From positions 326 to 64,325 of the forward strand of contig QHSX01000058.1 in NCBI GenBank assembly GCA_003221695.1: a stretch of 64,000 nucleotides of DNA. Direction: 5' to 3'. Positions within the stretch are counted from its first letter, which is position 1. The number at the start of each line of letters is the position of its first letter. The notes under the pieces are model-generated. The model did no database searches and had not been told where the DNA came from. It saw only the letters and a list, made by a program, of their open reading frames with translations. A program made the position numbers and the translations under genes. Below, one piece after another: positions 1 through 64,000 of the stretch. This DNA is from Candidatus Rokuibacteriota bacterium (GTDB taxonomy: Bacteria > Methylomirabilota > Methylomirabilia > Rokubacteriales > CSP1-6).

Positions 1-8
1 CCCTCACG

Positions 9-1337
9 GTGTCCAGGCGAGATCTCGCGCGTCAGCACGTGCTTCGGGCCGCCGCGCGGCAGTTCGCCGAGGGCGACGTCCAGCACTGGTGGCACCCGCC
101 GACGGGCCGCGGCGTTCGGACCCGCATCTCCGACGATCTGCTCTGGCTTCCGTACGTGGTCCTCCGGTATCTCGAGGTCACCGAGGACGCGGGCCTCCTC
201 GCCGAGATCGTTCCGTTCCTCGAGGGTCCGCTCCTCGCCGCCGGGCAGTCCGAGTCGTATTTCGAGCCACGCGTGTCCGGAGAGCGAGGCACGCTGTTCG
301 AACACTGCGCCCGCGCGCTCGACCGCAGTCTGTCGGTCGGGAGCCACGGCCTCCCGTTGATGGGGACCGGGGACTGGAACGACGGGATGAACCTCGTGGG
401 CGCCGAGGGGAAGGGGGAGAGCGTCTGGCTCGGCTGGTTCCTTCAGACGGTCCTGACAGAGTGGGCGGAGCTGGCCGAGGCGCACGGGGAGGGGGAGCGC
501 GCGAAGACGTGGCGCTGCCACGCCGGCGCGCTGAAAGAATCGCTCGAACGAGAGGCCTGGGACGGCGAGTGGTATCGGCGCGCGTACTTCGACGACGGCA
601 CGCCGCTCGGATCCGCGGCCAACGACGTGTGCCGCATCGATTCGATCGCGCAATCGTGGGGCGTGATCTCGGGAGCCGCCGAGGCGGCCCGGGGACGACG
701 CGCCATGGCGGCGGTCGAGGAATACCTCGTCCGCCGGGATGCGGGCCTCGTGTTGCTCCTGGCGCCGCCGTTCGACCGCACCCTCCTGGAGCCCGGCTAC
801 ATCAGCGGGTATCTGCCGGGCGTCCGAGAGAACGGCGGCCAGTACACCCACGCGGCGCTCTGGTCGGTCATCGCTTTCGCCACGCTCGGTGACGGGGACA
901 GGGCCGCCGAGCTCTTCGCGATGCTGAACCCGATCAACCACACCAGCACGGCGGCCGGCATTCACCGCTACAAGGTCGAGCCCTACGTCCTCGCCGGGGA
1001 CGTCTATGCCGAACCCCCGCACGTCGGCCGTGGGGGCTGGACTTGGTACACGGGGTCCGCGGGATGGATGTATCGAGCCGGTCTCGAGTGGATTCTCGGA
1101 TTCCGCTTACGTGGCACACGGCTCGTGGTCGATCCTTGTATCCCGGGTGCGTGGCAGGGCTTCAACATCGCGTTCCGCTATCACTCTGCGCGGTATGACA
1201 TCGTTGTCGAGAACCCGCAGGGCGTGACTCGGGGGGTGTCGTCCGTTGAGGTCGATGGCGTGTCGCACGACGGCCAGGCGAGTATCCCGCTCGCTGATGA
1301 TCAGAAGAGCCACCGGATCCGGATCGTTCTCGGCTAG
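9..1337 (+). CDS. GH94-family glycoside phosphorylase / cyclic beta-1,2-glucan synthase-like catalytic domain, C-terminal part (probably 5'-truncated by the window edge)
   Basis: Conserved GH94 motifs [13 protein letters not shown] and [12 protein letters not shown]. Long ORF running to the window start. Confidence 0.6.
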
Positions 1338-1496
1338 TTCGCCAGTCCAATCAGACCGAAATGTCGCAGCGCCTCTTCGATGGCCCCTCATGTTTTTCAG
1401 GCGGGCAGTGAGGATTACAGGGCGGGTGTTCTATTTCCCGGGGTTATCTTCCCCGGGTGAGCATCGTGCAAGTCTCTAAAAGAAAGAAGAAAAGCG

Positions 1497-1873
1497 CCAG
1501 AGAAGGCCTGTAAGCCGGGTTCTGTTCCCTGAGCTGGGCCCAGGGTGGCGGTCATTTCTCTAGGACGCCGGTTGCCCGGCGCCTCGAGCGGCCTAACCCG
1601 AGAGCACGGGCGGGCGACCCGATAGCTCTCCTATTCGGCCTTGCTCCGGGTGGGGTTTGCCGAGCCGACGCGGTCACCCGCGCCGCTGGTGAGCTCTTAC
1701 CTCACCGTTTCACCCTTACCGCCCTCGCGGACGGCGGTCTTTTTTCTGTGGCACTGGTCCGTGGGGTCTCCCCCCCTGGGCGTTACCCAGCACCCTGCCC
1801 TGTGGAGCCCGGACTTTCCTCCCGCCGCGTTGCCGCGACCGGCGACCGTCCAGCCTTCTCTGGCGCACCGACG
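1497..1873 (-). ncRNA. rnpB: RNase P RNA (bacterial type A)
   Basis: The reverse complement contains the universal GGAAAGTCCGGGCTCCACAGGGCAGGGTGCTGGGTAACGCCCAGGGGG block, GTGAAACGGTGAGGTAAGAGCTCACCAG, and the 3' ACAGAACCCGGCTTACAGGCC closing a long P1 helix with the 5' AGAAGGCTGG. Confidence 0.9.
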
Positions 1874-1903
1874 AGTATACCGCGCGTGAGCGTCTTGCAC
1901 CGC

Positions 1904-2368
1904 TCAGCGCGTCTGGATCGCGTCACGAGCGAGCTGGTCCACCCGCTCGTTCAGCGGATCACCGCTGTGGCCGCGCACCTTGTGCCAGACGACGTCGTGG
2001 CGTCGGCTCTCGGCGAGCAGCCGCTCCCAGAGATCCCGGTTGGCGACGGGCTGCTTCTGCCGGTTCTTCCAGCCGGTCTTCTCCCAGCGCTCCCACCAAC
2101 GCTCGCGGAAGCAATTCACGATGTAGGCGCTGTCCGAGTAGAGGTGGACGCGCCGCCGCCCGGGGATCGCGGCGAGCCCCTCGACAGCGGCGGCGAGCTC
2201 CATGCGCTGGTTCGTCGTGTGCGGCTCGGCGCCGCTGACGACACGCTCCTCGCCGGCGTCGAGGATGATCGCCGCCCAGCCACCGGGCCCCGGGTTTCCG
2301 GTGCAGGCGCCGTCGGTGTAGAGGATGACGTCGGGAGGGGACGCTCGCCTGGCCGGAGGAGCGGTCAG
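1904..2368 (-). CDS. rnhA: Ribonuclease HI. The start codon is unresolved and may be non-canonical.
   Basis: The in-frame translation upstream of the tracked ORF reads DVILYTDGACTGNPGPGGWAAIILD...HTTNQRMELAAAVEGL...VWHKVRGHSGDPLNERVDQLA (RNase H fold motifs). No ATG/GTG/TTG lies between the upstream stop and the conserved N-terminus. A CTG preceded by AGGAA sits near 2368. Confidence 0.75.
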   Translation of the reverse strand: MTAPPARRASPPDVILYTDGACTGNPGPGGWAAIILDAGEERVVSGAEPHTTNQRMELAAAVEGLAAIPGRRRVHLYSDSAYIVNCFRERWWERWEKTGWKNRQKQPVANRDLWERLLAESRRHDVVWHKVRGHSGDPLNERVDQLARDAIQTR

Positions 2369-3090
2369 GCCGATTCCTGCCAGTAGAGGTAGCGGCCGCA
2401 GCTCTCACAGACCATGAGGCGGCTCGCGGCCTTCAGCTCCTGGATCGCCTGAGGGCGGATCGCGACCCGGCAGCCGCCGCAGATGGCGGAGGTCGTCACG
2501 ACGGCGACGGCGACGCCGCCGCGCGCCCGTAGGATCTTCTCGTAGTCGACGAGGAGGGACTTCGGGATCTCGCGCGCCCGCGACTCGCGCTCACCGCGCA
2601 CGCCGGCCAGCTCTTGCTCGACGGCGGCGAGCTTTTTCCGGACCACCGCCTCGTTTTGCCGCGCCTCGGCCTCGCTCCCCTTGAGCCGCGCCTCGGAGTC
2701 TCGGATGTCCACCGCGAGGCGCTCCTGGAGCTCCATGACGGCGAGGATCTCCTCCTCGGCCTTCGCCTTCTCCTGTTTGATCGCCTCGATCTCGGCGAGC
2801 ACCGCGGAGTACTCGGTGTTGTTCTTCACTTCCCAGAGCCGCGCCTCGGCACGGGTGCGCTTGGCGGTGATGACCTCCAGGTCCTTCTCCTTCGTACGCA
2901 GATCCTTCTTCGCGGTGTCGGCCTTCGCGCGCAGCGTCTCGACGGTCTTCTTCGCCTCGGCGAGGGCGGCGTGGATGGCGTCAATCTGTTTCGGCAGGCG
3001 GGCGGCATCGGCCTCGAGCGCGGCGATCCGCGTGTCGAGGCCCTGCAGGTCGATCAGCGCAAGCAGCTGTGAATCCACGACACCTCCCAA
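2365..3090 (-). CDS. Coiled-coil protein with a C-terminal C4 zinc ribbon (COG1579/DUF164-like)
   Basis: Long heptad-rich N-terminus followed by CGGCRVAIRPQ...CESCGRYLYW. Lies immediately upstream of rnhA/rnpB. Confidence 0.65.
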   Translation of the reverse strand: MGGVVDSQLLALIDLQGLDTRIAALEADAARLPKQIDAIHAALAEAKKTVETLRAKADTAKKDLRTKEKDLEVITAKRTRAEARLWEVKNNTEYSAVLAEIEAIKQEKAKAEEEILAVMELQERLAVDIRDSEARLKGSEAEARQNEAVVRKKLAAVEQELAGVRGERESRAREIPKSLLVDYEKILRARGGVAVAVVTTSAICGGCRVAIRPQAIQELKAASRLMVCESCGRYLYWQESA

Positions 3091-3100
3091 CGCGCAGCGG

Positions 3101-3172
3101 TGGGCCCACCTGGACTCGAACCAAGATCTAACCGGTTATGAGCCGGCTGCTCTGCCATTGAGCTATGGGCCC
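3101..3172 (-). tRNA. tRNA with anticodon CAT (elongator Met, or tRNA-Ile2 read as lysidine-CAU)
   Basis: Cloverleaf GGGCCCA/TGGGCCC acceptor, GCTC..GAGC D-arm, GCCGG-CTCATAA-CCGGT anticodon arm, GGTTCGAGTCC T-loop. C4:G69 and C5:G68 in the acceptor stem, and its position right after rpoD (as E. coli ileX), favour Ile2. It is not an initiator (no 3 G-C pairs in the anticodon stem). Confidence 0.85.
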
Positions 3173-3191
3173 TCGGCGCCATCATACCGGG

Positions 3192-5034
<1,843 letters not shown>

Positions 5035-5042
<8 letters not shown>

Positions 5043-6909
5043 GCGTCTCTGCTCCTTCGGACCCTGGAGTCCTCGGTTCGAGCGACTGAGCGACACCCCC
5101 GGTGATCTCGTAAACCACCGCGGTCTCCTGGTGGAGCATGCGAAGCTCTTCGTGCAGCGGCGGCGCCGCCGCGCCGGTCTTGGCCTGGACGTCGGCGATG
5201 GACTGGCTCACCTCACGCGCGCGCCGGAGCCGCTGGCTGCGCTCGAGGCGTCTCCTGAACTGTTCAATGCTAACCCGAACGTCAACCTCCGCGCGCTCTT
5301 CGACGAGGAGGGCGGCCAGGACCCCCCGTGCCTCGTCGGTGGCGAGGTCGGTCATCAGGCTCTCCGCCGGGACGGAGGGCCGCAGACGGAGGGCCGCGAC
5401 GATCGTCCGGAAGGGAGCGTGGGCGAGGTCCTCGGCCTCCACGATCATGGGCAGGAGCACCTCTCGGGCCTCGGTCGAGTTGAGCAGGAGTACCACCAGG
5501 TCGCGCTCCACGGACGGAGGCGTCGTGGCCGGCGTCGACGGGTGCGTCGTGACGGGGCGGCGCAGCGCCGTCTGCAGGCGCTGGGCCTCAATCCAGAGCT
5601 GCGTGGCGTCCACGCCGAGCTTCTGGGCGGCCTCGCGCGAGAGCTGCGCCGCCTCCTGGGCGTCGCCGACCTTCGCCAGCATCAGCGCCGCGCGGGCGAA
5701 CGCGCTGGTCCGCGCGCGCGGACCCGTGGCGCCCTCCGGGTCGGCGATCGCGCGGTCGAGGGCGTAGGAGAGGAGGCTCCGCGCCGCCCCGATCCGCTCC
5801 TCGAAGGCGGCGGCGCCGCTCGTTCGTAGAAAGGTGTCGGGGTCGTGGCCCGCCGGCAGGAGCGCGACGCGCAGCCGCAGCGCCCCCGAGGACTCGAGGG
5901 CGCCGGTGCGGTTGACGGCCCACGCCATGCTCGAGCCCGTGGGCTCGAGCAGCTCCTCGGCGCGCTCCGCCGCCCGGCTCCCGGCCGCGTCGGCGTCGAA
6001 GAACAGGATCGCGTCGTCGCAGTAGCGCTTGAGGAGGCCGAGCTGCGCCGGGGTGAAGGCCGTGCCCAGCGCCGCGACCGTCTCGGTGAAGCCGTGCTGG
6101 TGGGCCATGAGGCAGTCCACGTAGCCTTCGACCAGCAACGCGCGGTTCTTCGCCTGGATCGCAGGGCGTGCGAGGTCGGCGGCGTAGAGCAGGTTGCCCT
6201 TGACGTAGAGCGACGTCTCGGGCGAGTTGAGGTACTTGGGTTGCTCGTCGCCGAAGGCGCGACCGCCGAACGCGACGACGCGGCCCTGGAGATCGCGGAT
6301 CGCGAAAAGGAGGCGCCCCCGGAAGCGATCGTAGACACTCGCCCGACCCTCGCGCGGGATCGCGAGCCCCGCGGCGACGAGCGCGTCGTCCGTGACTTTC
6401 TCGGACCGCATGAAGCTCTGGAGCCCTTCCCATCCCTCGGGTGCCAGCCCCAAGCCGAAGCGGCGCGCCACCTCCGGATCGATCCCGCGCTGGGCCAGGT
6501 ACTGCCGTGCCTGCTCGCCCTCGGGCTTCCAGAGCTTGTCCACGTAGAAGCGCCAGGCGAGCTCCATCGTGCGCAGGAGCTCCTCGCGGCCACGCTCGCC
6601 CGCAGAGCCGCGCTCCTCGGGGAGCGCCACGCCCGCCTGCTTGGCGAGAGCGCGCACGGCCTCGGGAAACGAGAGCTTGTCCTGGCGCATCAGGAAGCCG
6701 AAGGCGTCGCCGCCGACGCCGCAGCCGAAGCAGTGGAAGATCCCCTTCTTCGGATTGACCATGAACGAGGGGGTCTTCTCCATGTGGAAGGGGCAGAGGC
6801 CCTTCCAGTTCTGGCCGGCCTTGCGCAGATTCACGAACCGGCTGACGAGGTCGACGACATCGACCGCCGTGCGGATCTCGTCGAGCACCGCCTGCGAATA
6901 CGACGCCAT
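5035..6909 (-). CDS. dnaG: DNA primase DnaG
   Basis: CHC2 zinc finger [36 protein letters not shown] and a TOPRIM region. Classic position upstream of rpoD. Confidence 0.95.
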
Positions 6910-6911
6910 GC

Positions 6912-9266
6912 TCAGCTCACCCTCAACGCGGCCACCGTGGCCCCGGGACCGCCCTCTGCGGGTTCCCCGTCCCGGAAGGAGTCGACGAGCGGGTGGGCGG
7001 TGAGGAGGTCGCGCACCGCCTTGCGAAGGGCGCCCGAGCCCTTGCCGTGAATCAGTCGGACGCTCGGCAGGCCCGCGAGGAACGCGTCGTCCAGATACTT
7101 CTCGACGATGTCGCGCGCCTCGTCCGTCGTGCGCCCGAGCAGCAGGAGCTCGGGTGCGATTTCGCGGGGGGGCGGGGCAGGCTCCTTTGCTCGGGACCCC
7201 ACTCGCACGGAGGGCACCCCCGCCCCCGGCTCGCTCTCACCGTCCCCTCCCACCGGGCGGAGCGCCTGAAGAGGCACGCGGATCGTGAGCGAACCAGACC
7301 TGACCGTCGCAGTACTTCCGGAGATAGTCAGCAGTTTTCCACGAATGCCGAGGTGCTCCGCCGCCACGGTCTGACCCGGCTCGAGCGCCCGCGGCCGATC
7401 GCCGTGGGCCGGCGCCGCGGCCGGCGCAACCGCCTCCACGCGAGCCGCGACCTCACGCAGGCGCTGGCGGCCTTCCTCGAGCGTGTGGCGGGTGCGCTCG
7501 GCACGCTTGAGCCGTTCCCACTCGGCGGCGACGGCCCGGCGGACGTCGGTCAGGAGCGCTGCCGCCTCCGCCTTCGCCCGCTCGACGATCGTCCGCGCCT
7601 TTGCCTCGGCCGCCGTCGCGGTTTCGTGCGCCTTGGCGAGATGCACCGCGGCGTCCGTCCGCGCCCGCTCGATCTCGCGCGCACGCTCGGCCTCGGTGCG
7701 CGCGTGGGCATCGAGCGTCGTCAGGAGGTCCGCAAGGCGCGCGGCGTGCTCGGAGCGATGCGCCTGGGCCCGCGCGATCAGCTCGGGTGGGAGGCCGAGC
7801 CGCGCCGCGATGGTCAGCGCGTAGCTCTGGCCGGGCTGGTCGTAGCGGAGGCGGAAGGTCGGGGCGAGCGTCGTCGCGTCGAACTCCACCGAGGCGTTGC
7901 GTGTGCGCGGGTGCGTGGAGGCGAAGGCCTTGAGCGGCTCGAGGTGGGTCGTCGCGATCACGAGCGCTCCCCGCTCGGCGAGCTCCTCGAGAATCGCCTG
8001 GGCGAGCGCGGCCCCCTCGTCGGGGTCGGTCCCCGCGCCCAGCTCGTCGAGGAGCACGAGCGAGCGCTCGCCGGCCCGGTCGAGCACCTCGCGGATCTGC
8101 TTCACGAACGCCGAGAAGGTCGAGAGGTTCTCCGCGACTGACTGATCGTCGCCGACGATGGCGAAGAGGTCGGTGACGATCGGCAGCCGCGAGCCCTCCG
8201 CGGCGGGGATGTGACAGCCCGTCTGGGCCATCAGCGTGAGCAGCGCCGCCGTCTTCAGCGCGATCGTCTTGCCGCCCGCGTTCGGGCCCGTGATCAGGAG
8301 CAGGGGGCGCTCGGCGGAGAGCTCGATGTCGACCGGAACGACCGGCCGCTCGGGGTCCTTCCAGCCCTGGGCGAGGAGGAGGGGGTGACGGGCGCTCTTG
8401 AGCGACAGGGTGCGCCCGCGGTCGATCTCGGGCTCGATCGCCTCCATGCGATCCGCGGCCTCTCCCCGGGTGAAGATCCAGTCGAGCCGGCCGACGCTCG
8501 CGACCATTCGCTCGAGGTCGTCGATCCGCTCGCGGACCGCGTCGGTCAGCTCGGCCAGGATGCGGGCGGTCTCCTGCTCCTCCTCGCGCATCGTCTGGAC
8601 GAGGTCGTTGTTGGCCTCGACGACGGTCTCGGGCTCGACGAAGAGGGTCTGGGCGCTCTGCGAGCGGTCGTGGACGATGCCGCGGACGCGACCCCGTGCT
8701 TCCGCCCGAACGGGGAGGACATAGCGCCCGTGGCGGATCGTGACGTATCGGTCGGCGAAGATCCGTTCGGCGTCCGGGTTCTGGAAGGCGCGCTCGAGCT
8801 CGGCGGTGACCCGGCGCCGCCGCTCACGGATCTCGCGGCGCAGATGACGGATCCGGGGGCTCGCGTCGTCCGTGACCGCGCCGTCGGCGTCGAGCGACCG
8901 GCCGAGTCGGTCGGCCAGCTCGTGGAAACGGGGGAGCGAGGCGATGATGGCCGTCACCTCGGGAGCGACGGCCTCGACCGATGTGCCATAGGCCTCGAGC
9001 CTCGGGATCGCCAGGAGCGCCGGCACCAGCCGGACCAAGTCGGCGCCGTCGAGGACGCTCCCGATCGTCCGGCAGTGATCGAGCGCCGGTCGGATGTCGG
9101 GGAAGCCGTCGAGCGGGAGAGAACCGGACGTCGCGCGCGCCAGCCGTGCCTGGCGCGTCAGCTGGAGCTCGGTGCAGACCTCAGAAGGATCGGTGAGCGG
9201 CTCGACCGTCGCCGCGAGCTCGCGGCCCATTTCGGTCTGCGCTTCATCGGCCAGGAGGGCGCGCAC
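6912..9266 (-). CDS. mutS2: Endonuclease MutS2 (MutS domain V ATPase plus C-terminal Smr domain)
   Basis: Walker A ITGPNAGGKTIALKT. C-terminal Smr LLLGRTTDEARDIVEKYLDDAFLAGLPSVRLIHGKGSGALRKAV. No mismatch-binding domain I. Confidence 0.9.
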   Translation of the reverse strand: MRALLADEAQTEMGRELAATVEPLTDPSEVCTELQLTRQARLARATSGSLPLDGFPDIRPALDHCRTIGSVLDGADLVRLVPALLAIPRLEAYGTSVEAVAPEVTAIIASLPRFHELADRLGRSLDADGAVTDDASPRIRHLRREIRERRRRVTAELERAFQNPDAERIFADRYVTIRHGRYVLPVRAEARGRVRGIVHDRSQSAQTLFVEPETVVEANNDLVQTMREEEQETARILAELTDAVRERIDDLERMVASVGRLDWIFTRGEAADRMEAIEPEIDRGRTLSLKSARHPLLLAQGWKDPERPVVPVDIELSAERPLLLITGPNAGGKTIALKTAALLTLMAQTGCHIPAAEGSRLPIVTDLFAIVGDDQSVAENLSTFSAFVKQIREVLDRAGERSLVLLDELGAGTDPDEGAALAQAILEELAERGALVIATTHLEPLKAFASTHPRTRNASVEFDATTLAPTFRLRYDQPGQSYALTIAARLGLPPELIARAQAHRSEHAARLADLLTTLDAHARTEAERAREIERARTDAAVHLAKAHETATAAEAKARTIVERAKAEAAALLTDVRRAVAAEWERLKRAERTRHTLEEGRQRLREVAARVEAVAPAAAPAHGDRPRALEPGQTVAAEHLGIRGKLLTISGSTATVRSGSLTIRVPLQALRPVGGDGESEPGAGVPSVRVGSRAKEPAPPPREIAPELLLLGRTTDEARDIVEKYLDDAFLAGLPSVRLIHGKGSGALRKAVRDLLTAHPLVDSFRDGEPAEGGPGATVAALRVS

Positions 9267-9315
9267 CGCGTTCCACTCGGTGGACCGCTCCCAGGTGTGG
9301 CCAGGCGTGTAGCGG

Positions 9316-9510
9316 CTAATCGGCCATCCGCTCCCGGCGCTTGGCTTTCTTGCGGGCGGCGAGCGCCTTCCGCTTGCGCCGGACGCTGGGCTTCTCGTAG
9401 TGCTGTCGCTTCTTGAACTCCGAAAGGAGCCCGGCCTTCTCGCACTGCTTCTTGAATCGCTTGAGCGCGCTCTCGAAGGATTCGTCGGGCTCTACGATGA
9501 CCTTGGTCAC
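9316..9510 (-). CDS. rpsU: 30S ribosomal protein S21
   Basis: [60 protein letters not shown]. Probable GTG start; the tracked ORF has a spurious 21-aa N-terminal extension. Confidence 0.85.
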
Positions 9511-9642
9511 ACCGCTCCCCCCTCCGGAACCCGCACCGCTGGATAAACACCAACTATATATCACGCGCCCCACCCTCCAGCAATCGAGCCGGGGCTGTTA
9601 CACTAGGCAGGCCGACATTCCCGTCCCGGGAGACGCCAGGCC

Positions 9643-10887
9643 GTGACGAGCGCCGCCCCTTTGCCCGTCTACACCGTGGTCCCGTTCGTCGTCATGGTGC
9701 TCGGCATCGCGGTCCTTCCCCTCGCCGCTTCGCACTGGTGGGAGCCGAACCGCAACAAGCTCCTCGTTTCGATCGTGCTCGGGCTGCCGGTGCTCGTCCT
9801 GTACGTCGTCCGGGAGCCGTCGGCCCTCGTCCACATGGCGGAGGAGTACGTCTCGTTCATCGTCCTCCTCGCCGCCCTCTACGTGATCTCCGGCGGGATC
9901 CTCATGCGGGGCGACCTGCTTGCGACGCCGCTGGTGAACTCTGCATTCCTCGCGACGGGCTCCGTCCTGGCGTCGTTCATCGGCACGACCGGCGCCTCGA
10001 TGCTCTTGATCCGCGCGCTCCTCCAGACCAATCGCGAGCGCACGCGTGTCAGGCACACGGTCATCTTCTTCATCTTCCTCGTCTCGAACATCGGCGGCAT
10101 GCTGACGCCCCTCGGCGATCCGCCCCTCTTCCTCGGGTATCTGCAGGGCGTGCCTTTTGCCTGGACCTTCAGGCTGTGGCCGCACTGGCTCCTGATGGTC
10201 GGCGTGCTGCTCCTGACGTATTTCGTGTGGGACACGTTCCTCTACACGCGCGAGCCCCTGGCGGCGATCCGCCGCGACCGGGCGCGGATCGAGCCGCTCC
10301 GGGTGCGCGGCGCGCTGAACACCCTCGGCCTTGCCGGCGTGGTGCTCGCGGTCGCCTTTCTCGGCGCGCCCGCCCGCGAAGCCGTCATGGTGGCGCTGGC
10401 GGCCGTCTCGCTCTGGTGGACGCCCCGCGAGATCCGCCGCGCAAACGGCTTCACCTCCTACCCGATCGTGGAGGTCGCGGTCCTCTTCTTCGGCATCTTC
10501 CTCACGATGATCCCCGCGCTCGAGCTCTTGCGACTCCGGGGTGGCGAGCTCGGCGTGCGCGCGCCCTGGCAGTTCTTCTGGGCGACCGGCGTGCTCTCGT
10601 CCTTTCTCGACAACGCCCCGACCTACCTGACGTTCCTCGCGCTGGGTCAGGGCCTGGGCCTCGCGCGGGAGGTGGCGGACGTCCCCCACACGCACCTGAC
10701 GGCGATCAGCGTGGGGGCGGTCGCGATGGGCGCCAACTCGTACATCGGCAACGCGCCCAATTTCATGGTGAAGTCGATCGCCGAGGAGCAGGGTGTGAAG
10801 ATGCCGAGCTTCATCGGCTACATGCTCTACAGTGGCCTGATCCTCTTGCCGCTCTTCGCCGTCGTGACGCTGATCTTCTTCCGCTAG
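9643..10887 (+). CDS. Polytopic membrane transporter, ArsB/NhaD-superfamily-like ion permease
   Basis: 414 aa with roughly 10-12 hydrophobic segments. Divergent from rpsU. Confidence 0.45.
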   Translation: MTSAAPLPVYTVVPFVVMVLGIAVLPLAASHWWEPNRNKLLVSIVLGLPVLVLYVVREPSALVHMAEEYVSFIVLLAALYVISGGILMRGDLLATPLVNSAFLATGSVLASFIGTTGASMLLIRALLQTNRERTRVRHTVIFFIFLVSNIGGMLTPLGDPPLFLGYLQGVPFAWTFRLWPHWLLMVGVLLLTYFVWDTFLYTREPLAAIRRDRARIEPLRVRGALNTLGLAGVVLAVAFLGAPAREAVMVALAAVSLWWTPREIRRANGFTSYPIVEVAVLFFGIFLTMIPALELLRLRGGELGVRAPWQFFWATGVLSSFLDNAPTYLTFLALGQGLGLAREVADVPHTHLTAISVGAVAMGANSYIGNAPNFMVKSIAEEQGVKMPSFIGYMLYSGLILLPLFAVVTLIFFR

Positions 10888-10905
10888 CGCCAGCGTCGCG
10901 GCGCC

Positions 10906-11430
10906 CTACCGGAGGAGGGCGAGCACGCGCTCCGCCGCCACGGCGACTGCCGCGTCGATCACGGGCAGCTCGTCCTGCGCGAACCCGGCGAGCACGTGAT
11001 CGACGACGTCCGCCTTCTGGTCTGGACGCCCGATGCCCACCTTGACGCGACGGATGTCCGAGGTGCCGAGCGCCTCGATGACCGAGCGCACGCCGTTGTG
11101 ACCGCCGTGGCTGCCCTTCATGCGCGTGCGGACCGCGCCGAGCGGGAGGTCGATGTCGTCGTAGACCAGGACGAGGTCGGCCGGCCCGGCGCCGAGGCGC
11201 TGGAGCGACCGGGCGACCACGGGACCGGACTGGTTCATGAACGCGAGGGGCTTTACGAGGTGGACGGTCTGGCCCCGCCACTGGCCGTGGGCCACGAGGG
11301 CCTGGCCCTCCCGGTGCCACGGGCGCTTGAGCATCTGGGCGAGGAGATCGAGGACCCGCTGGCCTACGTTGTGGCGGGTGTCCCGGTACTCCGCCCCGGG
11401 ATTCCCGAGCCCCACCACCGCGTGGGCCAC
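10906..11430 (-). CDS. pth: Peptidyl-tRNA hydrolase
   Basis: MAHAVVGLGNPGAEYRDTRHNVGQ...GHNGVRSV. Syntenic with rplY and prs. Confidence 0.9.
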   Translation of the reverse strand: MAHAVVGLGNPGAEYRDTRHNVGQRVLDLLAQMLKRPWHREGQALVAHGQWRGQTVHLVKPLAFMNQSGPVVARSLQRLGAGPADLVLVYDDIDLPLGAVRTRMKGSHGGHNGVRSVIEALGTSDIRRVKVGIGRPDQKADVVDHVLAGFAQDELPVIDAAVAVAAERVLALLR

Positions 11431-11445
11431 GCGGGTCCGGCTCCG

Positions 11446-12162
11446 CTACTTCTCTTTCTCCGCCTTCTCGGGCTTCTTGGCCTTCTTGCCCTCTTCGGGC
11501 GCCGCGGCCTCGTCCTCCTTGGGCTTGCGCTCCGTGAGCACCTCCGGCTCGGTGACCACCGCCGCCGCCGGGGCCGCCGCCGCGGGCGCCTCCTCGGCCA
11601 TCGGCGGCACCACGGTGGCGACCGCCTGCCCCGGCGGGGTCAGGATTCGGACGCCCTCGGGTGCCTGGAGCTGCGCCACGGTCAACACGTGGCCGATCAT
11701 CAGGGCGCTGACATCGGCATCGATGCGCTCGGGGATCGCCGTCGGCAGGCACGAGACCTCGAGCTCGTGGACCACGATGTTGAGGATGCCCTTCTGATCT
11801 TTGACGCCGGCGGGCTCGCCCACCGGGCGGACCGCGACGCGCACCGTGATCGTGCGGTCTGCGGACACCTCTTGCAGGTCCACGTGGAGCAGGTGCTCGG
11901 TCACCGGATCGAACTGTAAATCGCGGATGATCGCCATGCGCTTGCCGCCGCCAGCGTCGCCGTCGAACTTGAGCGTGAGCAGCCGGGTGGTGCCCTCGCG
12001 CCCGTGGATCATCTTGAGCACGGCCTTGGGGTCCACCAGGACCGGCTCCGGCTTGGCGCCGCCGTAGAGGATCGCGGGCACCTCCCCCGCGCGGCGCAGG
12101 CGCTTGGCGACCGCCTTGCCGGTCGCCTCGCGCCGCTTGATCGTCAGCTCTTGCATGTCCAT
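11446..12162 (-). CDS. rplY: 50S ribosomal protein L25 / general stress protein Ctc, with an acidic/lysine-rich C-terminal extension
   Basis: TIKRREATGKAVAKRLRRAGEVPAILYGG... Confidence 0.9.
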   Translation of the reverse strand: MDMQELTIKRREATGKAVAKRLRRAGEVPAILYGGAKPEPVLVDPKAVLKMIHGREGTTRLLTLKFDGDAGGGKRMAIIRDLQFDPVTEHLLHVDLQEVSADRTITVRVAVRPVGEPAGVKDQKGILNIVVHELEVSCLPTAIPERIDADVSALMIGHVLTVAQLQAPEGVRILTPPGQAVATVVPPMAEEAPAAAAPAAAVVTEPEVLTERKPKEDEAAAPEEGKKAKKPEKAEKEK

Positions 12163-12184
12163 CGTCAGACTCCCTCCGGGAAGG

Positions 12185-13123
12185 TCATACGAACAGCGTC
12201 GAGACGGATTCTTCGTCGTGGATGCGGCGGATCGCTTCGCCCAGCAGCGGCGCCACGGTCAGCACGGTGACGTGCGCCGTGCGTTTCTCGGCGGGGACGG
12301 GGATCGAGTTGGTGACGACGACCTCCTCGAGTGGCGACTTGGTGATCCGGTCGACGGCTGGACCGGAGAGGACCGGGTGGACACCACAGGCAAGGATGCG
12401 TCGCGCGCCCTCGCGCACGAGCGCGCTCACGGCCTGCATCAGCGTGCCGGCGGTGTCGATCATGTCGTCGATCACGACGGCGTCCCGGCCGCGGACGTCG
12501 CCGATCAGGTGCATCGCCACCGCCGAATTCGGGCCCTCGCGCCGCTTGTCGATGATCGCGAGGCTCGCGCTGAGGCGCTTGGCGATCGCGCGCGCCCGCT
12601 CGACGCCGCCCGCATCGGGCGCGACGATGACCGGTTCGCGCAGCTCCTTCTTGCCGAGGTAGTCGATGATGACCGGCGCCGCGAAGAGGTGGTCCACCGG
12701 GACCCGGAAGAAGCCCTGGATCTGCCCCGCGTGAAGGTCGAGCGCCAGCACGCGGTCGATACCGGCCGCTTCGAGCAGGTCGGCGACCAGCTTCGCCGAG
12801 ATCGGCACGCGCGGCTCGACCTTGCGGTCCTGGCGGGCGTAGCCGTAGTAGGGCAGGACCGCCGTGATGCGGCGGGCGGAGGCGCGCTTCAGCGCATCGA
12901 TCATGATGAGCAGCTCCACGAGCGTGTCGTTCACCGGCGGGCACGTCGGTTGGATCACGAACACGTCCGCGCCGCGGACGTTCTCGTTGATCTGCACGTA
13001 CACCTCGCCGTCCGAGAAGCGCGTCACCTCCGCGTCCGACAGCGGCACGCGCAGGTACTGCCCGATCTCCTCGGCCAACGGCCGGTTCGCGTTTCCCGTC
13101 AAGAGCTTCAGCTCGTAGGCCAT
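12185..13123 (-). CDS. prs: Ribose-phosphate pyrophosphokinase
   Basis: MAYELKLLTGNANRPLAEEIGQYL...DLHAGQIQGFF...PDAGGVERARAIAKRL. Confidence 0.95.
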   Translation of the reverse strand: MAYELKLLTGNANRPLAEEIGQYLRVPLSDAEVTRFSDGEVYVQINENVRGADVFVIQPTCPPVNDTLVELLIMIDALKRASARRITAVLPYYGYARQDRKVEPRVPISAKLVADLLEAAGIDRVLALDLHAGQIQGFFRVPVDHLFAAPVIIDYLGKKELREPVIVAPDAGGVERARAIAKRLSASLAIIDKRREGPNSAVAMHLIGDVRGRDAVVIDDMIDTAGTLMQAVSALVREGARRILACGVHPVLSGPAVDRITKSPLEEVVVTNSIPVPAEKRTAHVTVLTVAPLLGEAIRRIHDEESVSTLFV

Positions 13124-13141
13124 CGGCGCCTCGCTCCAGGT

Positions 13142-13216
13142 GTGGTTGGGGCGGGAGGATTCGAACCTCCGAATACGGGATCCAAAGTCCCGCGCCTTGC
13201 CACTTGGCCACGCCCC
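13142..13216 (-). tRNA. tRNA-Gln (anticodon TTG), with CCA encoded
   Basis: TGGGGCG acceptor with U1:A72 (a Gln hallmark), CGGGA-CTTTGGA-TCCCG anticodon arm, GGAGGTTCGAATCCTCC T-arm. Sits between ispE and prs. Confidence 0.9.
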
Positions 13217-13231
13217 ATCGTTCGCTTCTCC

Positions 13232-14158
13232 TTAGCGTTCCCGTCCTATCCGGATCGCCGGGCCTCGAAGCGCGCGGACCGCCCAGCACGTCCAGGAGCC
13301 GCGCGCGACCCGCGCTCGGATCTGCCGCGCGTGGTCGAACGAGCGTGCGACGCCGAACACGGTCAGCCCGCTGCCCGACATCGCCGCGCCGAGCGCACCC
13401 GCCGCCAAGAGCGCGGCCTCCATCTGCGCCACCTGCCTGTGCGCCGGGGCCGCCACGCGCTCGAGCGCGTTGTAGAGGCTCGCCGCGATCCGGGCCGGGC
13501 GGCGGCTCCGGAGCGCCGCCACCATCTGGCGGACGTGGCTGCCGTCAGAATACATCGCCGGGGTCACGCCCCCATAGATCGTCGACGTGCTCGTGCCGAC
13601 GCCGGGGTTGACCAGCACGAGCGCGAGCGCCGCGCCGGCGACCGGCTCGATGCGCTCGCCCCGCCCGGTTCCCCGTGCGGCGCCGCCGTGCAGGAAGAAC
13701 CGCACGTCCGTTCCGAGCGTCGCGGCCAGCTCGGCGAGCCGCGCCGCCGGCCAGCGAATCCCCCAGAGGCGGCTCAAGCCCACGAGCGTCGCCGCGGCGT
13801 CCGCTGAGCCGCCGCCGAGGCCGGCCGCCACCGGGATCCGCTTGTCGAGCGTGATGCGAGCCCCGCGACTCACCACGGCCGCCGCCTGTAACGCCCGCGC
13901 CGCCCGCACGACCAGATTGCTTCCGTCGCTCGGAACATCCGGCGCGCTGACGCGCAGTTCCAGGACGGGGGCGTCCTCGATCACCAGCCGATCAGACAGG
14001 TCCACGGCCTGCATGACCGTGGCGACTTCGTGATAACCGTCGTCCCGTTTGCCCAGAACCTCCAGGGCCAGGTTGATCTTGGCCGCGGCGCTGAGCACGA
14101 GCCGACGGGCGACCCCCGACCGCTTCGACAAGGCACCGAAGGGTAGCACGCGGCCCAC
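13232..14158 (-). CDS. ispE: 4-diphosphocytidyl-2-C-methyl-D-erythritol kinase
   Basis: GHMP kinase motifs KINLALEV..KRDDGYHEV and PVAAGLGGGSADAAA. lolB-ispE-prs synteny. Confidence 0.85.
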   Translation of the reverse strand: MGRVLPFGALSKRSGVARRLVLSAAAKINLALEVLGKRDDGYHEVATVMQAVDLSDRLVIEDAPVLELRVSAPDVPSDGSNLVVRAARALQAAAVVSRGARITLDKRIPVAAGLGGGSADAAATLVGLSRLWGIRWPAARLAELAATLGTDVRFFLHGGAARGTGRGERIEPVAGAALALVLVNPGVGTSTSTIYGGVTPAMYSDGSHVRQMVAALRSRRPARIAASLYNALERVAAPAHRQVAQMEAALLAAGALGAAMSGSGLTVFGVARSFDHARQIRARVARGSWTCWAVRALRGPAIRIGRER

Positions 14159-14164
14159 GGGTTT

Positions 14165-14923
14165 TCAACGGATGCTCTTTGTTTTCGCCCCTTTCGGCAG
14201 CGTGAGCGTGAAGCGCTCGGGCTCGATCCCACCGCCCAGGACGAGGTTTCGGTAGGTCACCGAGCCCGTGACGTAGTCGCCGGCCGCGCTGAAGTCAAAG
14301 CCGCGAATGGTCTGGCCGTCGCGGTGATAGCTGATGGTGATGGACGCCCGCCCGCCGCGGATCTCGACGCGCGTGACGGCGCCCGTCTCGAGGTCGAGCC
14401 ACACGCGCTGGCGCCGGGCGTCGCTGACGAGGTCCAGCGACGGTCCGGAGCCGTCGGCCGGCAGGAGCTCCGCCGTGCGCAGATCCCGGGGCGGCGCCGC
14501 ACGGCCAGCGAGCACCGCGACGAGATCGTCGGGCTCGAGCGGCAGGCCGACCTCACGCGCGATCGTCTCGGCCGTCGCGGGCCCGATGCGCGCCGCGTTC
14601 TTCGCCACATCGTAGGCCGTCAATTGGCCCTCATGGATGACGACGAGGGCGAGGGGTTGCTGGCCGAGCGGCGACAGCGCCTCTAGGCGGATCGAATCCG
14701 GCGCCTTGACGAGGAGCACACCCGTGAAGCCCTTACGCTCGCGACCCTCCTGGACGACGACGTCCGCGAGGGTGCGGAGGTCGGTGAACTCGTGCCAGCG
14801 CACGTCCAGAAGCTCGAGCGCGCGGCGGGCGTCGTCGGGGACGGGCTGGCGGGCGGGCGCCGTCGCGCACCCGCCGGCAAGCACCAGCAGACCGAGGAGG
14901 CTACTGAGACGTCTTCGAGCCAC
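14165..14923 (-). CDS. Outer-membrane lipoprotein, LolB-like by position
   Basis: Lipoprotein signal LVLAGGCATAP. Located immediately upstream of ispE, as lolB is in E. coli. Confidence 0.5.
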   Translation of the reverse strand: MARRRLSSLLGLLVLAGGCATAPARQPVPDDARRALELLDVRWHEFTDLRTLADVVVQEGRERKGFTGVLLVKAPDSIRLEALSPLGQQPLALVVIHEGQLTAYDVAKNAARIGPATAETIAREVGLPLEPDDLVAVLAGRAAPPRDLRTAELLPADGSGPSLDLVSDARRQRVWLDLETGAVTRVEIRGGRASITISYHRDGQTIRGFDFSAAGDYVTGSVTYRNLVLGGGIEPERFTLTLPKGAKTKSIR

Positions 14924-16649
14924 TCTTGGCCCGACGCCCGCGATCCTTGAGGTCGTCGATCTTCTTCTTGACCCCTTCGGCGGCCGGGTCGAGCTGCAGG
15001 GCCTTCTCCCAGGCGGCGAGCGCCTCGGCCTCGAGGCCGTTCTTCAGATAGGCATCGCCGAGGTGATCGTAGATCACAGGGTCGGGGTCCTTCGCCTTCT
15101 CGACGGCGCGCTTGAGCTCCTTCAGGGCCTCGAGATAGCGCCCCTTCTGGTAGTACGCCCACCCGAGACTGTCGATGAAGTAGCCGTTCTCCGGCTCGAT
15201 CGCAAGCGCCTGGTTGATGAGCTGGATCGCCTCGTCGAGGTTCTGCCCGCGCTCGGCGTACATGTAACCGACGTAGTTGTACGCCTCGGCGTGCTTGGGG
15301 TCGAGCGTGATCACCTGCCGAAACGCCCGAACGGCGTCGTCGAACTTCGCCTGCTTCTCGAAGACGACGCCGAGTTGAAAGTGGAGGTCCTTGTTCTTGT
15401 CATCGAGGCCGAGGCCCTCCTGGAGGGTCTCCGCGGCGCGCTCGTACTGTTTCGCGCGAAAGTACGCGGTGCCGAGGTAGAGGAAGAGCTCGGATCGCTT
15501 CGGCTCGAGGTTGACGGCGTCGCGGAGAACCGCGATCGCCTCGTCGTAGTGTTTGGTCCGCCCGTACAGAAACCCGAGCTGGACGCGGGCGTCGATCGAG
15601 CGCGGGTCGACCCGGAGGATGCGCTCGAGCTCGGCGCGGGCCTCGGTGTCTTTGCCGGCGTCCATGTACGTGGTGGCGAGGAAGTACCGCGCGCGGAGGT
15701 TCGTCGGCTCTAGCGTGACGGCGCGCCGGAAGGCGTCGGCCGCCCGGTCCCACTGCTTCTGCTCGTAGAAGACCGCGCCGAGCTTCATCCAGACGCGCGC
15801 GTCCCGGGGCGCGACCTCGGCGAGCGCCTCGATCTCCGCCTGCGCCTCCTGGAAGCGGCCGAGCCGGATCAGCAGGTCGCCGAGCCGCTCGACGAACGCG
15901 GGGTTGTCGGGGTTGGCCTGGGCGGCGCGTCGGTAGACCTCGATCGCCTCGTCGGGCTTGCGGCGCGTCTCGTAGACGTAGCCGAGGGCGGTCCACGCGC
16001 CATCGTGGTCGGGATCGAGCTCAACGGCCTTCTGGAGTTCGACGATCGCCTCGTCCCACGACTCTGTCTCGATGGCGAGACGCCCGAGCAGGAAACGCGC
16101 CTGCGAGAGCCGGGGAGACTTCGCGATCAGGCGGAGGAGCACGCCGCGTGCGCGATCGTACGCCTTCTGCTCGACCTCGTATCGCGCAAGCGTGAGGTAG
16201 GGTTCCTCCGCGTCTGGGTTCAGCGCGATGACCCTCTCGAGCTCTGCCTCGGCCTCGGGCCACTTGTTCTGCGTGCGTAGGAGCTCGGCGAGCGTCGTGT
16301 GAGTCGCGGCGTCGTCGGGGGCGATCTCGACCGCGCGCCGCGCCGCCGCGAGCGCCTCGTCGGCCGCGTCGGTGCGCCCGAGCCACTGCGCGAGCGTCAT
16401 CCAGAGGTAGGCCGAGCTCGAGTCACGCTTGAGGGCCTCCCGGAGTGCGGGGATCGCGTCGGTGAAGCGCCCCGACTGCGCGGCGATCTGGGCGACCGCG
16501 TACTCGTAGTACGCCTCGGCCCGCCTGTCCTGGGCCGGCGCGGCGCGGCGTGGCGCGAGGTCGGAGGACGTCAGCCCCGTCCCGGCGCACGCGGTCAGCA
16601 TCGCGCCGACCAGAAGGACGCTCGCCCGGGCGAGCAGACGGCCGGTCAC
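14901..16649 (-). CDS. TPR-repeat protein (about 14 tetratricopeptide repeats) with a signal/lipobox-like N-terminus
   Basis: Repeated A..Y..A..G....A TPR pattern throughout. LLVGAMLTACAG at the N-terminus. Confidence 0.7.
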   Translation of the reverse strand: MTGRLLARASVLLVGAMLTACAGTGLTSSDLAPRRAAPAQDRRAEAYYEYAVAQIAAQSGRFTDAIPALREALKRDSSSAYLWMTLAQWLGRTDAADEALAAARRAVEIAPDDAATHTTLAELLRTQNKWPEAEAELERVIALNPDAEEPYLTLARYEVEQKAYDRARGVLLRLIAKSPRLSQARFLLGRLAIETESWDEAIVELQKAVELDPDHDGAWTALGYVYETRRKPDEAIEVYRRAAQANPDNPAFVERLGDLLIRLGRFQEAQAEIEALAEVAPRDARVWMKLGAVFYEQKQWDRAADAFRRAVTLEPTNLRARYFLATTYMDAGKDTEARAELERILRVDPRSIDARVQLGFLYGRTKHYDEAIAVLRDAVNLEPKRSELFLYLGTAYFRAKQYERAAETLQEGLGLDDKNKDLHFQLGVVFEKQAKFDDAVRAFRQVITLDPKHAEAYNYVGYMYAERGQNLDEAIQLINQALAIEPENGYFIDSLGWAYYQKGRYLEALKELKRAVEKAKDPDPVIYDHLGDAYLKNGLEAEALAAWEKALQLDPAAEGVKKKIDDLKDRGRRAKSGSKTSQ

Positions 16650-17122
16650 CGCTCGGCCCCAGGTTCCGCGGAGGACCGCCAGGCCTTCGTGAGCAGGCGC
16701 CGCGCGGCCGCTGCGAGGGTCGGATCGGAGATCACGGAGGTCGCCGTGTCGATCGCGTGCCGGTCGGCGGCGGGAAGCGACGTCGCAGAGCGCTCGCGTC
16801 GCGCCGGCCGCGGCGCCGGGGGTTCGGCCGGCTCGAGGCGGCCGAGGGTGAAGCGGAGCGCGCGGACGACGGGAACCCGCTCATGAAGCCGCGCCGTCAG
16901 CTCCTCGGCACGCAGCGTGAGCTCGTGAAGCCACGGGGAGTTGTCGACGACCACCGCGAGGCAACCGTCGACGAGCGCCCGGGGTTGGGCTCTCCGCGCC
17001 ACGTCGGCGCCGACGAGAGCGGCCCACGCGCGCCTGACGTGATGCTCGGCGAGCCGCTCGCGGAGCCCGGGGACGGCTGTCACGAGCAGATCGGCGACGG
17101 CGCGCGGCGCTCGGACTCTCAT
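16646..17122 (-). CDS. DUF721 / DciA-like protein (a putative replicative helicase loader family)
   Basis: GCLAVVVDNSPWLHELTLRAEELTARLHE fits the DUF721 core. No dnaC/dnaI is seen in the window. Confidence 0.45.
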   Translation of the reverse strand: MRVRAPRAVADLLVTAVPGLRERLAEHHVRRAWAALVGADVARRAQPRALVDGCLAVVVDNSPWLHELTLRAEELTARLHERVPVVRALRFTLGRLEPAEPPAPRPARRERSATSLPAADRHAIDTATSVISDPTLAAAARRLLTKAWRSSAEPGAER

Positions 17123-17175
17123 GTATCTGTATCATACCCCCTCCGGCCCGAGAGCCGCGAGGCCGAGGTGCTATA

Positions 17176-18735
17176 GTGGCGTCGGTCATGGCGAAACCTC
17201 GGCGCGGGGACAGCTTGGAGCTCGTCATCGACGACCTCGCGTTCGGTGGCGAAGGCGTCGGACGCGTGAACGGCTACGTCGTGTTCGTGCGCGGCGCCGT
17301 GCCCGGCGACCGCGTCCGCGCCAAGCTAGTGGACGCGCGTTCGCGGTTCGGCCGCGCCGTCATCGAGTCGATCGCGACGCCGTCGCCCGACCGGGTCGAG
17401 CCGCCCTGCCCGTACTTCGGACGCTGCGGCGGATGTCGGCTTCAACACCTCGCCTATCCCGCGCAACTCGCCTTCAAGGAGAAGCAGGTGCGCGACTGCC
17501 TCGAGCGGATCGGCGGTCTCGGCGCGTTCGAGCTCCGACCGATCCTGCCGGCCCCCGAGCCGTACGGGTACCGCAACAAGATGGAGTTCACGATTACTCG
17601 CCCGTCTCAGGCCACCCACGGTGGTGGCGGGCTCGCGGACCCCGCGCGCCTCACTCAGGCCACCCACGGTGGTGGCGGGCTCGCGGACCCCCCGCGCCTC
17701 ACTCAGGCCACCCACGGTGGTGGCGGGCTCGCGGACCCCCCGAGCCTCACTCAGGCCACCCACGGTGGTGGCGGGCTCGCGGACCCCGCTCCAACAGTCG
17801 TCGGCCTGCACCAGGCCGACCGCTACGACGTCGTCCTCGACATCGAGCGGTGCCTGCTGCAGTCGGAGACGATGAACGCGCTGCTCGACCTTTTCCGGCG
17901 CGAGATCCGGGCGCGCGGGCTTTCCGTCTACGACGTCGCCGCCAGCGCGGGGCTCCTCCGCTTCGTGTCGCTGCGCGAGGGCCATCACACGGGCGAGGCG
18001 ATGGTGAACATCGTGGCGACGACTCCCGATGTAGAGACGCTCACGCCCCTGGCCGAGGGGCTCGCGCGCCGCGTACCCGCGACGGCGAGCGTCGTCCTGA
18101 ACGTGAACGCCAAGAAGGCGAGCGTGGCGGTCGGGACGGAGGAGCACCTGCTCCTCGGGCGGGATCACATCCGGGCGTCGCTCGGTGGGCTCAGCTTCCA
18201 GGTGTCGGCCAACTCGTTCTTCCAGACCAACGCGGCTCAGGCCGAGCGGCTCTTCGCCGTCGTCGAGGACGCGTGCAGCCTGTCGGGGACCGAAACCGTG
18301 CTGGATCTCTACGCCGGCACGGGTGTGATCAGCCTCCTGCTCGCGCGCCGCTGCCGGTGGGTCTACGGGATCGAGGTGGCGGCGGCGGCGATCGCCGACG
18401 CGGTGCGGAACGCGCGGACGAACGGGATCGAGAACTGCACCTTCCTGGCGGGGGAGGTGCGTCACGTGCTCCCGACGCTGATGCGCGACGGCGTTCGGGC
18501 GGAGGTCGTCGTCGCCGACCCGCCACGCGCGGGGTTCCATCCGAAGGCCCTCCACGCCCTCGTCGCGCTCGGGCCGGGCCGGCTCGTCTACGTCTCCTGC
18601 AACCCGGCGACGCTCGCCCGCGACCTCCGGGCTCTCGTCGGTGAGGGCTATCGGCTCGAGTGGGTGCAGCCGGTGGACATGTTCCCGCAGACGCCGCATA
18701 TCGAGGCGGTGGCCCGTCTCCGACGGGCTCCATGA
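17176..18735 (+). CDS. rlmD: 23S rRNA (uracil-5)-methyltransferase RlmD/RumA, with a 16-aa x4 tandem-repeat insertion
   Basis: N-terminal TRAM domain, 4Fe-4S Cys cluster CPYFGRCGGCRLQH, and a C-terminal SAM-MTase (DLYAGTGVISL, VVADPPRAGF). The THGGGGLADP repeat lies between the domains. Confidence 0.85.
   Translation: MASVMAKPRRGDSLELVIDDLAFGGEGVGRVNGYVVFVRGAVPGDRVRAKLVDARSRFGRAVIESIATPSPDRVEPPCPYFGRCGGCRLQHLAYPAQLAFKEKQVRDCLERIGGLGAFELRPILPAPEPYGYRNKMEFTITRPSQATHGGGGLADPARLTQATHGGGGLADPPRLTQATHGGGGLADPPSLTQATHGGGGLADPAPTVVGLHQADRYDVVLDIERCLLQSETMNALLDLFRREIRARGLSVYDVAASAGLLRFVSLREGHHTGEAMVNIVATTPDVETLTPLAEGLARRVPATASVVLNVNAKKASVAVGTEEHLLLGRDHIRASLGGLSFQVSANSFFQTNAAQAERLFAVVEDACSLSGTETVLDLYAGTGVISLLLARRCRWVYGIEVAAAAIADAVRNARTNGIENCTFLAGEVRHVLPTLMRDGVRAEVVVADPPRAGFHPKALHALVALGPGRLVYVSCNPATLARDLRALVGEGYRLEWVQPVDMFPQTPHIEAVARLRRAP
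17605..17790 (+). repeat. Tandem direct repeat, 48-nt period, about 3.8 copies, in-frame inside rlmD
   Basis: The CAGGCCACCCACGGTGGTGGCGGGCTCGCGGACCCC(C)GCGCCTCACT unit recurs at about 17608, 17656, 17704 and 17752. Confidence 0.85.
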
Positions 18736-19649
18736 CGACGTACGTCACCCGCCGACTCCTACAGTCGCTGCTCGTCCTCTTCGGCGTCTCGTTCGTCGTC
18801 TTTTTCATCCTCCACCTCACCGGTGACCCGGCGCTGGTCCTGCTGCCGCCGGACGCGTCGGCCGAGGACGTGCAGCGCTTCCGCGAGGCGATGGGGTTCA
18901 ACGATCCGTTCGTCGTCCAGTACGGGCGCTTCCTCTCGGGCGCGCTGCGCGGCGACTTCGGCCTGTCGGTCCGCCACGGCGAGTCCGCGTTCACCCTCGT
19001 CGTCGAGCGGATGCCGGCCACGTTCGAGCTGGCGGGCGCCGCCCTGGTGGTCGCGCTGGTCCTCGCGGTCCCCGCCGGCATCGTCTCGGCGGTCCGGCGG
19101 AACACGCTGCTCGACTACGTCTCCACGGTCGTCGCGCTGCTCGGCCAGTCGATGCCGACCTTCTGGTTGGGGATCATGCTCATCCTCGTCTTCTCGGTGC
19201 AGTTCAACCTGCTGCCCTCGTCCGGGCGCGGTGGGTTCGAGCATCTCATCCTGCCCGCGATCACGCTCGGCCTCTTCACGACCGCGCGCATCACGCGGCT
19301 CACGCGATCAGGGATGCTCGACGTGCTGAGCCAGGATTACATCCGGACGGCGCGGGCCAAGGGCGTGGGGGGGCCACCGGTCGTCTGGAAGCACGCCCTC
19401 AAGAACGCGGCGATCCCGATTGTAACGATCGTCGGCATCGAGCTCGGGACGCTGCTCGGCGGCTCGGTGATCACCGAGACGATCTTCGCGTGGCCGGGCG
19501 TTGGACGCCTGTCAGTGCAGGCGATCTATAACCGCGATTACCCCGTGGTCCAGGCAGCGGTATTCCTGCTCTCGAGCACCTTTGTGCTCGTGAATCTCGC
19601 GGTGGACGTGCTGTACACGTACCTCGACCCCCGGATCCGTCTGCGATGA
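18732..19649 (+). CDS. ABC transporter permease, DppB/OppB type
   Basis: MTTYVTRRLLQSLLVLFGVSFVVFFILHLTGDP..., EAA-like loop. The start overlaps the rlmD stop. Confidence 0.85.
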   Translation: MTTYVTRRLLQSLLVLFGVSFVVFFILHLTGDPALVLLPPDASAEDVQRFREAMGFNDPFVVQYGRFLSGALRGDFGLSVRHGESAFTLVVERMPATFELAGAALVVALVLAVPAGIVSAVRRNTLLDYVSTVVALLGQSMPTFWLGIMLILVFSVQFNLLPSSGRGGFEHLILPAITLGLFTTARITRLTRSGMLDVLSQDYIRTARAKGVGGPPVVWKHALKNAAIPIVTIVGIELGTLLGGSVITETIFAWPGVGRLSVQAIYNRDYPVVQAAVFLLSSTFVLVNLAVDVLYTYLDPRIRLR

Positions 19650-19689
19650 CGCCTCCGCGTCCGCGATCCCCGGTGGGATGAACAGCGGC

Positions 19690-19985
19690 GGAAGGGACGG
19701 AGCCGGGGCGCGCCTGGGGCAGGCCACCCACGGAGTCTTCCGATCTCGGGCCCGGACGTGATGGGGGGAAGGGGAGGGAGCCGGGGCGCGCCTGGGGCAG
19801 GTCACCCACGGAGTCTTCCGATCTCGGGCCCGGACGTGATGGGGGGAAGGGGAGGGAGCCGGGGCGCGCCTGGGGCAGGCCACCCACGGAGTCTTCCGAT
19901 CTCGGGCCCGGACGTGATGGGGGGAAGGAGAGGGAGCCGGGGCGCGCCTGGGGCAGGCCACCCACGGAGTCTTCCGATCTCAGGG
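19690..19985 (+). repeat. Tandem direct repeat, 78-nt period, about 3.7 copies, between two permease genes
   Basis: The AGCCGGGGCGCGCCTGGGGCAGGCCACCCACGGAGTCTTCCGATCTCGGGCCCGGACGTGATGGGGGGAAGGGGAGGG unit starts at about 19701, 19779, 19857 and 19935. It carries four G-runs per unit. Confidence 0.85.
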
Positions 19986-19996
19986 CGCCCGCTACA

Positions 19997-20899
19997 ATGA
20001 CCGCCACGACGATCACGATCCCCGCCGAGGGGGTCGCCGCGCGAAGCGAGTGGCTGACGCTACTCCGCCGACTCGCGCGCCGACGGACGGCGCTGTTCGG
20101 TCTCGTCGTTGTCGCGCTCGTGTTCGTCGCTGCGGCCGGGGCTCCGTGGTGGAGCCCCTGGGACCCGATCGAGCAGGACATCACCAACCGCCTGAAGCCG
20201 CCCGGGTCACCGGACCCGTCGGGCCGCATGCACGTGCTCGGCACCGACCACCTCGGGCGCGACCTTCTGGCGCGCGTGATCTTCGGTGCGCGCCCCGCAC
20301 TGCTGGTCGGCGTCGCGGCGGTGGCGATCTCGGGGATCATCGGGATGATCGTCGGGCTCGTCTCCGGCTACTTCGGGGGCCGCACCGACGACGTCTTTAT
20401 GCGGCTCGCGGACATCCAGCTCGCGTTTCCGTTCATCCTGCTGGCGATCGCCGTGATCGGTGTCCTGGGGCCGAGCCTGCCCGTCATCATCATCGTCATC
20501 GGGGTCTCGAGCTGGGTCGTCTACGCGCGCGTCGTGCGCGGCGCGGTGCTGTCGCTGCGCGAGCGGGAGTTCGTGCAGGCGGCACAGGCCCTGGGCAGCC
20601 GCGACGGCCGGATCCTCGTGCGCCACATCCTGCCGAACGCGTTCACGCCGTGGCTCGTCGTCGCCACGCTCGACATGGCGCGCGTCATCGTGATCGAATC
20701 GGCGCTCTCGTTCCTCGGGCTCGGGGTGCAGCCGCCGACGCCCACCTGGGGCGGAATGCTCGCGGACGGGCGCGTCTACATCTCGACGGCGTGGTGGCTC
20801 GCGACCTTCCCCGGGCTTGCCATTCTCGTGACGGTGCTCGGGATCAACCTGTTCGGCGATGGACTGCGCGACACGCTCGACCCGCGCCTGAAAGTCTGA
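19997..20899 (+). CDS. ABC transporter permease, DppC/OppC type
   Basis: N-terminal OppC_N-like segment plus 6 TM helices. Pairs with the 18732 permease. Confidence 0.85.
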   Translation: MTATTITIPAEGVAARSEWLTLLRRLARRRTALFGLVVVALVFVAAAGAPWWSPWDPIEQDITNRLKPPGSPDPSGRMHVLGTDHLGRDLLARVIFGARPALLVGVAAVAISGIIGMIVGLVSGYFGGRTDDVFMRLADIQLAFPFILLAIAVIGVLGPSLPVIIIVIGVSSWVVYARVVRGAVLSLREREFVQAAQALGSRDGRILVRHILPNAFTPWLVVATLDMARVIVIESALSFLGLGVQPPTPTWGGMLADGRVYISTAWWLATFPGLAILVTVLGINLFGDGLRDTLDPRLKV

Positions 20900-21008
20900 C
20901 ACGACTCGCGGGCGAGGCCGGCCCGGGGCGGGGGCCCCGCCTCGACCACGCTAGCACTCGTTGCGCGAGCTCCAGCGATCCGCTCGGCGGCGAGGCGTCG
21001 CCCCGAAG

Positions 21009-21644
21009 CTACGGGTCTCGGAGGGCCCCCCGCCCCCGGCCGTGCCCGTCCGCACCCGCGTCGGTCTTCCGGCGGAGTCGAGCGCGCGCAAGCAGCGTCA
21101 GACCGGCGGCGGGCGTGGTGACCCAGAGCGGACCGGAGGCCACGCCCGCCCACGCGTTGATCGCGATTGCGGCGGCCCCCCCGGCCGCCGCGAGCCACAA
21201 GAGGATGGTGGTCGCGCCGTCCAGCGCCGGGCGCCAGCCTCGGCAGACCGCGACGAGGGAGAGCGCGGCGCCGGCGCCGTCGATCCCGACGTCCACTGCG
21301 CTGCCGGTCCGGGACGCCACGAACGACTGATGCCACTCGTCGAGGGCGGCCCAGGCCAAGCTGATCCCGAACGCGAGCCAGCCGACAGCCGGCGGGGCGA
21401 GGCGACTGCCATGCGTGAGCGCGCGGTACCAGAGCGCGGCGAGGATCGCGTACTCGGTGAGGTGCGCGCCCTTGCGCACGAGCCCGTGGATGGCGTCGAG
21501 GTCGCCGGGCGATGCCCATGGCAGGAGCCAGCGGAGCACGGGCAGGAGGAACTCGCCCGTGTGCTCCGCGCTGGCGGTGTCGGTCGACAGGAACATGATC
21601 ACGCCCATCCAGAGCACGGGGGGGAGCCAGTGGGCGGGACGCAT
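21009..21644 (-). CDS. VanZ-family membrane protein
   Basis: GLVRKGAHLTEYAILAALWY VanZ-like motif and 4-5 TM segments. The start at MRPAHW may instead be the downstream MGVIMF. Confidence 0.55.
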   Translation of the reverse strand: MRPAHWLPPVLWMGVIMFLSTDTASAEHTGEFLLPVLRWLLPWASPGDLDAIHGLVRKGAHLTEYAILAALWYRALTHGSRLAPPAVGWLAFGISLAWAALDEWHQSFVASRTGSAVDVGIDGAGAALSLVAVCRGWRPALDGATTILLWLAAAGGAAAIAINAWAGVASGPLWVTTPAAGLTLLARARLRRKTDAGADGHGRGRGALRDP

Positions 21645-21665
21645 CGCTTTGCTATCATACCGGGC

Positions 21666-22013
21666 ATGGCCAGGGTGGACTGGAGCTATCACCGCAAGGG
21701 CTGAAACTCCTGCGCCCGTGCGCAAGAGTTTCTTGCGAAGAGGAGGGTCAGCGTCGTCGAGCAGGTGGACACGCGGAAGTCGCCGATCACCGGCGAGGCC
21801 GCGCTCGTCGTGACCAAGGACGTCGACGAGGTCTGGGTCGCTAGGGGCAAGAAGGCCGTCCACGTGGACCTCACGGCGTCCCGGCCGCCCATGGCCGAGC
21901 TGCTCCAGCTTCTCCTGGGGCCGACCGGAGGGCTCCGGGCGCCGACGCTTCGGGTCGGCCGGACGCTGCTCGTCGGGTTCAATGCGGAGGCGTACGCGAA
22001 AATCTTGAAGTAG
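21666..22013 (+). CDS. ArsC/Spx-family thioredoxin-fold protein with an in-frame TGA at codon 13 (candidate selenoprotein, U-x-x-C)
   Basis: ATG(21666) MARVDWSYHRKG-TGA-NSCARAQEFLAKRRVSVVEQVD...GPTGGLRAPTLRVGRTLLVGFNAEAY. The TGA aligns with the first Cys of the family CxxC. Hairpin CGCAAGA-GTT-TCTTGCG lies about 16 nt downstream. Confidence 0.5.
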
Positions 22014-22053
22014 AGGTCGGTCGGGGCCCACTCGCCATGATAGAGTTGGCGCG

Positions 22054-24417
22054 ATGCTCGGCGAGATCCTCGACGCTCTGCTGACCTCACCGTCGACTGG
22101 GCCGTGCATCACGGCGACCCGGCACTTCGCTCCCCGACCTCCCGTGCTCGTCCCGTTCCCGCCCTCGCTCGACGCGCGGATCGCTGACGGACTGCGCGCG
22201 CGGGGGATCCACGAGCTCTACTCGCACCAGGCGCGCGCGTGGGAGCTGATCGCGAAGGGTCATCACGTCGTCGTCGTGACGCCCACGGCCTCTGGCAAGA
22301 CGCTCTGCTACAACCTCCCCGCGCTCCAGTCCTTGCTGCAGCAACCCGACGTGCGCGTCCTCTATCTCTTCCCGACGAAGGCCCTCGCTCAGGATCAACT
22401 CGCGGAGCTCGAGGCGTTGGCGAAGACTCTGCCCGAGATGCGGATGTTCACCTACGACGGTGACACGCCTCAGGACGCGCGGCGCGCGGTCCGTGCACGG
22501 GCGAACCTCGTGCTGACGAATCCCGACATGCTTCACTCGGGGATCCTCCCGCACCATACCAAGTGGGCGACGCTCTTTCAGAATCTTCGCTACGTCGTCA
22601 TCGACGAGCTCCACGCGTACCGGGGCGTCTTCGGCAGTCATCTCGCCAACGTCCTCCGACGCCTCCATCGGATCTGTCGCCACTACGGCTCGGCTCCGCA
22701 GTTCGTCATGGCCTCCGCCACCATCGCCAACCCGGGCGAGCTGGCCCGGCTGCTCGTGGGGGAGCCCGTGGAGGAGATCGCCGAGAGCGGCGCGCCGACG
22801 GGCGACAAGACGTTTGTCTGTTACAACCCGCCCGTCGTGAACCCCGAGCTCGGCATCCGTGCGCCCTACCTGGGAGAGGCGGCGAAGCTCGCGATCCGGT
22901 TCATCCGGAATCGCATCGCGACGATCGTGTTCGCCCAGAGTCGCCTCGCGACTGAGGTGTTGCTGACCTCCGTCAAGAACGGTGTCGCCGACAAGACTGG
23001 CGACAGCGGGATCGTCCGCGGCTACCGCGGCGGCTATCTCCCGACGCGTCGGCGGGCGGTCGAGAAGGGGCTGCGAGAGGGCGAGGTGTTGGGCGTCGTT
23101 TCGACGAACGCGCTCGAGCTCGGCGTCGACATCGGCCACCTCGACGTCGCGGTCCTGGCCGGATACCCGGGGGCGATCGCCTCGCTCTGGCAGCAGGCGG
23201 GGCGTGCGGGCCGCCGGTCGGGCTCCTCGGCGGCCATCTTCGTCGCGACGAGCGCGCCGCTCGATCAGTTCATGGTCACCCACCCGGACTACCTCTTCGG
23301 TACGCCTCCCGAGCACGCGCGGGTGAACGCCGACAACCCGTTCATCCTGGTGAATCACCTCAAGTGTGCCGCCTTCGAGCTGCCGATCGGTCCTGGCGCC
23401 GCAGGCGAGGGAGTCGAGACGTTCGGCGATGCCGACGTCCGCCGCCTCCTCGCCGCACTCGAGGACGAGGGTGTCCTCCACCACGCGGGCTCCCGCTGGC
23501 ACTGGGCGGCCGAGACCTACCCCGCCGACCACATCTCGCTCCGGACGGTGACGAGCGACAATTTTCTTGTGATCGATACCACGGCGCGGGACGAGACGCA
23601 GACGAAGCGACGGCAGATCGTCGCCGAGGTGGATTGGGGGAGCGCGTTCGCGACGATCTACCCGAAGGCGATCTACCTTGTGGAGAGCGAGCCGTACGAG
23701 GTGCAGGAGCTGCACTGGCGCGAGGACGAGGAGAAGGTCGCCTACGTCAAGCGCGTCCGGGTGGACTACTTCACGGACGCGATCAGTGCCAAGGGCGTCT
23801 GGATTCTCCAGCGCCTGGCCGACCAGGCTCACGCCGGGTACCTCGCCGAGCAGGGCGAGGTGCTCGTCGCCGAGAAGGTCGTCGGCTTCAAGAAGATCAA
23901 GCTGGGGACGCTCGAGAACGTCGGCTCGGGCGAGGTCGAGCTCCCGCAGCAGGAGATGCAGACGACGGCGGCCTGGCTGACGGTAACGCCCGAGACGCTC
24001 GCGAGCGTCAGCGCCTCGCGCGAGGAGCTGATCGACGGGCTGCGCGCGGTGACGTACATGCTGCACCACCTGGCGCCGATCTTCCTCCTCTGCGACATCC
24101 GCGACCTGGGCTCGTGGCTCGGCGACACGACGCCCGCCGAGCCTGGCGCCGTCGCGACGCGCGACTCCGCAAAGCGACGGCTCATGAGCGCCGAGCGCTT
24201 CAACCCGACGATCTACCTCTACGACTCCCACGCGGGCGGGATCGGGCTCGCCGAGCGGCTGTTCGAGATCCTGCCGGACCTGCTCCGGCGCGGCCTCGAG
24301 ACGCTCTGCGCCTGCCCGTGCCCCGTCGGCTGTCCCTCCTGTGTGGGGCCCGTCAACGAGGTCGGTCGTAAGGCCAAGGCGACGGCCGGGGCGCTGCTGC
24401 GCGCCCTCGCCGGCTGA
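22054..24417 (+). CDS. DEAD/DEAH-box helicase with a C-terminal DUF1998 4-Cys domain (MrfA/YprA-like)
   Basis: Walker A TPTASGKT, DELH box, HRIGR-like motif VI, and C-terminal CACPCPVGCPSCVGP. Confidence 0.8.
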   Translation: MLGEILDALLTSPSTGPCITATRHFAPRPPVLVPFPPSLDARIADGLRARGIHELYSHQARAWELIAKGHHVVVVTPTASGKTLCYNLPALQSLLQQPDVRVLYLFPTKALAQDQLAELEALAKTLPEMRMFTYDGDTPQDARRAVRARANLVLTNPDMLHSGILPHHTKWATLFQNLRYVVIDELHAYRGVFGSHLANVLRRLHRICRHYGSAPQFVMASATIANPGELARLLVGEPVEEIAESGAPTGDKTFVCYNPPVVNPELGIRAPYLGEAAKLAIRFIRNRIATIVFAQSRLATEVLLTSVKNGVADKTGDSGIVRGYRGGYLPTRRRAVEKGLREGEVLGVVSTNALELGVDIGHLDVAVLAGYPGAIASLWQQAGRAGRRSGSSAAIFVATSAPLDQFMVTHPDYLFGTPPEHARVNADNPFILVNHLKCAAFELPIGPGAAGEGVETFGDADVRRLLAALEDEGVLHHAGSRWHWAAETYPADHISLRTVTSDNFLVIDTTARDETQTKRRQIVAEVDWGSAFATIYPKAIYLVESEPYEVQELHWREDEEKVAYVKRVRVDYFTDAISAKGVWILQRLADQAHAGYLAEQGEVLVAEKVVGFKKIKLGTLENVGSGEVELPQQEMQTTAAWLTVTPETLASVSASREELIDGLRAVTYMLHHLAPIFLLCDIRDLGSWLGDTTPAEPGAVATRDSAKRRLMSAERFNPTIYLYDSHAGGIGLAERLFEILPDLLRRGLETLCACPCPVGCPSCVGPVNEVGRKAKATAGALLRALAG

Positions 24418-24426
24418 CCCGCGTCG

Positions 24427-25623
24427 ATGCAATCGCTCGACGAGCTCCGCCGCGTGATCCGGCGTGTCGAGGCACGGCGGCCGCCGCGCCCCGCCGCGCC
24501 CCCCGCCCACGAAGTGTTGGGCGGCGAGGTCGTCGAGACGGGCGCCGGGCCGCTCGTTGTGGTGCGACGCGAGTACCCGCTGACGCACGTCCACGGCCGC
24601 GAGCCGCTCGCGCCGGCGTTCACGGCCCCGCTCGAGTTGCTCTCCACCGTGGCCCGCGCCGCGGCGCCGGCCGGGGATTCGCGCCGGCTCCTCTTCCTCG
24701 ACACCGAGACGACCGGCCTCGCGGGCGGCACGGGCACCTATGCCTTCCTCGTCGGGGTCGGGCGCCTCGACGGCGATCGGTTCGTCGTGGTGCAGTACTT
24801 CATGCGCGATTTCGACGAGGAGCCGGCGCTGCTTGCCGCGCTGGTGCCGCTCCTCGAGCAGGCCGCCGGGGTCGTCACCTTCAACGGCTCGGGCTTCGAC
24901 CTGCCGCTCCTCGAGACGCGCTTCGTGCTCGCCCGCCGCCGCTGGCCCACCCTGCTGCCCCACCTCGACCTTCTCCCGCCGGCGCGCCGCGTCTTCACGC
25001 TCCGCTGCGCCGACTGCCGGCTCACGACGCTCGAGCGCGAGGTCATCGGGCTCGAGCGTGAGAACGACGTGCCGGGCGCCCTGATCCCGGCACTCTACTT
25101 CGACTTCCTCCGCTCGCGCCGGGCGGCGCCGCTCGGGCGGGTCTTCGACCACAACCGCCACGACGTCCTCTCGCTGGTCGCGCTCCTCGGCTGGTTCGGC
25201 CGCGCCCTCGCGGCGCCCGACCACCTGGGCGCCGAGGATCTCGCCGGGCTGGGCCGGCTCTGGGAACCAGTGGATCTCGAGCAGGCACTCACGTGCTATC
25301 GGGCCGCGCTGGGCGGCGACCTCCCGGGCCGCACCGCCCACCGCGTACGCCTGCGCCTGGCCCGCTGGGAGAAGCGCGCCACGCGCTGGGACCGGGCGTG
25401 CGCGCTCTGGGAGGTCGCCTCGCGTCACGGCGCGTTCGATCGGGAGCCCTGGGAGGAGCTCGCGAAGTTTCACGAGCACCGCCGGCGTGATCTCCGCACG
25501 GCGCGGGCGACCGTCGCGCACGCGCTCGAGCTCGCCGACGCCGCGGGCGCGCCGCTACGGGTGATCGACGCCTTCGCGCATCGGTTGTCGCGCCTCGAGC
25601 GCCGCCTTCGCCGAGCCCTCTGA
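24427..25623 (+). CDS. DnaQ-like RNase H-fold exonuclease with a TPR-like C-terminus (MrfB/YprB-like)
   Basis: LLFLDTETTGLAGGTGTYAFLVGV...VVTFNGSGFDLPLLE exonuclease motifs I/II. Sits 10 nt after the helicase. Confidence 0.7.
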   Translation: MQSLDELRRVIRRVEARRPPRPAAPPAHEVLGGEVVETGAGPLVVVRREYPLTHVHGREPLAPAFTAPLELLSTVARAAAPAGDSRRLLFLDTETTGLAGGTGTYAFLVGVGRLDGDRFVVVQYFMRDFDEEPALLAALVPLLEQAAGVVTFNGSGFDLPLLETRFVLARRRWPTLLPHLDLLPPARRVFTLRCADCRLTTLEREVIGLERENDVPGALIPALYFDFLRSRRAAPLGRVFDHNRHDVLSLVALLGWFGRALAAPDHLGAEDLAGLGRLWEPVDLEQALTCYRAALGGDLPGRTAHRVRLRLARWEKRATRWDRACALWEVASRHGAFDREPWEELAKFHEHRRRDLRTARATVAHALELADAAGAPLRVIDAFAHRLSRLERRLRRAL

Positions 25624-25631
25624 GCGCGGCG

Positions 25632-26591
25632 TCAGGCCACGGGGGTGAGCGGCGGCTTTCCCTCGAGGACGGCCACGCAGTTGCGGACGGCGAGGGTGGC
25701 CATCGCGATGCGCGTGTCGCGCGAGGCGCTGGCGATGTGCGGGGCGAGCACGACGTTCTGGAGCGGGACCAGGCCGGCGTGGATCTTCGGCTCCTCCTCG
25801 AAGACGTCGAGGCCCGCGCCGGCGATCCAACCCTCCCGCAGCGCGCGCGCCAGCATGGCCTCGTCCACGATGGGCCCACGGGCCGCGTTCACGAGGATCG
25901 CTGATTTGCGCATGAGGCGGAGCGTCCGCTCACCGATGAGGTGGCGGGTGTCGGGCGTGAGGTTCACGTGGAGCGTCACGAAGTCGGCCTCACGCAGGAG
26001 CGTTTCGAGGTCGGTCGCGGTCGCGGCGAGCTCCCGCTCCACGGCGGCATCGACCCGCACGGCGTCGTGGTAGAGGATGCGCATGTCGAAGCCCCGCGCG
26101 CGCCGGGCCACGGCGCGCCCGATCCGCCCGAACCCCACGATCCCGAGCGTCTTTCCGTGGACGTCGGCGCCCCAGAGGAGGTCCCACTTCCACGCCTTCC
26201 ACTGGCCGGAGCGCGCGTAGCGGTCCGCCTCCACGACGCGGCGCGCCGTCGCCATGAGCAGGGCCCAGGCGAAGTCGGCGGTGGTCTCGGTGAGGACGTC
26301 CGGCGTGTTCGTGACGATCACCTCCCGGCGCTTTGCCGCGGCGACGTCGATGTTGTTGTAGCCAACCGCGACGTTGGCGACGACCTTGAGGGTCGGCGCC
26401 GCCGCCAGCACCTCATCGTCGATCGTGCTGATGATGTGGCAGATCAAACCGCTTCTCCCCTTCAGTCGTGAAATCAGCTCCGCTTTCGACAGGGGCGCGT
26501 CGCTGTCGTTGTAGTCCAGCGAGAAGTCCCCGGGGATGAGGCGGATCGCTTCATGAGGTAAACTATTCGAAATAACGATATTTTTGGCCAT
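25632..26591 (-). CDS. D-isomer-specific 2-hydroxyacid dehydrogenase (glyoxylate/hydroxypyruvate reductase-like)
   Basis: NAD-binding [16 protein letters not shown] and the catalytic R/E/H triad region. Confidence 0.85.
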
Positions 26592-26613
26592 TCTGGCCCC
26601 CTGGATTTTTCGC

Positions 26614-26642
26614 TTGATCTGGCGCGAGTGCGCGGCTATATT
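26614..26642 (+). promoter_or_regulatory. Sigma-70-type promoter of groESL
   Basis: TTGATC -35, a 17-nt spacer, and TATATT -10, immediately abutting CIRCE. Confidence 0.5.
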
Positions 26643-26667
26643 AGCACTCGCTTTGTTCGAGTGCTAA
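26641..26667 (+). promoter_or_regulatory. CIRCE element (HrcA operator)
   Basis: Perfect TTAGCACTC-N9-GAGTGCTAA. Confidence 0.9.
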
Positions 26668-26717
26668 CAACGACACGGGAGTCCTCAACACACCAGGGTG
26701 AAGGAGGCAGAGCAGCG

Positions 26718-27005
26718 ATGAAGATTCGTCCCCTGCATGACCGCATTCTCGTCGAGCGGCTCGAAGAGAAGGAAGTGAAAAAGGGCGGAATCATCATTCC
26801 GGACACCGCCAAGGAAAAGCCCCAGGAGGGCAAGGTCATCGCCGTCGGCAACGGCAAGGTGACCGATGAGGGCAAGAAGATCCCGCTCGACGTCAAGTCC
26901 GGCGACAAGATCCTCTTCGGGAAGTACTCCGGCTCCGAGGTGAAGCTCGACGACAAAGAGTACCTGATCCTGCGCGAGGAGGACGTCCTCGCCATTCTCG
27001 AATAA
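26718..27005 (+). CDS. groES: Co-chaperonin GroES
   Basis: [19 protein letters not shown]...GKVIAVGNG...; SD AGGAGG. Confidence 0.95.
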
Positions 27006-27025
27006 CCATATCAGCCACGCGCTGA

Positions 27026-28660
<1,635 letters not shown>

Positions 28661-28697
28661 GCGCGTGAGGTGAGGCGTCACGTGACGCACGTTGGAG

Positions 28698-28720
28698 CTG
28701 AGGGGGGCGACCCCCCTCAG
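28698..28720 (+). terminator. Perfect 10-bp GC hairpin after groEL (candidate terminator, no U-tract)
   Basis: CTGAGGGGGG-CGA-CCCCCCTCAG. Confidence 0.35.
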
Positions 28721-28885
28721 GCTCCCCTGGCACGCTGACACTGAGAGTTAGAGCCCGCGCGATGCGCGGGCGACGGCCCGGGTCGTGGCGAGCGCCAAGG
28801 CCCGGGCCGTATCTGTTTTGCGGCGTTGACGTTGCGGCGGCTTTGGATGTTTGATAGCGTTAGGCGCTCAACTCAGTTTTGGGAG

Positions 28886-29233
28886 GTGAGTCCACTGCGA
28901 CCATACGAGATTCTGGTGATCGTCGACCCGCGTCCGACGGACGAGGAAGTCGCCGCGCTGCTCGCGCAGCTCGCCGAGCAGCTCAAGGCGCTCGGTGCCG
29001 AGGTCGCTAAGGTCGACAACTGGGGGAAGCGCCGGCTCGCGTACGATATCCGCAAGCAACGGGAGGGCACGTACGCGGTCTTCGAGGTCTCTGCCGAGCC
29101 GTCCATGGTGAAGGAGTTCGAGCGGCACCTCCGCCTCAATGAGAACGTGCTGCGCTTCCTCTCGACGCGAGTCCCGATCCGCAAGAAGGCTCGGCCGGCG
29201 AAAACTCCAGAGGTGCTCGAGGAGGTCGGTTAA
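28886..29233 (+). CDS. rpsF: 30S ribosomal protein S6
   Basis: RPYEILVIVDP...GKRRLAYDI..GTYAVFEV. The start is either GTG at 28886 or CTG at 28895, which lies 7 nt after GGAGGTG. Confidence 0.85.
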   Translation: MSPLRPYEILVIVDPRPTDEEVAALLAQLAEQLKALGAEVAKVDNWGKRRLAYDIRKQREGTYAVFEVSAEPSMVKEFERHLRLNENVLRFLSTRVPIRKKARPAKTPEVLEEVG

Positions 29234-29646
29234 TGGCGAGCCTCAATAAGGTCTTCCTGATCGGCAACCTGACCCGCCCCCCGGAACTGCGCTACACGCC
29301 GAGCGGCACCGCCGTGGCCGACCTGCGGCTCGCGGTCAACCGCAATTACACGACGCAGGGGGGCGACAAGCGCGAGGAGACCTCGTTCATCACGGTCGTC
29401 GTTTGGAGCAAGCAGGCGGAGACCTGCGGCGAGTACCTCGACAAGGGCAGCCCGATCCTGGTCGAAGGCCGCCTCCAGACACGCGAGTGGGAAGGTAAGG
29501 ACGGCCAGAAACGGACCGTGGTGGAAGTGGTGGCCGAGCGCGTCCAGTTCATGGGGCGCGGCAAGCCTGCAGCGCCGGTCGCCGTGCCGGCCGCCGAGTC
29601 GTTCGCGGAAGAGACGCGGCCCGCTGAGGACGACGTCCCCTTCTAA
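29233..29646 (+). CDS. ssb: Single-stranded DNA-binding protein
   Basis: OB-fold MASLNKVFLIGNLTRPPELRYTPSG, and an acidic C-terminal tip DDVPF. Confidence 0.9.
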   Translation: MASLNKVFLIGNLTRPPELRYTPSGTAVADLRLAVNRNYTTQGGDKREETSFITVVVWSKQAETCGEYLDKGSPILVEGRLQTREWEGKDGQKRTVVEVVAERVQFMGRGKPAAPVAVPAAESFAEETRPAEDDVPF

Positions 29647-29670
29647 CGGGGTACCAGGGAGGAACGAGAG

Positions 29671-29919
29671 ATTCCGACAGTCCAGAAGCCTGTCAAGCGC
29701 CGCCGGTTCGGCCGGCGGAAGGTGTGCAAGTTTTGCGCCGACAAAGTCGACCTGGTCGACTACAAAGACGTGCGCCGGCTCAGAAACTTCGTCAGCGACC
29801 GCGGCAAGATCATTCCGCGCAGGATCTCGGGAAGCTGCGCGCGCCACCAGCGCCAGCTGACGCACGCGATCAAGCGCGCCCGCACGGTCGCCCTCCTGCC
29901 ATACCTGGCGACGGAGTAG
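29671..29919 (+). CDS. rpsR: 30S ribosomal protein S18 (start upstream of the tracked ORF, possibly ATT)
   Basis: ...[49 protein letters not shown]. No ATG/GTG/TTG lies between the ssb stop and the conserved N-terminus. ATT at 29671 sits 8 nt after GGAGG. Confidence 0.8.
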
Positions 29920-29930
29920 GACGGAGAGCG

Positions 29931-30374
29931 ATGCGAGTCATTCTGCTGGACGATGTCTCCAAGGTCGGGCGCCGTGGCGAGGTTCGCGACGTCTCCGACG
30001 GCTACGCGCGCAACTATCTGATCCCGAAGAAGCTCGCCCTCAGCGCCACCACGGGCAACCTCAAGAACCTCGAGCAGATCAAGCGGCAGCAAGACGCCAA
30101 GGCAGATCGCATCAAGGGCGAGGCGGAGGCGTTGCGCAACCGGATCGACGCGCTCGCGTACGAGGAGCGCCGGCAGGCCTCCGAGGAGGGCAAGCTCTTC
30201 GGCTCGGTGACCGCGCAGGACATCGTGGAGTTCCTGGAACGGCACGCGATCAAGGTCGAGCGCCGGCGGGTCGCGCTCGACGAACCGATCAAGTCGCTCG
30301 GCGAGACCGTGGTGTCGATTCGGCTGCACCACGACGTCGCGGCGCAACTCAAAGTCAGCGTCGTCCGCGAATAG
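29931..30374 (+). CDS. rplI: 50S ribosomal protein L9
   Basis: MRVILLDDVSKVGRRGEVRDVSDGYARNYLIPKKLA. Confidence 0.9.
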   Translation: MRVILLDDVSKVGRRGEVRDVSDGYARNYLIPKKLALSATTGNLKNLEQIKRQQDAKADRIKGEAEALRNRIDALAYEERRQASEEGKLFGSVTAQDIVEFLERHAIKVERRRVALDEPIKSLGETVVSIRLHHDVAAQLKVSVVRE

Positions 30375-30473
30375 CCCCCGCGAGACGCGCGACAGCGCGT
30401 GGCGCGCGACCTGCGTCGCCAGGAATTGGAGATTCGCAGGGAGCGCACGCTTCATTCACATCGTCTTCACGCG

Positions 30474-30493
30474 ATATCCACCGCCTATCCACT
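30474..30493 (+). promoter_or_regulatory. Two direct DnaA-box-like 9-mers upstream of dnaB
   Basis: ATATCCACC and CTATCCACT (each 7/9 to TTATCCACA), 11 nt apart. Confidence 0.3.
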
Positions 30494-30597
30494 GTTTCGT
30501 CACCGTGACGGTGTTCTCAGCAGATTTTTCTTGACCGAATCGAAGCGGGGCGCTCAACATCGAGTCACATGCTGACCACTTGCGGTGAGTCTCGCCT

Positions 30598-33500
30598 ATG
30601 AGCCCTCTGGAATTTCCGGCGCGGATCCCACCGCACAACCTCGACGCTGAACGCGCGGTCCTTGGCGCCATTCTCCTGGAAGGCCGCGAGACGCTCCCGC
30701 GCGTGATCGAGGTGCTCCGGCCGTCCGATTTCTACACGGAGGCCCACCGGGCGGCGTACGGGACGATGCTGCGCCTCTTCGACCGCGGCGAGCCCGTCGA
30801 TCTCATCACGCTCAGCGAGGAGCTCCGCCGTACGGATCAGCTCGAGTTCGTCGGGGGGGCCGCCGCGCTCGCGCTCCTCGTGGAGCAGGCCTCGATCGCG
30901 GCCCACCTCATCGCCTACGCCCAGATCGTCCGCGACATGGCGGTGCTGCGCGAGCTGATCCAGACGTCCACGCAGATCATCGGCCAGGCCTTCGAGGCGA
31001 AGGAGGATGTCCAGGCCCTGGTCGACGACGCCGAACGCCGGATCTTCAGTCTGGCCGAGCGGCGGCTCGAGGGCAGCGCGCTTCCGATCGGCAAGATTCT
31101 CAAGAACACCTTCGAGTACATCGAGCGGCTCTACGAGCGGAAGGAGCATGTCACCGGCATCGCGACGGGGTTCGAGAAGCTCGACCTCGAGACCTCGGGG
31201 CTCCAGCCCTCGGACTTCATCATCATCGCGGGTCGGCCGAGCATGGGGAAGGCCCAGCCCCTCGACGCCCAGGTCAAGACGGTCGCGGGGTGGAAGCGGA
31301 TGGGCGATCTGAAGCTGGGCGACGAGCTCGCGTCCGTGGACGGCCGGCGCTCTCTGGTGAGCGGGATCTTCCCCCAGGGTCCTGAACAGGTCTACCGCGT
31401 CACCTTCTCCGATGGCCGTTCCACGGAGGCGAGCGCCCAACACCTCTGGCGCGTCCATTACCGTAATTGGCGTGAGCCCCGGACGCTCTCCAGCGAGCGC
31501 GTGGCGCAGATGTTGCGGGTCAAGCGATACCGGCACCGTCTGTGGATCGACGTGCCGTCCGGCGTCCACGGTCACGCCGAGGCGCTTCCTATCGATCCGT
31601 GGTTGCTGGGCGCGCTGCTCGGTGACGGGAAGCTTTCGGGGACCAGTCTGATCTTTTCGACGTCCGATGCCGCGATGCTGGAGCAATTTCTCGAGCGGAC
31701 ACGAGAGGGCTTCGCCCTGCGCGCCGTCGGCGGCTACGACTGGCGTATCGTCCAGGCGACGGGCGCGCATCGCCGGGGTACCCAGGGCGTCTCGCCGAAC
31801 CGACTGATGGAAGCGCTCCGCGGGCTCGGCCTCTGGGGAATCCGTAGCGATGAGAAGTTCATCCCAGACATCTACCTGAATGCCTCACGCGAAGCGCGTC
31901 TCGATGTCGTGCGCGGCCTCATGGATACCGACGGCTGGGTCGAGCGCTGGGGGAGCGCGCGGTTCTGCTCCACGAGCGAGCGCCTGGCGCGGAACGTGGC
32001 TGAACTGGTGCGCTCCCTTGGCGGCTGGTGTTCGGTTCGAGGCAGGCGGACAACGTACAGTTATCGCGGAGAGAAGAAGGCCGGCAGACGGGCCTTCGTG
32101 TGCAACGTTCACTACGCGGACCCCCAAGCGATCTTCGCGCCGTCGCGGAAGCGCGACAGAGTGTTGGCGGCGCCGCGGCGACGGTGGCGGCCCGTGTTCG
32201 TCTCGGTCGAGCCTACGCGAGTGACGGACACCCAGTGCATCGCGGTCACCCATCCGTCCCGGCTCTACGTCACCGATGACTACGTGGTGACTCACAACAC
32301 GGCGTTCGCGCTCAACGTCGCGCAGCACGTGGGCATCCATCTGCGCGGCCGGGTACTGGTGCTGAGCCTCGAGATGTCCGCCCAGCAGATCGTCCAGCGG
32401 ATGCTTTGCGCCGAGGCCAAGGTGGACTCGCAGGCGGTGCGCACCGGCTACCTCTCCTCCTCGGACTGGCACCGCCTGACCGCGGCAGCCGGCCGTCTCA
32501 GCGAGGCGCAGATCTTCATCGACGACAGCCCCGGGCTCAGCGTGCTCGAGGCGCGGGCCAAGGCGCGACGGATGAAGGCCGAGCACGGGCTCGAGCTCAT
32601 GATCATCGATTACCTCCAGCTCATGCGGGGGCGCGCGGCGATGGAGAGCCGCCAGCAGGAGATTTCGGAGATCTCCCGGTCGCTCAAGGCGCTCGCGAAG
32701 GAGCTGAACGTGCCGGTGGTCGCCCTCTCCCAGCTCTCGCGCGCGGTGGAGTCGCGCGCCACCCGCGACTTCCGGCCGCAGCTCTCGGACCTCAGAGAAT
32801 GCGTGACCGGCGACACCCTGGTCGTCCTCGCTGATGGGCGACGAATCCAGATCTGCGATCTCGTGGACGGCGCGCCCGAAGTCCTCGCGATGTCTCCGGC
32901 CGGCAAGATCATCATGACCAAGAGCGAACGGATCTGGCGGGTGGGGATACGGCCAGTCTTCGAGATCCGGCTCGCGAGCGGGCGGATCATCCGGGCGACC
33001 GGGCAGCATCGCCTCTTCTCCGCGCAGGGGTGGATGACGGTGAACGAGCTTTCGGCCGGTGATCGCCTTGCGATCGCGAGGAGGCTGCCGGAACCATTAT
33101 TCCCTGACTGCTGGCCGGATCGGCGCGTCGTACTCCTCGGGCAGTTGATCGGGGACGGCAGCTATCTGATTCATCAGCCGTTGCGATACACGACCAGTTC
33201 AGAGGACAACAGCCGCGTTGTCGCTGAGGCGGCAAGCGAGGAGTTCGGGTGTCGGGTCAGCCGCCATGCCGGCCGTGATGGCTGGCACCAGCTCGTCATC
33301 AGTGGGAACGGGAATCGCTGGTGCCACCGGGGCGTTGGCGGATGGCTTCGGCAGCTGGGGATCTTCGGTCAACGGTCCTATCAGAAGCGGATTCCCGAGG
33401 CGGCCTTTCGGCTCTCGACCCGACAGGTCGCCCTGCTCCTGCGCCATCTGTGGGCGACGGACGGAACCATCGCCCCACGCAGAGGCGGGAAGGGGAGCCA

Positions 33501-34278
33501 CGGGGTCTCATATGGCACCAACAGTCCAGGATTGGCGAGAGACGTGGCGGCGTTACTGCTGCGACTCGGCATCGTGGCGAGGATCTCCTCTGCCCGAAAG
33601 GGCAGCTACCGCCCCTCCTTCTTCGTCACGGTCTCGGGCGCCGCGGACGAGCGGCGGTTTCTCGAGACGGTTGGCGCGTTTGGTCCCCGAGGACCCCAGG
33701 CGCAGCGCCTGAAGGCCTTGCTGAAGGACTGCAAGGCCAACACCAACGTCGACACGCTCCCCGTTCAAGATTTCGAGCGGGTGAAGGAATTAATGCGCGT
33801 GCGGGGCATCTCCCAGCGACGGATGACCGTGATGCGGGGAACAGCGTACGGGGGAAGTTCCCATTTCCGATTTGCGCCGTCACGGGCCGTGTTGCAGCAG
33901 TACGCCGAGATCCTCGATGACGACGGGCTTCGCGCGCGCGCAGCCAGCGATCTGTTCTGGGATCGCATCATTGCCATCGAGCCCTCCGGGGAGGAGGAGG
34001 TCTTCGATCTCACCGTGCCCGGCCCGGCGTCCTGGCTCGCCGACGGAATCGTCAGCCACAACTCCGGGGCGTTGGAGCAGGACGCCGACCTGATCCTGTT
34101 CCTCTATCGCCAGTCGCAGTACAAGGAGGACCTCCCGCCGGACGAGGCCAACGTCGCCGACGTCATCATCGGCAAGCAGCGCAACGGCCCCGTCGGCACG
34201 GTCAAGGTCGTGTTCCTGCCCCAGTACGCGCGGTTCGAGAACGTCGCGGAGTCCCACCGGCAGCCGCAGCCGTTTTAG
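30598..34278 (+). CDS. dnaB: Replicative DNA helicase DnaB interrupted by two inteins (extein about 456 aa)
   Basis: Extein N-terminal domain ...Walker A GRPSMGK|[intein1]|TAFALNVAQ ... RPQLSDLRE|[intein2]|SGALEQDADLILFLYRQ. Confidence 0.95.
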   Translation: MSPLEFPARIPPHNLDAERAVLGAILLEGRETLPRVIEVLRPSDFYTEAHRAAYGTMLRLFDRGEPVDLITLSEELRRTDQLEFVGGAAALALLVEQASIAAHLIAYAQIVRDMAVLRELIQTSTQIIGQAFEAKEDVQALVDDAERRIFSLAERRLEGSALPIGKILKNTFEYIERLYERKEHVTGIATGFEKLDLETSGLQPSDFIIIAGRPSMGKAQPLDAQVKTVAGWKRMGDLKLGDELASVDGRRSLVSGIFPQGPEQVYRVTFSDGRSTEASAQHLWRVHYRNWREPRTLSSERVAQMLRVKRYRHRLWIDVPSGVHGHAEALPIDPWLLGALLGDGKLSGTSLIFSTSDAAMLEQFLERTREGFALRAVGGYDWRIVQATGAHRRGTQGVSPNRLMEALRGLGLWGIRSDEKFIPDIYLNASREARLDVVRGLMDTDGWVERWGSARFCSTSERLARNVAELVRSLGGWCSVRGRRTTYSYRGEKKAGRRAFVCNVHYADPQAIFAPSRKRDRVLAAPRRRWRPVFVSVEPTRVTDTQCIAVTHPSRLYVTDDYVVTHNTAFALNVAQHVGIHLRGRVLVLSLEMSAQQIVQRMLCAEAKVDSQAVRTGYLSSSDWHRLTAAAGRLSEAQIFIDDSPGLSVLEARAKARRMKAEHGLELMIIDYLQLMRGRAAMESRQQEISEISRSLKALAKELNVPVVALSQLSRAVESRATRDFRPQLSDLRECVTGDTLVVLADGRRIQICDLVDGAPEVLAMSPAGKIIMTKSERIWRVGIRPVFEIRLASGRIIRATGQHRLFSAQGWMTVNELSAGDRLAIARRLPEPLFPDCWPDRRVVLLGQLIGDGSYLIHQPLRYTTSSEDNSRVVAEAASEEFGCRVSRHAGRDGWHQLVISGNGNRWCHRGVGGWLRQLGIFGQRSYQKRIPEAAFRLSTRQVALLLRHLWATDGTIAPRRGGKGSHGVSYGTNSPGLARDVAALLLRLGIVARISSARKGSYRPSFFVTVSGAADERRFLETVGAFGPRGPQAQRLKALLKDCKANTNVDTLPVQDFERVKELMRVRGISQRRMTVMRGTAYGGSSHFRFAPSRAVLQQYAEILDDDGLRARAASDLFWDRIIAIEPSGEEEVFDLTVPGPASWLADGIVSHNSGALEQDADLILFLYRQSQYKEDLPPDEANVADVIIGKQRNGPVGTVKVVFLPQYARFENVAESHRQPQPF
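31252..32298 (+). mobile_element. Intein 1 (349 aa) in the DnaB P-loop, with a LAGLIDADG homing endonuclease; class-3-like (Ala1, block-F Cys)
   Basis: Begins AQPLDAQ. Block B ...TEASAQHLW. LAGLIDADG motifs LLGALLGDGK and VVRGLMDTDGWV. Block F TDTQCIAVT. Ends VVTHN, followed by extein Thr. Confidence 0.8.
32800..34062 (+). mobile_element. Intein 2 (421 aa), canonical class 1 (Cys1...HN/Ser+1) with a LAGLIDADG homing endonuclease
   Basis: Begins CVTGDTLVVLADG. LAGLIDADG motifs LLGQLIGDGS and LLRHLWATDGT. Ends LADGIVSHN|S. Confidence 0.85.
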
Positions 34279-34312
34279 GTACAGGCGCGCTGCGCGCAGT
34301 AATATTGGCCCC

Positions 34313-36133
34313 GTGCGCCTGCACCGGCTCAAACGGCTCTTCGTCGGCACCCCGCTCCCCACCGCGCAGCAACGGCACGAGCGCCTCGGCAAGGCCACCG
34401 CGCTCGCGGTGTTCGCCTCGGATCCGCTCTCCTCGGTGGCGTACGCGACCGAGGAAATCCTGTTCGTCCTGGTCCTGGCCGGCTCCGCTGCGCTGAGCTA
34501 CTCGCTCCCGATCGGGATTGGAATCGCCGCCCTGATCCTGATCGTCATCAGCTCCTACCGGCAGACGATCCGGGCATACCCGCAGGGGGGCGGCGCCTAC
34601 ATCGTGGCGAAGGACAACCTCGGCGTCTTTCCGTCGCTCGTCGCGGCCGCAGCGTTGCTCATCGACTATGTGCTCACCGTGGCCGTGTCGGTGGCGGCCG
34701 GCGTGGCGGCGGTGACGTCGGCCGTTCCCGAACTCTTTCCCTACCGCACGTGGCTCTGCGTCGTTGCCGTCGTCGGGGTCGCCGTCACCAATCTGCGCGG
34801 CGTGCGCGAGTCCGGCCAGATTTTCGCGGCACCGACCTACCTGTTCGTCGTGAGCGTCCTGGGCATGGTGGCGTGGGGCGTTGGCGGCGCCGCGCTCGGC
34901 ATGCTTCCCGCCAAGCCGTACGAGCCGCACGCGCCGGGGCTCGAGGGCATCGGGCTCTTCCTCTTCCTCCGCGCGTTTTCCGCGGGCTGCACGGCGCTCA
35001 CCGGCGTGGAGGCCGTCTCCGACGGGGTGCCGGCCTTCAAGCCGCCCGAGGCGCACAACGCCCGGATCGTCATGGCCTGGCTCGGCGCCATCTCGGTCAC
35101 CATGTTCCTCGGGATCACCTACCTCGCGTACGACCTTGGCATCGTGCCGGGCGGCAATGAGACGGTCGTCTCGAAGATCGCCCGCCAGCTCTTCGGCACC
35201 GGGCCCCTGTACTTCGAGCTCCAGGCCGTGACGATGCTCATTCTCTTGTTGGCCGCGAACACGTCCTTCGCCGACTTCCCGCGCCTGTCGTTCTTCCTGG
35301 CCCGCGACCGGTTCATCCCCCGCCAGTTCGGCACTCAGGGCGATCGCCTCGTCTTCTCCAACGGCATCGTGATCCTGGCGGGCCTGGCGAGCGTGCTCCT
35401 CGTCGTCTTCCAGGGCGACACGCACGCCCTGCTGCCGCTCTACGCCATCGGCGTCTTCGTCTCGTTCACGGTGTCCCAGAGCAGTATGGTGCGCCGGTGG
35501 CTCCGCCTCAGGGAGACGGGGTGGTGGTGGCGTGTGTGGCTCAACGGGATCGGCGCCTTCGTCACCGGCGTGGTCCTCCTGACGCTCGCGGTGACGAAGT
35601 TCACCGAGGGTGCGTGGATCGTCGTCCTGCTGATCCCGACGCTCGTGGCCGCGTTTCTGACGGTGCGCCGCCACTACGAGGAAGTCGCCGCGCAGCTCTC
35701 GCTCGAGGGCTTCGAGCCGCCCCCACCCATGACGAACACCGTGCTCGTGCTCGTTGGCGACATCCACCGCGGCGTGATCAAGGCCATTCAGTACGCGCAG
35801 TCGCTCTCGCCCACCGCCAAGGCCGTGTTCGTCGAGATCGACCCCGAGCGGACGCGGAAGCTGGAGGAGAAGTGGGGGAAGTGGGGGATGGGCGTCCCGC
35901 TGATCGTCCTGTCGTCGCCCTATCGGTCGTTGCTCGGGCCGCTGCTCGAGTACATCGATCACCTCCAGAAGGACGACGAGAACCACGTCGTGACGATCGT
36001 GCTCCCGGAGTTCATTCCGGCGCGCTGGTGGCAGCTCGGCCTGCACAACCAGACGGCGCTGCTCATCAAGGGCGCCATGCTCTTCCGGAAGAACGTCACC
36101 GTGACCGACGTCCCCTACCACCTGAAGCACTAG
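34313..36133 (+). CDS. APC-superfamily transporter of the KimA (K+ uptake) type, with a C-terminal cytoplasmic domain
   Basis: N-terminus RLKRLFVGTPL...DPLSSVAYATEEIL...SYRQTIRAYPQGGGAYIVAKDNLG, closely resembling KimA/YdaO-type permeases. Confidence 0.65.
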   Translation: MRLHRLKRLFVGTPLPTAQQRHERLGKATALAVFASDPLSSVAYATEEILFVLVLAGSAALSYSLPIGIGIAALILIVISSYRQTIRAYPQGGGAYIVAKDNLGVFPSLVAAAALLIDYVLTVAVSVAAGVAAVTSAVPELFPYRTWLCVVAVVGVAVTNLRGVRESGQIFAAPTYLFVVSVLGMVAWGVGGAALGMLPAKPYEPHAPGLEGIGLFLFLRAFSAGCTALTGVEAVSDGVPAFKPPEAHNARIVMAWLGAISVTMFLGITYLAYDLGIVPGGNETVVSKIARQLFGTGPLYFELQAVTMLILLLAANTSFADFPRLSFFLARDRFIPRQFGTQGDRLVFSNGIVILAGLASVLLVVFQGDTHALLPLYAIGVFVSFTVSQSSMVRRWLRLRETGWWWRVWLNGIGAFVTGVVLLTLAVTKFTEGAWIVVLLIPTLVAAFLTVRRHYEEVAAQLSLEGFEPPPPMTNTVLVLVGDIHRGVIKAIQYAQSLSPTAKAVFVEIDPERTRKLEEKWGKWGMGVPLIVLSSPYRSLLGPLLEYIDHLQKDDENHVVTIVLPEFIPARWWQLGLHNQTALLIKGAMLFRKNVTVTDVPYHLKH

Positions 36134-36202
36134 CCGCGGAGCGCTGGAGAACGTCGCGCGTCGGCGCGCGCCGACGGAGGCGCCGCGGCAACTCTGGTAC
36201 AC

Positions 36203-37144
36203 TTGATGGCCCGTGACCACGCGATGAACATCGTCCTCGCCCCGGACGGGCCGCTCCATGCCGGCGCGACGCTCGCGCGCTACCACCTGTGGGGAGAAGA
36301 TCCCGCGAACCGCCTCGCGGACGGCGCGTTCCTGCGTGTGCTCCGACGTCCCGGACGGCTCGTGCCCTACGAGGTCCGTCCCACCGGTCCGGTGGACGAC
36401 GCGCGACTCGCGGTGCGCATCCCGCGCGCACGCGACGCGGCGACGGGCGCGGCCGTCGCGGCGGAGGTCCGCCGCATCTTCGGCCTCGACTTCGATCTCT
36501 CCGGTTTCTACCGAATGGCAAAGAGCGATCCCGTCCTGACCGCCCTCGTCGAGCCGCTCTACGGGATGCGGCCGACGCTCGCGCCGACGCCGCTCGAGAT
36601 GCTCGTGGGGTCGATCAGCGCCCAGCAGGTCAATCTTCAGTTCGCCTTCGCATGCCGGGCCCGCCTCGTGCGCCGGTATGGGACGCCCGTCGCCCTCGGC
36701 CGTCACACCGTCTGGGCGTTCCCGGACGCCGCGACGCTCGCGCGCGGGGGGTTGCGGGACTTGCGCGTGATGAAGTTCTCGCGCCGCAAAGGCGAGTACA
36801 TCCGCGACCTCGCGCGGGCCGTCGTCTCGGGCCGGCTCGACCTCGACGCGCTCGCGGCGGCGCCGAGCGAGGCCGTGATCGAGCGGCTCACGCGGCAGCG
36901 CGGGCTTGGCCGGTGGACCGCGGACTGGTTCCTCGCCCGCTGCCTCGGCCGGGGCGACGTCTGCCCGGCGGGCGATCTCGGCGTGCGCCGGGCCTTCGAA
37001 CACTTCTACGGCCACGCGCGGACGCGGAGCGAGGAGGCGATCCGGCGCCGGGCACGCGGGTGGGGCGAGTACCAGAGCCTCGCCATCCACTACCTCCTCG
37101 CGGGGATGCGCCTCGAGCGGCGCGCCGCGGGCGGCGGCGCATGA
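36203..37144 (+). CDS. DNA-3-methyladenine glycosylase II (AlkA-like, HhH-GPD)
   Basis: AlkA N-domain plus HhH-GPD LGRWTADWFLARCLGRGDVCPAGDLGVRRAF. Confidence 0.8.
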   Translation: MMARDHAMNIVLAPDGPLHAGATLARYHLWGEDPANRLADGAFLRVLRRPGRLVPYEVRPTGPVDDARLAVRIPRARDAATGAAVAAEVRRIFGLDFDLSGFYRMAKSDPVLTALVEPLYGMRPTLAPTPLEMLVGSISAQQVNLQFAFACRARLVRRYGTPVALGRHTVWAFPDAATLARGGLRDLRVMKFSRRKGEYIRDLARAVVSGRLDLDALAAAPSEAVIERLTRQRGLGRWTADWFLARCLGRGDVCPAGDLGVRRAFEHFYGHARTRSEEAIRRRARGWGEYQSLAIHYLLAGMRLERRAAGGGA

Positions 37145-37467
37145 CTGCGAAGGTCGGCCTCAAGATCCTCGGCCAGCCAGACCCGAACGTCCCCAAGGAC
37201 GTGCACCTGGTCGGGCGCTATGCGCTCGGCGTGGACTGGGCCGACAACCACGGCTCCATCTACCCGTTCGACCGCCTCCGGCGCGACTGCACGTGCGGGG
37301 CGTGCGCGGCGCCGGCCGCCCTCACGCAGGCGATGGCGTGGCCGCAAGAGATCGCGCGGACCGAGGGCGGGCTCAGGGTGACGTGGGGCGACGGGCACGA
37401 GAGCCTCTACCCCTATCCGGCGCTGCGCGGGCTGTGTCGTTGCGCGGGCTGCACCGGCGGTCACTGA
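37141..37467 (+). CDS. DUF971 (gamma-butyrobetaine hydroxylase-like N-terminal) zinc-binding domain protein
   Basis: MTAKVGLKILGQ...CTCGACAAPAAL...CRCAGCTGGH. Start/stop overlaps couple it to alkA and the MFS gene. Confidence 0.6.
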   Translation: MTAKVGLKILGQPDPNVPKDVHLVGRYALGVDWADNHGSIYPFDRLRRDCTCGACAAPAALTQAMAWPQEIARTEGGLRVTWGDGHESLYPYPALRGLCRCAGCTGGH

Positions 37468-38867
37468 TGGAGGAGCGGGCGAAGCGACGCGTCCTTGCCG
37501 GGATCATGCTGTCCGTCTTCCTCGCCGCGATGGAGTCCACCGTCGTCGCGACGGCGATGCCCACGGTCGTTCGAAGCCTCGGGGGGATCGAGATCTACTC
37601 GTGGGTGTTCTCGGGCTTCCTGCTCACGCAGACGGTCACGATGCCGCTCTGGGGGCGGGTCTCGGATCTGTACGGCCGCCGGCCCGTCTTCCTGATCGGG
37701 CTCTCCACGTTCCTCGGCGGCTCGGCGCTCTCGGGAACCGCGCAGAGCATGGCGCAGCTGATCGCGTTCCGGATGGTGCAGGGGCTCGGCGCCGGCTCAC
37801 TGATGACGCTCGGCTACACGATCATCGGTGAGCTCTTCGGGCTCGAGCGCCGCGCTAAGCTGCAGGGGTGGATCTCGAGCGTCTGGGGCGTCTCCTCGCT
37901 GGTGGGCCCGTGGCTCGGCGGCGTGCTGTCCGACCACGTCTCGTGGCGATGGGTGTTCTACGTCAACCTGCCGTTCGGGGCAGTCGCGATGGCGCTGATC
38001 GCCGGCGCGCTCGTCGAGGAGGCACGCACCGCACGGCGGCCCGTCATCGACTACGCGGGCGTCGCGCTCTTCGCCGCGGGCGTGTCCGCGCTCCTGCTCG
38101 GCATCATGCAGGCGGGGCGCGTCGGGTCCTGGTCGGGTGTCGCCGTGCTGAGCCCGCTCGGGCTCGGCCTGACCGGGCTCGTGCTGTTCGTGCTCGTCGA
38201 GCGCCGGGCGGCCGAGCCGATCGTGCCGCTCCGGCTCTTCGGCAGCCGTATGGTCGTGGCCGCCGTCGTCACCCGCTTCCTCGCTGGCATGGCCATGTTC
38301 GGCGCGATCTCGTTCGTCCCGCTCTTCCTCCAGTCGGTCACGGGCACCACGGCGACGGGCGCGGGCATGGTCCTCACGCCGTTCATCCTCGGCTGGGTAG
38401 CGATGTCGGTGACGAGCGCGCGGTTGGTCCTCCGGATCGGCTACCGTACGGTCGTCATGGCGGGCATGGCGTGCCTGACGGGCGCGTTTCTCCTGTTCAC
38501 GCGCTGGTCGGCCACGCTCAGCCAGGGCGAAGCGATGCGCGATGTCCTGCTCGCCGGGGTCGGCATGGGCCTGGTCGTGGTGCCGATGCTGATCGCCGTC
38601 CAGAGTGCTGTACCGCGGAGCGATCTGGGCGCCGCCACGTCGATGACACAGTTCTTCATGTCCGTCGGCGGTGCGGTGGGGCTCTCCGTCATGGGCGCCG
38701 TGATGGCCCAAAGGCTCGACGCAGGGCGCCCGATGGCCGAGGCGCTCCACGGGGTCTTCATCGTCGGGTTCGTCGTCTGCGTTGCCGCCGTCGCCTCCGC
38801 GCTGCTCGTGCCGGCCGGGCGCGCCCGGGACCTCGCGCGAGCGGAGCCGACGCGGGTGGGAGGGTGA
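37467..38867 (+). CDS. MFS transporter, 14-TM DHA2 (EmrB/QacA) type
   Basis: MEERAKRRVLAGIMLSVFLAAMESTVVATAMPTVV...GRVSDLYGRRPVFLIG. Confidence 0.85.
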   Translation: MEERAKRRVLAGIMLSVFLAAMESTVVATAMPTVVRSLGGIEIYSWVFSGFLLTQTVTMPLWGRVSDLYGRRPVFLIGLSTFLGGSALSGTAQSMAQLIAFRMVQGLGAGSLMTLGYTIIGELFGLERRAKLQGWISSVWGVSSLVGPWLGGVLSDHVSWRWVFYVNLPFGAVAMALIAGALVEEARTARRPVIDYAGVALFAAGVSALLLGIMQAGRVGSWSGVAVLSPLGLGLTGLVLFVLVERRAAEPIVPLRLFGSRMVVAAVVTRFLAGMAMFGAISFVPLFLQSVTGTTATGAGMVLTPFILGWVAMSVTSARLVLRIGYRTVVMAGMACLTGAFLLFTRWSATLSQGEAMRDVLLAGVGMGLVVVPMLIAVQSAVPRSDLGAATSMTQFFMSVGGAVGLSVMGAVMAQRLDAGRPMAEALHGVFIVGFVVCVAAVASALLVPAGRARDLARAEPTRVGG

Positions 38868-38870
38868 ACG

Positions 38871-39377
38871 ATGGCCGGTGACGTGCCGTTCCTCGAGCGT
38901 CTCGCCCAGCTGCCGCCCGTGCCCGCTGCCGAGGCGCCAGCCCTCGTCGAGCGACTCGTCACGCCGCAGGGCGATCCCGTGGTGGGCCCGCTCTTCAGCG
39001 TCGACGACGAGGGCGACCTCGTCGTCAACCCGCTCGTCCCCGCCGTGCTCAAGTCGTTGCAGGACAGGGCCGACCTCACGTGCTACGGGGCACTGCTCGA
39101 GGGGTTGACGGGGATCTGGAACGCTGCGGTGCGCGCGGCCGTCGTGGCGCGGCTGCGCGCGTCGGGCCTGCCGCCCGACGATCTGCTGCTACGGCTCGGT
39201 GCGCTGTCGCCGACGCTCGGGTTCGCGACGGAGACGCCGGAGTGGGCCCGCGAGTGGCTCGCGGACCCGTTCACCCAGGACGCGCTGCTCGTCCAGCAGT
39301 GCATGGTTCGCGTACTCCTGGCGCTCCGCACGATGGCCGAGGCGCGGGCGGCCGAGCTGACGACGAAGCTCGGCTGA
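38871..39377 (+). CDS. Hypothetical protein
   Basis: 168-aa ORF with good coding-frame composition and no recognisable motif. Confidence 0.4.
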   Translation: MAGDVPFLERLAQLPPVPAAEAPALVERLVTPQGDPVVGPLFSVDDEGDLVVNPLVPAVLKSLQDRADLTCYGALLEGLTGIWNAAVRAAVVARLRASGLPPDDLLLRLGALSPTLGFATETPEWAREWLADPFTQDALLVQQCMVRVLLALRTMAEARAAELTTKLG

Positions 39378-39394
39378 CGATTCGGGGAGGGACC

Positions 39395-39742
39395 ATGCAC
39401 ATCCACGAGCGGAACCGGGAGAAGAAGCGGCTCGGCACGCTGATGCTCAAGTCGCCGATGAAGGTCTACGCGGCGTTCGGCGAGCTGGGCAAGAAGGTCT
39501 ACGCCGACGGGGCGCTGTCGAAGAAGCACAAGGAGTTGACGGCCCTGGCCGTGGCGGTGTCGCAGAACTGCTTCGACTGAATCGATCATCGCGTCGAGGA
39601 GGTCCTCGACCAGGGGGCGACGGATGCCGAAATCGCGGAGACGCTGGACATCGGGCTGCTGATGGGCGGCACGCTCGCCGCCAAGTCCGTCCGCCACGCG
39701 TTCTCGGTGCTCGAGCAGCTCAAGGCAGCCAAGGGGGACTGA
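39395..39742 (+). CDS. Carboxymuconolactone decarboxylase/AhpD-family protein with an in-frame TGA (candidate selenoprotein, C-x-x-U-x-x-H)
   Basis: SD GGGGAGGG then ATG(39395). ...HKELTALAVAVSQNCFD-TGA(39578)-IDHRVEEVLDQGATDAEIAETLDIGLLMGGTLAA, ending at TGA 39740. The AhpD core motif has Sec in place of the second Cys. Hairpin GTCGAGG-AGGT-CCTCGAC starts 13 nt after the TGA. Confidence 0.55.
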
Positions 39743-39744
39743 GC

Positions 39745-40140
39745 ATGGCGACGATTCCGGAGAACTACCGCGACCTCTTCACGAAGAAGACGTTTGCCCA
39801 CCTGGCGACCGTCGGCGCCAACAACACGCCGCAGGTCACGCCGGTCTGGTGCGACTGGGATGGTACCTACGTGAGGATCAACACCGCGCGCGGGCGGGTG
39901 AAGGACCGGAACCTCAGGAAGAACCCGAGGGTCGCCCTCTCGATCCAGGACCCGGACAACCCCTACCGGTACATCCAGGTCCGTGGGCGCGTCGCCGAGA
40001 TGACGGAGCAGGGGGCCGACGCGCACATCGATGCGCTCGCCAAGAAGTATCTCGGGAAGGACAAGTACCCGTACCGCCGCCCCGACGAGGTCCGCGTGAC
40101 CGTGAAGATCCTCCCCGAGAAGGTTCAGACGCTGGGATGA
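39745..40140 (+). CDS. Pyridoxamine 5'-phosphate oxidase-family (PPOX class, possibly F420/FMN-binding) protein
   Basis: [51 protein letters not shown]. Confidence 0.7.
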
Positions 40141-40162
40141 GGGCACTCCCCGGCCCTCACGC

Positions 40163-42139
40163 ATGATCCAGGTCGAGGACATCCAGAAGGCGTACGCGGG
40201 GCAGCAGCTCTTCGGCGCGCTGTCGTGGCGGATCGCCGACGGGGAGCGCATCGGCCTCGTGGGGCCGAACGGCGCGGGCAAGACGACCCTCTGCCGGCTC
40301 CTCGCGGGGCTCGAGGAGCCTGACAGCGGGCGCATCAGCCGCCCGCGCGAGACGACGGTCGGCTATCTGCCCCAGGAGGTGGCGGCGAGCCCGGCGGGCT
40401 CGGTCCTCACCGAGGCGCTCTCCGGCTTCGACGAGGTCTGGCGGGTCGAGCGCGAGATGGAGGAGGTTGCCGCGGCGCTCGGCCGGGCCCCGCACGGAGT
40501 CGAGAGCGACGCGCTGACGGCGCGCTACGGCGACCTCCAGCACCGGTTCGAGGCTCTCGGCGGCTACCGGCTCGAGACCGCGGCGAAGGCGATCCTGGGC
40601 GGCCTCGGGTTCCGCGTGAGCGACTTCGTCCGGCCACTCGCCGAATTCTCCGGGGGCTGGCGCATGCGCGCGGCCCTCGCGCGCCTGCTGCTCCTCCGCC
40701 CGTCGCTCCTGCTGCTCGACGAGCCGACGAACCACCTCGACATCGAGTCGCTCGAGTGGCTCGAGGGCTTCCTTGCCGACTACGCGGGTACCGTCGTGCT
40801 CGTCTCGCACGACCGCTACTTCTTGAACCGCATGGTGACCTCGATCGCCGACCTCGGCCCCTCGGGCGTCACCGTCTACCCGGGCACCTACGACGACTAC
40901 CTGGTCGAGCGCGCGGCGCGCCGGGAGCTGCTCGAGGCCCAGGGGCGGAACCAGGCCAAGCGCATCGCGGAGATCGAGCGGTTCATCGAGCGGTTTCGTT
41001 ACCAGGCGACCAAGGCCCGGCAGGTGCAGAGCCGCATCAAGATGCTCGAGCGCATCGAGCGCGTCGAGGTCGGACGCGAGGCGCGCGGGATCCGCTTCGC
41101 GTTTCCCGCGCCGCCGCGCACGGGCCGACGGGTCGCGGCGCTTCGGGCCGCGCGCAAGGCCTACGGCGACAACGTCGTCTACGCCGGCGTGACCTTCGAG
41201 GTCGAGCGCGGCGAGCGTGTGGCGCTCGTGGGGCCGAACGGCGCGGGCAAGTCGACGCTCCTTCGCCTGCTGGCGGGGGTGCTGCCACTGGACGGGGGAG
41301 AGCGCGCGCTCGGCGCCCACGTCGCCGTGCACTACTACGCCCAGCACCAGCTCGATGCGCTGACGCCCGCGCTCACGGTGCTCGAGGAGCTCGAGCGGGC
41401 GGCGCCGGAGCTCGGGCAGACGCGGCTCCGGACGATCCTGGGTGCGTTCCTCTTCTCGGGCGACACGGTGGACAAGAAGATCGCCGTGCTCTCGGGCGGG
41501 GAGAAGGCACGCGTGGCGCTCGCGAAGATGCTCGTCCGGCCGGCGGCGCTCCTGTGCATGGACGAGCCGACCAACCATCTCGACCTCGCGTCGCGCGAGG
41601 TGCTGGAGCAGGCGCTCGTGACGTTTCCGGGCACGATCGTCTTCATCTCGCACGACCGTTACTTCATCAACCGTCTGGCCTCGACGATCGTCGAGGTCGT
41701 TCGTGGGACCCTCACCCGCCACCTCGGCGACTACGACGACTACCTCAGCGCCAAGACGCGCGTGGCGGCCGACGCGGTCCCGGTGAGGGGGCAGGGGGAG
41801 CTCCTCCGCTCGAAACAACACTCGCTCGGAGCCCCCCCTGCCCCCTCACCCAACCGAGCCGACCGATCGACGCGAGCCTCCGGAACGCAGCCGAAGCGGC
41901 GCACGATGGCGAGAGAGGTGCGCGCGCTGCGGCAGCGCCTGGAGGAGGTGGAGACGCAGATTCACGGGCTCGAGACGCGGCTCCGGGAGATCGGCGCGGC
42001 GCTCGGCGATCCCGCGCTCTACGCCGACGGCGAGCGGGCGCGGGCCGTGACGGCCGAGCGCCGGCGCGCGGAGGAGCAGGTCGCCTGGCTCATGCACGAG
42101 TGGGAGGAGCTCTCGGCGGCGCTCGCGGCCCATGAGTGA
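40163..42139 (+). CDS. ABC-F family ATPase (tandem ABC domains plus a C-terminal coiled coil; Uup/EttA-like)
   Basis: Two Walker A ([10 protein letters not shown] / [11 protein letters not shown]), two LSGG signatures, no TMD. Confidence 0.9.
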
Positions 42140-42437
42140 GTTCTGGGCTCCGATCGACCCGAGCGCGCTGCGGCGTGAGCGCGCGAAGGCGCGCGAGCTC
42201 CGGGCGAGCCCATGGTGGAAGCGTCGAATCGCCGAGGGCGTTTGCCACTACTGCCGCCGCCGGGTCGGGCCGAGGAATCTCACGATGGATCACGTCGTCC
42301 CGATGGGCCGTGGTGGCCGGTCCACGCGCGGCAATGTCGTTCCCGCCTGCAAGGACTGCAACTCGAAAAAACAGTCGATGGTGCCGGTCGAGTGGCAGGC
42401 GTATCTCCGCTCGCTCGGCGCCGTCTCCGACGACTGA
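42132..42437 (+). CDS. HNH endonuclease
   Basis: CHYCRRRV...[11 protein letters not shown]...[13 protein letters not shown]. The start overlaps the ABC-F stop by 8 nt. Confidence 0.8.
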
Positions 42438-42568
42438 CAGGGCGGTGTCTGAATCATTGGACGTTGACGCGTTCCGTCGGGCGCGCGTTCAATGGCATGG
42501 CTCGCGAGCACTCGAGTGACTGCCGTGAACGTGGAGATCGTGAACCCGAATCCCGAGGAGGAACGCGA

Positions 42569-42886
42569 ATGATCCGTCGTAGCGCGCTCAGCGTCGTCCT
42601 GTTGATTGCCACAGTGAGCGTCGTGCCGTGGCCCGCGGAAGCGGCACAGCACCTCCGCACGGAGCCCCCGAATGCGGCCCAGACGGCTGGCGGTATGATC
42701 AACATCAACACGGCGGACGTCAAGGAGCTGATGCAGCTCGAGGGCGTCGGTCGGAGGGTGGCCGAGAAGATCGTCGAGTACCGTGAGCATCACGGTCTGT
42801 TCCAGAAGCCCGAGGAGATCCGGCGAGTGGAGGGAATCGGCAGCGGTCTCTGGGAGCGGAATCGCGCCCGCATCGTGGTCAAGTAG
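42569..42886 (+). CDS. ComEA-like secreted helix-hairpin-helix DNA-binding protein
   Basis: Signal peptide plus ININTADVKELMQLEGVGRRVAEKIVEYREHHGLFQKPEEI. Confidence 0.75.
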   Translation: MIRRSALSVVLLIATVSVVPWPAEAAQHLRTEPPNAAQTAGGMININTADVKELMQLEGVGRRVAEKIVEYREHHGLFQKPEEIRRVEGIGSGLWERNRARIVVK

Positions 42887-43083
42887 CGCCGGCCACAGTT
42901 TTTCTTTGGCGCCCTCGTGCCCCGGTGTAGGATGAGGGCAAATCGACCGGAACGTCACAGCGTTCCTTCAGCGTCCCCGCGGGCAATTCCGCCAGCGGCT
43001 GACGTGGTCGAGCCCCGGGCCGGGAGTCGGCATCCGGTTCTGGGTGGGTGGGAACCTGGGCCTGCGTGGCGCCCTTGCCGAGA

Positions 43084-43145
43084 TAGGAGGTGATCCAGCC
43101 GATGTGTACCCCTACGGTGATCTGTGAGGTGGTTGCCTCCTAGGC
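43084..43145 (-). other. Structured GC-rich element containing a 16S rRNA 3'-terminus-like segment
   Basis: The plus strand TAGGAGGTGATCCAGCCGATGTGTACCCCTACGGT matches the reverse complement of 16S ...ACCGTAGGGGAACCTGCGGCTGGATCACCTCCTTA at about 30 of 38 positions. It is flanked by the complementary CCTCCTAGG. Confidence 0.35.
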
Positions 43146-43323
43146 AGGATCCACGCTAGGTCGAGGTGGAGCGCCTGGGAGCCCCAGGCACCACCGGCCC
43201 CGACGGTCCCGCTCTCACCAGCGGGGCGGCGCGACGCGCAGTGAGGAAGTCTCCACGCGCCGCAGCCTCCGTCGGGGCTTTTCATTTCCGGAGTCGCGCC
43301 TCCCGACCGCGGCCCGCCCTGGA

Positions 43324-44463
43324 TCAGCCCGCGACGAGCGGGTGGCCCAGATGGCGCTCGATGGCGCGCAGGCGGTCCCCCTCTTCCGGGGCGGCAAAGC
43401 TGGACGCTACGCCGCTCGCCTCGGCCCGCGCCGTCCGTCCGATTCGGTGAATGTAGTCCTCCGGTGTCCCCGGCAGGTCGAAGTTCACGACGTGCGCGAT
43501 CTCGGGCACGTCGATGCCGCGCGCCGCGATGTCCGTCGCGATGAGGACGCGATATCGGCCGCTCCGGAATCCGTCGAGCGCCTCGCGGCGCTCGGACATC
43601 GAGCGGTCCGCGTGCAGGCGCGCCGCGCGGTGGCCGGCCGCCGTGACGGCGCGCGCAACGCGATCGGCGCGGTGCTTCGTCCGGGTGAAGATCAGCGTGC
43701 GACCGCGCTCGGCGCCGAGGAGCTTGAGCAGGAGCGGGGTCTTCCGCTGCGCGTCTGCCCGATAGAGCCGCTGGGTGACCCCGGCGACGGGTCGGGCCAC
43801 CAGGCCGACCTCGATCCGTTCGGGCCGGACGAGATGGCGCCGCACGAGCCGCTCGACCTCGGGCGGCATCGTCGCCGAAAAGCAGAGTGTCTGGCGGTCG
43901 AGGGGCGTGACTCGGAGGATGCGCTCGACCTGGGGTGCGAACCCCATGTCGAGCATGCGGTCGGCTTCGTCGAGCACGACGACGCGGATCGCGCCGAGGC
44001 TCGCCGTGCCGCGCTCGAGGTGGTCGGCCAGTCTGCCGGGAGTGGCGACGATGACGTCGGGGCGGTCGCGGAGGCCGGTGAGCTGGGGCCCCATCGACTC
44101 GCCCCCGATCAGGACGATCGTCCTGACGCCCTGCTTCCGGCCGAGCGTGTCGAAGGTCTCGGCGATCTGGAGCGCGAGCTCGCGCGTCGGCGCGAGCACG
44201 AGCGCGCGAGGGCCCGATCCTGTGCGCCCGAGCGCGCGTGCGCCGGCGCCGGTGAGCCTCTCGATCGTCGGGATCGCGAAGGCCGCCGTCTTGCCGGTAC
44301 CCGTCTGGGCGCAGCCGATGAGGTCGGATCCGTCGAGGATCGGGGGAATCGCGCGGGCCTGGATCGGCGTGGGCGTCGAGTAGCCGGCGGCCGCGATCGC
44401 ATCGAGCATGGCGGGCGTGAGCGGGAGGTCGGTGAATGAGGTGAATGAGCGGACCATGAGCAT
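43324..44463 (-). CDS. DEAD-box ATP-dependent RNA helicase (RhlE-like)
   Basis: Q-motif, AQTGTGKTAAF, PTRELA, DEAD, SAT, HRIGRTARA. Confidence 0.9.
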   Translation of the reverse strand: MLMVRSFTSFTDLPLTPAMLDAIAAAGYSTPTPIQARAIPPILDGSDLIGCAQTGTGKTAAFAIPTIERLTGAGARALGRTGSGPRALVLAPTRELALQIAETFDTLGRKQGVRTIVLIGGESMGPQLTGLRDRPDVIVATPGRLADHLERGTASLGAIRVVVLDEADRMLDMGFAPQVERILRVTPLDRQTLCFSATMPPEVERLVRRHLVRPERIEVGLVARPVAGVTQRLYRADAQRKTPLLLKLLGAERGRTLIFTRTKHRADRVARAVTAAGHRAARLHADRSMSERREALDGFRSGRYRVLIATDIAARGIDVPEIAHVVNFDLPGTPEDYIHRIGRTARAEASGVASSFAAPEEGDRLRAIERHLGHPLVAG

Positions 44464-44539
44464 CTGAACCTTTCGGGTTGGCTGTGAGAAGTTGAACGCC
44501 CGGGCCCGTCAGCGGGCCCGGGCGGGAGCGAGCGCTGGG

Positions 44540-44743
44540 TTACTGAACCTTCCTGACGTTGGCTGCCTGAAGACCCTTCGGGCCGCGGGTGACTTCGAAC
44601 TCCACCTTGTCACCTTCGGCGAGGCTCTTGAAGCCCTGGGACTGGATGGCGCTGTAGTGGACGAAAACGTCCTCTCCGCCCTCCTGCGTGATGAACCCGT
44701 AACCCTTTGCGTCGTTGAACCATTTGACCTGTCCTGTCGCCAT
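44540..44743 (-). CDS. Cold-shock protein, CspA family
   Basis: [36 protein letters not shown]1/RNP2 motifs. Confidence 0.95.
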
Positions 44744-44797
44744 ACTTCGAACCTCTCCTTAAAGGGGGTCTTCAGGGCTCCCGCCGAGGCGGCGGGG

Positions 44798-44821
44798 TTG
44801 CCTTCCGGAATTGGAAGGCAA
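44798..44821. promoter_or_regulatory. 24-nt perfect palindrome about 55 nt upstream of the csp start
   Basis: TTGCCTTCC-GGAATT-GGAAGGCAA. Confidence 0.3.
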
Positions 44822-44938
44822 ACAAAAACGCCGCGCGAACTGGGTCCGCGCGGCGTGTGTCTCGATCTCCACCAATCGTGTACTCAACTCCGTTTGTACC
44901 AGAACCGTGCCACAGCATCGCACGACGCCCTGGCCAAG

Positions 44939-45970
44939 TCAATCGAATTCTATGCGCCGGGTGATGGGGCGCGAGCCGTTTTTGGTGCCGAGCCAGCCCG
45001 GGATCGCCACCGAGAACCGCCCCGCCGTGCCTCCCGCGACGACAATGTGGATCTCCTCCGGGGAAGGAAACTTGGGAATCAGCTCGTCGAGAGCCGGGGG
45101 CGTCTTCCCGTACCGTAGGTTCGTGCCCTCGCCATGGTCGTCGTTCGGCACGAGCGCGCGGTAGGGCACACGTACGGTCTCGTAGAGGTGGCGCGCCAGA
45201 CGCTCCCGGGTCCAGCCGTCGTCCGCGAACGTGCGCGCGTGCTCGGGCCCCACGACCAGCATCGTGTGCGAGTAGAGCGGGAAGTGCTTGCTGTTCCAGA
45301 TGCCGACCATCGACCAGCCGAGCGAGCCCGCGAGCGCCTTCGCCGTGCGGCTCGCGTGGTCCGAGATGCCGTGCGGAGCCTCGCCGCCGAAGAGCGTGAC
45401 CGTGCTCACCTCGGGGGCGACGCCGCGACTCATGTGGTAGGGCGGCCACGGGCTGGCTTCCTCGTTCTCCGCGATGCAGTAGGTGTAGCGCCCGGGATGG
45501 CCGAAGGTGGACATGGACGTCTCGCCCGGCCGGGCACCGCCGATGTTGATCATGAGCAGTCGGAGCGCGCGTCCGATCGTGGCGTTGGCGCGGTAGCCCG
45601 GGCCGAAGACGCCGAAGGCGCTGTTGAGGCCGATCCGGGAACGGATCGGGCCATTCACGACGATGAGAGGCGCGGCGAAGTGTGTCGAGGCCGACATGCC
45701 GTGCAGGTTGAACGCCGGGTCGCACGCGCACTCGGCCGCGGCGATCACGACGCAGAGGTACTCGGGCCGGCAGCCCGCCATCACCGCGTTAATCGCGGCC
45801 TTCTCGACCGTGAGGCGTCCGTAGTTCGGTGGCATCTCGCCGATGAGCTCGTCGGGGTGGCGGCGTGTCCCGGCGAGCATGCCTCCGACGCGCGCGCGCG
45901 TCGGAGGCACCACCGGCAGTCCGTCGGTCACGCCCTTGTCGAACCAGGTCTCGAACTCGTCGGTTGTCAT
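44939..45970 (-). CDS. Conserved hypothetical protein (343 aa)
   Basis: Good codon usage. Conserved-looking GLPVVPPT...AINAVMAGCRPEY...GPGYRANATIGRAL. No family confidently recognised. Confidence 0.45.
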   Translation of the reverse strand: MTTDEFETWFDKGVTDGLPVVPPTRARVGGMLAGTRRHPDELIGEMPPNYGRLTVEKAAINAVMAGCRPEYLCVVIAAAECACDPAFNLHGMSASTHFAAPLIVVNGPIRSRIGLNSAFGVFGPGYRANATIGRALRLLMINIGGARPGETSMSTFGHPGRYTYCIAENEEASPWPPYHMSRGVAPEVSTVTLFGGEAPHGISDHASRTAKALAGSLGWSMVGIWNSKHFPLYSHTMLVVGPEHARTFADDGWTRERLARHLYETVRVPYRALVPNDDHGEGTNLRYGKTPPALDELIPKFPSPEEIHIVVAGGTAGRFSVAIPGWLGTKNGSRPITRRIEFD

Positions 45971-46091
45971 CCGAGCGCCGGAAATGCTACCACGAGCCCC
46001 TCGCGGTACTCGGGCGTGGCTCGCCCCGGCGGCACCACGGCGTCTTCCGGGGGCGACGATGGTGACCATACGCCGACACGCCGGGTGCCAT

Positions 46092-46115
46092 TGACGTCAC
46101 AACTGACGTCACAAC
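46092..46115. promoter_or_regulatory. Tandem TGACGTCACAAC direct repeat (two 8-bp TGACGTCA palindromes) in the mreB upstream region
   Basis: cattGACGTCAcaacTGACGTCAcaac. Confidence 0.3.
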
Positions 46116-46399
46116 GGGTGCCATCCTGGACGTCGGGAGGGGACGGCGTCCGAGCCGAGCTCCCCGCCGACTCGGCCTCTAACCGATCATGACCACGTGG
46201 TCTCGGCCCTGGGATACCGTCACCGCGGTGCGGGAACCCGCTGAAAACCCGGCAGTTTTTTCCGCGACTCTGCCTTCTCACCTGCGCCGCGGCCGGCCAA
46301 AGCGCTCTAAGGTCCCGGAAAGACGGACTTTTCGTTTTCCTCTGGCACGGACTGTGCTACTGTGTCGCCTGGTTTCAACGAGTCGGCGTGACGACCTAA

Positions 46400-47449
<1,050 letters not shown>

Positions 47450-47482
47450 CGCGTCGCCGCGTTCGGTCGTCGGAGGGTTGCG

Positions 47483-48319
47483 GTGAAGATTCGGAAGTTC
47501 GCGCTGCTCGCCTCGGTGCTGGCCGTCTGTCTGTTGCTCCTCACGCTCCAGACCCGCGGCTACGGCGCCACCGCCCGCGACCTGCTGGCGCTGGTGACCA
47601 CGCCGGTGCAGGCTGGGGTCTCCCGGGCGCACCGCGCGGCCTTCGGGGTGTGGGACACCTATCGTGACTGGAAGAACGTTCGCGCCGAGAACTACCGGCT
47701 GCGCGACGAGAACCAGCAGCTGCGCGTCGAGGCGCTCCGCGTGGGCGAGACCGAGGACGAGAACCGCCGCCTGCGCCACCTGCTGGCGCTCCAGCAGCGG
47801 CTGCCGCTCACGACGCTGTCCGGGGAGATCATCGCGCGCGATTGGGGGGGCTGGATCCGCGCGCTCACCGTGAACCGCGGGCGCGGCGACCACGTGCCCC
47901 GCCTCACGGCCGTGATCTCGCCGGACGGGCTGATCGGGCGGATCGTGGACGTGCGGCCCGGCGCCTCGATCATCCAGGTCCTCACCGACCCGGCCTCGAC
48001 GGTCGGAGCCCACGTCGTGCGCACGCGGACGCCGGGTATCGTCGAGGGCGACGCGCGGGGCACGCTCCGCTTCAAGTACATGGCGCGCGACGGCGCCGGG
48101 ATCCAGGTCGGCGACGTCCTCGTCACGTCGGGCCAGGGCGGGCTGTTCCCGCGCGGCATCCCGATCGGGCGCGTCCGTGCGGTCGACGACCGCGGGCCCG
48201 CGCTCTTCTACTACGCCGCGCTCGAGCCGGCGGTGGACTTCGCGCGGGTCGACGAGGTACTGCTGGTGACCGGCGATACGCGGCACGACCTCGCCGCGCA
48301 CTTCCCGACGGGCGGCTGA
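47483..48319 (+). CDS. mreC: Rod shape-determining protein MreC
   Basis: N-terminal TM, coiled coil, and a beta-rich C-terminal domain. Position after mreB. Confidence 0.8.
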   Translation: MKIRKFALLASVLAVCLLLLTLQTRGYGATARDLLALVTTPVQAGVSRAHRAAFGVWDTYRDWKNVRAENYRLRDENQQLRVEALRVGETEDENRRLRHLLALQQRLPLTTLSGEIIARDWGGWIRALTVNRGRGDHVPRLTAVISPDGLIGRIVDVRPGASIIQVLTDPASTVGAHVVRTRTPGIVEGDARGTLRFKYMARDGAGIQVGDVLVTSGQGGLFPRGIPIGRVRAVDDRGPALFYYAALEPAVDFARVDEVLLVTGDTRHDLAAHFPTGG

Positions 48320-48807
48320 TGCGTGCGCTGCTCGCGCTCACCGTGTTCGGCGGGGGCGTCGCCCATGCGACGCTCGCCCCGGCGCTCGGCATCCGCGGCG
48401 TGACCCCCGATCTCCCCCTCATCGTCGTCGCGCTCCTGGCGCTCCGTCAGGGCCCCGAGTTCGGGTGCGTGGCGGGCTTCGCCGCAGGGCTCCTCCAGGA
48501 CGCGACCGGGGGCGGACTGATCGGGGTGCAGGCGCTCACGAAAGCCGTGATCGGTTTCGCGATGGGGGCCGCGGGGAGCCGGCTCTCGGTGACCCAGCCG
48601 CTCGTGCAGGTGCCCGGGCTCGTGCTCCTCACGGTCGCCGAGGGGCTGGTCCGGTTCGCGCTGCTGAAGGTCTTCCACTTCCCGGCGACCTTTGGCGATA
48701 TGATCCTCTACGTCATCCTCCCGCAGGCGCTCTACAACGGCTTCCTGGGCGCCGCGCTCGTGGTGGCCCTCACGTGCTTCGAGTCCCTGCGCGCCCGGGC
48801 GTCCTGA
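48319..48807 (+). CDS. mreD: Rod shape-determining protein MreD
   Basis: 162-aa polytopic membrane protein. ATGA overlap with mreC. The tracked 321-aa ORF has a wrong-frame N-terminus. Confidence 0.7.
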   Translation: MRALLALTVFGGGVAHATLAPALGIRGVTPDLPLIVVALLALRQGPEFGCVAGFAAGLLQDATGGGLIGVQALTKAVIGFAMGAAGSRLSVTQPLVQVPGLVLLTVAEGLVRFALLKVFHFPATFGDMILYVILPQALYNGFLGAALVVALTCFESLRARAS

Positions 48808-48817
48808 GCCTCCGCTC

Positions 48818-50623
48818 GTGAGCCGCGTCTTCGGCCGCCACCGGATGCCAGGGCGCCGCGACGCCGTGCAGCAGCGCATCATGGCGATGGCCGTCCTGGT
48901 CACGGTGGCGTTCGTCGTCATCATCGGGCAGCTCTGGTACCTCCAGGTGCTGGAGGGCGGACGCTTCCTCGACGCCTCGGACCGGAACCGGATCCGCATC
49001 CGTCCGATCGCGGCGCCGCGCGGTGTCCTGTTCGACCGCAACGGCGCGCCGCTCGTCGACAACCGTCCGGCGTTCACGCTCTCGCTGATCCCCCGAGAAC
49101 TCCCGCGCGACACGGAGAGCCGCGACGCGGTGCTGGGCCGCGTGGCCTCGCTCCTGCGGATCCCCTACCAGGAGCTCCTGGATGCGGTTGCGCGCGTGCA
49201 GACCGACTCGTTCCTGCCCGTTCGCGTGCGCCGCGGGCTCACGCTCCAGGACGTCGCGAAGGTCGAGGAGTGGAAGCTCGAGATCCCTGGCGTGATCACC
49301 GAGGTCGAGCCGCAGCGCGTGTATCCGACCAGCCGCTTCGCCGCACACCTGCTCGGGTACGTCCGCGAAGCGAGTGACGATCAGCTCAAACAGGGCCGGT
49401 ACCGACGCGGCGAGATGGTCGGCCAGAGCGGTCTCGAGCGGCTGCTCGACGAGTATCTGCGCGGCCAGGACGGCGGCGAGCGGATCGAGGTCGACGCGAT
49501 GGGCCGCCCCGTGCGCCTGATCCAGCAGAGCGAGCCGCGCGCGGGCGCGCAGGTGATCACCACGGTGGACCGTCGCATTCAAGAGGCCGCGGAACAGGCG
49601 ATGGAGGGGCACGCGGGCGCGGTCGTCGTGATGGATCCGCGCAACGGTGACCTCCTGGCGATGGTCTCGACGCCCGCCTTCGACATCGACCGCTTCACGG
49701 AGACGATCGACCGGAGCGCGTGGCTTCGCGTGGTCCAGGACCCGCACTTCCCCCTGATGAACCGGGCGGTCCAGGGCCAGTACGCACCGGCCTCCATCCT
49801 CAAGATCCTCGTCGCGGCGGCCGGCCTGCAGGAGGGCTCGCTCACGCCGGGCGAGTCGACCAACTGCACCGGCGAGTTCCACCTCGGCGCCGCGACGTTC
49901 AAGGACTGGAAGGAGGGCGGCCACGGCGTGGTCGACCTCAAGCGCGCGATCGTGCAGTCGTGCAACATCTTCTTCTACCAGGCGGGCCTGAAGATCGGCG
50001 GCACGACCATCGTGCGCTACGCCCGCGCCTTCGGCTTTGGCGCGTCGACCGGGATCGAGCTCCAGGGCGAGAAGTTCGGCCTGGTGCCGCGGCCAACGCG
50101 CCGCACCTGGCCTCTGGGCGAGACGGTCAATCTGTCGATCGGCCAGGGCGCCGTGCTCGTCACGCCGACGCAAGTCGCGCGCTTCATGGCCGCGGTGGCG
50201 AACGGGGGCGTGCTCTGGCGCCCACGGATCGTGCAGCGAATCGAGCGGCCCGAGGGCGGCGTACTGTACAGCGACGCCGGGCAGGTCAACGGCCACGTGG
50301 AGCTCTCGCCGGTCGTGTGGGAGTTCCTGCGCCGGAGCTTGTGGGCGGCGGTGAACGACGGCACCGGGGCCGCGGCTCGCATTCCCGGGCTCGACATCGC
50401 TGGCAAGACCGGCACCGCGCAGCTCGTCGGGAAGTCGAAGGCCGCGCTCGGCCAGGACACGGCCTGGTTCGCCGCGTTCGCGCCGGTGAAGGACCCCGAG
50501 GTCGTCGTGGTCGTCCTCGTCGAACGCGGCGGCCGGGGCGGAGAGGTCGCCGCACCGATCGCGCGGAAGATCCTGAACGCGATCTTCTTCGAGAAGGTTG
50601 CGGCGATCGAGGTCCGCGGCTGA
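48818..50623 (+). CDS. mrdA: Penicillin-binding protein 2 (elongasome transpeptidase)
   Basis: PBP dimerisation domain plus transpeptidase (SxxK, SxN, KTGT). Confidence 0.9.
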   Translation: MSRVFGRHRMPGRRDAVQQRIMAMAVLVTVAFVVIIGQLWYLQVLEGGRFLDASDRNRIRIRPIAAPRGVLFDRNGAPLVDNRPAFTLSLIPRELPRDTESRDAVLGRVASLLRIPYQELLDAVARVQTDSFLPVRVRRGLTLQDVAKVEEWKLEIPGVITEVEPQRVYPTSRFAAHLLGYVREASDDQLKQGRYRRGEMVGQSGLERLLDEYLRGQDGGERIEVDAMGRPVRLIQQSEPRAGAQVITTVDRRIQEAAEQAMEGHAGAVVVMDPRNGDLLAMVSTPAFDIDRFTETIDRSAWLRVVQDPHFPLMNRAVQGQYAPASILKILVAAAGLQEGSLTPGESTNCTGEFHLGAATFKDWKEGGHGVVDLKRAIVQSCNIFFYQAGLKIGGTTIVRYARAFGFGASTGIELQGEKFGLVPRPTRRTWPLGETVNLSIGQGAVLVTPTQVARFMAAVANGGVLWRPRIVQRIERPEGGVLYSDAGQVNGHVELSPVVWEFLRRSLWAAVNDGTGAAARIPGLDIAGKTGTAQLVGKSKAALGQDTAWFAAFAPVKDPEVVVVVLVERGGRGGEVAAPIARKILNAIFFEKVAAIEVRG

Positions 50624-51714
50624 TGCTGCACGTCGACCGCCGCCTGTTCCAGAACGTCGACTGGGCGCTGCTCGCGGCCGTCGGCGCGCTCGTGCTCATG
50701 AGCCTGATGACCCTCGCGACCCTCAGCGTGGGGCGCGCCGGGGCTGGGACCGCCGTGCGCCAGGCCGTGTGGTTCGGCGTCGGCGTGCTCGCGCTCGTCG
50801 CGGTCGCGAGCCTCGACTACCGGCGGGTCGTCCGGGCCGCGCCCGCCCTGTACCTCCTGGGGCTCGTCGGGCTGACGCTGGTCTACGCTTTTGGACGCTC
50901 GGTGTCGGGCGCGCGGCGATGGATCGTACTCGGCCCGCTGTCCGCCCAGCCGTCGGAGCTCTTCAAGGTCGCCTTTGTCCTCATGGCGGTGTGGATGATT
51001 ACGTCCCGCTGGGCGCAGCCGGCGGGCCGGGCCACCCTCGCGATGACGCTGCCGATTGCCGCGGTGCCCTTCGTGCTGATCATCAAGCAGCCGGACCTGG
51101 GCACCGCGTTGCTGCTCTTCCCCGTGCTGATGGTCCTCCTGATCGGCGCCGGCCTCGGGTTTCGACTCCTGGGCGGCGCGCTCGCCGCCAGCCTCGCGGC
51201 GTTGCCCCTGGCGTGGCTCGTGCTGAAGGACTATCAACGCGAACGCATCCTGGTGTTCCTGGACCCGTTCCGCGATCCCCTCGGGAGCGCGTACAACGTG
51301 ATCCAGGCGAAGATCGCGATTGGCTCGGGTCAGCTCCTGGGCAAGGGTGTGGCCGGCGCGACACAGAGCCGGCTCGCGTTCCTCCCGGAGCGTCATACGG
51401 ATTTCGTCTTCGCCGTGTTCGCCGAGACGTGGGGGTTCGTCGGCTGTCTCGCGCTGCTCACGTGCTATCTCCTGCTCCTCCTCCGCGGATTCGACATCGC
51501 GGGCTCGTCGCGCGAGCCGGTCGGCCGGCTCGTGGCGCTCGGCGTGACGTCGCTGCTGGCGGCGCAGGTGGTGATCAACGTGGGCATGGTGACCGGGCTC
51601 CTGCCCGTCGTCGGGATCCCGCTGCCGCTCATGAGCTACGGCGGCTCCTCGATGCTCGCCTCCCTGGTGGCGATCGGGCTCCTCCTCTCGGTCCGGATGC
51701 GGCAGTTCCAATGA
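50623..51714 (+). CDS. rodA: Peptidoglycan glycosyltransferase RodA (SEDS family)
   Basis: MLHVDRRLFQNVDWALL..., 10 TM. ATGA overlap with mrdA. The true start lies inside the tracked 664-aa ORF. Confidence 0.9.
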   Translation: MLHVDRRLFQNVDWALLAAVGALVLMSLMTLATLSVGRAGAGTAVRQAVWFGVGVLALVAVASLDYRRVVRAAPALYLLGLVGLTLVYAFGRSVSGARRWIVLGPLSAQPSELFKVAFVLMAVWMITSRWAQPAGRATLAMTLPIAAVPFVLIIKQPDLGTALLLFPVLMVLLIGAGLGFRLLGGALAASLAALPLAWLVLKDYQRERILVFLDPFRDPLGSAYNVIQAKIAIGSGQLLGKGVAGATQSRLAFLPERHTDFVFAVFAETWGFVGCLALLTCYLLLLLRGFDIAGSSREPVGRLVALGVTSLLAAQVVINVGMVTGLLPVVGIPLPLMSYGGSSMLASLVAIGLLLSVRMRQFQ

Positions 51715-51768
51715 GACGCGGCGCCCGCGCGCTCTCGGCGCCGTTCGCCGCGTCAGCGAGGTGCTGCC

Positions 51769-53325
51769 GTGGGCAAACGGATCGTCGTCAACGCGGGCCT
51801 GACCGAAACGCGCGTCGGGGTTCAGGAGGGTAATCTCCTCACCGAGCTCTACCTCGAGCGCCACCGGCAGCGCTCGATCGTCGGGAGCGTCTACAAGGGC
51901 GTCGTGACGAACGTGCTGCCCGGCATGCAGGCGGCGTTCGTCGACATCGGGCTCCACAAGGATGCATTCCTGTACGCCGGCGACTACACGACCAACCTGG
52001 GCGACTACGCTCGCGCCATGCTCGCCGGCGAGGAGGAGGGCGACCCGGACGTCGACGTCGAGGAGGTCGAGGCGCGCCGGGAGGTGGCGCCCCCGATCGA
52101 GGACGTGCTGCGCAAGGGTCAGGCGGTCCTCGTGCAGGTGTCCAAGGAGTCGCTCGGCACGAAGGGCGCGCGCATCACCTCGTTCATCTCGCTGCCCGGG
52201 CGCTACCTGGTGTACATGCCCCAGGCCCGCCACATCGGCGTCTCGCGCCGAATCCGCGACGAGCGCGAGCGGGAGCGGCTCCGCGCGGCCCTCCGCGCCA
52301 TCCCGCTTCCGCCGGGCGGGTTCATCCTACGAACGAACGCGGAAGGCAAGGGCGAGGCCGAGTTCGCGAACGACGTCGAGTTCCTGGGCCGCCTCTGGGC
52401 GCAGATCCAGGCGCGTTTCGAGTCGGCCGCGTCGGCCGCGGCGCTCCACGAGGAGGGGGATCTCACCTTCCGCGTCGTCCGCGACCTGCTCTCGCCCGAC
52501 GTCGACGAGTTCGTCGTGGACTCAAAGGAGGGCTACGACAAGTGCCTCGGCTACGTCGAGACGCTGGTGCCGGCGCTGGCCGACCGGGTGCGGCTCCACG
52601 AGGACCGCGCGCCCGTGTTCGAGGCCTTCGGGATCGAGAAGGACATCGAGAAGGCCCTCCGGCGCCGCGTCTGGCTCAAGTCGGGGGGCTACATCGTCAT
52701 CGACCACACCGAGGCGCTCGTGTCGATCGACGTGAACACGGGCAAGTACGTCGGCAAGCGTGACTTCGAGCAGACCGTGCTCAAGATCAACCTCGAGGCG
52801 GTGGGGGAGGTCGTGCGCCAGATCCGGCTGCGGGACCTCGGCGGAATCATCATCATCGACTTCATCGACATGGAGCGCGAGGAGCACCGCGGGCAGGTCT
52901 TCACCGCGCTCAGGCGCGCCCTCGCGGAGGACAAGGCGCGCACCAACGTGCTGCAGATTTCCGAGCTCGGGCTGGTCGAGATGACGCGCAAGCGCGTGCG
53001 CCAGGATCTCCGCGCGCTCCTCTCGATGCAGTGCCCCACCTGCCGGGGCAGCGGCGTCATCAAGGCCGAGGCGACGCTGGCCGAGGAGATCTTTCGCGCG
53101 GTCCGTGCGAAGGTCGGGGCCCCCGACGCGCCGCCCGGGCGTGAGGTCGTCGTGCGTGTGCATCCCGACGTCGCACGCTACCTCGAGAGCGACGGGTCTC
53201 AGGCGGTCGAGCGGCTCGGCGCGCTGATCGACCGCAAGGTCACGGTCCAGGCGATTCCCACCCAGCCCGACCGCGAGGCCTACGAGGTCCGGGTGCGCGC
53301 GGGCGGCGCCGGCGCCGTTCAGTGA
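51769..53325 (+). CDS. rng: Ribonuclease G (RNase E/G family)
   Basis: S1 domain plus DNase I-like catalytic core, VIDHTEALVSIDVNTGKYVG. No long RNase E scaffold tail. Confidence 0.85.
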   Translation: MGKRIVVNAGLTETRVGVQEGNLLTELYLERHRQRSIVGSVYKGVVTNVLPGMQAAFVDIGLHKDAFLYAGDYTTNLGDYARAMLAGEEEGDPDVDVEEVEARREVAPPIEDVLRKGQAVLVQVSKESLGTKGARITSFISLPGRYLVYMPQARHIGVSRRIRDERERERLRAALRAIPLPPGGFILRTNAEGKGEAEFANDVEFLGRLWAQIQARFESAASAAALHEEGDLTFRVVRDLLSPDVDEFVVDSKEGYDKCLGYVETLVPALADRVRLHEDRAPVFEAFGIEKDIEKALRRRVWLKSGGYIVIDHTEALVSIDVNTGKYVGKRDFEQTVLKINLEAVGEVVRQIRLRDLGGIIIIDFIDMEREEHRGQVFTALRRALAEDKARTNVLQISELGLVEMTRKRVRQDLRALLSMQCPTCRGSGVIKAEATLAEEIFRAVRAKVGAPDAPPGREVVVRVHPDVARYLESDGSQAVERLGALIDRKVTVQAIPTQPDREAYEVRVRAGGAGAVQ

Positions 53326-53684
53326 AAGGCCGGCCGACGCCCACGTCTCCCTCGCGGATCAACCAGGGGAAGATCCTCGCGAACCTCCGCGTCGCGGCGC
53401 GGAAGGGTGACCGCACGGCGCTCTCGCTCGCGCTCGACCAAATGCGCACGCTTGCGCACTCGCCACGCTACTGGGAGCGGTACCTGACGCTGCTCTCGAA
53501 CTCCCTCGCGCGGCTCGTCGATCTCCTCGTGATCAAGCAGGGCGACCGCATCGCCCACCAGAAGGGCTGGAAGCTTCCCAGGCCCGCGTCCACCGCCGGC
53601 GCCAGGCGAAAGAAGGAGCCCGTGAAGGCCCGGCGTCGCCCGCCCGGATCCGCCGCCGTCCAGCCGTCCCTGTTCGACCTCTGA
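53322..53684 (+). CDS. Small basic hypothetical protein, translationally coupled to rng
   Basis: 120 aa, Lys/Arg-rich C-terminus. ATGA overlap with the rng stop. Confidence 0.4.
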   Translation: MKGRPTPTSPSRINQGKILANLRVAARKGDRTALSLALDQMRTLAHSPRYWERYLTLLSNSLARLVDLLVIKQGDRIAHQKGWKLPRPASTAGARRKKEPVKARRRPPGSAAVQPSLFDL

Positions 53685-53709
53685 GCGCCCGCCCGCGGCC
53701 TGCAGCGAT

Positions 53710-53752
53710 TTGACGCGGTGGCCGCCGCGGAGGATACTACCCCCTGGGGGTA
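53710..53752 (+). promoter_or_regulatory. Promoter (TTGACG-17-GATACT) with an overlapping CsoR-type palindromic operator, TACCCCCTGGGGGTA
   Basis: Perfect 15-nt palindrome at 53738-53752 overlapping the -10 and +1. Resembles the B. subtilis copZA operator ATACCCTACGGGGGTAT. Confidence 0.6.
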
Positions 53753-53758
53753 TAGGTC

Positions 53759-54040
53759 GTGCTCAACGAGGAGACCAAGGCCAAGGTGCTGGGACGGCTC
53801 CGCCGAATCGAGGGGCAGGTGCAAGGACTCCAGCGGATGGTCGACAACGAGGCGTACTGCGTCGACATCCTGATGCAGGTCGCCGCCGTGCGGGGTGCCC
53901 TGGAGCAGGTCGAGAAGCTCCTGCTCGGACGCCACGTCGAGTCGTGCGTAGCCGACGCCATGCGCTCGGGCTCGAGGAGCGAGCGGCAGCAGAAGATCGG
54001 TGAGCTGCTCGACGTCTTTGCCCGTTTCAGGGCGAAGTGA
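53759..54040 (+). CDS. csoR: Copper-sensing repressor, CsoR/RcnR family
   Basis: [54 protein letters not shown] start. Confidence 0.85.
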
Positions 54041-56280
54041 TGGAGCGGATCATCGCGCCCGTCCGCGGGATGCACTGCGCGGCGTGCGTCGGCCGGGTCG
54101 AGCGCGCGCTGACCGCCGTGGCGGGCGTGGAGTCCGCCTCGGTGAATCTCGCGACGGAGCAGGCGACGGTCGCCTTCGACCCCGCGCGGACGGACCTGGT
54201 CCGCCTTCGCGCCGCGGTCGCCGCCGCCGGGTACGAGCTGGCGGAGCCGCAGCGGGAGCCCCTGCCCGGCGGGGCGGTTGACCGTGAGCGCGCGGCGCGC
54301 GAGGCCGCCGAGCGCCGGGAGCGGCTGAAGTTCGTCGTCGGCGCGGTCCTGGCGGCACCGGTGCTCCTCGGCTCCATGGCGGACGTCTTGCCCTGGGTGC
54401 CGGCGCTGCTCCAGAACCCGTGGCTCCAGCTCGTGCTCACGACCCCCGTTCAGGTCTGGGTCGGGTGGCAATTCCATCGCGGCTTCGTCCACGACCTCCG
54501 CTACCGCACGGCCACCATGTCGACGCTCGTGTCGATTGGCACGAACGCAGCCTATCTCGGGAGCGTCGCCGTGACGCTCTGGCCCCACGCCTTCGTACGG
54601 CATGGCGCGATGACGTACTACGAGGTGAGCGCGGTGGTGATCACGCTGGTCGTCCTCGGCCGTTGGCTCGAGGCGCGTGCCCGTGGGCGCACCTCCGAGG
54701 CGATCCGGCGGCTGATGACGCTGGCGCCGCGCACCGCGCGGGTGATTCGCGACGGCGTGGAGAGCGACGTCTCCACGGCGGAGGTGCAGGTCGGCGACTT
54801 CGTCCGCATCCGGCCGGGCGAGCGCGTGCCGGTGGACGGGGTGGTCATCGAGGGTGCGTCCACGGTGGACGAGTCCATGCTGACGGGGGAGAGCCTCCCG
54901 GTCGAGAAGTCGCCCGAAGCCAAGGTCTTCGCGGGCACGGTCAACCGCACCGGCGCCTTCGTCTTTCGCGCCGCGCGGGTCGGCAGCGAGACAACCCTGG
55001 CGCGGATCATCAAGCTCGTCGCCGACGCGCAGGGCTCCCGCGCGCCCATCCAGCGCCTGGCGGACCGGGTCGCGGCGGTCTTCGTGCCGATCGTGCTGGT
55101 GATCGCAGCGCTCACGTTCGTCGCGTGGTGGGTCGTCGGCCCCGAGCCCGCCGGCCTCCTGGCGCTCACCAACGCGGTCGCCGTCCTCGTGATCGCGTGC
55201 CCCTGCGCGATGGGACTCGCGACGCCGACCGCGATCATGGTCGGCACGGGTCGCGGCACCGAGTTCGGCGTTCTCATCAAGAGCGCGGCGGCACTCGAGC
55301 TACTGCATCGGGTCGACACGATCGTGTTCGACAAGACCGGGACGCTCACGGTCGGCCGCCCCGTCGTCACCGACGTCATCCCGATCGCGCCAGCGACGGA
55401 GGACGAGATCCTGGCGCTCGCCGCCGCGGCCGAGCAGGCCTCCGAGCATCCGCTGGGCGAGGCGATCGTCGCGCGTGCGAAGGAGCGCGGGCTCGCGCTG
55501 CCGCCGATCGTCGAGTTCGCGACGGTGCCCGGGCAGGGGATCGACGCGATGACCACGGAGGGCCGCGTCCTCCTCGGCAACCGGACGCTGATGGCTGCGC
55601 GCGGGATCGACGTGGGGCCTCTCGCCGCGCGTGTCCGTGGGCTCGCCGCCGAGGGCAAGACGGCCGTCCACCTCGCCTTCGCCGGCCGGCTCCTCGGCGT
55701 GATCGCCGTCGCCGACGTGCTGAAGCCCAACGCGCCGCGCGCCGTCGCGGCGCTCAAGCAGCTCGGCGTGAGCGTCGCGATGCTCACGGGTGACGACCGC
55801 GTGACGGCCGAGGCGATCGCGCGCCAGGCGGGCGTCGACCGTGTGCTCGCCGAGGTGCTTCCCGAGGACAAGGCGCGCGAGATCACGACCCTGCGGGCGA
55901 AAGGGCGCCGCGTCGCGATGGTCGGCGACGGGATCAACGACGCCCCCGCGCTCGCCCAGGCCGAGGTCGGCATCGCCATGGGTTCGGGCAGCGACGTCGC
56001 GATCGACGCCGCGGACGTCACGCTCATGCGCGGTGACCTCGACGGGGTCGTCGCAGCGATCGAGCTCTCGCGGCGGACGATCCGCGTGATTCGAGAAAAC
56101 CTCGTCTGGGCGTTCGGCTACAACACGGTCCTGATCCCGGTCGCGGCTGGCGCGCTCTATCCGGTCTGGGGCGTCCAGCTCTCGCCGATCCTGGCCGGCG
56201 CCGCGATGGCGTTCTCGTCCCTGTCGGTCGTCACGAACAGTCTCAGGCTCAAGCGCTGGAGGCCACAGCATGGCGGTTGA
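54037..56280 (+). CDS. copA: Copper-translocating P1B-type ATPase
   Basis: HMA domain [15 protein letters not shown] motif [25 protein letters not shown]. Confidence 0.95.
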
Positions 56281-56425
56281 TCCGGTCTGCAAGATGAGTG
56301 TGGAGCCCGCGAAGGCGGCGGCGCAGTCGACGTACAAGGGGCGGACCTATTACTTCTGCGCCGTGGGCTGCAAGCAGAAGTTCGACAGGGAGCCGGAAAA
56401 GTACGTCGGCGAGCCGCAGCCGTAG
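56270..56425 (+). CDS. YHS/TRASH-domain small metal-binding protein (51 aa), not in the ORF track
   Basis: [45 protein letters not shown]. Overlaps the last 11 nt of copA. Confidence 0.6.
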
Positions 56426-56438
56426 GCGAGGCGAGTCG

Positions 56439-57326
56439 ATGACCTGGTCCGAGCCGGCCGTCCTGCACGGCCGCGCCTGCTACGAGCGCGTCACGGAGGG
56501 GTGGGTGGACAACACCCACGCGGACGCGTTCACGCACACCGTGAGCCTCTCGGACGACGACCGCGCCGTCGAGGTCGCGGTGGTCGCGCTGCCGTCGCCG
56601 ACGTACGAGATCCGCGAGGCCCGCTGCCGTGCGCTGAGGGGCGCCGTCGCGCCCGCGGTCGTCGAGGGCGTCGCGACGCTCGCCGGCACGCCGATGGTGG
56701 CTGGCCTCACGCGGCGCGTGGCCGAGGCGACCGGCGCGGGCGAGGGCGCCGGGCTCGTGCTGGACGCGGTCATCGAGATCGCGCGGCTCGCCCGCCAGGT
56801 GGCGAAGCTCCCCCGCGCGCGCGCGGCGCGGGCCGCGGGCGGCAACGCCTGGGAATGCTGGCAGCTCGACACGACGGGCTGGATCGACCTGCCCGACTCC
56901 TGCTTCACCTATAGCGACGCGGGCCGGGCGCTCTTCGGAATCCGCACCGTGACGACGCCCATGCAGCCCGACCTCTACAGCCCTCGCCCGGACCAGCGGC
57001 GCGTCTTCGAGCGCCGGAAGGTCGCGCGGCTCGAGCGCGTCGACGGCCGACTGCGGCTGTTCCACTCGATGCACGACAACGTCCACGGCTTCGAGGTCAC
57101 CTACGAGATCGACCTCGCGAGCGGCACGATCGTCCGCGCCGAGCACGTGACGCCGCGACTCCCGTACATGGGCATCTGTACGGAGCCGCAGCGCAAGATC
57201 TCGACGATGCTGGGCGAGACGATGGACGAGACGCTGCGCAAGCGCGTCCAGGCGCACCTCGGCGGGCCGACCGGCTGCGCCCAGCTCTACGACCTCACCG
57301 CCGACCTCCTGAGGCTCCTGGCCTAA
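56439..57326 (+). CDS. Hypothetical protein (DUF2889-like)
   Basis: 295 aa. C-terminal ...HLGGPTGCAQLYDLTADLL. Downstream of the copper module. Confidence 0.45.
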   Translation: MTWSEPAVLHGRACYERVTEGWVDNTHADAFTHTVSLSDDDRAVEVAVVALPSPTYEIREARCRALRGAVAPAVVEGVATLAGTPMVAGLTRRVAEATGAGEGAGLVLDAVIEIARLARQVAKLPRARAARAAGGNAWECWQLDTTGWIDLPDSCFTYSDAGRALFGIRTVTTPMQPDLYSPRPDQRRVFERRKVARLERVDGRLRLFHSMHDNVHGFEVTYEIDLASGTIVRAEHVTPRLPYMGICTEPQRKISTMLGETMDETLRKRVQAHLGGPTGCAQLYDLTADLLRLLA

Positions 57327-58276
57327 CCGGGGCGAGGCGCGCCGGGTGAGCGGCGTGGCTCGAGGTAGGTGTCGAGGGAGAGCTCGGGCGTGAAGGTCTC
57401 GAGCCCGACGCTCTCGGGCGCGCGCCCGGCGAAGGCCGCGCGCGGCGCCAGCCCGACGAGCTCGCTCCGGCTCACCCCTGTGCGGTGCCGGCGTGCCTCG
57501 TCCACGACGCAATCGAAGACGAGTGGGATCGGCGTCCGCCGGTAGTCGAGGAGGTTCAGCGAGACTTGCGCGATCCCACGGCTCGCGAGCCGCACGCCCA
57601 TCGCCTGGACCGCCGGGAGGCCGCCCGACGACTCGCGGACCGCGCGCGCGATCTCGCGTGCGATGGTCGCGTCGTCCGTGGCCAACCACACGTTGAAGGC
57701 CACGAGCACGTCGCGGGCGCCGACGAGCACGGCGCCCGAGCGCGCGTCGAACCGCGGCGGCCCGTCGTCGGGCGCGCCGTCCAGCGCGGCCAGGCGCGCG
57801 GGCAGTCCCTCGTACTCGCCGCGGCGGAGTGACCGCGGCGTCTCGCGTCCCGGACGCGTGGCGGCCCGGCCGTAGTAGTAGACCGGGAGCGCGTGGCGCT
57901 CGGCGATCGCGCGCCCCGCGCGCCGCGCCAGGGCGACGGTCTGCTCGAGGGTGACGCCGGCGAGCGGGACGAACGGGAGCACGTCGAGGGCGCCGACGCG
58001 CGGATGGATCCCGCGGTGCTGGCGCATGTCGATCAGCGCGACGACCCGCGCGGCCAGGGCGAGCGCGGCGGCCTCGACGGCCTCGGGCGCGCCCAGGAAC
58101 GTGACGACCGAGCGATGGTGGTCGGGGTCGGCGTGAACGTTCGCGAGCGTGACGCCGGGGACGGCGCGGACGGTCGCCGCGAGCAGGTCGACGCGGGCGC
58201 GGTCGCGGCCCTCGCTCACGTTCGGGACGCACTCGACGACGGCTGCGGGCGGTCCCGCGGCGGCAGCGCCCGGCAT
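57323..58276 (-). CDS. Glutamate formimidoyltransferase (FtcD N-domain-like)
   Basis: VECVPNVSEGRDRARVDLLAATVRAVPGVTLANVHADPDHHRSVVTF. Confidence 0.75.
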   Translation of the reverse strand: MPGAAAAGPPAAVVECVPNVSEGRDRARVDLLAATVRAVPGVTLANVHADPDHHRSVVTFLGAPEAVEAAALALAARVVALIDMRQHRGIHPRVGALDVLPFVPLAGVTLEQTVALARRAGRAIAERHALPVYYYGRAATRPGRETPRSLRRGEYEGLPARLAALDGAPDDGPPRFDARSGAVLVGARDVLVAFNVWLATDDATIAREIARAVRESSGGLPAVQAMGVRLASRGIAQVSLNLLDYRRTPIPLVFDCVVDEARRHRTGVSRSELVGLAPRAAFAGRAPESVGLETFTPELSLDTYLEPRRSPGAPRPG

Positions 58277-58298
58277 GCGGTGTATACTACTCGGCGGC

Positions 58299-59318
58299 AT
58301 GCAGTTCCTGCCAATCGGCAAGCTCGGTGCCGAGACGCTGCAGGCGATCTTCGACAAGCACCCGCTCCGGGATCCCCGCGTCGTCGTCGGTCCGAAAGTC
58401 GGTGAAGACGCGGCGGTCATCGACGTGGGCGACCGCTATCTCGTGGCGACGACGGATCCGATCACCTTCGCCACCGACGAGATCGGCTGGTACGCGCTCC
58501 ACGTCAACGCCAACGACATCGCCGTGCGCGGCGCCCGCCCGCGCTGGTTCCTCGCGACGCTCCTGCTGCCCCCCGGCGCCACCACCGAGGCGGGTGTCGG
58601 GTCGCTCTTCGAGCAGCTCCACGCCGCATGCGACGAGCTCGACGTGGCGCTCGTCGGCGGCCACACGGAGATCACGCACGGCCTCGACCGCCCGATCGTC
58701 GTCGGCGCGATGCTCGGCGAGGTCGCGAAGGACCGGCTCGTGACGACGGGGGGCGCGCGCGTCGGCGACGCGGTGGTGCTCACCAAGGGCGTGCCGCTCG
58801 AGGGCGCGGCGATCATCGCGCGCGAGAAGGAGGCCGAGCTCCGCGCGCGCGGGGTGGCGCCGGCGACCATCCGGAGAGCCAGGAACTTCCTCAGGGCGCC
58901 CGGGCTCAGCGTGCTCCCAGAGGTCGAGATCGCGTGCGAGCTGGCCCCGGTCCACGCCATGCACGATCCCACGGAGGGCGGGGTGGCGACGGCGCTCGTC
59001 GAGCTGGCCAACGCCGCGGGCGTCGGGCTCCGGATCGACCGGGACCGGATCATGGTGCTGCCCGAGGGCCGGGCGCTCTGCGAGGCGTTTGGTCTCGATC
59101 CGCTCGGCACGATCGCGTCGGGGGCGCTCCTCATGACCCTCGCGCCCGGCGACGCGTCCACCGTCATCCACGCGCTCGCGCGCGAGGACATCGACGGTCA
59201 CTTCATCGGCCAGGTCGTGGAGCGCGCCGAGGGCCTCACGCTGGTGAGCGGCAGCCGGCGCGAGCCGCTGACCGCCTTCGCCCAGGACGAGATCTCGAAG
59301 CTCTTCACGGGAGTCTGA
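58299..59318 (+). CDS. AIR-synthase-related (PurM-fold; HypE/ThiL-like) protein
   Basis: DAAVIDVGDRYLVATTDPITFATDEIGWYALHVNANDIAVRGARP. No SelD GGCGCK-type Cys/Sec, and no HypE C-terminal PRIC. Confidence 0.7.
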   Translation: MQFLPIGKLGAETLQAIFDKHPLRDPRVVVGPKVGEDAAVIDVGDRYLVATTDPITFATDEIGWYALHVNANDIAVRGARPRWFLATLLLPPGATTEAGVGSLFEQLHAACDELDVALVGGHTEITHGLDRPIVVGAMLGEVAKDRLVTTGGARVGDAVVLTKGVPLEGAAIIAREKEAELRARGVAPATIRRARNFLRAPGLSVLPEVEIACELAPVHAMHDPTEGGVATALVELANAAGVGLRIDRDRIMVLPEGRALCEAFGLDPLGTIASGALLMTLAPGDASTVIHALAREDIDGHFIGQVVERAEGLTLVSGSRREPLTAFAQDEISKLFTGV

Positions 59319-59322
59319 GATT

Positions 59323-60918
59323 ATGCCGCAGATCGGGTACGCGCATCGGCCGGTCGCGCTCGGGACCCGGGGCATGGTCGCCGCCGCGCATCCGCTCGCG
59401 ACGCTCGCGGGCATTGAGACGCTGAAGTCGGGCGGGACGGCCGCCGACGCGGCCGTCGCCGTCAACGGCGTGCTCGCGGTGACGCAGCCCAACAGCTGCG
59501 GGCTCGGGGGCGACCTCTTCTGCCTCTACTACGAGGCGGCGACGGGCCGCGTGCATTTCCTGAACGGCAGTGGCCGCTCGGGCGCGCGCGCGAGTCTCGA
59601 CGAACTCGCCCGCCGGGGATGGAGCCGCCTGCCGGTGATCGGCCCGCCCACGGTCAGCGTGCCGGGCTGCGTCCGCGGGTGGGCGATGCTCCTCGAGCGC
59701 TTCGGCACGCGACCGCTCGGCGAGCTGCTGCGACCCGCGATCAGCGCCGCCGATGGCTTCTCGATCTCCTCGCTCGTGAGCCAGGCGATCGACGAGTACG
59801 CGTCCGTGACGCCGGATCCCGAGTGGCACCGGGTCTTCACCCCGGGGGGCCGCGCGCCGGCGCTCGGCGAGCGCTTCGCCCAGCCCGACCTCGCTCGCAC
59901 GCTCCGCGACCTCACCGTGGACGGGCCCGCCCTCTTCTACACGGGGCGCGTCGGCCAGGCGATCGTGCGGCGGCTCGAGGCCGATGGGTTCCTCACGGCG
60001 GAGGACCTCGCCACGCACACCGGCGAATGGGGCGAGCCGATCGCGACGACCTATCGCTCCACCCGTGTCTTCGAGACGCCGCCACCGACCCAGGGGCTCG
60101 CGGCGCTGCTCACCCTGAACCTGCTGGAGGACACTCCGCTTCCGAGGCTCAGGGTCCACTCGGTCGAGCACCTCCACCTGCTCCTCGAGATGGTGAAGCT
60201 CGCCTACGCCGACCGCGACCGGTGGATCGGCGACCCGGCCCACGCGCGCCTGCCCGTGGAGGCGCTGCTCTCGAAGGCGTACGCCGCGCGCCGGCGCACG
60301 CAGTTCGACCCGGAGAAGGCGCAGTCGTTTGCGTTCGGCGACCCCGAGGGGGACACGACGGGATTCGTCGTCGCCGACCCGGCCGGCAACGTCATCAGCG
60401 TGATCCAGAGCCTCTTCAACGGGTTCGGCGCCGGCGTCGTCGTGCCGGGCACGGGCGTGACGCTCCAGAATCGTGGCCGGCACTTCAACCTCGACCCGGC
60501 GCACCCCGCCGTGCTGGCGCCGCGCAAACGCCCCTTCCACACGCTCATCGCGGCCATCGCCACGCGGGACGACCGGCCCGTGCTGGCGTTTGCGACGATG
60601 GGCGGCAACGGCCAGGCGATGTTCCACGCGCAGGTGCTCACCAACGTCTTCGACTACGGCATGGACATCCAGGAAGCGATCGAACGACCGCGTTTCCTCA
60701 TCGGCGCGTTCCTGCCCGACGAGCCGGCGGACACGACCCACATCGAGGCGCGCGTCCCCGCCCGCGTCGTCGCCGCACTCGCGCGGCGGGGACACCACGT
60801 GAAGAGGGCGCCCGAGTTCTTCACCCGGGTCGGTCACGCCCACGGGATCGTCCTGCGCGACGGCACGCTCATGGGCGGCGCCGATCCGCGCGGCGACGGC
60901 GTGGCGCTGGGGTTCTAG
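59323..60918 (+). CDS. ggt: Gamma-glutamyltranspeptidase
   Basis: Ntn-hydrolase; autoprocessing region ...DTTGFVVADPAGNVISVIQSLFNGFGAGVVVPGTGV. Confidence 0.9.
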   Translation: MPQIGYAHRPVALGTRGMVAAAHPLATLAGIETLKSGGTAADAAVAVNGVLAVTQPNSCGLGGDLFCLYYEAATGRVHFLNGSGRSGARASLDELARRGWSRLPVIGPPTVSVPGCVRGWAMLLERFGTRPLGELLRPAISAADGFSISSLVSQAIDEYASVTPDPEWHRVFTPGGRAPALGERFAQPDLARTLRDLTVDGPALFYTGRVGQAIVRRLEADGFLTAEDLATHTGEWGEPIATTYRSTRVFETPPPTQGLAALLTLNLLEDTPLPRLRVHSVEHLHLLLEMVKLAYADRDRWIGDPAHARLPVEALLSKAYAARRRTQFDPEKAQSFAFGDPEGDTTGFVVADPAGNVISVIQSLFNGFGAGVVVPGTGVTLQNRGRHFNLDPAHPAVLAPRKRPFHTLIAAIATRDDRPVLAFATMGGNGQAMFHAQVLTNVFDYGMDIQEAIERPRFLIGAFLPDEPADTTHIEARVPARVVAALARRGHHVKRAPEFFTRVGHAHGIVLRDGTLMGGADPRGDGVALGF

Positions 60919-60920
60919 CC

Positions 60921-61406
60921 GTGCGGGGCGCCGCCGCGGGCCTGCTGGTACTGCTGGCGCTCGCCGCGCGCCCGACCGGGGCGGCCGACTGGGGCCTGAT
61001 CACGCCGGGCACGACCACCCTGGAGGCGGTGCGCGCCCGATACGGGCAGCCGACGAAAACCACGCCGAAGAAGGTCGACGACTACGACACGGTGGAGTGG
61101 GCCTACGAGGGCGTGCAGGCGCCCGTGGGCACGTACCGGATGACCGTGGAGTTCGGGCTCCTCACCGCAGACGGTTACAAGAAGGACGTCGTCCGCGACT
61201 TCCGGCTCGACCCGAAGCCCGGCTCGTTCAACAAAAAGCTCATCCTCGACGGCTGGGGCGACCCGTCCAGGGTCGGCAAGGACGGCGACTTGGAGGTCTT
61301 CCTCTACCAGGAGGGGCTGCTCGTCTACTTCGACAAGGAAGGCTGGGACGTCCAGACGATGGTCTTCACGGTGCCCCAGCCGACGTCGGCGGTGCCTCAG
61401 CGGTGA
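60921..61406 (+). CDS. Secreted hypothetical protein (GTG start, signal peptide)
   Basis: VRGAAAGLLVLLALAARPTGAADW... In-frame tail of a much longer wrong-frame ORF. Confidence 0.45.
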   Translation: MRGAAAGLLVLLALAARPTGAADWGLITPGTTTLEAVRARYGQPTKTTPKKVDDYDTVEWAYEGVQAPVGTYRMTVEFGLLTADGYKKDVVRDFRLDPKPGSFNKKLILDGWGDPSRVGKDGDLEVFLYQEGLLVYFDKEGWDVQTMVFTVPQPTSAVPQR

Positions 61407-63346
61407 AGGACGAAGATCTGGGCGGGGTCGACCTCCGGGCGTAGCTCCACATAGCCGCGCGGGCCCCGCCACTCGAACGCGCGGTCGCTCAGGAGCTCGT
61501 GCATCCGGTAGGGCTGGTGTGGGGCGATGCCGAGCTCGGCGATCGGGACGTCTACCATAGACGCCTGCGGCGCGAACGGGTCCAGGCTCGCTGCGACGAA
61601 GACGACGTTGTCCCGCTCCCGGGTCGTCTTGCCGTAGAAGAGGACCCGCGGGTTGTCGGCGTGGTAGAAGCGCAGATTCGTGTAGAGGTGGAGGGCGCGG
61701 TTCTCTCGGCGGATCCGATTGACGCGGGACACGAAGTCCACGAGGTTGCCGGGAGCCTTCCAGTCGCGCCGCTTGAGCTCGTACTTCTCCGAGTCGAGAT
61801 ACTCCTCCGATCCGGGCGCCGCGGGCGGGTTCTCGCAGAGCTCGTATCCCGAGTAGATGCCGTAGAGCGAGGACAAGGTCGCCGCGAGCACGAGACGCAG
61901 CTTGAACGCGGGCCGGCCGCCCTGCTGCAGCGTCGCGTGGAGGATGTCGGGGGTGTTGGGCCAGAGGTGGCCCCGAAAGTAGTCGGCCACCGGCGGTGTC
62001 GTGATCTCCGTAAGGTAGTCGATCAGCTCCTGCTTCTCATTGCGCCACGTGAAGTAGGTGTACGACTGCGTGAACCCCGCCTTGGCGAGCGCCTTCATCA
62101 TCTTGGGCCGCGTGAACGCTTCGGAGAGAAAGATGACGTCCGGGTGGGCCCCCTGGATCTCACGGATGAGCCAGGCCCAGAACTTCACCGGCTTGGTGTG
62201 GGGATTGTCGACGCGGAACGTGACGACGCCGTGGGCGACCCAGAACTGGAGGACCCGCCGCATCTCCTGCCAGAGCGGTACCGGGTCCGGGCAGAGGAAA
62301 TTGAGCGGATAGACGTCCTGATATTTCTTGGGCGGGTTCTCCGCATACTTGATCGTGCCGTCGGGACGGTGGAAGAACCACTCCGGGTGCTCGGTGACCC
62401 AGGGATGGTCCGGCGAGCACTGGATCGCGAAGTCGAGCGCCACCTCGAGCCCGAGGCTCCGCGCGCGCTCGACGAACCGGTCGAAGTCGTCGAGGGTGCC
62501 GAGCTCTGGGTGGACGGCCGTGTGACCGCCCTCCGTGCTCCCGATCGCCCAGGGGCTGCCCGGGTCGGCGGGCTCCACCGTGAGCGTGTTGTTCTTTCCC
62601 TTGCGGTTCGTGCGCCCGATCGGGTGGATGGGCGGCAGGTAGACGACGTCGAAGCCCATCGCCGCCGCGCGCTCGAGCTGCGTCTCCGCGTCCTTGAACG
62701 TTCCGCTCGAGCGCGGGAAGAACTCGTACCACGCGGCGAAGCGCGCACGCTCGCGGTCGGCGACCACCTCGAACTCCCGCTCGCACCAGGTCGCGTCGGT
62801 GTGGTCGAGGTGGCGTTCCATGAGCCGCACGAGCGGCTCCCCACCGGCGGCGGCGACGGCGTCGGCGGGGGCGGGCGCTCGTTCGATCCGTCGTGCCGCC
62901 TCGGTGAGGGCGCGCGCGTCCTCGTCCCCGGCGCGCGCGGCCGTCGCGCGGATCAGCATGAGCCCCTCGGCGAGCTCGGTCGTGAGATCCTGCCCCGCCG
63001 CGTGGCGCTTGGCGAGGTCGGCGAGCCAGGAGCGATACGGATCGGCGAGCGCCTCGATGGTGAAGACCCACCGCCCGACGGCGTCGAGCCGCAGGGCGCC
63101 GGCCCAGCGATCGTTGTCGACATGGCGCATCGGGACCTCGCGCCACGTGCGTTCGGCGGCGGGCCGGTACTTCAAGTAGGCGACGAGCACGTCGTGGCCT
63201 TCCTTGAAGATGTCGGCCGTCACCTCGAGGACGGCGCCCACCTCGCGCTTCACGGGATACCGGCCGCCCTCCACGGCGGGGGCAACGGCCTCGATCACGA
63301 CCGTGCGGCGCGGATGGACGTTCGCACCCACGTGGGGCCCCCTCAC
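61397..63346 (-). CDS. glgE: Alpha-1,4-glucan:maltose-1-phosphate maltosyltransferase GlgE (GH13_3)
   Basis: N-terminal VVIEAVAPAVEGGRYPVKREVG..DIFKEGHD, catalytic TIM-barrel motifs, FRVDNPHTKP. GTG start overlapping the upstream TGA (GTGA). Confidence 0.85.
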   Translation of the reverse strand: MRGPHVGANVHPRRTVVIEAVAPAVEGGRYPVKREVGAVLEVTADIFKEGHDVLVAYLKYRPAAERTWREVPMRHVDNDRWAGALRLDAVGRWVFTIEALADPYRSWLADLAKRHAAGQDLTTELAEGLMLIRATAARAGDEDARALTEAARRIERAPAPADAVAAAGGEPLVRLMERHLDHTDATWCEREFEVVADRERARFAAWYEFFPRSSGTFKDAETQLERAAAMGFDVVYLPPIHPIGRTNRKGKNNTLTVEPADPGSPWAIGSTEGGHTAVHPELGTLDDFDRFVERARSLGLEVALDFAIQCSPDHPWVTEHPEWFFHRPDGTIKYAENPPKKYQDVYPLNFLCPDPVPLWQEMRRVLQFWVAHGVVTFRVDNPHTKPVKFWAWLIREIQGAHPDVIFLSEAFTRPKMMKALAKAGFTQSYTYFTWRNEKQELIDYLTEITTPPVADYFRGHLWPNTPDILHATLQQGGRPAFKLRLVLAATLSSLYGIYSGYELCENPPAAPGSEEYLDSEKYELKRRDWKAPGNLVDFVSRVNRIRRENRALHLYTNLRFYHADNPRVLFYGKTTRERDNVVFVAASLDPFAPQASMVDVPIAELGIAPHQPYRMHELLSDRAFEWRGPRGYVELRPEVDPAQIFVLHR

Positions 63347-64000
63347 GCGGGCAGCGCGAAGCCGAGCGCCGCGGCGAGCGGCTGCAGCACGGCGCGCCCC
63401 TCGGGCCGGGCGCCCCAGAGCTCGTAGAACTGGTTCTGCGTGGCCCAGTGCCCGTACCGGAGCGCGAGCGCACGCGCGTCCTGGATGAGCGCGACGGCCG
63501 CGCCGATGCGCTCGGCCGTGGGCGCCTCCGCCACCCGCTCGAGCGCGCGCCGCACGGCGCGGTGCATCGTGGCGCGCACGGGCGCCAGATCGAGCTCGAC
63601 GCCGAGCGTCTTCGCCTCGGCCGCAATCCCGAAGACGCGCTCCGGGATGGCGTCGAGGGCGTCGAGGCGCTCGAGCTCGTCGCGCGCCTGCCGCTCGAGC
63701 ACGTGCCGCGCGACCAGCCGGAGCGCCTCCGGGATCGGCACGTCCACCTGGCGGAGATAGTGGACGAGCTTTCGGTTCTCCTCCCAGATGCGCCGGTACG
63801 TTTCGTCGTGCGGGTCGAGCACCGCGCGGATGAGGCTCGCGAGCACGCGCCGGCGCTCGTCGAGGAACAGGTGGGCGAGCGCAAAGGGCTCGCCCGGGAA
63901 GTGTTCGTCCATGCCGCGGACGACGTCCGCGACGCTCCCCTGCGCCCAGCGGCGCAGGAGGTCCGCGCGCAGCGCGTCGTACGTCGCCTCGTCTTCCCAC
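63343..64000 (-). CDS. C-terminal part of a helical glycogen-metabolism-associated protein (gene continues beyond the window), translationally coupled to glgE
   Basis: Sensible alpha-helical translation ...WEDEATYDALRADLLRRWAQGSVADVVRGMDEHFPGEPFALAH.... The alternative frame is R/A/G/P junk. Confidence 0.45.
   Translation of the reverse strand, partial: WEDEATYDALRADLLRRWAQGSVADVVRGMDEHFPGEPFALAHLFLDERRRVLASLIRAVLDPHDETYRRIWEENRKLVHYLRQVDVPIPEALRLVARHVLERQARDELERLDALDAIPERVFGIAAEAKTLGVELDLAPVRATMHRAVRRALERVAEAPTAERIGAAVALIQDARALALRYGHWATQNQFYELWGARPEGRAVLQPLAAALGFALPA

Follow-up and report, generated by a model that had tools for sequence, protein, structure and literature searches.

Among the described families of short bacterial repeats, the MIRUs of Mycobacterium come closest in architecture to the sequences reported here. 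According to a portion of PMC12548453 that relays Supply et al. (1997), MIRUs insert at start codons and carry an internal ORF coupled with −4 spacing, and a passage of PMC3184786 describes filled MIRU sites as flanked by tetranucleotide direct repeats. The same paper gives the Rickettsia palindromic elements (RPEs) as palindromic sequences of 105-146 bp. Two further systems offer points of comparison. REP/BIME sequences of enterobacteria and pseudomonads are short, G+C-rich and extragenic, are present in many copies and often lie in operons, including transporter operons. Termination-reinitiation uORFs, also called the ‘bicistronic design’, dispense with a Shine-Dalgarno sequence by means of a short ORF whose terminal ATGA coincides with the following start codon. 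To our knowledge, both the way in which MIRUs move and the reason why they are tolerated are still unsettled.

Here we describe a tandem array that separates two permease genes in the window, the 64-kb stretch of Candidatus Rokuibacteriota DNA that was analysed. We consider this array to be, probably, a MIRU-like and translationally transparent element that belongs to a dispersed repeat family of Rokubacteria. A sequence-only reading of the window had placed tandem arrays between DppB- and DppC-like genes and inside rlmD, and both were recovered. Tandem Repeats Finder (TRF) reports a repeat of 78-nt period at 19690-19986 (3.8 copies, 97% matches, score 557) and one of 48-nt period at 17606-17787 (3.8 copies, 98% matches), and Pfam supports the identities of the genes (Table 1). 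The gap between the permease genes occupies 19650-19996 (347 nt), and its first 40 nt, which lie outside the array called by TRF, hold the 5′ extension of unit 1.

The 14-nt core that the sequence-only reading had seen in both arrays was likewise found in each. Searched with up to two mismatches, the 14-mer CAGGCCACCCACGG occurs eight times in the window against 1.14 expected, a count that none of the shuffled sequences reached. All eight occurrences are confined to the two arrays, with a C-to-T variant at 19798, and both arrays carry GCGCCT-N4-CAGGCCACCCACGG in the same register. Units are contiguous and 95-100% identical along their whole length, in agreement with the earlier judgement that the 78-nt array is not CRISPR. 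A search of the 64-kb window with the family profile (nhmmer) revealed no further diverged copies beyond the two arrays; the match to unit 4 covers 19933-20002 (E = 3.7e-13).

Table 1. Genes, repeat units and predicted relay ORFs of the rlmD-dppB-dppC region, in window positions.
Feature	Position	Strand	Basis
rlmD-like gene	17176..18735	+	Pfam TRAM and tRNA_U5-meth_tr; identical protein P0001 is RlmD at NCBI, Candidatus Rokuibacteriota
rlmD intragenic array, four 48-nt (16-codon) units	17594..17805	+	TRF; nhmmer matches 17599-17799; translation
rlmD stop / dppB start overlap, ATGA	18732-18735	+	sequence
dppB-like permease gene, 305-aa version per public assemblies	18732..19649	+	Pfam BPD_transp_1 and its N-terminal domain; gene calls
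Predicted relay ORF1, 11 aa; ATG overlaps dppB stop (ATGA)	19646..19681	+	chain analysis
dppB stop TGA	19647-19649	+	
ATGA joining relay ORF1 TGA to next ATG	19678-19681	+	chain analysis
Unit 1, 80 nt, long form, 5′ extension ATGAACAGCGGCGGAAGGGACGGAGCC; core 19720-19733	19678..19757	+	
Predicted relay ORF2, 27 aa	19678-19761	+	chain analysis
Unit 2, 78 nt; core variant CAGGTCACCCACGG 19798-19811; canonical G4 motif 19763-19786	19758..19835	+	
Unit 2 opening GTGA; relay ORF3 GTG start overlaps ORF2 TGA	19758-19761	+	
Predicted relay ORF3, 80 aa, in frame across units 2-4	19758..20000	+	chain analysis
Unit 3, 78 nt; core 19876-19889; canonical G4 motif 19841-19864	19836..19913	+	
Unit 4, 83 nt; canonical family tail ...GCGCCCGCTACA; core 19954-19967; weakened G-run motif 19919-19953	19914..19996	+	
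ATGA joining relay ORF3 TGA (19998-20000) to dppC ATG (19997)	19997-20000	+	
dppC-like permease gene	19997..20899	+	Pfam OppC_N and BPD_transp_1; N-terminus aligned with relatives

The two arrays are members of a much larger set. The pattern GCGCCTNNNNCAGGYCACCCACGG, run against a set with a single genome for each bacterial species, matched at least 116 stretches. When the downstream tail CTCGCGGACCCCGCTACAA was required, with no more than five errors allowed, at least 107 arrays with the canonical tail were present in at least 20 assemblies of Rokubacteria/Methylomirabilota. The 107 arrays listed comprise 74 single, 22 double and 10 triple arrays and one quadruple array, and the MAG AR19 alone contributes at least 29. 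None of the 22 loci outside these taxa among the matches listed bears the tail, and these loci are bare chance matches; a scan of viral contigs with the family pattern gave no match. The dpp array is a single member of a family of short, dispersed repeats that, among the matches listed, is restricted to Rokubacteria/Methylomirabilota. Literature searches on Rokubacteria repeats and on the core sequence returned no account of this family, which is apparently undescribed.

The proposal that the two window arrays belong to one repeat family therefore holds, and the family proves far larger than had been guessed, with tens of sites per genome in many Rokubacteria genomes. As a family member the unit is clearly not unique to this locus, although the G-rich 78-nt variant may be. 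Purely local slippage, in which two unrelated tandem duplications would share a 14-mer by chance, could draw on the confinement of the motif to the two arrays within the 64-kb window. However, the family scan refutes this explanation, to which we give practically no credence: core, spacing and tail are shared by at least 107 arrays that stand at unrelated loci in at least 20 assemblies, and nhmmer shows that both window arrays close with a unit bearing the canonical family tail.

The consensus unit can be written as ATGA-GCGACGCGCGCCTGTCTCAGGCCACCCACGG-(about 8 variable nt)-CCGGCCTCGCGGACCCCGCTACAA-ATGA. Alignment of 138 distinct units yields (A)TGAGCGACGCGCGCCTGTCTCAGGCCACCCACGG, about eight variable nucleotides and then CCGGCCTCGCGGACCCCGCTACAA(A)TGA, with the core and some parts of the tail at least 90% identical over these units. 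From ATGA to ATGA the distance is about 65 nt in the consensus form and 86 nt in a long form, which has a 5′ extension of the type ATGAACAATCGGTCTAGGGGAACGGAGCC. Unit 1 of the window (GGGATGAACAGCGGCGGAAGGGACGGAGCC) is of the long-form type, and its 5′ extension matches those at loci L027, L028 and L043, while the G-rich stretch in the internal 78-nt units is a diverged long-form 5′ extension. Unit sizes in the family range from 48 to 87 nt, and tandem copies found by same-strand searches are arranged head-to-tail at spacings of 48-87 nt.

Comparison of filled and empty sites reveals where the element resides. At the junction of hyuA and hyuB the empty state is a 4-nt overlap, which is ATGA in L132 (...ggcgc ATGA ggggtg...) and L135 and GTGA in L133. 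The filled state in L036, from MAG AR19, reads ...ggcgt ATGA, followed by a 61-nt element and by ATGA gccgcc..., and is exactly 65 nt longer. At the junction of dppB and dppC, L130 has a perfect ATGA overlap (cgATGAgcgtc), and the genes are separated by gaps of 4 nt in L125, 13 nt in L129 and 19 nt in L131. This junction is filled by four units of 78-nt period in the window lineage, by one long-form unit in L123 and by two units with a different 5′ part in L127; ATGA borders the inserted sequence on either side. In both filled/empty comparisons, then, the element is inserted into an ATGA stop/start overlap. The ATGA found at both ends could represent a target-site duplication or could simply be the unit's own sequence.

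Among the lineages compared at the dpp junction, L127 is the most distant by RlmD. The filled state occurs in the window's clade and in a distant clade with empty sites between them, a distribution that suggests two independent insertions in separate lineages; repeated precise loss is the alternative. In the window lineage, a long-form copy entered the junction and subsequently underwent tandem amplification in steps of 78 nt (26 codons).

The placement of the remaining copies agrees with this picture. Flanking coding frames were called from open frames with high third-position G+C, and 92 of the listed arrays were counted. In 67 of the 92 the gene downstream has the same orientation as the element, and in 39 both neighbours do. 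ATGA or GTGA is present at the tail in 61 of the 92; in 50 the tail finishes in an ATG or GTG that shares the frame of the downstream gene, and ATGA accounts for 46 of these 50. Typically, the element occupies the 4-nt ATGA stop/start overlap of co-oriented genes and has ATGA on both sides. The family tail itself lacks a Shine-Dalgarno motif, and tails that have no immediate start codon are followed by ordinary Shine-Dalgarno motifs, for example GAGGAGG at L003, GAAGGAGG at L009 and AAGGAGA at L065. About one quarter of the listed arrays are located away from gene starts. At L026, units are found between tRNA genes encoded by the opposite strand, and antisense in-frame copies are present inside a gene at L046 and L076.

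The lengths of the units are also constrained. Among the 133 distinct units, 76 begin and finish with xTGA, and in 61 of these a closed ORF extends from the 5′ ATG or GTG to a TGA that overlaps the 3′ ATG. The end-to-end distance is 65 in 41 of the closed units and 86 in 17, both of which are of the form 3n+2, and in 10 of the remaining 15 units with double xTGA the distance is 66, which puts consecutive ATGs in one frame. With arrays as the counting unit, the tandem period falls on 3n (51, 63, 66, 84 and 87) in 22 cases, on 3n+2 (65 and 86) in 13 and on 3n+1 (64 and 85) in two; the window periods of 78 and 48 are both 3n. A share of no more than two in 37 arrays at 3n+1 corresponds to a binomial p of about 6e-5 if the arrays are independent, and they are only partly so. 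Part of the pattern in these length classes descends from master copies and does not represent independent events. Across the family, unit lengths and periods keep small ORFs linked stop-to-start.

The window provides an unbroken example of such a chain, which runs from dppB through ORF1, ORF2 and ORF3 to dppC by way of four xTGA overlaps. Since the rlmD stop and the dppB start also overlap in ATGA, the whole rlmD-dppB-dppC string is linked stop-to-start. The chain is kept in the three-unit and two-unit assemblies, where ORF3 is shorter by 26 codons per unit, and L123 and L127 each span the interval from dppB to dppC with one ORF. It is broken in the one-unit assembly L120. One example of a peptide predicted from the array region is MNSGGRDGAGARLGQATHGVFRSRART.

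The sequence-only reading had regarded the ORFs of the array as spurious, on the grounds that a period divisible by three leaves every frame open. Not all frames are open, because plus-strand frame 1 carries a TGA in each unit and only frames 0 and 2 are free of stops. The ORFs themselves are probably not spurious, given that they form a chain of stop/start overlaps from dppB to dppC and that this design is seen family-wide. A chain at one locus is nevertheless weak evidence. When the interior was shuffled with both ends fixed, the chain was completed in 14% of cases for the window, 3.6% for L123 and 57% for L127, so that the chains of the window and of L127 lack statistical significance; chance completion reflects the scarcity of stop codons at 75% G+C. 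The case therefore rests on the ATGA ends, the filled and empty sites and the family length classes.

These features are consistent with an element that is translationally transparent, in that each unit would carry a small predicted ORF whose ATG lies on the upstream stop and whose TGA lies on the next ATG. Ribosomes that end translation of dppB may re-initiate successively on ORF1, ORF2 and ORF3 and so be delivered to the dppC start, in front of which no Shine-Dalgarno-like motif was found within 20 nt of the ATG. The principle proposed is that of the termination-reinitiation uORFs described above; the arrangement differs from the ‘bicistronic design’ in that the relay ORF is carried on a repeated, apparently mobile sequence and in that several relays are chained.

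Two other ways in which the array might be translated were rejected. An N-terminal extension of DppC across the array was discarded because the dppC frame contains no ATG, GTG or TTG upstream of 19997. A conserved functional mini-peptide was also dismissed, since the long and short forms translate the core in different frames, as GHPR and QATHG, respectively. Judged from these translations, the conserved property is ORF closure rather than a peptide.

Variation in copy number, which the sequence-only reading had anticipated, is evident between assemblies and between species. A DppC identical to that of the window is encoded on contigs of several soil metagenomes and in GCA_003220365.1. In the window and six contigs with identical DppC, the dppB-dppC gap measures 113, 191, 269 or 347 nt, which corresponds to one to four units, although these are short-read assemblies in which repeat collapse is possible. 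Unit-specific SNPs at the dpp array differ between samples, and one scaffold has an N-gap inside the array. RlmD orthologues of 452-457 aa, the state of most Rokubacteria, contain no unit; those of 467-477 aa contain one and those of 483-503 aa two or three, and proteins of 519 aa (the window) and 523 aa contain four and five units. Other orthologous sites hold one versus three units between species pairs.

Short-read assemblies underlie all of these comparisons. The between-species differences are safe, whereas those within species, for which one assembly has an N-gap in the array, may reflect repeat collapse. Scans of a metagenome collection for the G-rich unit junction and for the last unit together with the dppC start gave no matches; the collection evidently lacks the species and is uninformative on copy number. 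Gains and losses of units could occur by slippage or by unequal recombination or exchange, and because 78 is a multiple of three, copy number can shift without breaking the chain.

The copies inside rlmD translate in frame as (L)TQATHGGGGLADPxR, and the 48-nt unit equals the consensus minus about 17 nt that include the stop and start (GCTACAAATGAGCGACG), with the canonical tail GGACCCCGCTCCAAC retained by the last unit. The single-unit state, which adds a net 36 nt at the DNA level, is kept in RlmD orthologues down to 77% identity. The empty site already holds GACGCGGGCGCGCC, which resembles the 5′ end of the element. Inside rlmD, then, a derivative without the stop/start segment (48 nt, 16 codons) sits in frame and has likewise undergone amplification. 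As a dispersed repeat that is read in frame within a housekeeping enzyme, the rlmD copy recalls the RPEs, although its 48-nt unit is smaller, lacks palindromic character and undergoes tandem amplification (0-5 units).

The G-rich character of the dpp array raises the possibility that its G-runs form an RNA or non-template-DNA G-quadruplex (G4) that restrains dppC at the level of transcription or translation, with copy number tuning the effect. The sequence-only reading had assigned four G-runs to each unit. The full arrangement GGGGGG-AA-GGGG-A-GGG-AGCC-GGGG is indeed present, but only units 2 and 3 possess it; unit 4 has a weaker version, and unit 1 has none. The gap thus contains two canonical G4 motifs and one looser motif (Table 1), which stand out because the window as a whole is depleted of them (13 versus 29 ± 4.7 in shuffles). 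In the ViennaRNA G4 model the minimum-energy folds of units 2 and 3 include a G4, which is slightly favoured, yet the predicted gain is small, amounting to about 3.4 kcal/mol for each unit and 8 kcal/mol over the entire gap. Moreover, the G-runs are not part of the family consensus, are missing from the orthologous dppB-dppC elements of L123 and L127 as well as from unit 1, and leave the conserved core and tail outside. Given their absence from the consensus and from relatives, a G4 neither defines nor explains the element. Although the motif noted earlier is real, we find a G4 regulator improbable as the basis of the array, and the G4 is at most a lineage-specific side effect.

Relationship to REP/BIME sequences or to MITEs, also raised by the sequence-only reading, was considered as well. 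Under such an explanation the repeat would be a structured palindrome, spread by a RAYT, that stabilizes the upstream mRNA, terminates transcription or forms a protein-bound hairpin. Like REPs, the family is dispersed, high in G+C and extragenic and has tens of copies, and its reverse strand starts with TTGTAGCGGGG, reminiscent of the GTAG found at the head of REPs. One can draw a short hairpin (AGGCC/GGCCT plus CGGN/NCCG) that is 88% paired across copies and has one compensatory pair (UG 66, CG 21, AU 11). However, at the other pairs of this helix both sides differ from the commonest pair in no more than one of 138 copies, and RNAalifold applied to the 138 units gives no consensus structure (−0.97 kcal/mol) and no covarying pairs.

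Folding of the locus itself is no more favourable to a palindromic element. Of 100 shuffles of the dppB-dppC gap, 95 fold better than the native sequence (z = +1.58), and single units give folding z values between −1.7 and +0.9. Scans for sigma-70 promoters and intrinsic terminators located no such site within the dpp array. Neither array has an Rfam match at gathering thresholds, and at E ≤ 1 only two sub-threshold matches to a prion pseudoknot appear, both in the rlmD array and taken as chance. Tandem copies detected by same-strand searches are head-to-tail, the position and orientation of the element are tied to the downstream start codon, and comparison of the consensus ends by eye revealed no terminal inverted repeats. 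The family therefore lacks the structure of REPs and appears to lack the hallmark ends of MITEs. The resemblance to REP/BIME sequences does not extend to a stable palindrome, and neither inverted doublets nor a RAYT were noted in passing. We regard a REP-type element as very unlikely here.

What the relay idea gives no account of is the near-invariant core. A protein or RNA acting in trans might recognize the core CTCAGGCCACCCACGG (tail CCGGCCTCGCGG-CCCCG-TACAA) and control many gene starts, with the relay ORFs secondary. Across the 138 distinct copies, drawn from 20 assemblies, the columns of the core are either invariant or at least 90% identical, whichever of the three codon positions they occupy, and most listed copies are at gene starts. 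At orthologous filled sites compared between species (for example L001/L091, L002/L032 and the window versus L123), the core persists, whereas divergence in the remainder of the unit exceeds that of the flanking genes. On the other hand, no candidate trans-acting factor was found, no Rfam family matches at or near its threshold, and the copies in rlmD and between tRNA genes follow no obvious regulatory logic. The constancy of the core could also stem from recent spread of a master copy or from gene conversion among copies. We consider control by a trans-acting factor doubtful as the leading explanation, though it is compatible with the relay and the two need not exclude each other.

The likeness of the dispersed family to MIRUs, in contrast, extends to most aspects of architecture. 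In both, units of 40-100 bp occupy tens of sites per genome and lie between operon genes in the orientation of those genes. In both, the ends of an internal ORF overlap the stop and start of the neighbours with −4 (ATGA) spacing, and a tetranucleotide is present on both sides of a filled site and once at an empty site. Copies are arranged head-to-tail in both, and here their number differs between species and apparently between strains; shorter unit classes that lack an internal segment are shared as well. The hosts differ, with Mycobacterium on one side and Rokubacteria/Methylomirabilota on the other, and unlike MIRUs the present family also resides in frame within rlmD, between tRNA genes and in antisense orientation and has a nearly invariant core of 14-16 nt. 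The match in architecture is close, but by this analogy we do not claim membership by descent, and common descent is unlikely.

More tentatively, the family may represent a second, independent invention of the MIRU strategy, that is, an actively mobile element that is aimed specifically at ATGA stop/start overlaps, is rendered harmless by its coupling ORF and carries a core that serves as the handle of a trans-acting mobilizer or regulator. We put this forward as a speculative possibility.

Several practical consequences follow from the properties of the family. Assemblers and gene callers face a systematic difficulty with it: its arrays may collapse or leave gaps in short-read assemblies, and protein lengths change through relay ORFs and in-frame inserts, as illustrated by the range of RlmD from 452 to 523 aa. 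Conversely, the arrays offer copy-number markers for strain typing in an abundant uncultured soil phylum. The family supplies more than 100 diverged copies for comparison and a natural test case of chained translational coupling. If our interpretation is true, a second, unrelated family in another phylum would indicate that insertion into ATGA combined with a relay ORF works as a general strategy and is not peculiar to mycobacteria.

Units of the dispersed family also occupy settings that differ from an intergenic gap between two protein-coding genes. At locus L026 (380-700), the spacers of a Thr-Gly-Tyr-Thr tRNA cluster are filled by family units, which lie on the other strand and touch the tRNA 3′ ends. 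A translational relay, in which small ORFs in the units pass ribosomes from an upstream stop to a downstream start, cannot apply to these units. At the orthologous sites L046 (~2817, plus strand) and L076 (5684-5830, plus strand), units run antisense within an open reading frame of high GC3, with one unit in one MAG versus three in the other. These sites may represent a second in-frame intragenic insertion, with the orientation reversed.

In MAG AR19, a single genome carrying at least 29 family arrays, a second repeated sequence, GATCATAGGCTCGCCTCGGACGGCGGGGCC..., immediately follows a truncated family-unit tail at three unrelated loci. It may be one more dispersed element; alternatively, it may be the end of an insertion sequence for which family units serve as target. 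The RNase P RNA and two tRNAs of the window are ordinary and bear no relation to the repeat arrays.

Second repeat of MAG AR19 and RNA genes of the window
Feature	Location	Strand	Genome	Score
Second repeat, GATCATAGGCTCGCCTCGGACGGCGGGGCC...	L037 1087-1116	(-)	MAG AR19	
Second repeat, GATCATAGGCTCGCCTCGGACGGCGGGGCC...	L057 1910-1939	(-)	MAG AR19	
Second repeat, GATCATAGGCTCGCCTCGGACGGCGGGGCC...	L067 7388-7417	(-)	MAG AR19	
RNase P RNA, class A	window 1495-1861	(-)		309.6 bits
tRNA-Met (CAT)	window 3099-3172	(-)		
tRNA-Gln (TTG)	window 13143-13217	(-)		

The gene string rlmD, dppB, dppC is kept in all Rokubacteria lineages examined (window 17176-20899 and loci L117-L131), flanked by genes for DciA, a TPR protein, VanZ and an Hrq1-type helicase, and no ATPase or substrate-binding protein gene adjoins it. 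The rlmD stop overlaps the dppB start in an ATGA at window 18732-18735. Copy number at the dppB-dppC array locus is unreliable when taken from short-read assemblies. A run of N lies inside the 78-nt array of one public scaffold (L119, 5718-5879), and another public scaffold (L120, 5888-6000) holds a lone hybrid unit at which the ORF chain is broken. Canonical G-quadruplex motifs are depleted across the 64-kb window (13 on both strands versus 29 ± 4.7 in composition-matched shuffles), and the dppB-dppC array holds three of the eight plus-strand motifs.

Within rlmD, the array at window 17606-17787 is an in-frame insert encoding four copies of THGGGG, which recalls the prion octarepeat region, PHGGGWGQ. 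In Rfam, this DNA matches the prion pseudoknot (RF00523) twice below threshold, at 27-28 bits versus a gathering score of 39. The likeness to the octarepeat and pseudoknot is probably due to chance. A loop rich in His-Gly is nonetheless a curious feature of an Fe-S methyltransferase.

The unfilled rlmD site, seen in L125 and L130 when set against L129 and L123, already reads GACGCGGGCGCGCC, a sequence similar to the element 5′ end, GACGCGCGCC. ATGAGC or ATGACC opens the genes 3′ of many units, as it does in the unit itself. Insertion of the family may be guided by microhomology, instead of or besides target-site duplication.

Follow-up and report, generated by a model that had tools for sequence, protein, structure and literature searches.

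Selenoproteins with a UxxS motif, named "Arsenate reductase", were described in 2005 from the Sargasso Sea, and a 2006 listing from bacterial genomes contains "ArsC-like" selenoproteins. The UxxC form entered the literature as "Arsenate reductase 2 (cd03032)" in the GOS survey (Zhang and Gladyshev, 2008; PMC2398784), and the same family appears as "Arsenate reductase-like protein" in a 2026 catalogue (PMC13188914). The literature keeps the ArsC-type UxxS family apart from the UxxC family. One review reports a MAG of the Methylomirabilota in which 63 selenoprotein genes are predicted.

The locus described here lies in a 64,000-nucleotide stretch of DNA from a Candidatus Rokuibacteriota bacterium (the whole stretch is called the window below). 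It very probably encodes a protein of 115 residues that has a thioredoxin fold, belongs to the ArsC/Spx superfamily and carries a Sec-x-x-Cys motif, the UGA being read as Sec by means of a hairpin and SelB. The Sec reading is based on the open frame, membership in family NF041106, a Sec/Cys column in the homologues, conservation of the N-terminal peptide, and a covarying hairpin specific to the TGA-bearing genes. Since the gene passes exactly the NCBI-curated model NF041106, it is a member of a known, catalogued selenoprotein family found in one more genome; calling it a selenoprotein gene is correct but is not a discovery. No new principle is involved, as UxxC proteins of the ArsC-like kind were described together with their Sec/Cys pairing in 2008 and have a curated NCBI HMM. 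The locus is rather an annotation correction, in which a truncated "hypothetical protein" (or a protein with TGA read as Trp) is rescued. The features are collected in Table 1.

Table 1. Positions of the predicted selenoprotein gene, its recoding signals and a second candidate gene in the window.
Feature	Position	Strand	Description	Basis
ArsC-like selenoprotein CDS (predicted)	21666-22013	+	115 codons including the Sec codon; stop codon TAG 22011-22013	translation, NF041106 match, tblastn, GC3
ATG start codon	21666-21668	+	same start position in orthologues L001-L004 (MARVDW or MTRIDW)	
In-frame TGA, predicted Sec	21702-21704	+	first residue of the U-N-S-C redox motif; position U13	
TGC, partner (resolving) Cys16 of U-x-x-C	21711-21713	+	invariant in alignments A4 and A5; present in 81/81 motif matches	
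Core SECIS hairpin (predicted), CGCAAGA-GUU-UCUUGCG	21721-21737	+	stem 21721-21727/21731-21737, 7 bp; apical loop GUU 21728-21730	
Possible extended SECIS	21707-21745	+	lower stem CUCCU 21707-21711/AGGAG 21741-21745 around the core hairpin	
AhpD/carboxymuconolactone-decarboxylase selenoprotein candidate	39395-39742	+	TGA 39578-39580; motif C-F-D-U-I-D-H (CxxU)	
Hairpin of the AhpD-like gene, GUCGAGG-AGGU-CCUCGAC	39593-39610	+	19 nt from the UGA to the AGGU loop	

From the ATG the frame runs through 12 codons, MARVDWSYHRKG, to the TGA, which is the sole in-frame TGA, and then continues as NSCARAQEFLAKRR...AYAKILK for 102 more codons up to the TAG. A sequence-only reading of the same DNA had described the 12-codon ORF, the TGA at 21702 and the continuing frame, and the translation agrees with it. 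It had also stated that there is no canonical start between the TGA and the GTG at 21765, which is correct: in the ORF listing, this GTG is the next canonical start 3' of the TGA, and the 82-aa ORF that it opens drops the U-x-x-C motif. Residues 1-115 are matched by tblastn in the Rokuibacteriota loci L001-L004. The four closest loci among the best 80 of at least 588 relatives (Rokuibacteriota/Methylomirabilia) are 77-82% identical, and at least three of the four are syntenic with the window, a tRNA-Gln lying about 8 kb upstream. GC3 of the sub-segments of the CDS is 0.92, 0.80 and 0.93.

The real gene could be the 82-aa ORF starting at GTG 21765, in which case the 12-codon ORF would be coincidental or a small upstream ORF. 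Most of the close database entries are 82-86 aa long and begin 3' of the TGA, and an AGGAGG (21740-21745) is present 5' of the GTG. However, the distance from the AGGAGG to the GTG is 19 nt, beyond the typical Shine-Dalgarno distance, and the fold of the 82-aa product would be missing both its first strand and its active site. The 33 codons 5' of the GTG are, moreover, conserved at the protein level in many phyla, with WSYHRxG and xxC as invariant motifs; in alignments they correspond to the N-terminal strand and the CxxC helix of Spx and ArsC proteins, and GC3 before the GTG is 0.80-0.92. We consider the short gene very improbable and proceed with the 115-codon frame.

The codon aligned with the TGA was followed in relatives by a scan with one genome per species, in which at least 588 loci were found and the best 80 retained. 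In the best 80 of these at least 588 loci, the codon is TGA in 69, TGC or TGT in 11, and TAA or TAG in none, and in all 80 WSYHRxG lies in frame immediately 5' of it (the motif of the window is WSYHRKG-U-NS-C). These 80 carry at least 10 phylum-level labels. The labels of the MAGs with TGA loci include Rokuibacteriota/Methylomirabilota, Acidobacteriota, Planctomycetota, Verrucomicrobiia, Chloroflexota, Actinomycetota, Gemmatimonadales, Dormiibacterota, Obscuribacterales/Melainabacteria and Binatia, among others. These counts bear on the possibility that the locus is a pseudogene or contains a sequencing error, a Cys codon (TGC or TGT) having been mutated to or misread as TGA. TGA is one substitution away from either Cys codon, and the family has Cys forms. 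But the TGA occurs in 69 independent assemblies among the best 80 of at least 588 loci, with an intact downstream frame and a TGA-specific hairpin, and most of the substitutions that separate L001-L004 from the window, before as well as after the TGA, are synonymous or conservative. An accidental TGA is hardly conceivable against this record.

Homologues were also sought among 5.8 billion proteins, and they fall into three classes. In the first are full-length homologues of 114-121 aa with DWSYHRxG-C-xTC. Many entries form the second class, of 82-86 aa or 102 aa, starting just 3' of the TGA position. The third consists of three entries with W at the TGA column. In the protein alignments, the Cys forms all share W6, Y8, H9, R10 and G12, which lie 5' of the TGA. 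The sequence-only reading had noted that the first Cys of the CxxC is missing exactly where the TGA sits and had proposed a search for Cys orthologues; homologues with Cys at that column were found both among the proteins and in the 11 TGC/TGT loci given above. It had also considered that homologues might reveal a genuine short protein without the Cys. Such a protein was not seen: the short entries are gene-caller truncations, and the DNA of those of 82-86 aa has the same TGA. Standard gene callers leave a "hypothetical protein" of 82-86 aa, with loss of the active site.

The W entries could be taken to mean that the whole genome uses TGA as a sense codon (genetic code 4 or 25, specifying Trp or Gly), and in the one entry whose codon was checked, P0001, it is TGA. 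However, the residue in the aligned homologues is Cys, neither Trp nor Gly, and 19 of the 36 genes of the window with complete Pfam domains end in TGA. Because these Pfam-supported genes stop at TGA, an altered code is excluded, and we give it practically no weight. The most likely source of the W entries is gene calling with an alternative translation table. A separate observation concerns L014 (DATIWG010000076.1, labelled Nitrosotalea sp.), where a bacterial-type copy with a bacterial in-frame SECIS is found on an archaeal-binned contig. In the gene region this copy is near-identical to those of L008 and L023, and the contig, binned as an ammonia-oxidising archaeon, is probably mis-binned.

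Regarding the hairpin, which had been placed about 16 nt downstream of the TGA, the distance is exactly 16 nt, and the UGA is separated from the loop by 23 nt. The published criteria for a bSECIS include a small apical loop opening with G then U and a UGA-to-loop distance of 16-37 nt. The bSECIS check that had been suggested places the window element within these criteria, with a 3-nt loop of GUU, a stem of 7 bp, a spacing of 23 nt and a stability of -8.7 kcal/mol in context. The bare core stem without dangling ends has -7.4 kcal/mol and the core together with the lower stem has -14.3 kcal/mol. The lower stem CUCCU/AGGAG is not conserved across loci, and an extended SECIS is possible for the window sequence alone. 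No SECIS family of Rfam was matched at 21600-21850, either at the gathering threshold or with E up to 10, where a chance match to an sRNA was seen (E = 3.9).

In the window sequence alone, folding of 60 nt is unexceptional (z = -1.77), and the minimum free energy structure is a competing fold (21703-21732, + strand), in which GAAACUC (21703-21709) pairs with GAGUUUC (21726-21732) around an inner UGCGC/GCGCA hairpin. This fold would tie up half of the SECIS stem, and beyond the window it is confined to the closest relatives (L001 and L004). With the UGA in the A site, the nucleotides of the competing fold would lie inside the mRNA channel of the ribosome, as judged from ribosome footprints in general. 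Because the z score is weak and the minimum free energy structure is the competing one, the case for the SECIS rests on comparison and not on single-sequence thermodynamics.

For the comparison, 68 TGA sequences were aligned without gaps over the 48 nt that start at the TGA. Columns 20-36 read CGCAAG(A/G)-GUU-(U/C)CUUGCG in this alignment. At least six of the seven stem pairs are in register in 61 of the 68 TGA sequences but in none of the 10 Cys sequences, and none of the Cys loci has an element comparable to the bSECIS hairpin; the hairpin goes with the TGA loci and not with the Cys loci. The stem pair 26-30 is A-U in 41 sequences and G-C in 19. The change couples a non-synonymous replacement (Glu/Gly) with a synonymous one (Phe TTT/TTC), which would not be a product of protein-level selection. 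The covariation score was matched by none of 500 column shuffles, and when the 3' partners are shifted, pairing falls from 84% to 27-63%. In the loop, the G (column 27) is identical in 68/68 sequences despite being at a third codon position. Two of the Cys-form loci, from an Obscuribacterales MAG (L079:10028-10084, GCGCAAGAUUUUUUGAC) and a Planctomycetota MAG (L045:10037-10090, GCGCAAGGCUUCCUCGC), have sequences that look like a decayed SECIS. These remnants suggest that the Sec-to-Cys conversions in the two loci were fairly recent.

The in-frame TGAs of the window were scanned for coding signal on both sides, and the sole credible other case is the AhpD-like gene of Table 1, which had already been pointed out as a second example. 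Its score for the AhpD/CMD core domain is above the cutoff, and the TGA falls within the domain-bearing ORF. In the homologues P0123 and P0124 a Cys takes the place of the TGA, and most of the orthologues in Rokuibacteriota/Methylomirabilota MAGs are 61-aa truncations ending at the same point. AhpD-like proteins with CxxU are a known selenoprotein family too. Two further TGAs, at 14167 (-) and 38865 (+), were rejected; they look like normal stop codons separating neighbouring genes that share a frame. The ArsC-like and AhpD-like genes together would mark the organism as a user of selenocysteine, fitting the very large selenoproteomes reported for Methylomirabilota.

Genes for selenocysteine machinery were looked for in the window and around the related genes. 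In the 64-kb window there is no tRNA-Sec (ARAGORN gave tRNA-Met and tRNA-Gln only), and SelA, SelB and SelD are absent among its approximately 40 Pfam-annotated ORFs. No tRNA-Sec was seen in the 60 related loci scanned, out of 81, and no SelD-type motif in 1.13 Mb of sequence from the window and the related loci. The AIRS/AIRS_C protein encoded at 58137-59318 (+) was rejected as SelD: it scores 82.5 against the selD cutoff of 125, and the G-C/U-G-C-K loop is missing. This AIR-synthase-related protein is also below the cutoffs for HypE (116 vs 252), ThiL and PurM. Its gene adjoins one for gamma-glutamyltranspeptidase.

The protein was assigned to the ArsC/Spx family at the outset, and this has held up. 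With the TGA taken as Cys, the match to the NCBIfam model NF041106, "ArsC family (seleno)protein", is 130.9 bits vs a cutoff of 85 (E = 2.6e-38), covering model positions 1-107 of 107. The Pfam ArsC model PF03960 is matched over its full 79 positions (E = 8.5e-5) with 23.2 bits, 0.8 short of the gathering threshold of 24, and a precomputed match to it is present in several of the Cys-form homologues. When the family profile was compared with solved structures, the nearest were Spx, putative ArsC-family proteins and YffB, with U13-x-x-C16 aligned with C10-x-x-C13 of Spx and the TGA column falling on Cys10. Structure was modelled with AlphaFold for P0054, a Cys-form homologue about 50% identical to the window protein (pLDDT 91, pTM 0.82). 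The P0054 model has a thioredoxin-like beta-alpha-beta start, the CxxC at the N-terminus of helix 1, and a beta-hairpin in the middle region (residues 56-69). In Foldseek, the first matches of this model are Spx, YffB and ArsC-family proteins, with TM of about 0.55, rmsd of 6-7 A and, for Spx, 21-27% identity. Because the top matches reach only this TM, the family is a distinct branch of the ArsC/Spx superfamily, neither Spx nor classical ArsC.

The fold leads to the question whether the protein, though a true selenoprotein, is an Spx-like RNA polymerase-binding redox regulator or a bona fide arsenate reductase. Spx is the best match, followed by YffB and ArsC-family proteins, in both the PDB sequence and the fold comparisons, and the U-x-x-C is aligned with the redox switch C10xxC13 of Spx. 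However, the scores are below the cutoffs for the Spx/MgsR model TIGR01617 (22.7 vs 75) and for the Spx equivalogs NF002459 (21.2 vs 123) and NF009210 (16.8 vs 159), all in NCBIfam, and the structural similarity to Spx is limited as described above, the model adding the middle beta-hairpin. As to arsenate reduction, no NCBIfam arsenate reductase equivalog was matched at E <= 1, no ars genes were seen as neighbours across the 81 loci, and the literature separates the true ArsC-type UxxS proteins from this UxxC family. The model scores and the gene context lend support to neither of these, arsenate reduction or Spx-type regulation, and either function is unlikely. The most defensible assignment is that of a selenol/thiol oxidoreductase.

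The gene neighbourhood was compared in 81 loci by all-against-all clustering of the ORFs within 5 kb. There is no conserved neighbour, and the top neighbour cluster is found in 9 loci. For want of a conserved neighbourhood, the locus sheds no light on the function of the family. Directly downstream in the window (22054-25623, +) are a gene for an MrfA-type DEAD-box helicase with an MrfA Zn-binding domain and then an RNase H-like gene (YprB/MrfB-type); the two resemble the mitomycin-repair pair of Bacillus. Among the 81 loci, this pair is linked to the selenoprotein gene in 6 close relatives only. A divergent VanZ-like gene starts at 21644 (-), leaving a gap of 21 nt (21645-21665) before the ATG. 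A search of 21300-22200 gave no promoter of the sigma-70 type; the promoters may thus be located within the flanking coding regions, or the transcripts may be leaderless.

Two other features of the window are recorded here for completeness. A G+C-rich 78-bp tandem repeat (3.8 copies, 97% identical) is present at 19690-19986, flanked by ABC-transporter permease genes at 18645-19649 and 19997-20899. At 30589-34278 (+), the gene for the replicative helicase DnaB is split by an intein with a LAGLIDADG homing endonuclease (Pfam Intein_splicing and LAGLIDADG_3).

From the above, we infer both the redox chemistry and the SelB-dependent decoding as follows. When the ribosome arrives at the UGA at 21702, SelB carrying Sec-tRNA(Sec) would bind the hairpin located 16 nt 3' of it, and Sec would be inserted in place of termination. 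The selenol, together with the Cys three residues on, would then form a selenenylsulfide/selenol-thiol redox pair, as in the CxxC proteins of the fold. A more far-reaching proposal is that the protein is no generic oxidoreductase but a redox sensor of the Spx kind that works with selenium, or else a specialised reductase whose middle subdomain is distinct, and that the Sec form has been horizontally spread with a portable SECIS. The portability is suggested because the SECIS is near-invariant over at least 10 phylum-level labels and the loop G is fixed at a synonymous site. As a whole, this proposal is unlikely.

Compared with the SECIS of the E. coli fdhF type and the bSECIS consensus, the predicted element is similar in being a stem-loop within the coding sequence 3' of the UGA, with a loop of G then U and a UGA-to-loop spacing inside 16-37 nt. 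Unlike the fdhF-type element, it has a family-specific sequence, CGCAAG[A/G]GUU[U/C]CUUGCG, that is almost invariant across phyla, and its core is predicted to be a plain, bulge-free stem of 7 bp that closes a 3-nt loop. Spx is a redox-sensing regulator that binds RNA polymerase. The Spx proteins of Bacillus subtilis and other Firmicutes (PDB 1z3e, 3gfk, 6ghb) share with the window protein the superfamily, the overall fold and the position of the CxxC, whereas the window protein has a predicted Sec for Cys and a sub-cutoff score for Spx/MgsR. The glutaredoxin-coupled ArsC (R773/E. coli; PF03960) belongs to the same Pfam clan and has the same fold, with the nucleophile likewise at the N-terminus of helix 1. 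However, the selenoprotein form of ArsC, "Arsenate reductase 1", has UxxS where the window protein has UxxC, and, in contrast to ArsC proper, the window gene is without an ars operon context and without a match to an arsenate reductase equivalog. The closest system remains NF041106 itself. The first described members of that family are from marine metagenomes, whereas the window copy is from a high-GC (70%) organism, and there is otherwise no substantive difference: the UxxC is at the same N-terminal position, the length is about 115 aa, and the family has Sec forms as well as Cys forms.

Follow-up and report, generated by a model that had tools for sequence, protein, structure and literature searches.

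A Rokuibacteriota-like dnaB gene interrupted at two known sites by LAGLIDADG-bearing inteins, one of them class 3 by sequence

Within the window (the whole 64-kb stretch of DNA that was analysed), one open reading frame encodes a protein of 1226 residues, of which 456 belong to a replicative DnaB helicase. What are the two insertions that make up the remainder, and can a functional helicase still be obtained from such a gene? The reading we favour, with a probability of roughly 0.9, is that the chromosomal dnaB of a bacterium resembling Candidatus Rokuibacteriota (Methylomirabilota) was invaded at two known DnaB intein sites by two splicing, endonuclease-bearing inteins.

The host gene and its two insertions

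The gene and its parts are arranged as follows.

28826..30374, + strand: upstream genes rpsF, ssb, rpsR (29722-29919) and rplI
30598..34278, + strand: dnaB precursor, an intein-interrupted replicative helicase gene (1226 aa plus stop)
30598..31251, + strand: extein segment 1, aa 1-218; N-terminal domain of DnaB and first part of the ATPase domain, up to and including the Walker-A sequence GRPSMGK
31252..32298, + strand: intein 1, aa 219-567, 349 aa; class 3 type by sequence with a LAGLIDADG domain, at DnaB site b (P-loop, K/T)
32299..32799, + strand: extein segment 2, aa 568-734; starts with Thr+1 (the Walker-A Thr) and ends with LSDLRE in motif H4
32800..34062, + strand: intein 2, aa 735-1155, 421 aa; class 1 type with a LAGLIDADG domain, in DnaB motif H4 (RE/SG)
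34063..34275, + strand: extein segment 3, aa 1156-1226; starts with Ser+1 (SGALEQDAD)

Over its 3.7 kb, in a genome of 70% GC, the frame contains neither a frameshift nor an internal stop. The precursor matches the NCBIfam equivalog model for intein-containing DnaB, NF005852, with 971.9 bits (cutoff 780), and the Pfam models DnaB, DnaB_C, LAGLIDADG_3, and Intein_splicing. The order rpsF-ssb-rpsR-rplI-dnaB marks it as the chromosomal replicative gene, so that this identity of the host protein is supported by profile matches and gene order alike. No second dnaB was found within the 64-kb window; an intein-free copy could lie in the rest of the genome, outside that view.

The first-pass annotation had divided the frame into a 456-aa extein and two inserts, and its boundaries were reproduced exactly. 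Removal of both inserts restores GRPSMGKT and leaves a protein that aligns in one uninterrupted stretch (residues 8-452 on positions 7-448 of 452) with the DnaB equivalog NF004384 at 574.2 bits (cutoff 525), and with TIGR00665 at 553.1 bits (cutoff 385). Because the NF004384 match runs unbroken along the extein, both junctions are seamless. Intein 1 separates the Lys from the Thr of the Walker-A GKT (GRPSMGK/A...AQHLW...TQCIAV...THN/TAFALN, with slashes at the junctions), and no other boundary restores this motif. Its position is exactly that of site b, between the invariant Lys and Thr, and the precursor therefore lacks an intact ATP-binding loop. Intein 2 is bounded by LSDLRE/C...SHN/SGALEQDAD. 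It covers positions 398-826 of NF005852, and the extein reaches approximately position 397, which places the junction at the intein position of the model. The site letter "a" for intein 2, rather than "c" two residues away, follows the literature description (PMC4760082, PMC6195587).

Endonuclease domains and the spread of the inteins

Each insertion had been credited with two LAGLIDADG motifs, and all four were located with the catalytic Asp in place.

31603..31635, + strand: intein 1 motif 1, LLGALLGDGKL, at intein residue 118; catalytic Asp125
31906..31941, + strand: intein 1 motif 2, VVRGLMDTDGWV, at intein residue 219; catalytic Asp227; matched by LAGLIDADG_3
33133..33165, + strand: intein 2 motif 1, LLGQLIGDGSY, at intein residue 112; Asp119
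33436..33471, + strand: intein 2 motif 2, LLRHLWATDGTI, at intein residue 213; Asp221

The spacing from motif 1 to motif 2 is 101 residues in both cases, and each intein thus has the sequence features of a single-chain, intein-associated LAGLIDADG endonuclease, namely two motifs about 100 residues apart, each closing with an acidic residue and then Gly. The Pfam model LAGLIDADG_3 (PF14528) scores 74.8 bits against intein 2 and a borderline 22.8 bits (cutoff 22.5) against intein 1. By a simple Nei-Gojobori estimate, in which dS exceeds 1 for several pairs, dN/dS against close relatives is 0.07-0.12 for the extein, indicating strong purifying selection, and 0.10-0.26 for the endonuclease domains, no higher than for the splicing domains, which are under purifying selection as well. 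Such selection is a signal of the past and no proof of present endonuclease activity. The LAGLIDADG endonuclease of each intein has probably been functional in the recent past.

The distribution of the inteins was followed in 80 loci from species-representative genomes. Both occur together in 16 of these, and the pair was seen in metagenome-assembled genomes (MAGs) of Rokubacteria, Casimicrobiaceae, other Burkholderiales, Lysobacter, and Desulfobulbaceae. Among close Rokubacteria relatives, each of the two is polymorphic for presence and absence; of the close N-extein relatives, 50 carry intein 1 and 31 lack it. A syntenic relative (locus L001), with an extein identity of 96.5%, lacks exactly the 1263 bp of intein 2. 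When the two exteins are compared, the densest cluster of differences is centred on the intein-2 site, with 8 in 24 nt against a mean of 1.76, and all 8 are synonymous. LAGLIDADG homing endonucleases would explain such a patchy, horizontally spread distribution.

It is possible, and we suggest it tentatively, that both endonucleases are active now, that the two inteins continue to spread among Rokubacteria of soil and groundwater, and that this lineage gained intein 2 by homing fairly recently, with the synonymous cluster as a co-conversion tract or an immunisation of the target site. If so, the locus would offer a natural system for following two inteins of different splicing chemistry as they invade a single essential gene, together with any control of replication through conditional splicing. 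A competing view, which we consider rather unlikely although it deserves attention, is that one or both LAGLIDADG domains are inactive relics, inherited vertically, and that the patchiness reflects losses instead of ongoing homing. Inactive endonucleases are common among inteins, and mini-inteins are found among the relatives in both families (L062, L064, L066, L067, and L078 for intein 1; L012, L018, L047, and L066 for intein 2), which shows that decay of the endonuclease domain does occur here. In addition, the identity of intein 1 mostly follows that of the extein within Rokubacteria. Across phyla, however, intein 1 identity exceeds extein identity (for example, 66% vs 46%), and GC3 is lower in both inteins (0.82 and 0.79) than in the extein (0.93). 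The retention of four out of four catalytic Asp residues, the dN/dS values of the endonuclease domains, and the position of the synonymous cluster precisely at the intein-2 site also argue against relics.

Class assignment and predicted splicing

The residues on which the class assignment of the two inteins is based are listed below.

31252..31254, + strand: intein 1 residue 1, Ala219 of the precursor, non-nucleophilic; Ala shared by 69 of the 73 homologues
31441..31449, + strand: intein 1 block B His64-Leu65-Trp66, with His at B:10 and the Trp of WCT at B:12; His and Trp each in 73/73
32236..32238, + strand: intein 1 Cys329, block F:4, predicted initiating nucleophile; 73/73
32290..32298, + strand: intein 1 block G Thr347 (G:5, WCT)-His348-Asn349; each in 73/73
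32800..32802, + strand: intein 2 Cys1 nucleophile
32998..33009, + strand: intein 2 block B TxxH (Thr67...His70)
34006..34008, + strand: intein 2 Asp403 at block F:4, as is typical of class 1
34057..34062, + strand: intein 2 C-terminal His420-Asn421

Intein 2 had been described as a standard Cys1...HN/Ser intein, and HMM matches and block residues agree. It scores 71.3 bits against Pfam Intein_splicing (PF14890; cutoff 35.8), 46.2 bits against TIGR01445 (24.5), and 23.7 bits against TIGR01443 (15.6). Its Cys1, TxxH, Asp at F:4, HN, and Ser+1 are retained in 10 full-length homologues, with the exception of Ser for Thr at B:7 in L049. Assignment to class 1, and to the very common DnaB H4-site family, is thus supported by the profiles and the residues.

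Intein blocks are likewise recognisable in intein 1, but the Intein_splicing model yields no match to it, and its identity as an intein therefore rests on homologues, solved structures, and fold. Its best matches among solved structures are the class 3 DnaB inteins 6BS8 (E 5e-07 by phmmer), 6RIX, and 6RIY, with the class 3 residues aligned. The AlphaFold model (pLDDT 93.4, pTM 0.90) consists of a HINT domain and a LAGLIDADG domain; Foldseek relates it to the same three structures with probability 1.00 and 31-35% identity, and also to intein endonucleases of the PI-SceI type (TM 0.73, E 4.5e-16) and to I-DmoI, in keeping with the alpha-beta-beta-alpha-beta-beta-alpha fold of LAGLIDADG endonucleases.

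Class 3 inteins are defined from sequence by a non-nucleophilic residue 1, the WCT triplet, Thr or Ser at +1, a block B His, and a terminal His-Asn (Tori et al. 2010, PMC2807308), and every one of these features is present in intein 1. Position 1 was examined for Cys, Ser, and Thr, and holds Ala; in the other family members among the 73 full-length homologues it is Leu (2), Ser (1), or Gly (1). Thr at G:5, His, Asn, and Thr+1 (Thr568) are invariant (73/73). Cys329 aligns with Cys320 of the mycobacteriophage Bethlehem intein and with Cys118 of M. smegmatis DnaBi1. At B:7 the window's intein 1 has Ser, and nearly all of the other 72 members have Cys (55) or Thr (15); the Bethlehem intein also has Ser at B:7, and mutation there is tolerated (PMC2807308). 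The first-pass annotation had the diagnostic residues of intein 1 (Ala1, the Trp of AQHLW, the F:4 Cys, THN, and Thr+1) at the right places, and had named the WCT signature. Trp66, Cys329, and the Thr are indeed present, although the T of the triplet is Thr347 at G:5 and not Thr+1, which exists in addition. With these features and homology to the 6BS8 and Bethlehem inteins, the earlier assignment of intein 1 to class 3 by sequence is supported, and class 3 splicing chemistry is the likely consequence.

By the class 3 route, Cys329 would attack the Lys218-Ala219 peptide bond to form a block-F thioester branch, and the N-extein would then be handed to Thr+1. Cyclisation of Asn349 would free the intein, and an O-to-N shift would restore GK-T. 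For intein 2, the class 1 route would begin with an N-S shift at Cys1, followed by transfer of the N-extein to Ser+1, cyclisation of Asn421, and an O-to-N shift that restores the peptide bond. The 456-aa helicase would need the excision of both.

Splicing of intein 1 without Cys329 as first nucleophile, for example by a class 2 (KlbA-type) mechanism in which Thr+1 attacks the N-terminal junction directly, is very improbable. Class 2 and class 3 inteins alike begin with a non-nucleophilic residue such as Ala, but class 2 inteins have no WCT triplet and carry Asp at F:4 (PMC2807308), whereas Trp, Cys, and Thr are invariant in the present family. Moreover, the F:4 Cys is absolutely required in the nearest characterised relatives, Msm DnaBi1 (PMC6195587) and the Bethlehem intein (PMC2807308). 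It is harder still to credit that intein 1 has decayed and no longer splices, in a dead or non-essential dnaB copy while another helicase gene does the work: an intein pseudogene with a WDT triplet, Arthrobacter FB24 Arth_1007, is documented as non-functional (PMC3196547), intein 1 is broken across reading frames in three related loci (L068, L069, and L080), and the view is limited to the 64-kb window, but the frame here is intact at 70% GC with all catalytic residues, extein and both intein domains are under purifying selection, and the gene occupies the canonical position with no second dnaB in the window.

Relation to known systems

The favoured reading, a chromosomal dnaB with two splicing inteins, has a close counterpart. 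M. smegmatis DnaB carries DnaBi1, a class 3 intein (Ala1, WCT, HN), in the P-loop at site b, and DnaBi2, an endonuclease-bearing class 1 intein, in motif H4 (PMC6195587, Kelley et al. 2018; structure 6BS8). Host protein and insertion sites are those of the window's gene. Both must splice for the M. smegmatis helicase to form, and we infer the same for the window's DnaB. The hosts belong to different phyla (Rokubacteria-like vs Actinobacteria). 6BS8 is the top PDB sequence match of intein 1, with 35% identity across the aligned splicing domain. Msm DnaBi1 lacks an endonuclease and, as a mini-intein, spans only 139 aa, and it has Ser at +1 and Asp at B:7; intein 1 comprises 349 aa, includes a LAGLIDADG domain, and has Thr at +1 and Ser at B:7. 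The partner in the redox-trap disulfide of Msm DnaBi1, Cys48, aligns with Val in intein 1, and the Msm-specific oxidative switch is therefore not conserved.

Several DnaBs of Actinobacteria and Cyanobacteria, such as that of Demetria terragena, carry inteins at sites b and a together (Novikova et al. 2016, PMC4760082), and resemble the window's DnaB in that the P-loop and motif H4 of the ATPase domain are both occupied. The same survey found DnaB inteins in ten bacterial clades, and Rokubacteria are not in its list. The arrangement had been called unusual in the first-pass annotation, and this does not hold: with the same pair in mycobacteria and both inteins in many other genomes, the find is correct but ordinary. 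Class 3 is the rarer intein chemistry, and here it accounts for one of two inteins in the gene of the replicative helicase.

The mycobacteriophage Bethlehem "DnaB" intein is the class 3 prototype, with demonstrated splicing and endonuclease activity (Tori et al. 2010, PMC2807308). It was located in gp11 of AY500153, and is evidently identical to the TerL1-c intein, for which PMC5050341 uses the name Bethlehem gp10. It shares with intein 1 the build of a class 3 splicing domain plus LAGLIDADG domain at similar length (341 vs 349 aa), and their alignment extends over the full length of both (E 3e-32, only 29% identity). Bethlehem His65, Trp67, Cys320, Thr339, His340, Asn341, Thr+1, and both LAGLIDADG motifs match intein 1. 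It differs in its phage terminase host, its insertion site, and Pro at residue 1, where intein 1 has Ala.

The solved structures that best match the splicing domain of intein 2 are 1MI8 (E 1.5e-20) and 4O1R (E 1.9e-19), the Ssp and Npu DnaB mini-inteins, which are also class 1 and located in DnaB motif H4 but, engineered or natural, have no endonuclease. The Ssp intein presumably lies two residues downstream (RESG/S), a position that would correspond to the second H4 site described by Novikova et al. When whole chains are compared by fold, the intein 1 model is closest to PI-SceI and PI-PfuI, which share its HINT domain with an inserted LAGLIDADG domain but are class 1 inteins of unrelated hosts with 13-16% sequence identity.

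Structure of the dnaB precursor

The intact open reading frame at 30598..34278 on the plus strand encodes a 1226-aa DnaB precursor that is interrupted by two inteins, and removal of both leaves an extein of 456 aa.

Inteins within the dnaB precursor
31252-32298, +, intein 1, aa 219-567, 349 aa
32800-34062, +, intein 2, aa 735-1155, 421 aa

Re-derived boundaries of both inserts and of the extein agreed to the base with those of the first-pass annotation, and each residue and motif quoted there was found at its position. When compared with DnaB family profiles, the spliced extein gave one unbroken match to the DnaB equivalog NF004384 (residues 8-452 on model positions 7-448 of 452; 574 bits, cutoff 525 bits) and a match of 553 bits to TIGR00665. 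Because the extein without its inserts matches the DnaB models in one stretch, both junctions are seamless, as that annotation had expected. The GRPSMGK|TAFALN junction restores the Walker-A motif and the LSDLRE|SGALEQDAD junction restores motif H4. The unspliced precursor scored 971.9 bits against the intein-containing DnaB model NF005852 (curated cutoff 780) and should be inactive, because intein 1 interrupts the ATP-binding loop and intein 2 the DNA-binding loop of H4.

Upstream (5') of dnaB lie groEL, rpsF, ssb, rpsR (29722-29919), and rplI, which is the usual chromosomal neighbourhood for a replicative helicase gene. The organism is Rokubacteria/Methylomirabilota-like, since the window is syntenic with and 91% identical in nucleotide sequence to the Candidatus Rokuibacteriota MAG contig QHSA01000177 (locus L001). 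No second dnaB and no further inteins were found within the 64-kb window.

Class assignment and predicted splicing

Tori et al. (PMC2807308) define class 3 inteins as those whose residue 1 is not a nucleophile, whose +1 residue is Thr or Ser, and which carry the WCT triplet (Trp B:12, Cys F:4, and Thr G:5). Intein 1 carries Ala1, His64, Trp66, Cys329, Thr347-His348-Asn349, and Thr+1. In 73 full-length homologues taken from species-representative genomes, the His, Trp, Cys, Thr, His, Asn, and Thr+1 residues are shared by all 73, Ala occupies residue 1 in 69/73, and the Walker-A Lys directly precedes the intein in 72/73. The class 3 P-loop intein proposed in the first-pass annotation is thus borne out by residues that are invariant save for residue 1. 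Its reading of the WCT signature needs one correction: the triplet is present, but its T is Thr347 at G:5 rather than Thr+1, and both threonines are there.

Comparisons with known inteins point the same way. The best solved-structure sequence matches of intein 1 are the class 3 DnaB inteins 6BS8 of Mycobacterium smegmatis (E 5e-07) and 6RIX and 6RIY of M. chimaera, in which AQHLW/AQHQW, TQCIAV/VRCVEV, and the terminal THN are aligned. The class 3 prototype from mycobacteriophage Bethlehem aligns end to end with intein 1 (29% identity, E 3e-32), and its His65, Trp67, Cys320, Thr339, His340, Asn341, Thr+1, and both LAGLIDADG motifs are all matched. The annotated DnaB-like gp62 was rejected as the host of the Bethlehem "DnaB" intein, as that gene is intein-free; gp11 of AY500153 (the terminase gene) holds the class 3 intein, in agreement with PMC5050341, where the TerL1-c intein gene is numbered gp10.

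An AlphaFold model of intein 1 built on 29 homologues was confident (pLDDT 93.4, pTM 0.90). Compared as a whole, the model resembles intein endonucleases of the PI-SceI type (TM 0.73, E 4.5e-16); the splicing domain is matched by 6BS8 and 6RIX (31-35% identity) and the inserted domain by I-DmoI. Pfam Intein_splicing gave no match to intein 1, for which only LAGLIDADG_3 was reported (22.8 bits); this is a limit of the Pfam model and not evidence against the intein assignment. Because Pfam alone misses the splicing domain, the intein was identified from its PDB matches, its alignment with homologues, and a search by fold. On all of the sequence and fold criteria, intein 1 comes out as a class 3-type intein.

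Intein 2 scores over the cutoffs of Pfam Intein_splicing, LAGLIDADG_3, TIGR01445, and TIGR01443. Ten full-length homologues, all at the RE|SGA site, share its Cys1, Thr67-x-x-His70, Asp403 (F:4), His420-Asn421, and Ser+1, except that one locus (L049) has Ser in place of Thr at B:7. The Ssp and Npu DnaB mini-inteins are the closest solved structures. At least 1767 database proteins from many phyla are matched at E<=1e-10, with identity of ~60%. Judged from its sequence, intein 2 belongs to a very common family of standard class 1 inteins, and its earlier description as a Cys1...HN/Ser intein holds. No mycobacterial names occur among the best 120 of these at least 1767 matches, and the placing of intein 2 at site a, two residues away from site c, is provisional and follows the published site descriptions.

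We infer the splicing steps of both inteins from experimentally studied relatives. In intein 1, the Lys218-Ala219 bond would be attacked by Cys329 to give a block-F thioester branch, Thr+1 would receive the N-extein, the intein would be freed through Asn349 cyclisation, and the peptide bond would be re-formed by an O-to-N shift. In intein 2, an N-S shift at Cys1 would be followed by transfer of the N-extein to Ser+1, cyclisation of Asn421, and re-formation of the peptide bond by an O-to-N shift. The redox trap of the M. smegmatis intein (a Cys48-Cys118 disulfide) was rejected for intein 1, in which the Cys48 position is Val; its three Cys residues besides Cys329 all lie within the endonuclease domain. 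Mycobacterial DnaBi1 is reported to respond to redox conditions and to zinc. At block B:7 (31432-31434), adjoining the catalytic His, Cys is found in 55/73 homologues, Thr in 15/73, and Ser in the window alone. In the majority form, Cys at B:7 near the F:4 Cys might form a redox-sensitive disulfide.

Endonuclease domains, mobility, and distribution

As first described, each intein has two LAGLIDADG motifs. They are spaced 101 residues apart and keep their catalytic residues, which in intein 1 are Asp125 and Asp227 and in intein 2 are Asp119 and Asp221. Nei-Gojobori estimates, for which dS was saturated for some pairs, gave dN/dS of 0.10-0.26 for the endonuclease domains relative to Rokubacteria relatives, similar to the splicing domains, and 0.07-0.26 for the extein (0.07-0.12 against the closest relatives, L001-L003). 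GC3 is 0.82 in intein 1, 0.79 in intein 2, 0.93 in the extein, and 0.90-0.95 in neighbouring genes.

Between the window and L001, the splicing-domain parts of intein 1 (31252-32298) have dS 0.54 and dN 0.11, the endonuclease domain has dS 0.24 and dN 0.05, and the extein has dS 0.29. The greater divergence of the splicing parts than of the endonuclease domain or extein is a hint that the intein may be mosaic or recombinant in origin. Intein 1 is split between reading frames in three loci (L068, L069, and L080; pseudogenes or assembly errors). The endonuclease domain is partly or wholly deleted in L078, which lacks residues ~118-194, and in L062, L064, L066, and L067 (302-316 aa forms), and these shortened relatives show decay toward mini-inteins within the intein 1 family.

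The close relative L001 precisely lacks intein 2 (1263 bp), with an extein identity of 96.5% to the window. Along the whole extein, nucleotide differences from L001 are most tightly clustered at, and centred on, the site of intein 2, with 8 differences in 24 nt, every one synonymous (mean 1.76); only 6 of 1321 such intervals contain 8 differences, and all six overlap the junction. The junction was compared between L001 4940-5031 and window positions 32755-32799 plus 34063-34107.

Sequences at the intein-2 site
L001, intein-free H4 site: ...GACCTTCGTGAA|TCGGGCGCCCTCGAG...
Window, spliced junction: ...GACCTCAGAGAA|TCCGGGGCGTTGGAG...

Close to the junction, the window has AGR (Arg) and TTG (Leu) codons in common with the intein-2-bearing L002 and L003; most intein-free alleles have CGN and CTC there, but intein-free L004 has AGG. 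This pattern fits immunisation of the target site, or co-conversion in the course of homing.

Among close N-extein relatives (62-100% identity, fragments reaching past the P-loop), intein 1 is present in 50 and the GK-T site is empty in 31. Identity of intein 1 versus extein is 66% versus 46% in a Burkholderiales MAG and 62% versus 41% in a Proteobacteria MAG; the reverse was seen in one Rokubacteria relative (52% versus 84%). In the former examples, intein 1 is more similar across phyla than its host protein. Full-length relatives at 37-40% identity were also found in 865 phage records, where the host proteins are helicases, primase-helicases, and terminases. Class 3 full-length relatives (32-40% identity) also occupy the Walker-A GK|T of other NTPases, such as a RecD2 helicase (L070, Opitutae MAG, Pfam-confirmed), PhoH-family proteins, and a GAAGGGK|T protein of no assigned family (L074/L075); P0100 and P0109-P0118 are listed with them. 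The inteins of two Binatia MAGs (L076 and L079) have almost no recognisable extein and may be orphans or fragments. Such spread of P-loop class 3 inteins is already known, and a phage link has been proposed (PMC5050341).

DnaB is the most intein-rich bacterial protein, with 317 inteins; two insertion sites, a and c, are defined in H4 and one, b, in the P-loop, and some DnaBs of Actinobacteria and Cyanobacteria have inteins at b and a together (Novikova et al. 2016, PMC4760082). M. smegmatis DnaB combines a class 3 P-loop intein (site b) with a class 1 endonuclease-bearing H4 intein (site a) (Kelley et al. 2018, PMC6195587), the same pair as described here. Both inteins were found in 16/80 fetched loci, with full-length intein 2 in 10 of the 16, from Rokubacteria, Casimicrobiaceae and other Burkholderiales, Lysobacter, and Desulfobulbaceae. 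Full-length intein 1 homologues occur in DnaB of cultured Burkholderia, Trinickia, and Paraburkholderia. Whereas the observation in the first-pass annotation is confirmed and its interpretation supported, the M. smegmatis pair, these surveys, and the 16 loci argue against calling two inteins unusual.

Only modest differences set this dnaB apart from the mycobacterial one: its class 3 intein keeps the endonuclease, is followed by Thr+1 rather than Ser+1, and belongs to a different phylum. A literature search on inteins in Rokubacteria found no report. The main value is annotation: the 1226-aa product should be named intein-containing replicative DNA helicase, with its site b intein labelled class 3 and its motif H4 intein labelled class 1. 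Modest additions are that the mycobacterial arrangement reaches Rokubacteria/Methylomirabilota and several proteobacterial lineages, and that both inteins are presence/absence polymorphic in close relatives, with a footprint at the intein-2 homing site. The general understanding of inteins is unchanged.

Other features of the window

Further genes were annotated around dnaB.

Additional features
1495-1861, -, bacterial RNase P RNA class A, 309.6 bits
3099-3172, -, tRNA-Met (CAT)
13143-13217, -, tRNA-Gln (TTG)
22054-24417, +, DEAH-box helicase, TIGR03817-like, 648 bits (under the 874 cutoff)
24427-25623, +, 398-aa protein, RNase_H_2/PolB-exonuclease-like domain, PF13482, 123.5 bits
34202-37090, -, 962-aa ORF, overlaps the permease-like protein on the opposite strand
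34313-36133, +, 606-aa amino-acid-permease-like membrane protein, PF13520, 87.7 bits

Because the GC content of the window is ~70%, long antisense ORFs such as the 962-aa one are probably spurious, and the same probably applies to those over dnaB (e.g. 30565-31770 and 31885-33009). The RNase_H_2 protein lies directly 3' of the DEAH-box helicase on the same strand, and the two may be functionally linked.

Follow-up and report, generated by a model that had tools for sequence, protein, structure and literature searches.

A candidate AhpD-like selenoprotein gene in Methylomirabilota, with a conserved in-frame UGA codon and a bSECIS-type hairpin

Introduction

A short gene in the 64-kb stretch of DNA analysed here (hereafter, the window) raises the question of whether the TGA triplet in the middle of its reading frame ends the protein or is translated. 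The original prediction for this locus held that the gene encodes an AhpD-like protein in which the TGA specifies selenocysteine (Sec), and that AhpD-like proteins are a recognised selenoprotein family. The latter statement is borne out by the literature: CxxU AhpD-like and CMD-domain selenoprotein families have been established since 2005 (PMC1088965, PMC2398784, PMC1794560), and a CMD domain-containing selenoprotein family is listed in a 2026 review (PMC13188914). Here, we describe the gene, its conservation across the phylum Methylomirabilota, the RNA structure downstream of the UGA and the genomic context, and weigh the explanations that could account for them.

Results

An AhpD-like protein with an in-frame UGA at the position of a catalytic cysteine

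The coding sequence (39395..39742, forward strand) starts at the ATG at 39395 and ends at a terminal TGA (39740-39742), giving a CMD-domain protein of 115 residues if the in-frame TGA at 39578-39580 is read as Sec at residue 62. A Shine-Dalgarno-like sequence, GGGGAGGG (39384..39391, forward strand), could be read off the sequence 3 nt 5' of the ATG, and the N-terminus that lies just 3' of it, MH(I/V)HERN, was kept in orthologues. Beyond the in-frame TGA, the AhpD-like frame continued as IDHRVEEVLDQGATDAEIAETL... up to the terminal TGA. The start codon, strong Shine-Dalgarno sequence, internal TGA and end near 39740 from which the original prediction had proceeded were all confirmed.

A Pfam profile search matched the protein to PF02627 (CMD) over residues 24-103 with 58.9 bits, against a cutoff of 23, and the match spanned the TGA. 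The protein also scored 29.9 against TIGR00778 (cutoff 27.8), and its relatives among solved structures were TM1620 (1vke), 7y4r and P. aeruginosa AhpD (5dik), with E-values of 7e-13 to 4e-10, all in agreement with the proposed AhpD-like identity. An AlphaFold2 model (target P0001, built from an alignment of only six sequences) had a mean pLDDT of 60.5, which is too weak for fold comparison, and the AhpD fold was inferred from sequence homology to the PDB entries instead.

Translation gave the redox motif C59-F-D-U62-I-D-H65. The second Cys of the CxxC motif in 1vke, 1p8c, 7y4r and 5dik aligned to U62, as expected from the earlier claim that the TGA takes the place of the family motif's second Cys. 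The first CxxC Cys of 1vke, 7y4r and 5dik aligned to C59, the first (resolving) residue of C-x-x-U (codon 39569..39571, forward strand), which was encoded by TGC or TGT in 79/79 orthologues. Twelve residues before C59, Glu47 (codon 39533..39535, forward strand) was conserved as Glu in 78/79 orthologues, and aligned to the KTKEL/KTREL segments of the same three structures. As judged from these alignments and profile matches, the Sec position coincides with a Cys of the homologues, and the protein is a member of the AhpD/CMD domain family.

The His residue near the redox motif was differently placed from that of the family at large. His65 and Arg66 (codons 39587..39592, forward strand) were each invariant (79/79), so that the His stands at i+3 from Sec and the Arg at i+4. 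The PDB relatives had CxxCxxxH. Among 145 representatives, at least 98 combined CxxC with a nearby His, as CxxCxxxH (81) or CxxCxxHH (17), and none had CxxCxxH-R; the i+4 His of the family (CxxCxxxH) is absent from the AhpD-like selenoprotein, which has CxxUxxH-R instead. With respect to the catalytic motif CxxC...H ascribed to the gene at the outset, the CxxC/U part held, but the His lies one residue earlier than in the canonical family motif. Because characterised AhpD proteins have their His one residue further on, catalytic details may differ. A comparison with Cys orthologues, proposed as a check, yielded homologues at the family level and no close orthologue with Cys; among full-length Cys homologues, identity reached at most about 45%, and the Sec/Cys pair consequently exists only at the family level.

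Conservation of the UGA codon across Methylomirabilota

The orthologue set comprised 80 species-level Methylomirabilota genomes (Rokubacteria/NC10) and the window, 81 sequences in all, with nucleotide identity down to 63%. The codon at U62 (39578..39580, forward strand) was TGA in 81/81 sequences and a Cys codon in 0/81. The 50-60 codons 3' of the UGA were in frame and without indels in every sequence, and varied mainly at third positions, with entropies for the three codon positions of 0.38/0.33/0.81 before the TGA and 0.33/0.22/0.88 after it. No start codon or ribosome-binding site 3' of the internal TGA was conserved among the orthologues. The gene's own terminator was TGA in 56/81 sequences and terminal stops used all three stop codons; the internal stop was always TGA, never TAA or TAG. 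Both the TGA and the hairpin described below were retained in NC10 loci despite a differing gene neighbourhood. Across these alignments, the UGA is fixed phylum-wide and lies within a single conserved frame.

It should be noted that rare contigs carried CGA (Arg) at the U62 codon with the hairpin intact. Each such variant was a lone contig, and one had a damaged 5' end.

A bSECIS-type hairpin downstream of the UGA

A hairpin of the form GTCGAGG/AGGT/CCTCGAC, with a 7-bp stem and a 4-nt loop, lies within the coding sequence at 39593..39610 (forward strand; arms 39593-39599 and 39604-39610, AGGU loop 39600-39603), across codons V67-E-E-V-L-D72. Its first base is the 13th nt after the TGA, exactly as had been described. 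The spacing between UGA and loop was 19 nt (39581-39599), and is the same in all 81 sequences because the region contains no gaps. In the published bSECIS model, the apical loop has 3-9 nt and the stem 4-16 bp, the UGA-loop distance is 16-37 nt and the minimum free energy (MFE) is -7.5 kcal/mol or lower; loop positions 1 and 2 include at least one G, as a rule with G/U after it (PMC13188914). The hairpin at 39593-39610 falls within this model in every respect (stem, loop, loop G, spacing and MFE). The minimal 24-nt hairpin (39590-39613) had a folding energy of -11.8 kcal/mol (z = -2.5 versus shuffles), and the AGGU loop has a G at position 2; both G residues and the U were invariant (81/81), and the A was present in 80/81.

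The 66 nt 3' of the UGA, taken as a single sequence, folded no better than shuffles (z = +0.56), and the argument for the hairpin accordingly rests on comparative data, not on fold energy. Across the 81 sequences, 99.3% of stem cells were paired, compared with 35-58% in shifted registers. Four of the seven stem pairs were invariant; one pair covaried, and another showed G-U wobble. The covarying pair, 39595/39608, was C-G in 61 sequences, G-C in 18 and U-A in 2, and hence Watson-Crick in 81/81, with at least three independent changes; it joins a synonymous site to an amino-acid-changing site (D/H/L/N). Codons +6 to +9 after the UGA were almost unvarying (GAG 79/79, GAG 78/79, GTC 78/79 and CTC 79/79), while the remaining Leu/Val codons of the gene split roughly 46:30. 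At Val+8 and Leu+9, third-position entropy was 0.10 and 0.00, respectively, compared with a mean of 1.14 and a minimum of 0.72 at 21 other conserved four-fold sites.

The frozen synonymous sites and the compensatory pair place the RNA hairpin under selection, and together with the fit to the published model they uphold the suggestion that it is bSECIS-like. Since the hairpin sequence also encodes the invariant V-E-E-V-L peptide, it is constrained as RNA and as protein at once. Rfam searches of the window at the gathering threshold, and of 39300-39800 at E <=10, gave chance matches to miRNA, snoRNA and sRNA families but none to SECIS or to any other family of relevance. The CMD match across the TGA, the presence of TGA in all 81 sequences and the near-complete pairing of the hairpin lie together far beyond chance.

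Gene neighbourhood and public annotation

Two co-directional genes adjoin the AhpD-like gene. Upstream, a gene for a 168-aa protein without a Pfam or NCBIfam match (38871..39377, forward strand) ends 17 nt before the AhpD-like start, and occupies this position in 65/80 related loci. Downstream, a gene for an F420-dependent PPOX-class oxidoreductase (39745..40140, forward strand; TIGR03618, 124.7 bits against a cutoff of 79; Pfam PNPOx_N, 68.8 bits) starts 2 nt past the AhpD-like stop; the two genes adjoin in 57/80 loci, with a stop/start overlap of 4 nt in one of them (L082). The 168-aa and F420-dependent PPOX-class genes are probable operon partners of the AhpD-like gene. The conserved neighbours comprise, besides these two, HhH-GPD, a small ORF, an MFS transporter, ABC-F and HNH.

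In public databases, the gene calls of NCBI, JGI and ENA stop at the internal TGA, giving a 63-aa product and a separate 44-aa ORF. The 63-aa fragment is labelled 'carboxymuconolactone decarboxylase family protein' by NCBI and JGI, and the 44-aa ORF is an orphan. The expectation that standard pipelines mis-annotate the gene as truncated was therefore correct. No NCBIfam cutoff for an AhpD-type selenoprotein is reached by the protein, with the consequence that automated annotation leaves the Sec codon unrescued.

Sec machinery and a companion ArsC-family gene

An ArsC/Spx-like companion selenoprotein had also been predicted in the window, and this candidate was substantiated: the gene matched NF041106, 'ArsC family (seleno)protein', with 130.9 bits against a cutoff of 85, and a strong hairpin follows right after its UGA. 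A refined scan of the 64 kb for coding-flanked in-frame TGAs left only the AhpD-like and ArsC-family genes. Three other in-frame TGA junctions were merely adjacent genes in one frame.

Neither selA, selB, selD nor tRNA-Sec was found in the 64-kb window or in 1.17 Mb of related flanks. ARAGORN detected no tRNA-Sec in the window, in related loci L001-L060 or in the 1.17 Mb of flanks, and a Pfam survey of about 45 window genes revealed no selA and no selB. A tblastn search with approximate E. coli SelD and SelB queries gave only a weak match, to an AIRS-domain gene at 58137-59318. This gene was considered as a SelD with an N-terminal Sec and rejected, with a score of 83 against the selD cutoff of 125 and a start at MQFLPIGK; the in-frame TGA segment before it is the shadow of a minus-strand formiminotransferase gene. 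Presumably, selABCD are encoded elsewhere in the genome that carries the AhpD-like gene. [quoted passage not shown]

Discussion

In all likelihood, the locus is one gene for a 115-residue AhpD-like/CMD thiol-selenol oxidoreductase, with the UGA at 39578-39580 translated as Sec. By the known route of Sec insertion in bacteria, SelB-GTP-Sec-tRNA(Sec) would be recruited by the 7-bp hairpin, whose AGGU loop begins 19 nt past the UGA, and Sec would be inserted in place of chain termination. The terminal UGA of the gene has no such hairpin and would direct normal termination. Sec insertion at U62 is thereby predicted from sequence and comparative evidence.

Homology to AhpD suggests how such a protein might work. 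Sec62 would occupy the second CxxC Cys position, that of the nucleophilic Cys in AhpD, at the start of a helix, and could attack an oxidised substrate, either a peroxide or the sulfenate or disulfide of a partner protein. Cys59 would then resolve the intermediate through a selenenyl-sulfide, with Glu47 and His65 as the putative proton relay. Glu47 would act in this relay as Glu118 does in Mycobacterium tuberculosis AhpD. It is possible that the physiological reductant is tied to the adjacent F420-dependent PPOX-class enzyme.

A bolder version of this proposal, which we consider rather unlikely, is that the gene represents a distinct, obligately Sec-dependent AhpD subfamily, fixed in Methylomirabilota, with no close Cys form and with the rewired CxxUxxH-R motif. 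This protein would be the redox part of an undescribed F420H2-driven seleno-peroxidase or disulfide/selenenylsulfide reductase module, formed with the translationally coupled PPOX-class enzyme and the 168-aa protein, and would not be an AhpC-linked AhpD.

Four other explanations of the UGA were weighed against Sec insertion. The UGA could be recoded through SECIS and SelB with Cys as the inserted residue, carried by a tRNA of the tRNA-ReC type (UCA anticodon, Cys-charged). Such tRNAs occur in several phyla and can decode SECIS-dependent UGA as Cys, although they have been reported for Armatimonadota, Desulfobacterota and JAPLJL01, and not for Methylomirabilota (PMC13582414). A conserved UGA, a SECIS hairpin and a Cys-equivalent position would fit Cys insertion equally well, but neither the window nor 1.17 Mb of related flanks yielded a tRNA-ReC. 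Moreover, a plain TGC or TGT codon would be a cheaper route to the same result, yet is used in none of the 81 genomes, which argues that the UGA delivers something that Cys cannot. We therefore regard Cys insertion as very unlikely.

In some systems, a stable structure that lies immediately 3' of a stop codon can favour its read-through. SelB-independent programmed read-through, in which the hairpin would stimulate near-cognate decoding of the UGA (for example as Trp, Cys or Arg) without Sec machinery, would be consistent with the stable structure found here and with the CGA (Arg) contigs that keep the hairpin. Those variants are, however, single contigs, one with a damaged 5' end, and the UGA stands at the nucleophilic redox residue, whose chemistry is preserved by Sec or Cys alone. 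In geometry and loop sequence, the hairpin fits the SelB-type bSECIS model, and Sec usage has been reported independently for the phylum (PMC13188914, PMC13582414). Read-through of this kind appears even less probable than Cys insertion.

The UGA could also be a genuine stop, in a split or truncated gene (with a 61-residue product, and with or without a separately translated C-terminal fragment) or in a pseudogene. The database gene calls end there, and these genomes do use TGA as an ordinary stop. The occurrence of two separate ORFs or a pseudogene in close relatives, named in advance as an outcome that would count against a selenoprotein, was examined and rejected, since the two halves share one frame without an indel in 81/81 sequences. 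In addition, the downstream half shows coding-type substitution and has no conserved start codon or ribosome-binding site, the position is exactly that of the catalytic Cys, midway through one helical domain, and neither TAA nor TAG, which both occur as terminal stops alongside TGA, ever stands at this codon. A genuine stop is scarcely credible on this evidence. Genome-wide reassignment of TGA to a sense codon (code 4 or 25-like), for which nothing speaks beyond the in-frame TGA itself, has practically no probability, because TGA terminates the AhpD-like gene itself in 56/81 sequences as well as most coding-like ORFs of the window, and just two coding-flanked in-frame TGAs with a redox-motif context occur in 64 kb.

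Translation of the UGA as Sec leaves the concept of the selenoprotein gene unchanged, and the AhpD-like gene extends a known selenoprotein family. The presence of two selenoprotein genes within a 64-kb housekeeping region fits the report of very large selenoproteomes in Methylomirabilota. The 81-genome set represents an unusually clean test case, in which a SECIS element overlaps an invariant peptide, synonymous sites are frozen, and a compensatory pair joins a silent to an amino-acid-changing position. If the gene were given a model of its own, its annotation would be put right in at least 80 species-level genomes of a phylum that is abundant in soil and groundwater. The shifted position of the His and the neighbouring F420-dependent enzyme point to a testable partner and electron donor for the AhpD-like family.

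Comparison with known systems

Like the E. coli fdhF-type SECIS and the bSECISearch consensus, the hairpin lies within the coding region, immediately 3' of the UGA, and has a small loop with a G followed by G/U at an early position and a spacing within 16-37 nt. It differs from the fdhF-type element in its short, perfect 7-bp stem without a bulged U, and has no Rfam match.

The protein shares a presumed AhpD fold, CxxU and a weak local active-site similarity with TIGR04169 (arsenosugar-associated peroxidase-like), NF041047 (GSU3128 'distant AhpD homolog'), NF041537 (ArsM/AhpD) and NF045649 (MduS). The scores against these models (41.8, 32.9, 36.9 and 23, respectively) were far below the cutoffs (120, 110, 510 and 380), and the protein is therefore not a member of any of the four.

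With the AhpD proteins of M. tuberculosis and P. aeruginosa (5dik) and with TM1620 (1vke, 1p8c), the protein has the AhpD/CMD helical domain in common. The conserved Glu 12 residues before the first Cys is also shared, and the CxxC corresponds to C59/U62 residue for residue. In M. tuberculosis AhpD, the second Cys attacks AhpC, and Sec62 sits at the position of this residue. Unlike the selenoprotein, these AhpD proteins and TM1620 have Cys in place of Sec and a His at i+4, where the protein described here has Arg, and the identity is only about 30-40%. Furthermore, no ahpC or peroxiredoxin gene adjoins the AhpD-like selenoprotein gene, in contrast to the M. tuberculosis-type AhpC/AhpD system.

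Among the closest known counterparts is, by family definition, 'AhpD-like 2', the CMD domain-containing (PF02627) CxxU family described by Zhang, Fomenko & Gladyshev in 2005 and by Zhang & Gladyshev in 2008 (PMC1088965, PMC2398784), to which the gene is likened by PF02627, a CxxU motif with Sec in second place, a small single-domain protein and a bSECIS directly 3' of the UGA. In the 2008 survey, this family was commoner in non-marine samples (PMC2398784), which fits the soil and groundwater phylum Methylomirabilota. The clade described here is set apart from 'AhpD-like 2' by its confinement to Methylomirabilota, by CxxUxxH-R in place of CxxCxxxH, and by having no Cys relative above about 45% identity. 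The AhpD-like gene is thus an extension of the known CxxU AhpD/CMD kind of selenoprotein, with the CxxUxxH-R motif and the lack of a close Cys form as features of its own.

Reading frame and conservation of the internal UGA

The original prediction placed a candidate AhpD-like selenoprotein gene, here termed AhpD-U, at positions 39395-39742 of the window, and its description of the sequence is correct. On the plus strand, GGGGAGGG (39384-39391) precedes an ATG at 39395; the frame meets a TGA at 39578-39580, runs on as IDHRVEEVLDQGATDAEIAETL... and closes at a terminal TGA at 39740-39742. Translation with the internal TGA read through gives a product of 115 residues containing the motif C59-F-D-U62-I-D-H65, and the inverted repeat GTCGAGG/AGGT/CCTCGAC lies at 39593-39610 (+). 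Because the G+C content of the whole window is 70%, long spurious ORFs are expected in other frames and strands, and the minus-strand ORFs over the AhpD-U region are of this kind.

A protein search with AhpD-U returned 85 relatives, several of them named Candidatus Rokubacteria. Most are 63-68 aa long and break off precisely at ...NCFD, ...NCWE or ...NCFP, indicating that gene callers stopped at the internal TGA codon. The mis-annotation that had been anticipated is borne out: on a typical contig, the public calls consist of a 63-aa 'CMD (weak)' product, named 'carboxymuconolactone decarboxylase family protein' by NCBI, followed by a separate 44-aa ORF without a family hit.

Scanning one genome per species yielded 80 AhpD-U loci, almost all from Methylomirabilota (Rokubacteria/Rokuibacteriota and NC10/Methylomirabilis). 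Identity to the query ranges from 63% to 93%, and at each locus the two protein halves are matched in a single frame. The codon at the Sec position is TGA in 81/81 sequences (80 loci plus the window) and a Cys codon in none of them. The 81-sequence alignment has no gaps from 40 codons before the TGA to 44 codons after it, and the mean column entropy by codon position (0.38/0.33/0.81 before the TGA, 0.33/0.22/0.88 after) shows, on both sides, the pattern that purifying selection leaves on a translated sequence. Nucleotide identity among the aligned sequences falls as low as 63%, so this conservation does not derive from recent common ancestry. As the terminator of the gene is TGA in 56 genomes, TAG in 16 and TAA in 9, TGA is a normal stop in the host genomes, and the internal TGA must be told apart by local context. 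When 1.84 billion representatives were searched exhaustively, no full-length relative with Cys exceeded about 45% identity. A typical Rokubacteria-type gene is also present at loci L064, L011 and L040, whose records bear the names Candidatus Nitrosocosmicus (an archaeon) and Candidatus Binatia; these contigs are probably mis-binned.

Against the 81/81 species representatives, rare variants at the Sec codon are exceptions and look like errors or decaying copies. CGA (Arg), a single T-to-C change from TGA, occurs with an intact hairpin in two metagenome contigs, L081 (1302-1646) and L082 (1501-1743), the latter with the normal 5' end of the gene missing or disrupted; each contig contains either a sequencing error or a gene copy in decay. 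One protein entry has Leu at this position, and one, of unknown source and with a garbled C-terminus, has Cys. In a small group related to locus L072 (L085 215-544; also protein entries P0006, P0007 and P0087), a real in-frame deletion of 24 nt takes out exactly F-D-U-I-D-H-R-V and leaves ...SQNC-EEVL...; the Sec codon and the His both go, as do the three bases that open the 5' hairpin arm. In this group Sec was lost through deletion, not through change to Cys.

A SECIS-like hairpin under selection

The hairpin stem falls within codons V67-E-E-V-L-D72, where the peptide is almost invariant. Conservation of the amino acids alone could produce such an inverted repeat, and synonymous sites were therefore tested. 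Codons +6 to +9 after the UGA are GAG (79/79), GAG (78/79), GTC (78/79) and CTC (79/79), whereas other conserved Leu/Val codons of the gene divide about 46:30 between G-ending and C-ending forms. At the third position, entropy drops to 0.10 in Val+8 and 0.00 in Leu+9, whereas the other 21 conserved four-fold sites average 1.14 and never fall below 0.72. One stem pair joins the third base of Val+5 to the first of codon +10. It reads C-G (61), G-C (18) or U-A (2), and is thus Watson-Crick in 81/81; changes on one side are silent, while those on the other exchange D, H, L and N in the protein. To explain this pattern on a neighbour-joining tree from which the hairpin had been masked takes at least three independent changes. 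Overall, 99.3% of hairpin cells are paired; sliding the 3' arm by 1-3 columns lowers this to 35-58%, and none of 500 shuffles reached the observed pairing or covariation score. Four of the seven stem pairs are invariant and hence uninformative on their own.

The hairpin agrees at every point with the bacterial SECIS model as quoted in a 2026 review (PMC13188914): an apical loop of 4 nt (model 3-9 nt), an upper stem of 7 bp (4-16 bp), the required G in the first two loop positions (AGGU, with invariant G bases), a UGA-to-loop spacing of 19 nt (16-37 nt) and an MFE of -11.8 kcal/mol (-7.5 kcal/mol or lower). No Rfam model matches it.

Family assignment and active site

For family searches, the stop was replaced by Cys in the query protein. 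The Pfam CMD model (PF02627) matches residues 24-103 with 58.9 bits (cutoff 23), so the domain runs straight over the TGA. AhpD-U barely exceeds the cutoff of the NCBIfam AhpD core-domain model TIGR00778, and its scores against the curated AhpD-type selenoprotein models (TIGR04169, NF041537, NF041047 and NF045649) are weak and far under their cutoffs; no curated selenoprotein model captures it.

Among solved structures, the closest matches (E-values 7e-13 to 4e-10) are Thermotoga TM1620 (1vke, 1p8c), 7y4r and P. aeruginosa AhpD (5dik). Each places its CxxC, position by position, opposite C59/U62 and its KxKEL glutamate opposite E47. The solved AhpD/CMD structures have C-x-x-C-x-x-x-H, whereas the AhpD-U clade shows C-x-x-U-x-x-H-R, in which neither the His nor the Arg varies. 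The active-site His (His65-Arg66 codons, 39587-39592) is therefore shifted by one residue towards the N-terminus relative to characterised AhpD/CMD proteins. In a set of 145 representative homologues, CxxCxxxH is found in 81, CxxCxxHH in 17 and the AhpD-U arrangement in none. Three protein entries, P0086 (1161 aa), P0089 (852 aa) and P0115 (1355 aa), each contain 6-7 matched CMD/AhpD-like stretches, with CxxCxxxH motifs repeated in at least P0086 and P0089, and look like tandem multi-AhpD-domain architectures.

Gene neighbourhood

The window is a housekeeping chromosomal region, encoding RNase P RNA, rpoD, dnaG, mutS2, pth, prs, groEL, mreBC, PBP2, RNase G, a copper ATPase and an intein-bearing dnaB. 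The intein of this DnaB replicative helicase (30589-34278, +) has a LAGLIDADG homing-endonuclease domain. AhpD-U is the fifth gene of a co-directional run: HhH-GPD glycosylase, small ORF, MFS transporter, 168-aa protein without a Pfam/NCBIfam hit (38871-39377, +), AhpD-U, F420-dependent PPOX-class oxidoreductase (39745-40140, +; TIGR03618, 124.7 bits), ABC-F ATPase and HNH protein. This order is kept in most Rokubacteria loci. The gaps around AhpD-U are tiny; the 168-aa gene adjoins it in 65/80 related loci and the F420-dependent PPOX-class gene in 57/80. Such tight packing and adjacency suggest a functional module. NC10 loci have other neighbours, yet retain the TGA and hairpin; in L066 and L067 (NC10/Methylomirabilis), a small CDGSH-type iron-sulfur protein replaces F420-PPOX about 180-450 nt after the TGA. 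No ahpC is adjacent to AhpD-U.

Probable selenocysteine decoding in the host lineage

Searches of the 64-kb window and of 1.17 Mb of flanking sequence from related loci found no selA, selB or tRNA-Sec. As a SelD candidate, the AIRS-domain gene at 58137-59318 (+) was rejected (score 83, cutoff 125); this AIR-synthase-related protein fits no curated family (HypE, 117 vs 251.6; ThiL, 90 vs 184). Three observations indirectly favour the view that the machinery may be encoded elsewhere in the genome: a further gene of the window, a selenoprotein-rich MAG of the phylum and its Sec-type hydrogenases. The window contains a second predicted selenoprotein gene at 21666-22013 (+), with a TGA at 21702-21704 (MARVDWSYHRKG-U-NSCARAQEFL...) and a match of 130.9 bits (cutoff 85) to the curated 'ArsC family (seleno)protein' model NF041106. 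A strong hairpin (-27.7 kcal/mol, z = -2.6) directly follows this UGA; its loop, CCGU, lies only 11 nt after the UGA, outside the 16-37 nt of the standard bSECIS model.

The host phylum had already been flagged as Sec-rich: 63 selenoprotein genes were predicted in a Methylomirabilota MAG (PMC13188914), and Sec-type Group 4 hydrogenases are present in Methylomirabilota (PMC13582414). Of the Sec-type genomes in the nine phyla of that study, about 90% have three or more of the four selABCD genes (PMC13582414). The same study cautions that a UGA decoded through a SECIS could receive Cys instead, brought by a tRNA-ReC.

Reading the UGA as selenocysteine, we predict from sequence that AhpD-U is a true selenoprotein gene belonging to the CxxU type of AhpD/CMD proteins. 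It is of use for annotation and offers a clean example of SECIS evolution, and is conceptually unsurprising, the AhpD/CMD CxxU selenoprotein family having been known since 2005 (PMC1088965, PMC2398784, PMC1794560). Specific to this clade are a UGA fixed phylum-wide with no close Cys form, an escape from every curated selenoprotein model, the active-site variant CxxUxxH-R, a SECIS laid over an invariant peptide and an F420 enzyme as the conserved neighbour.
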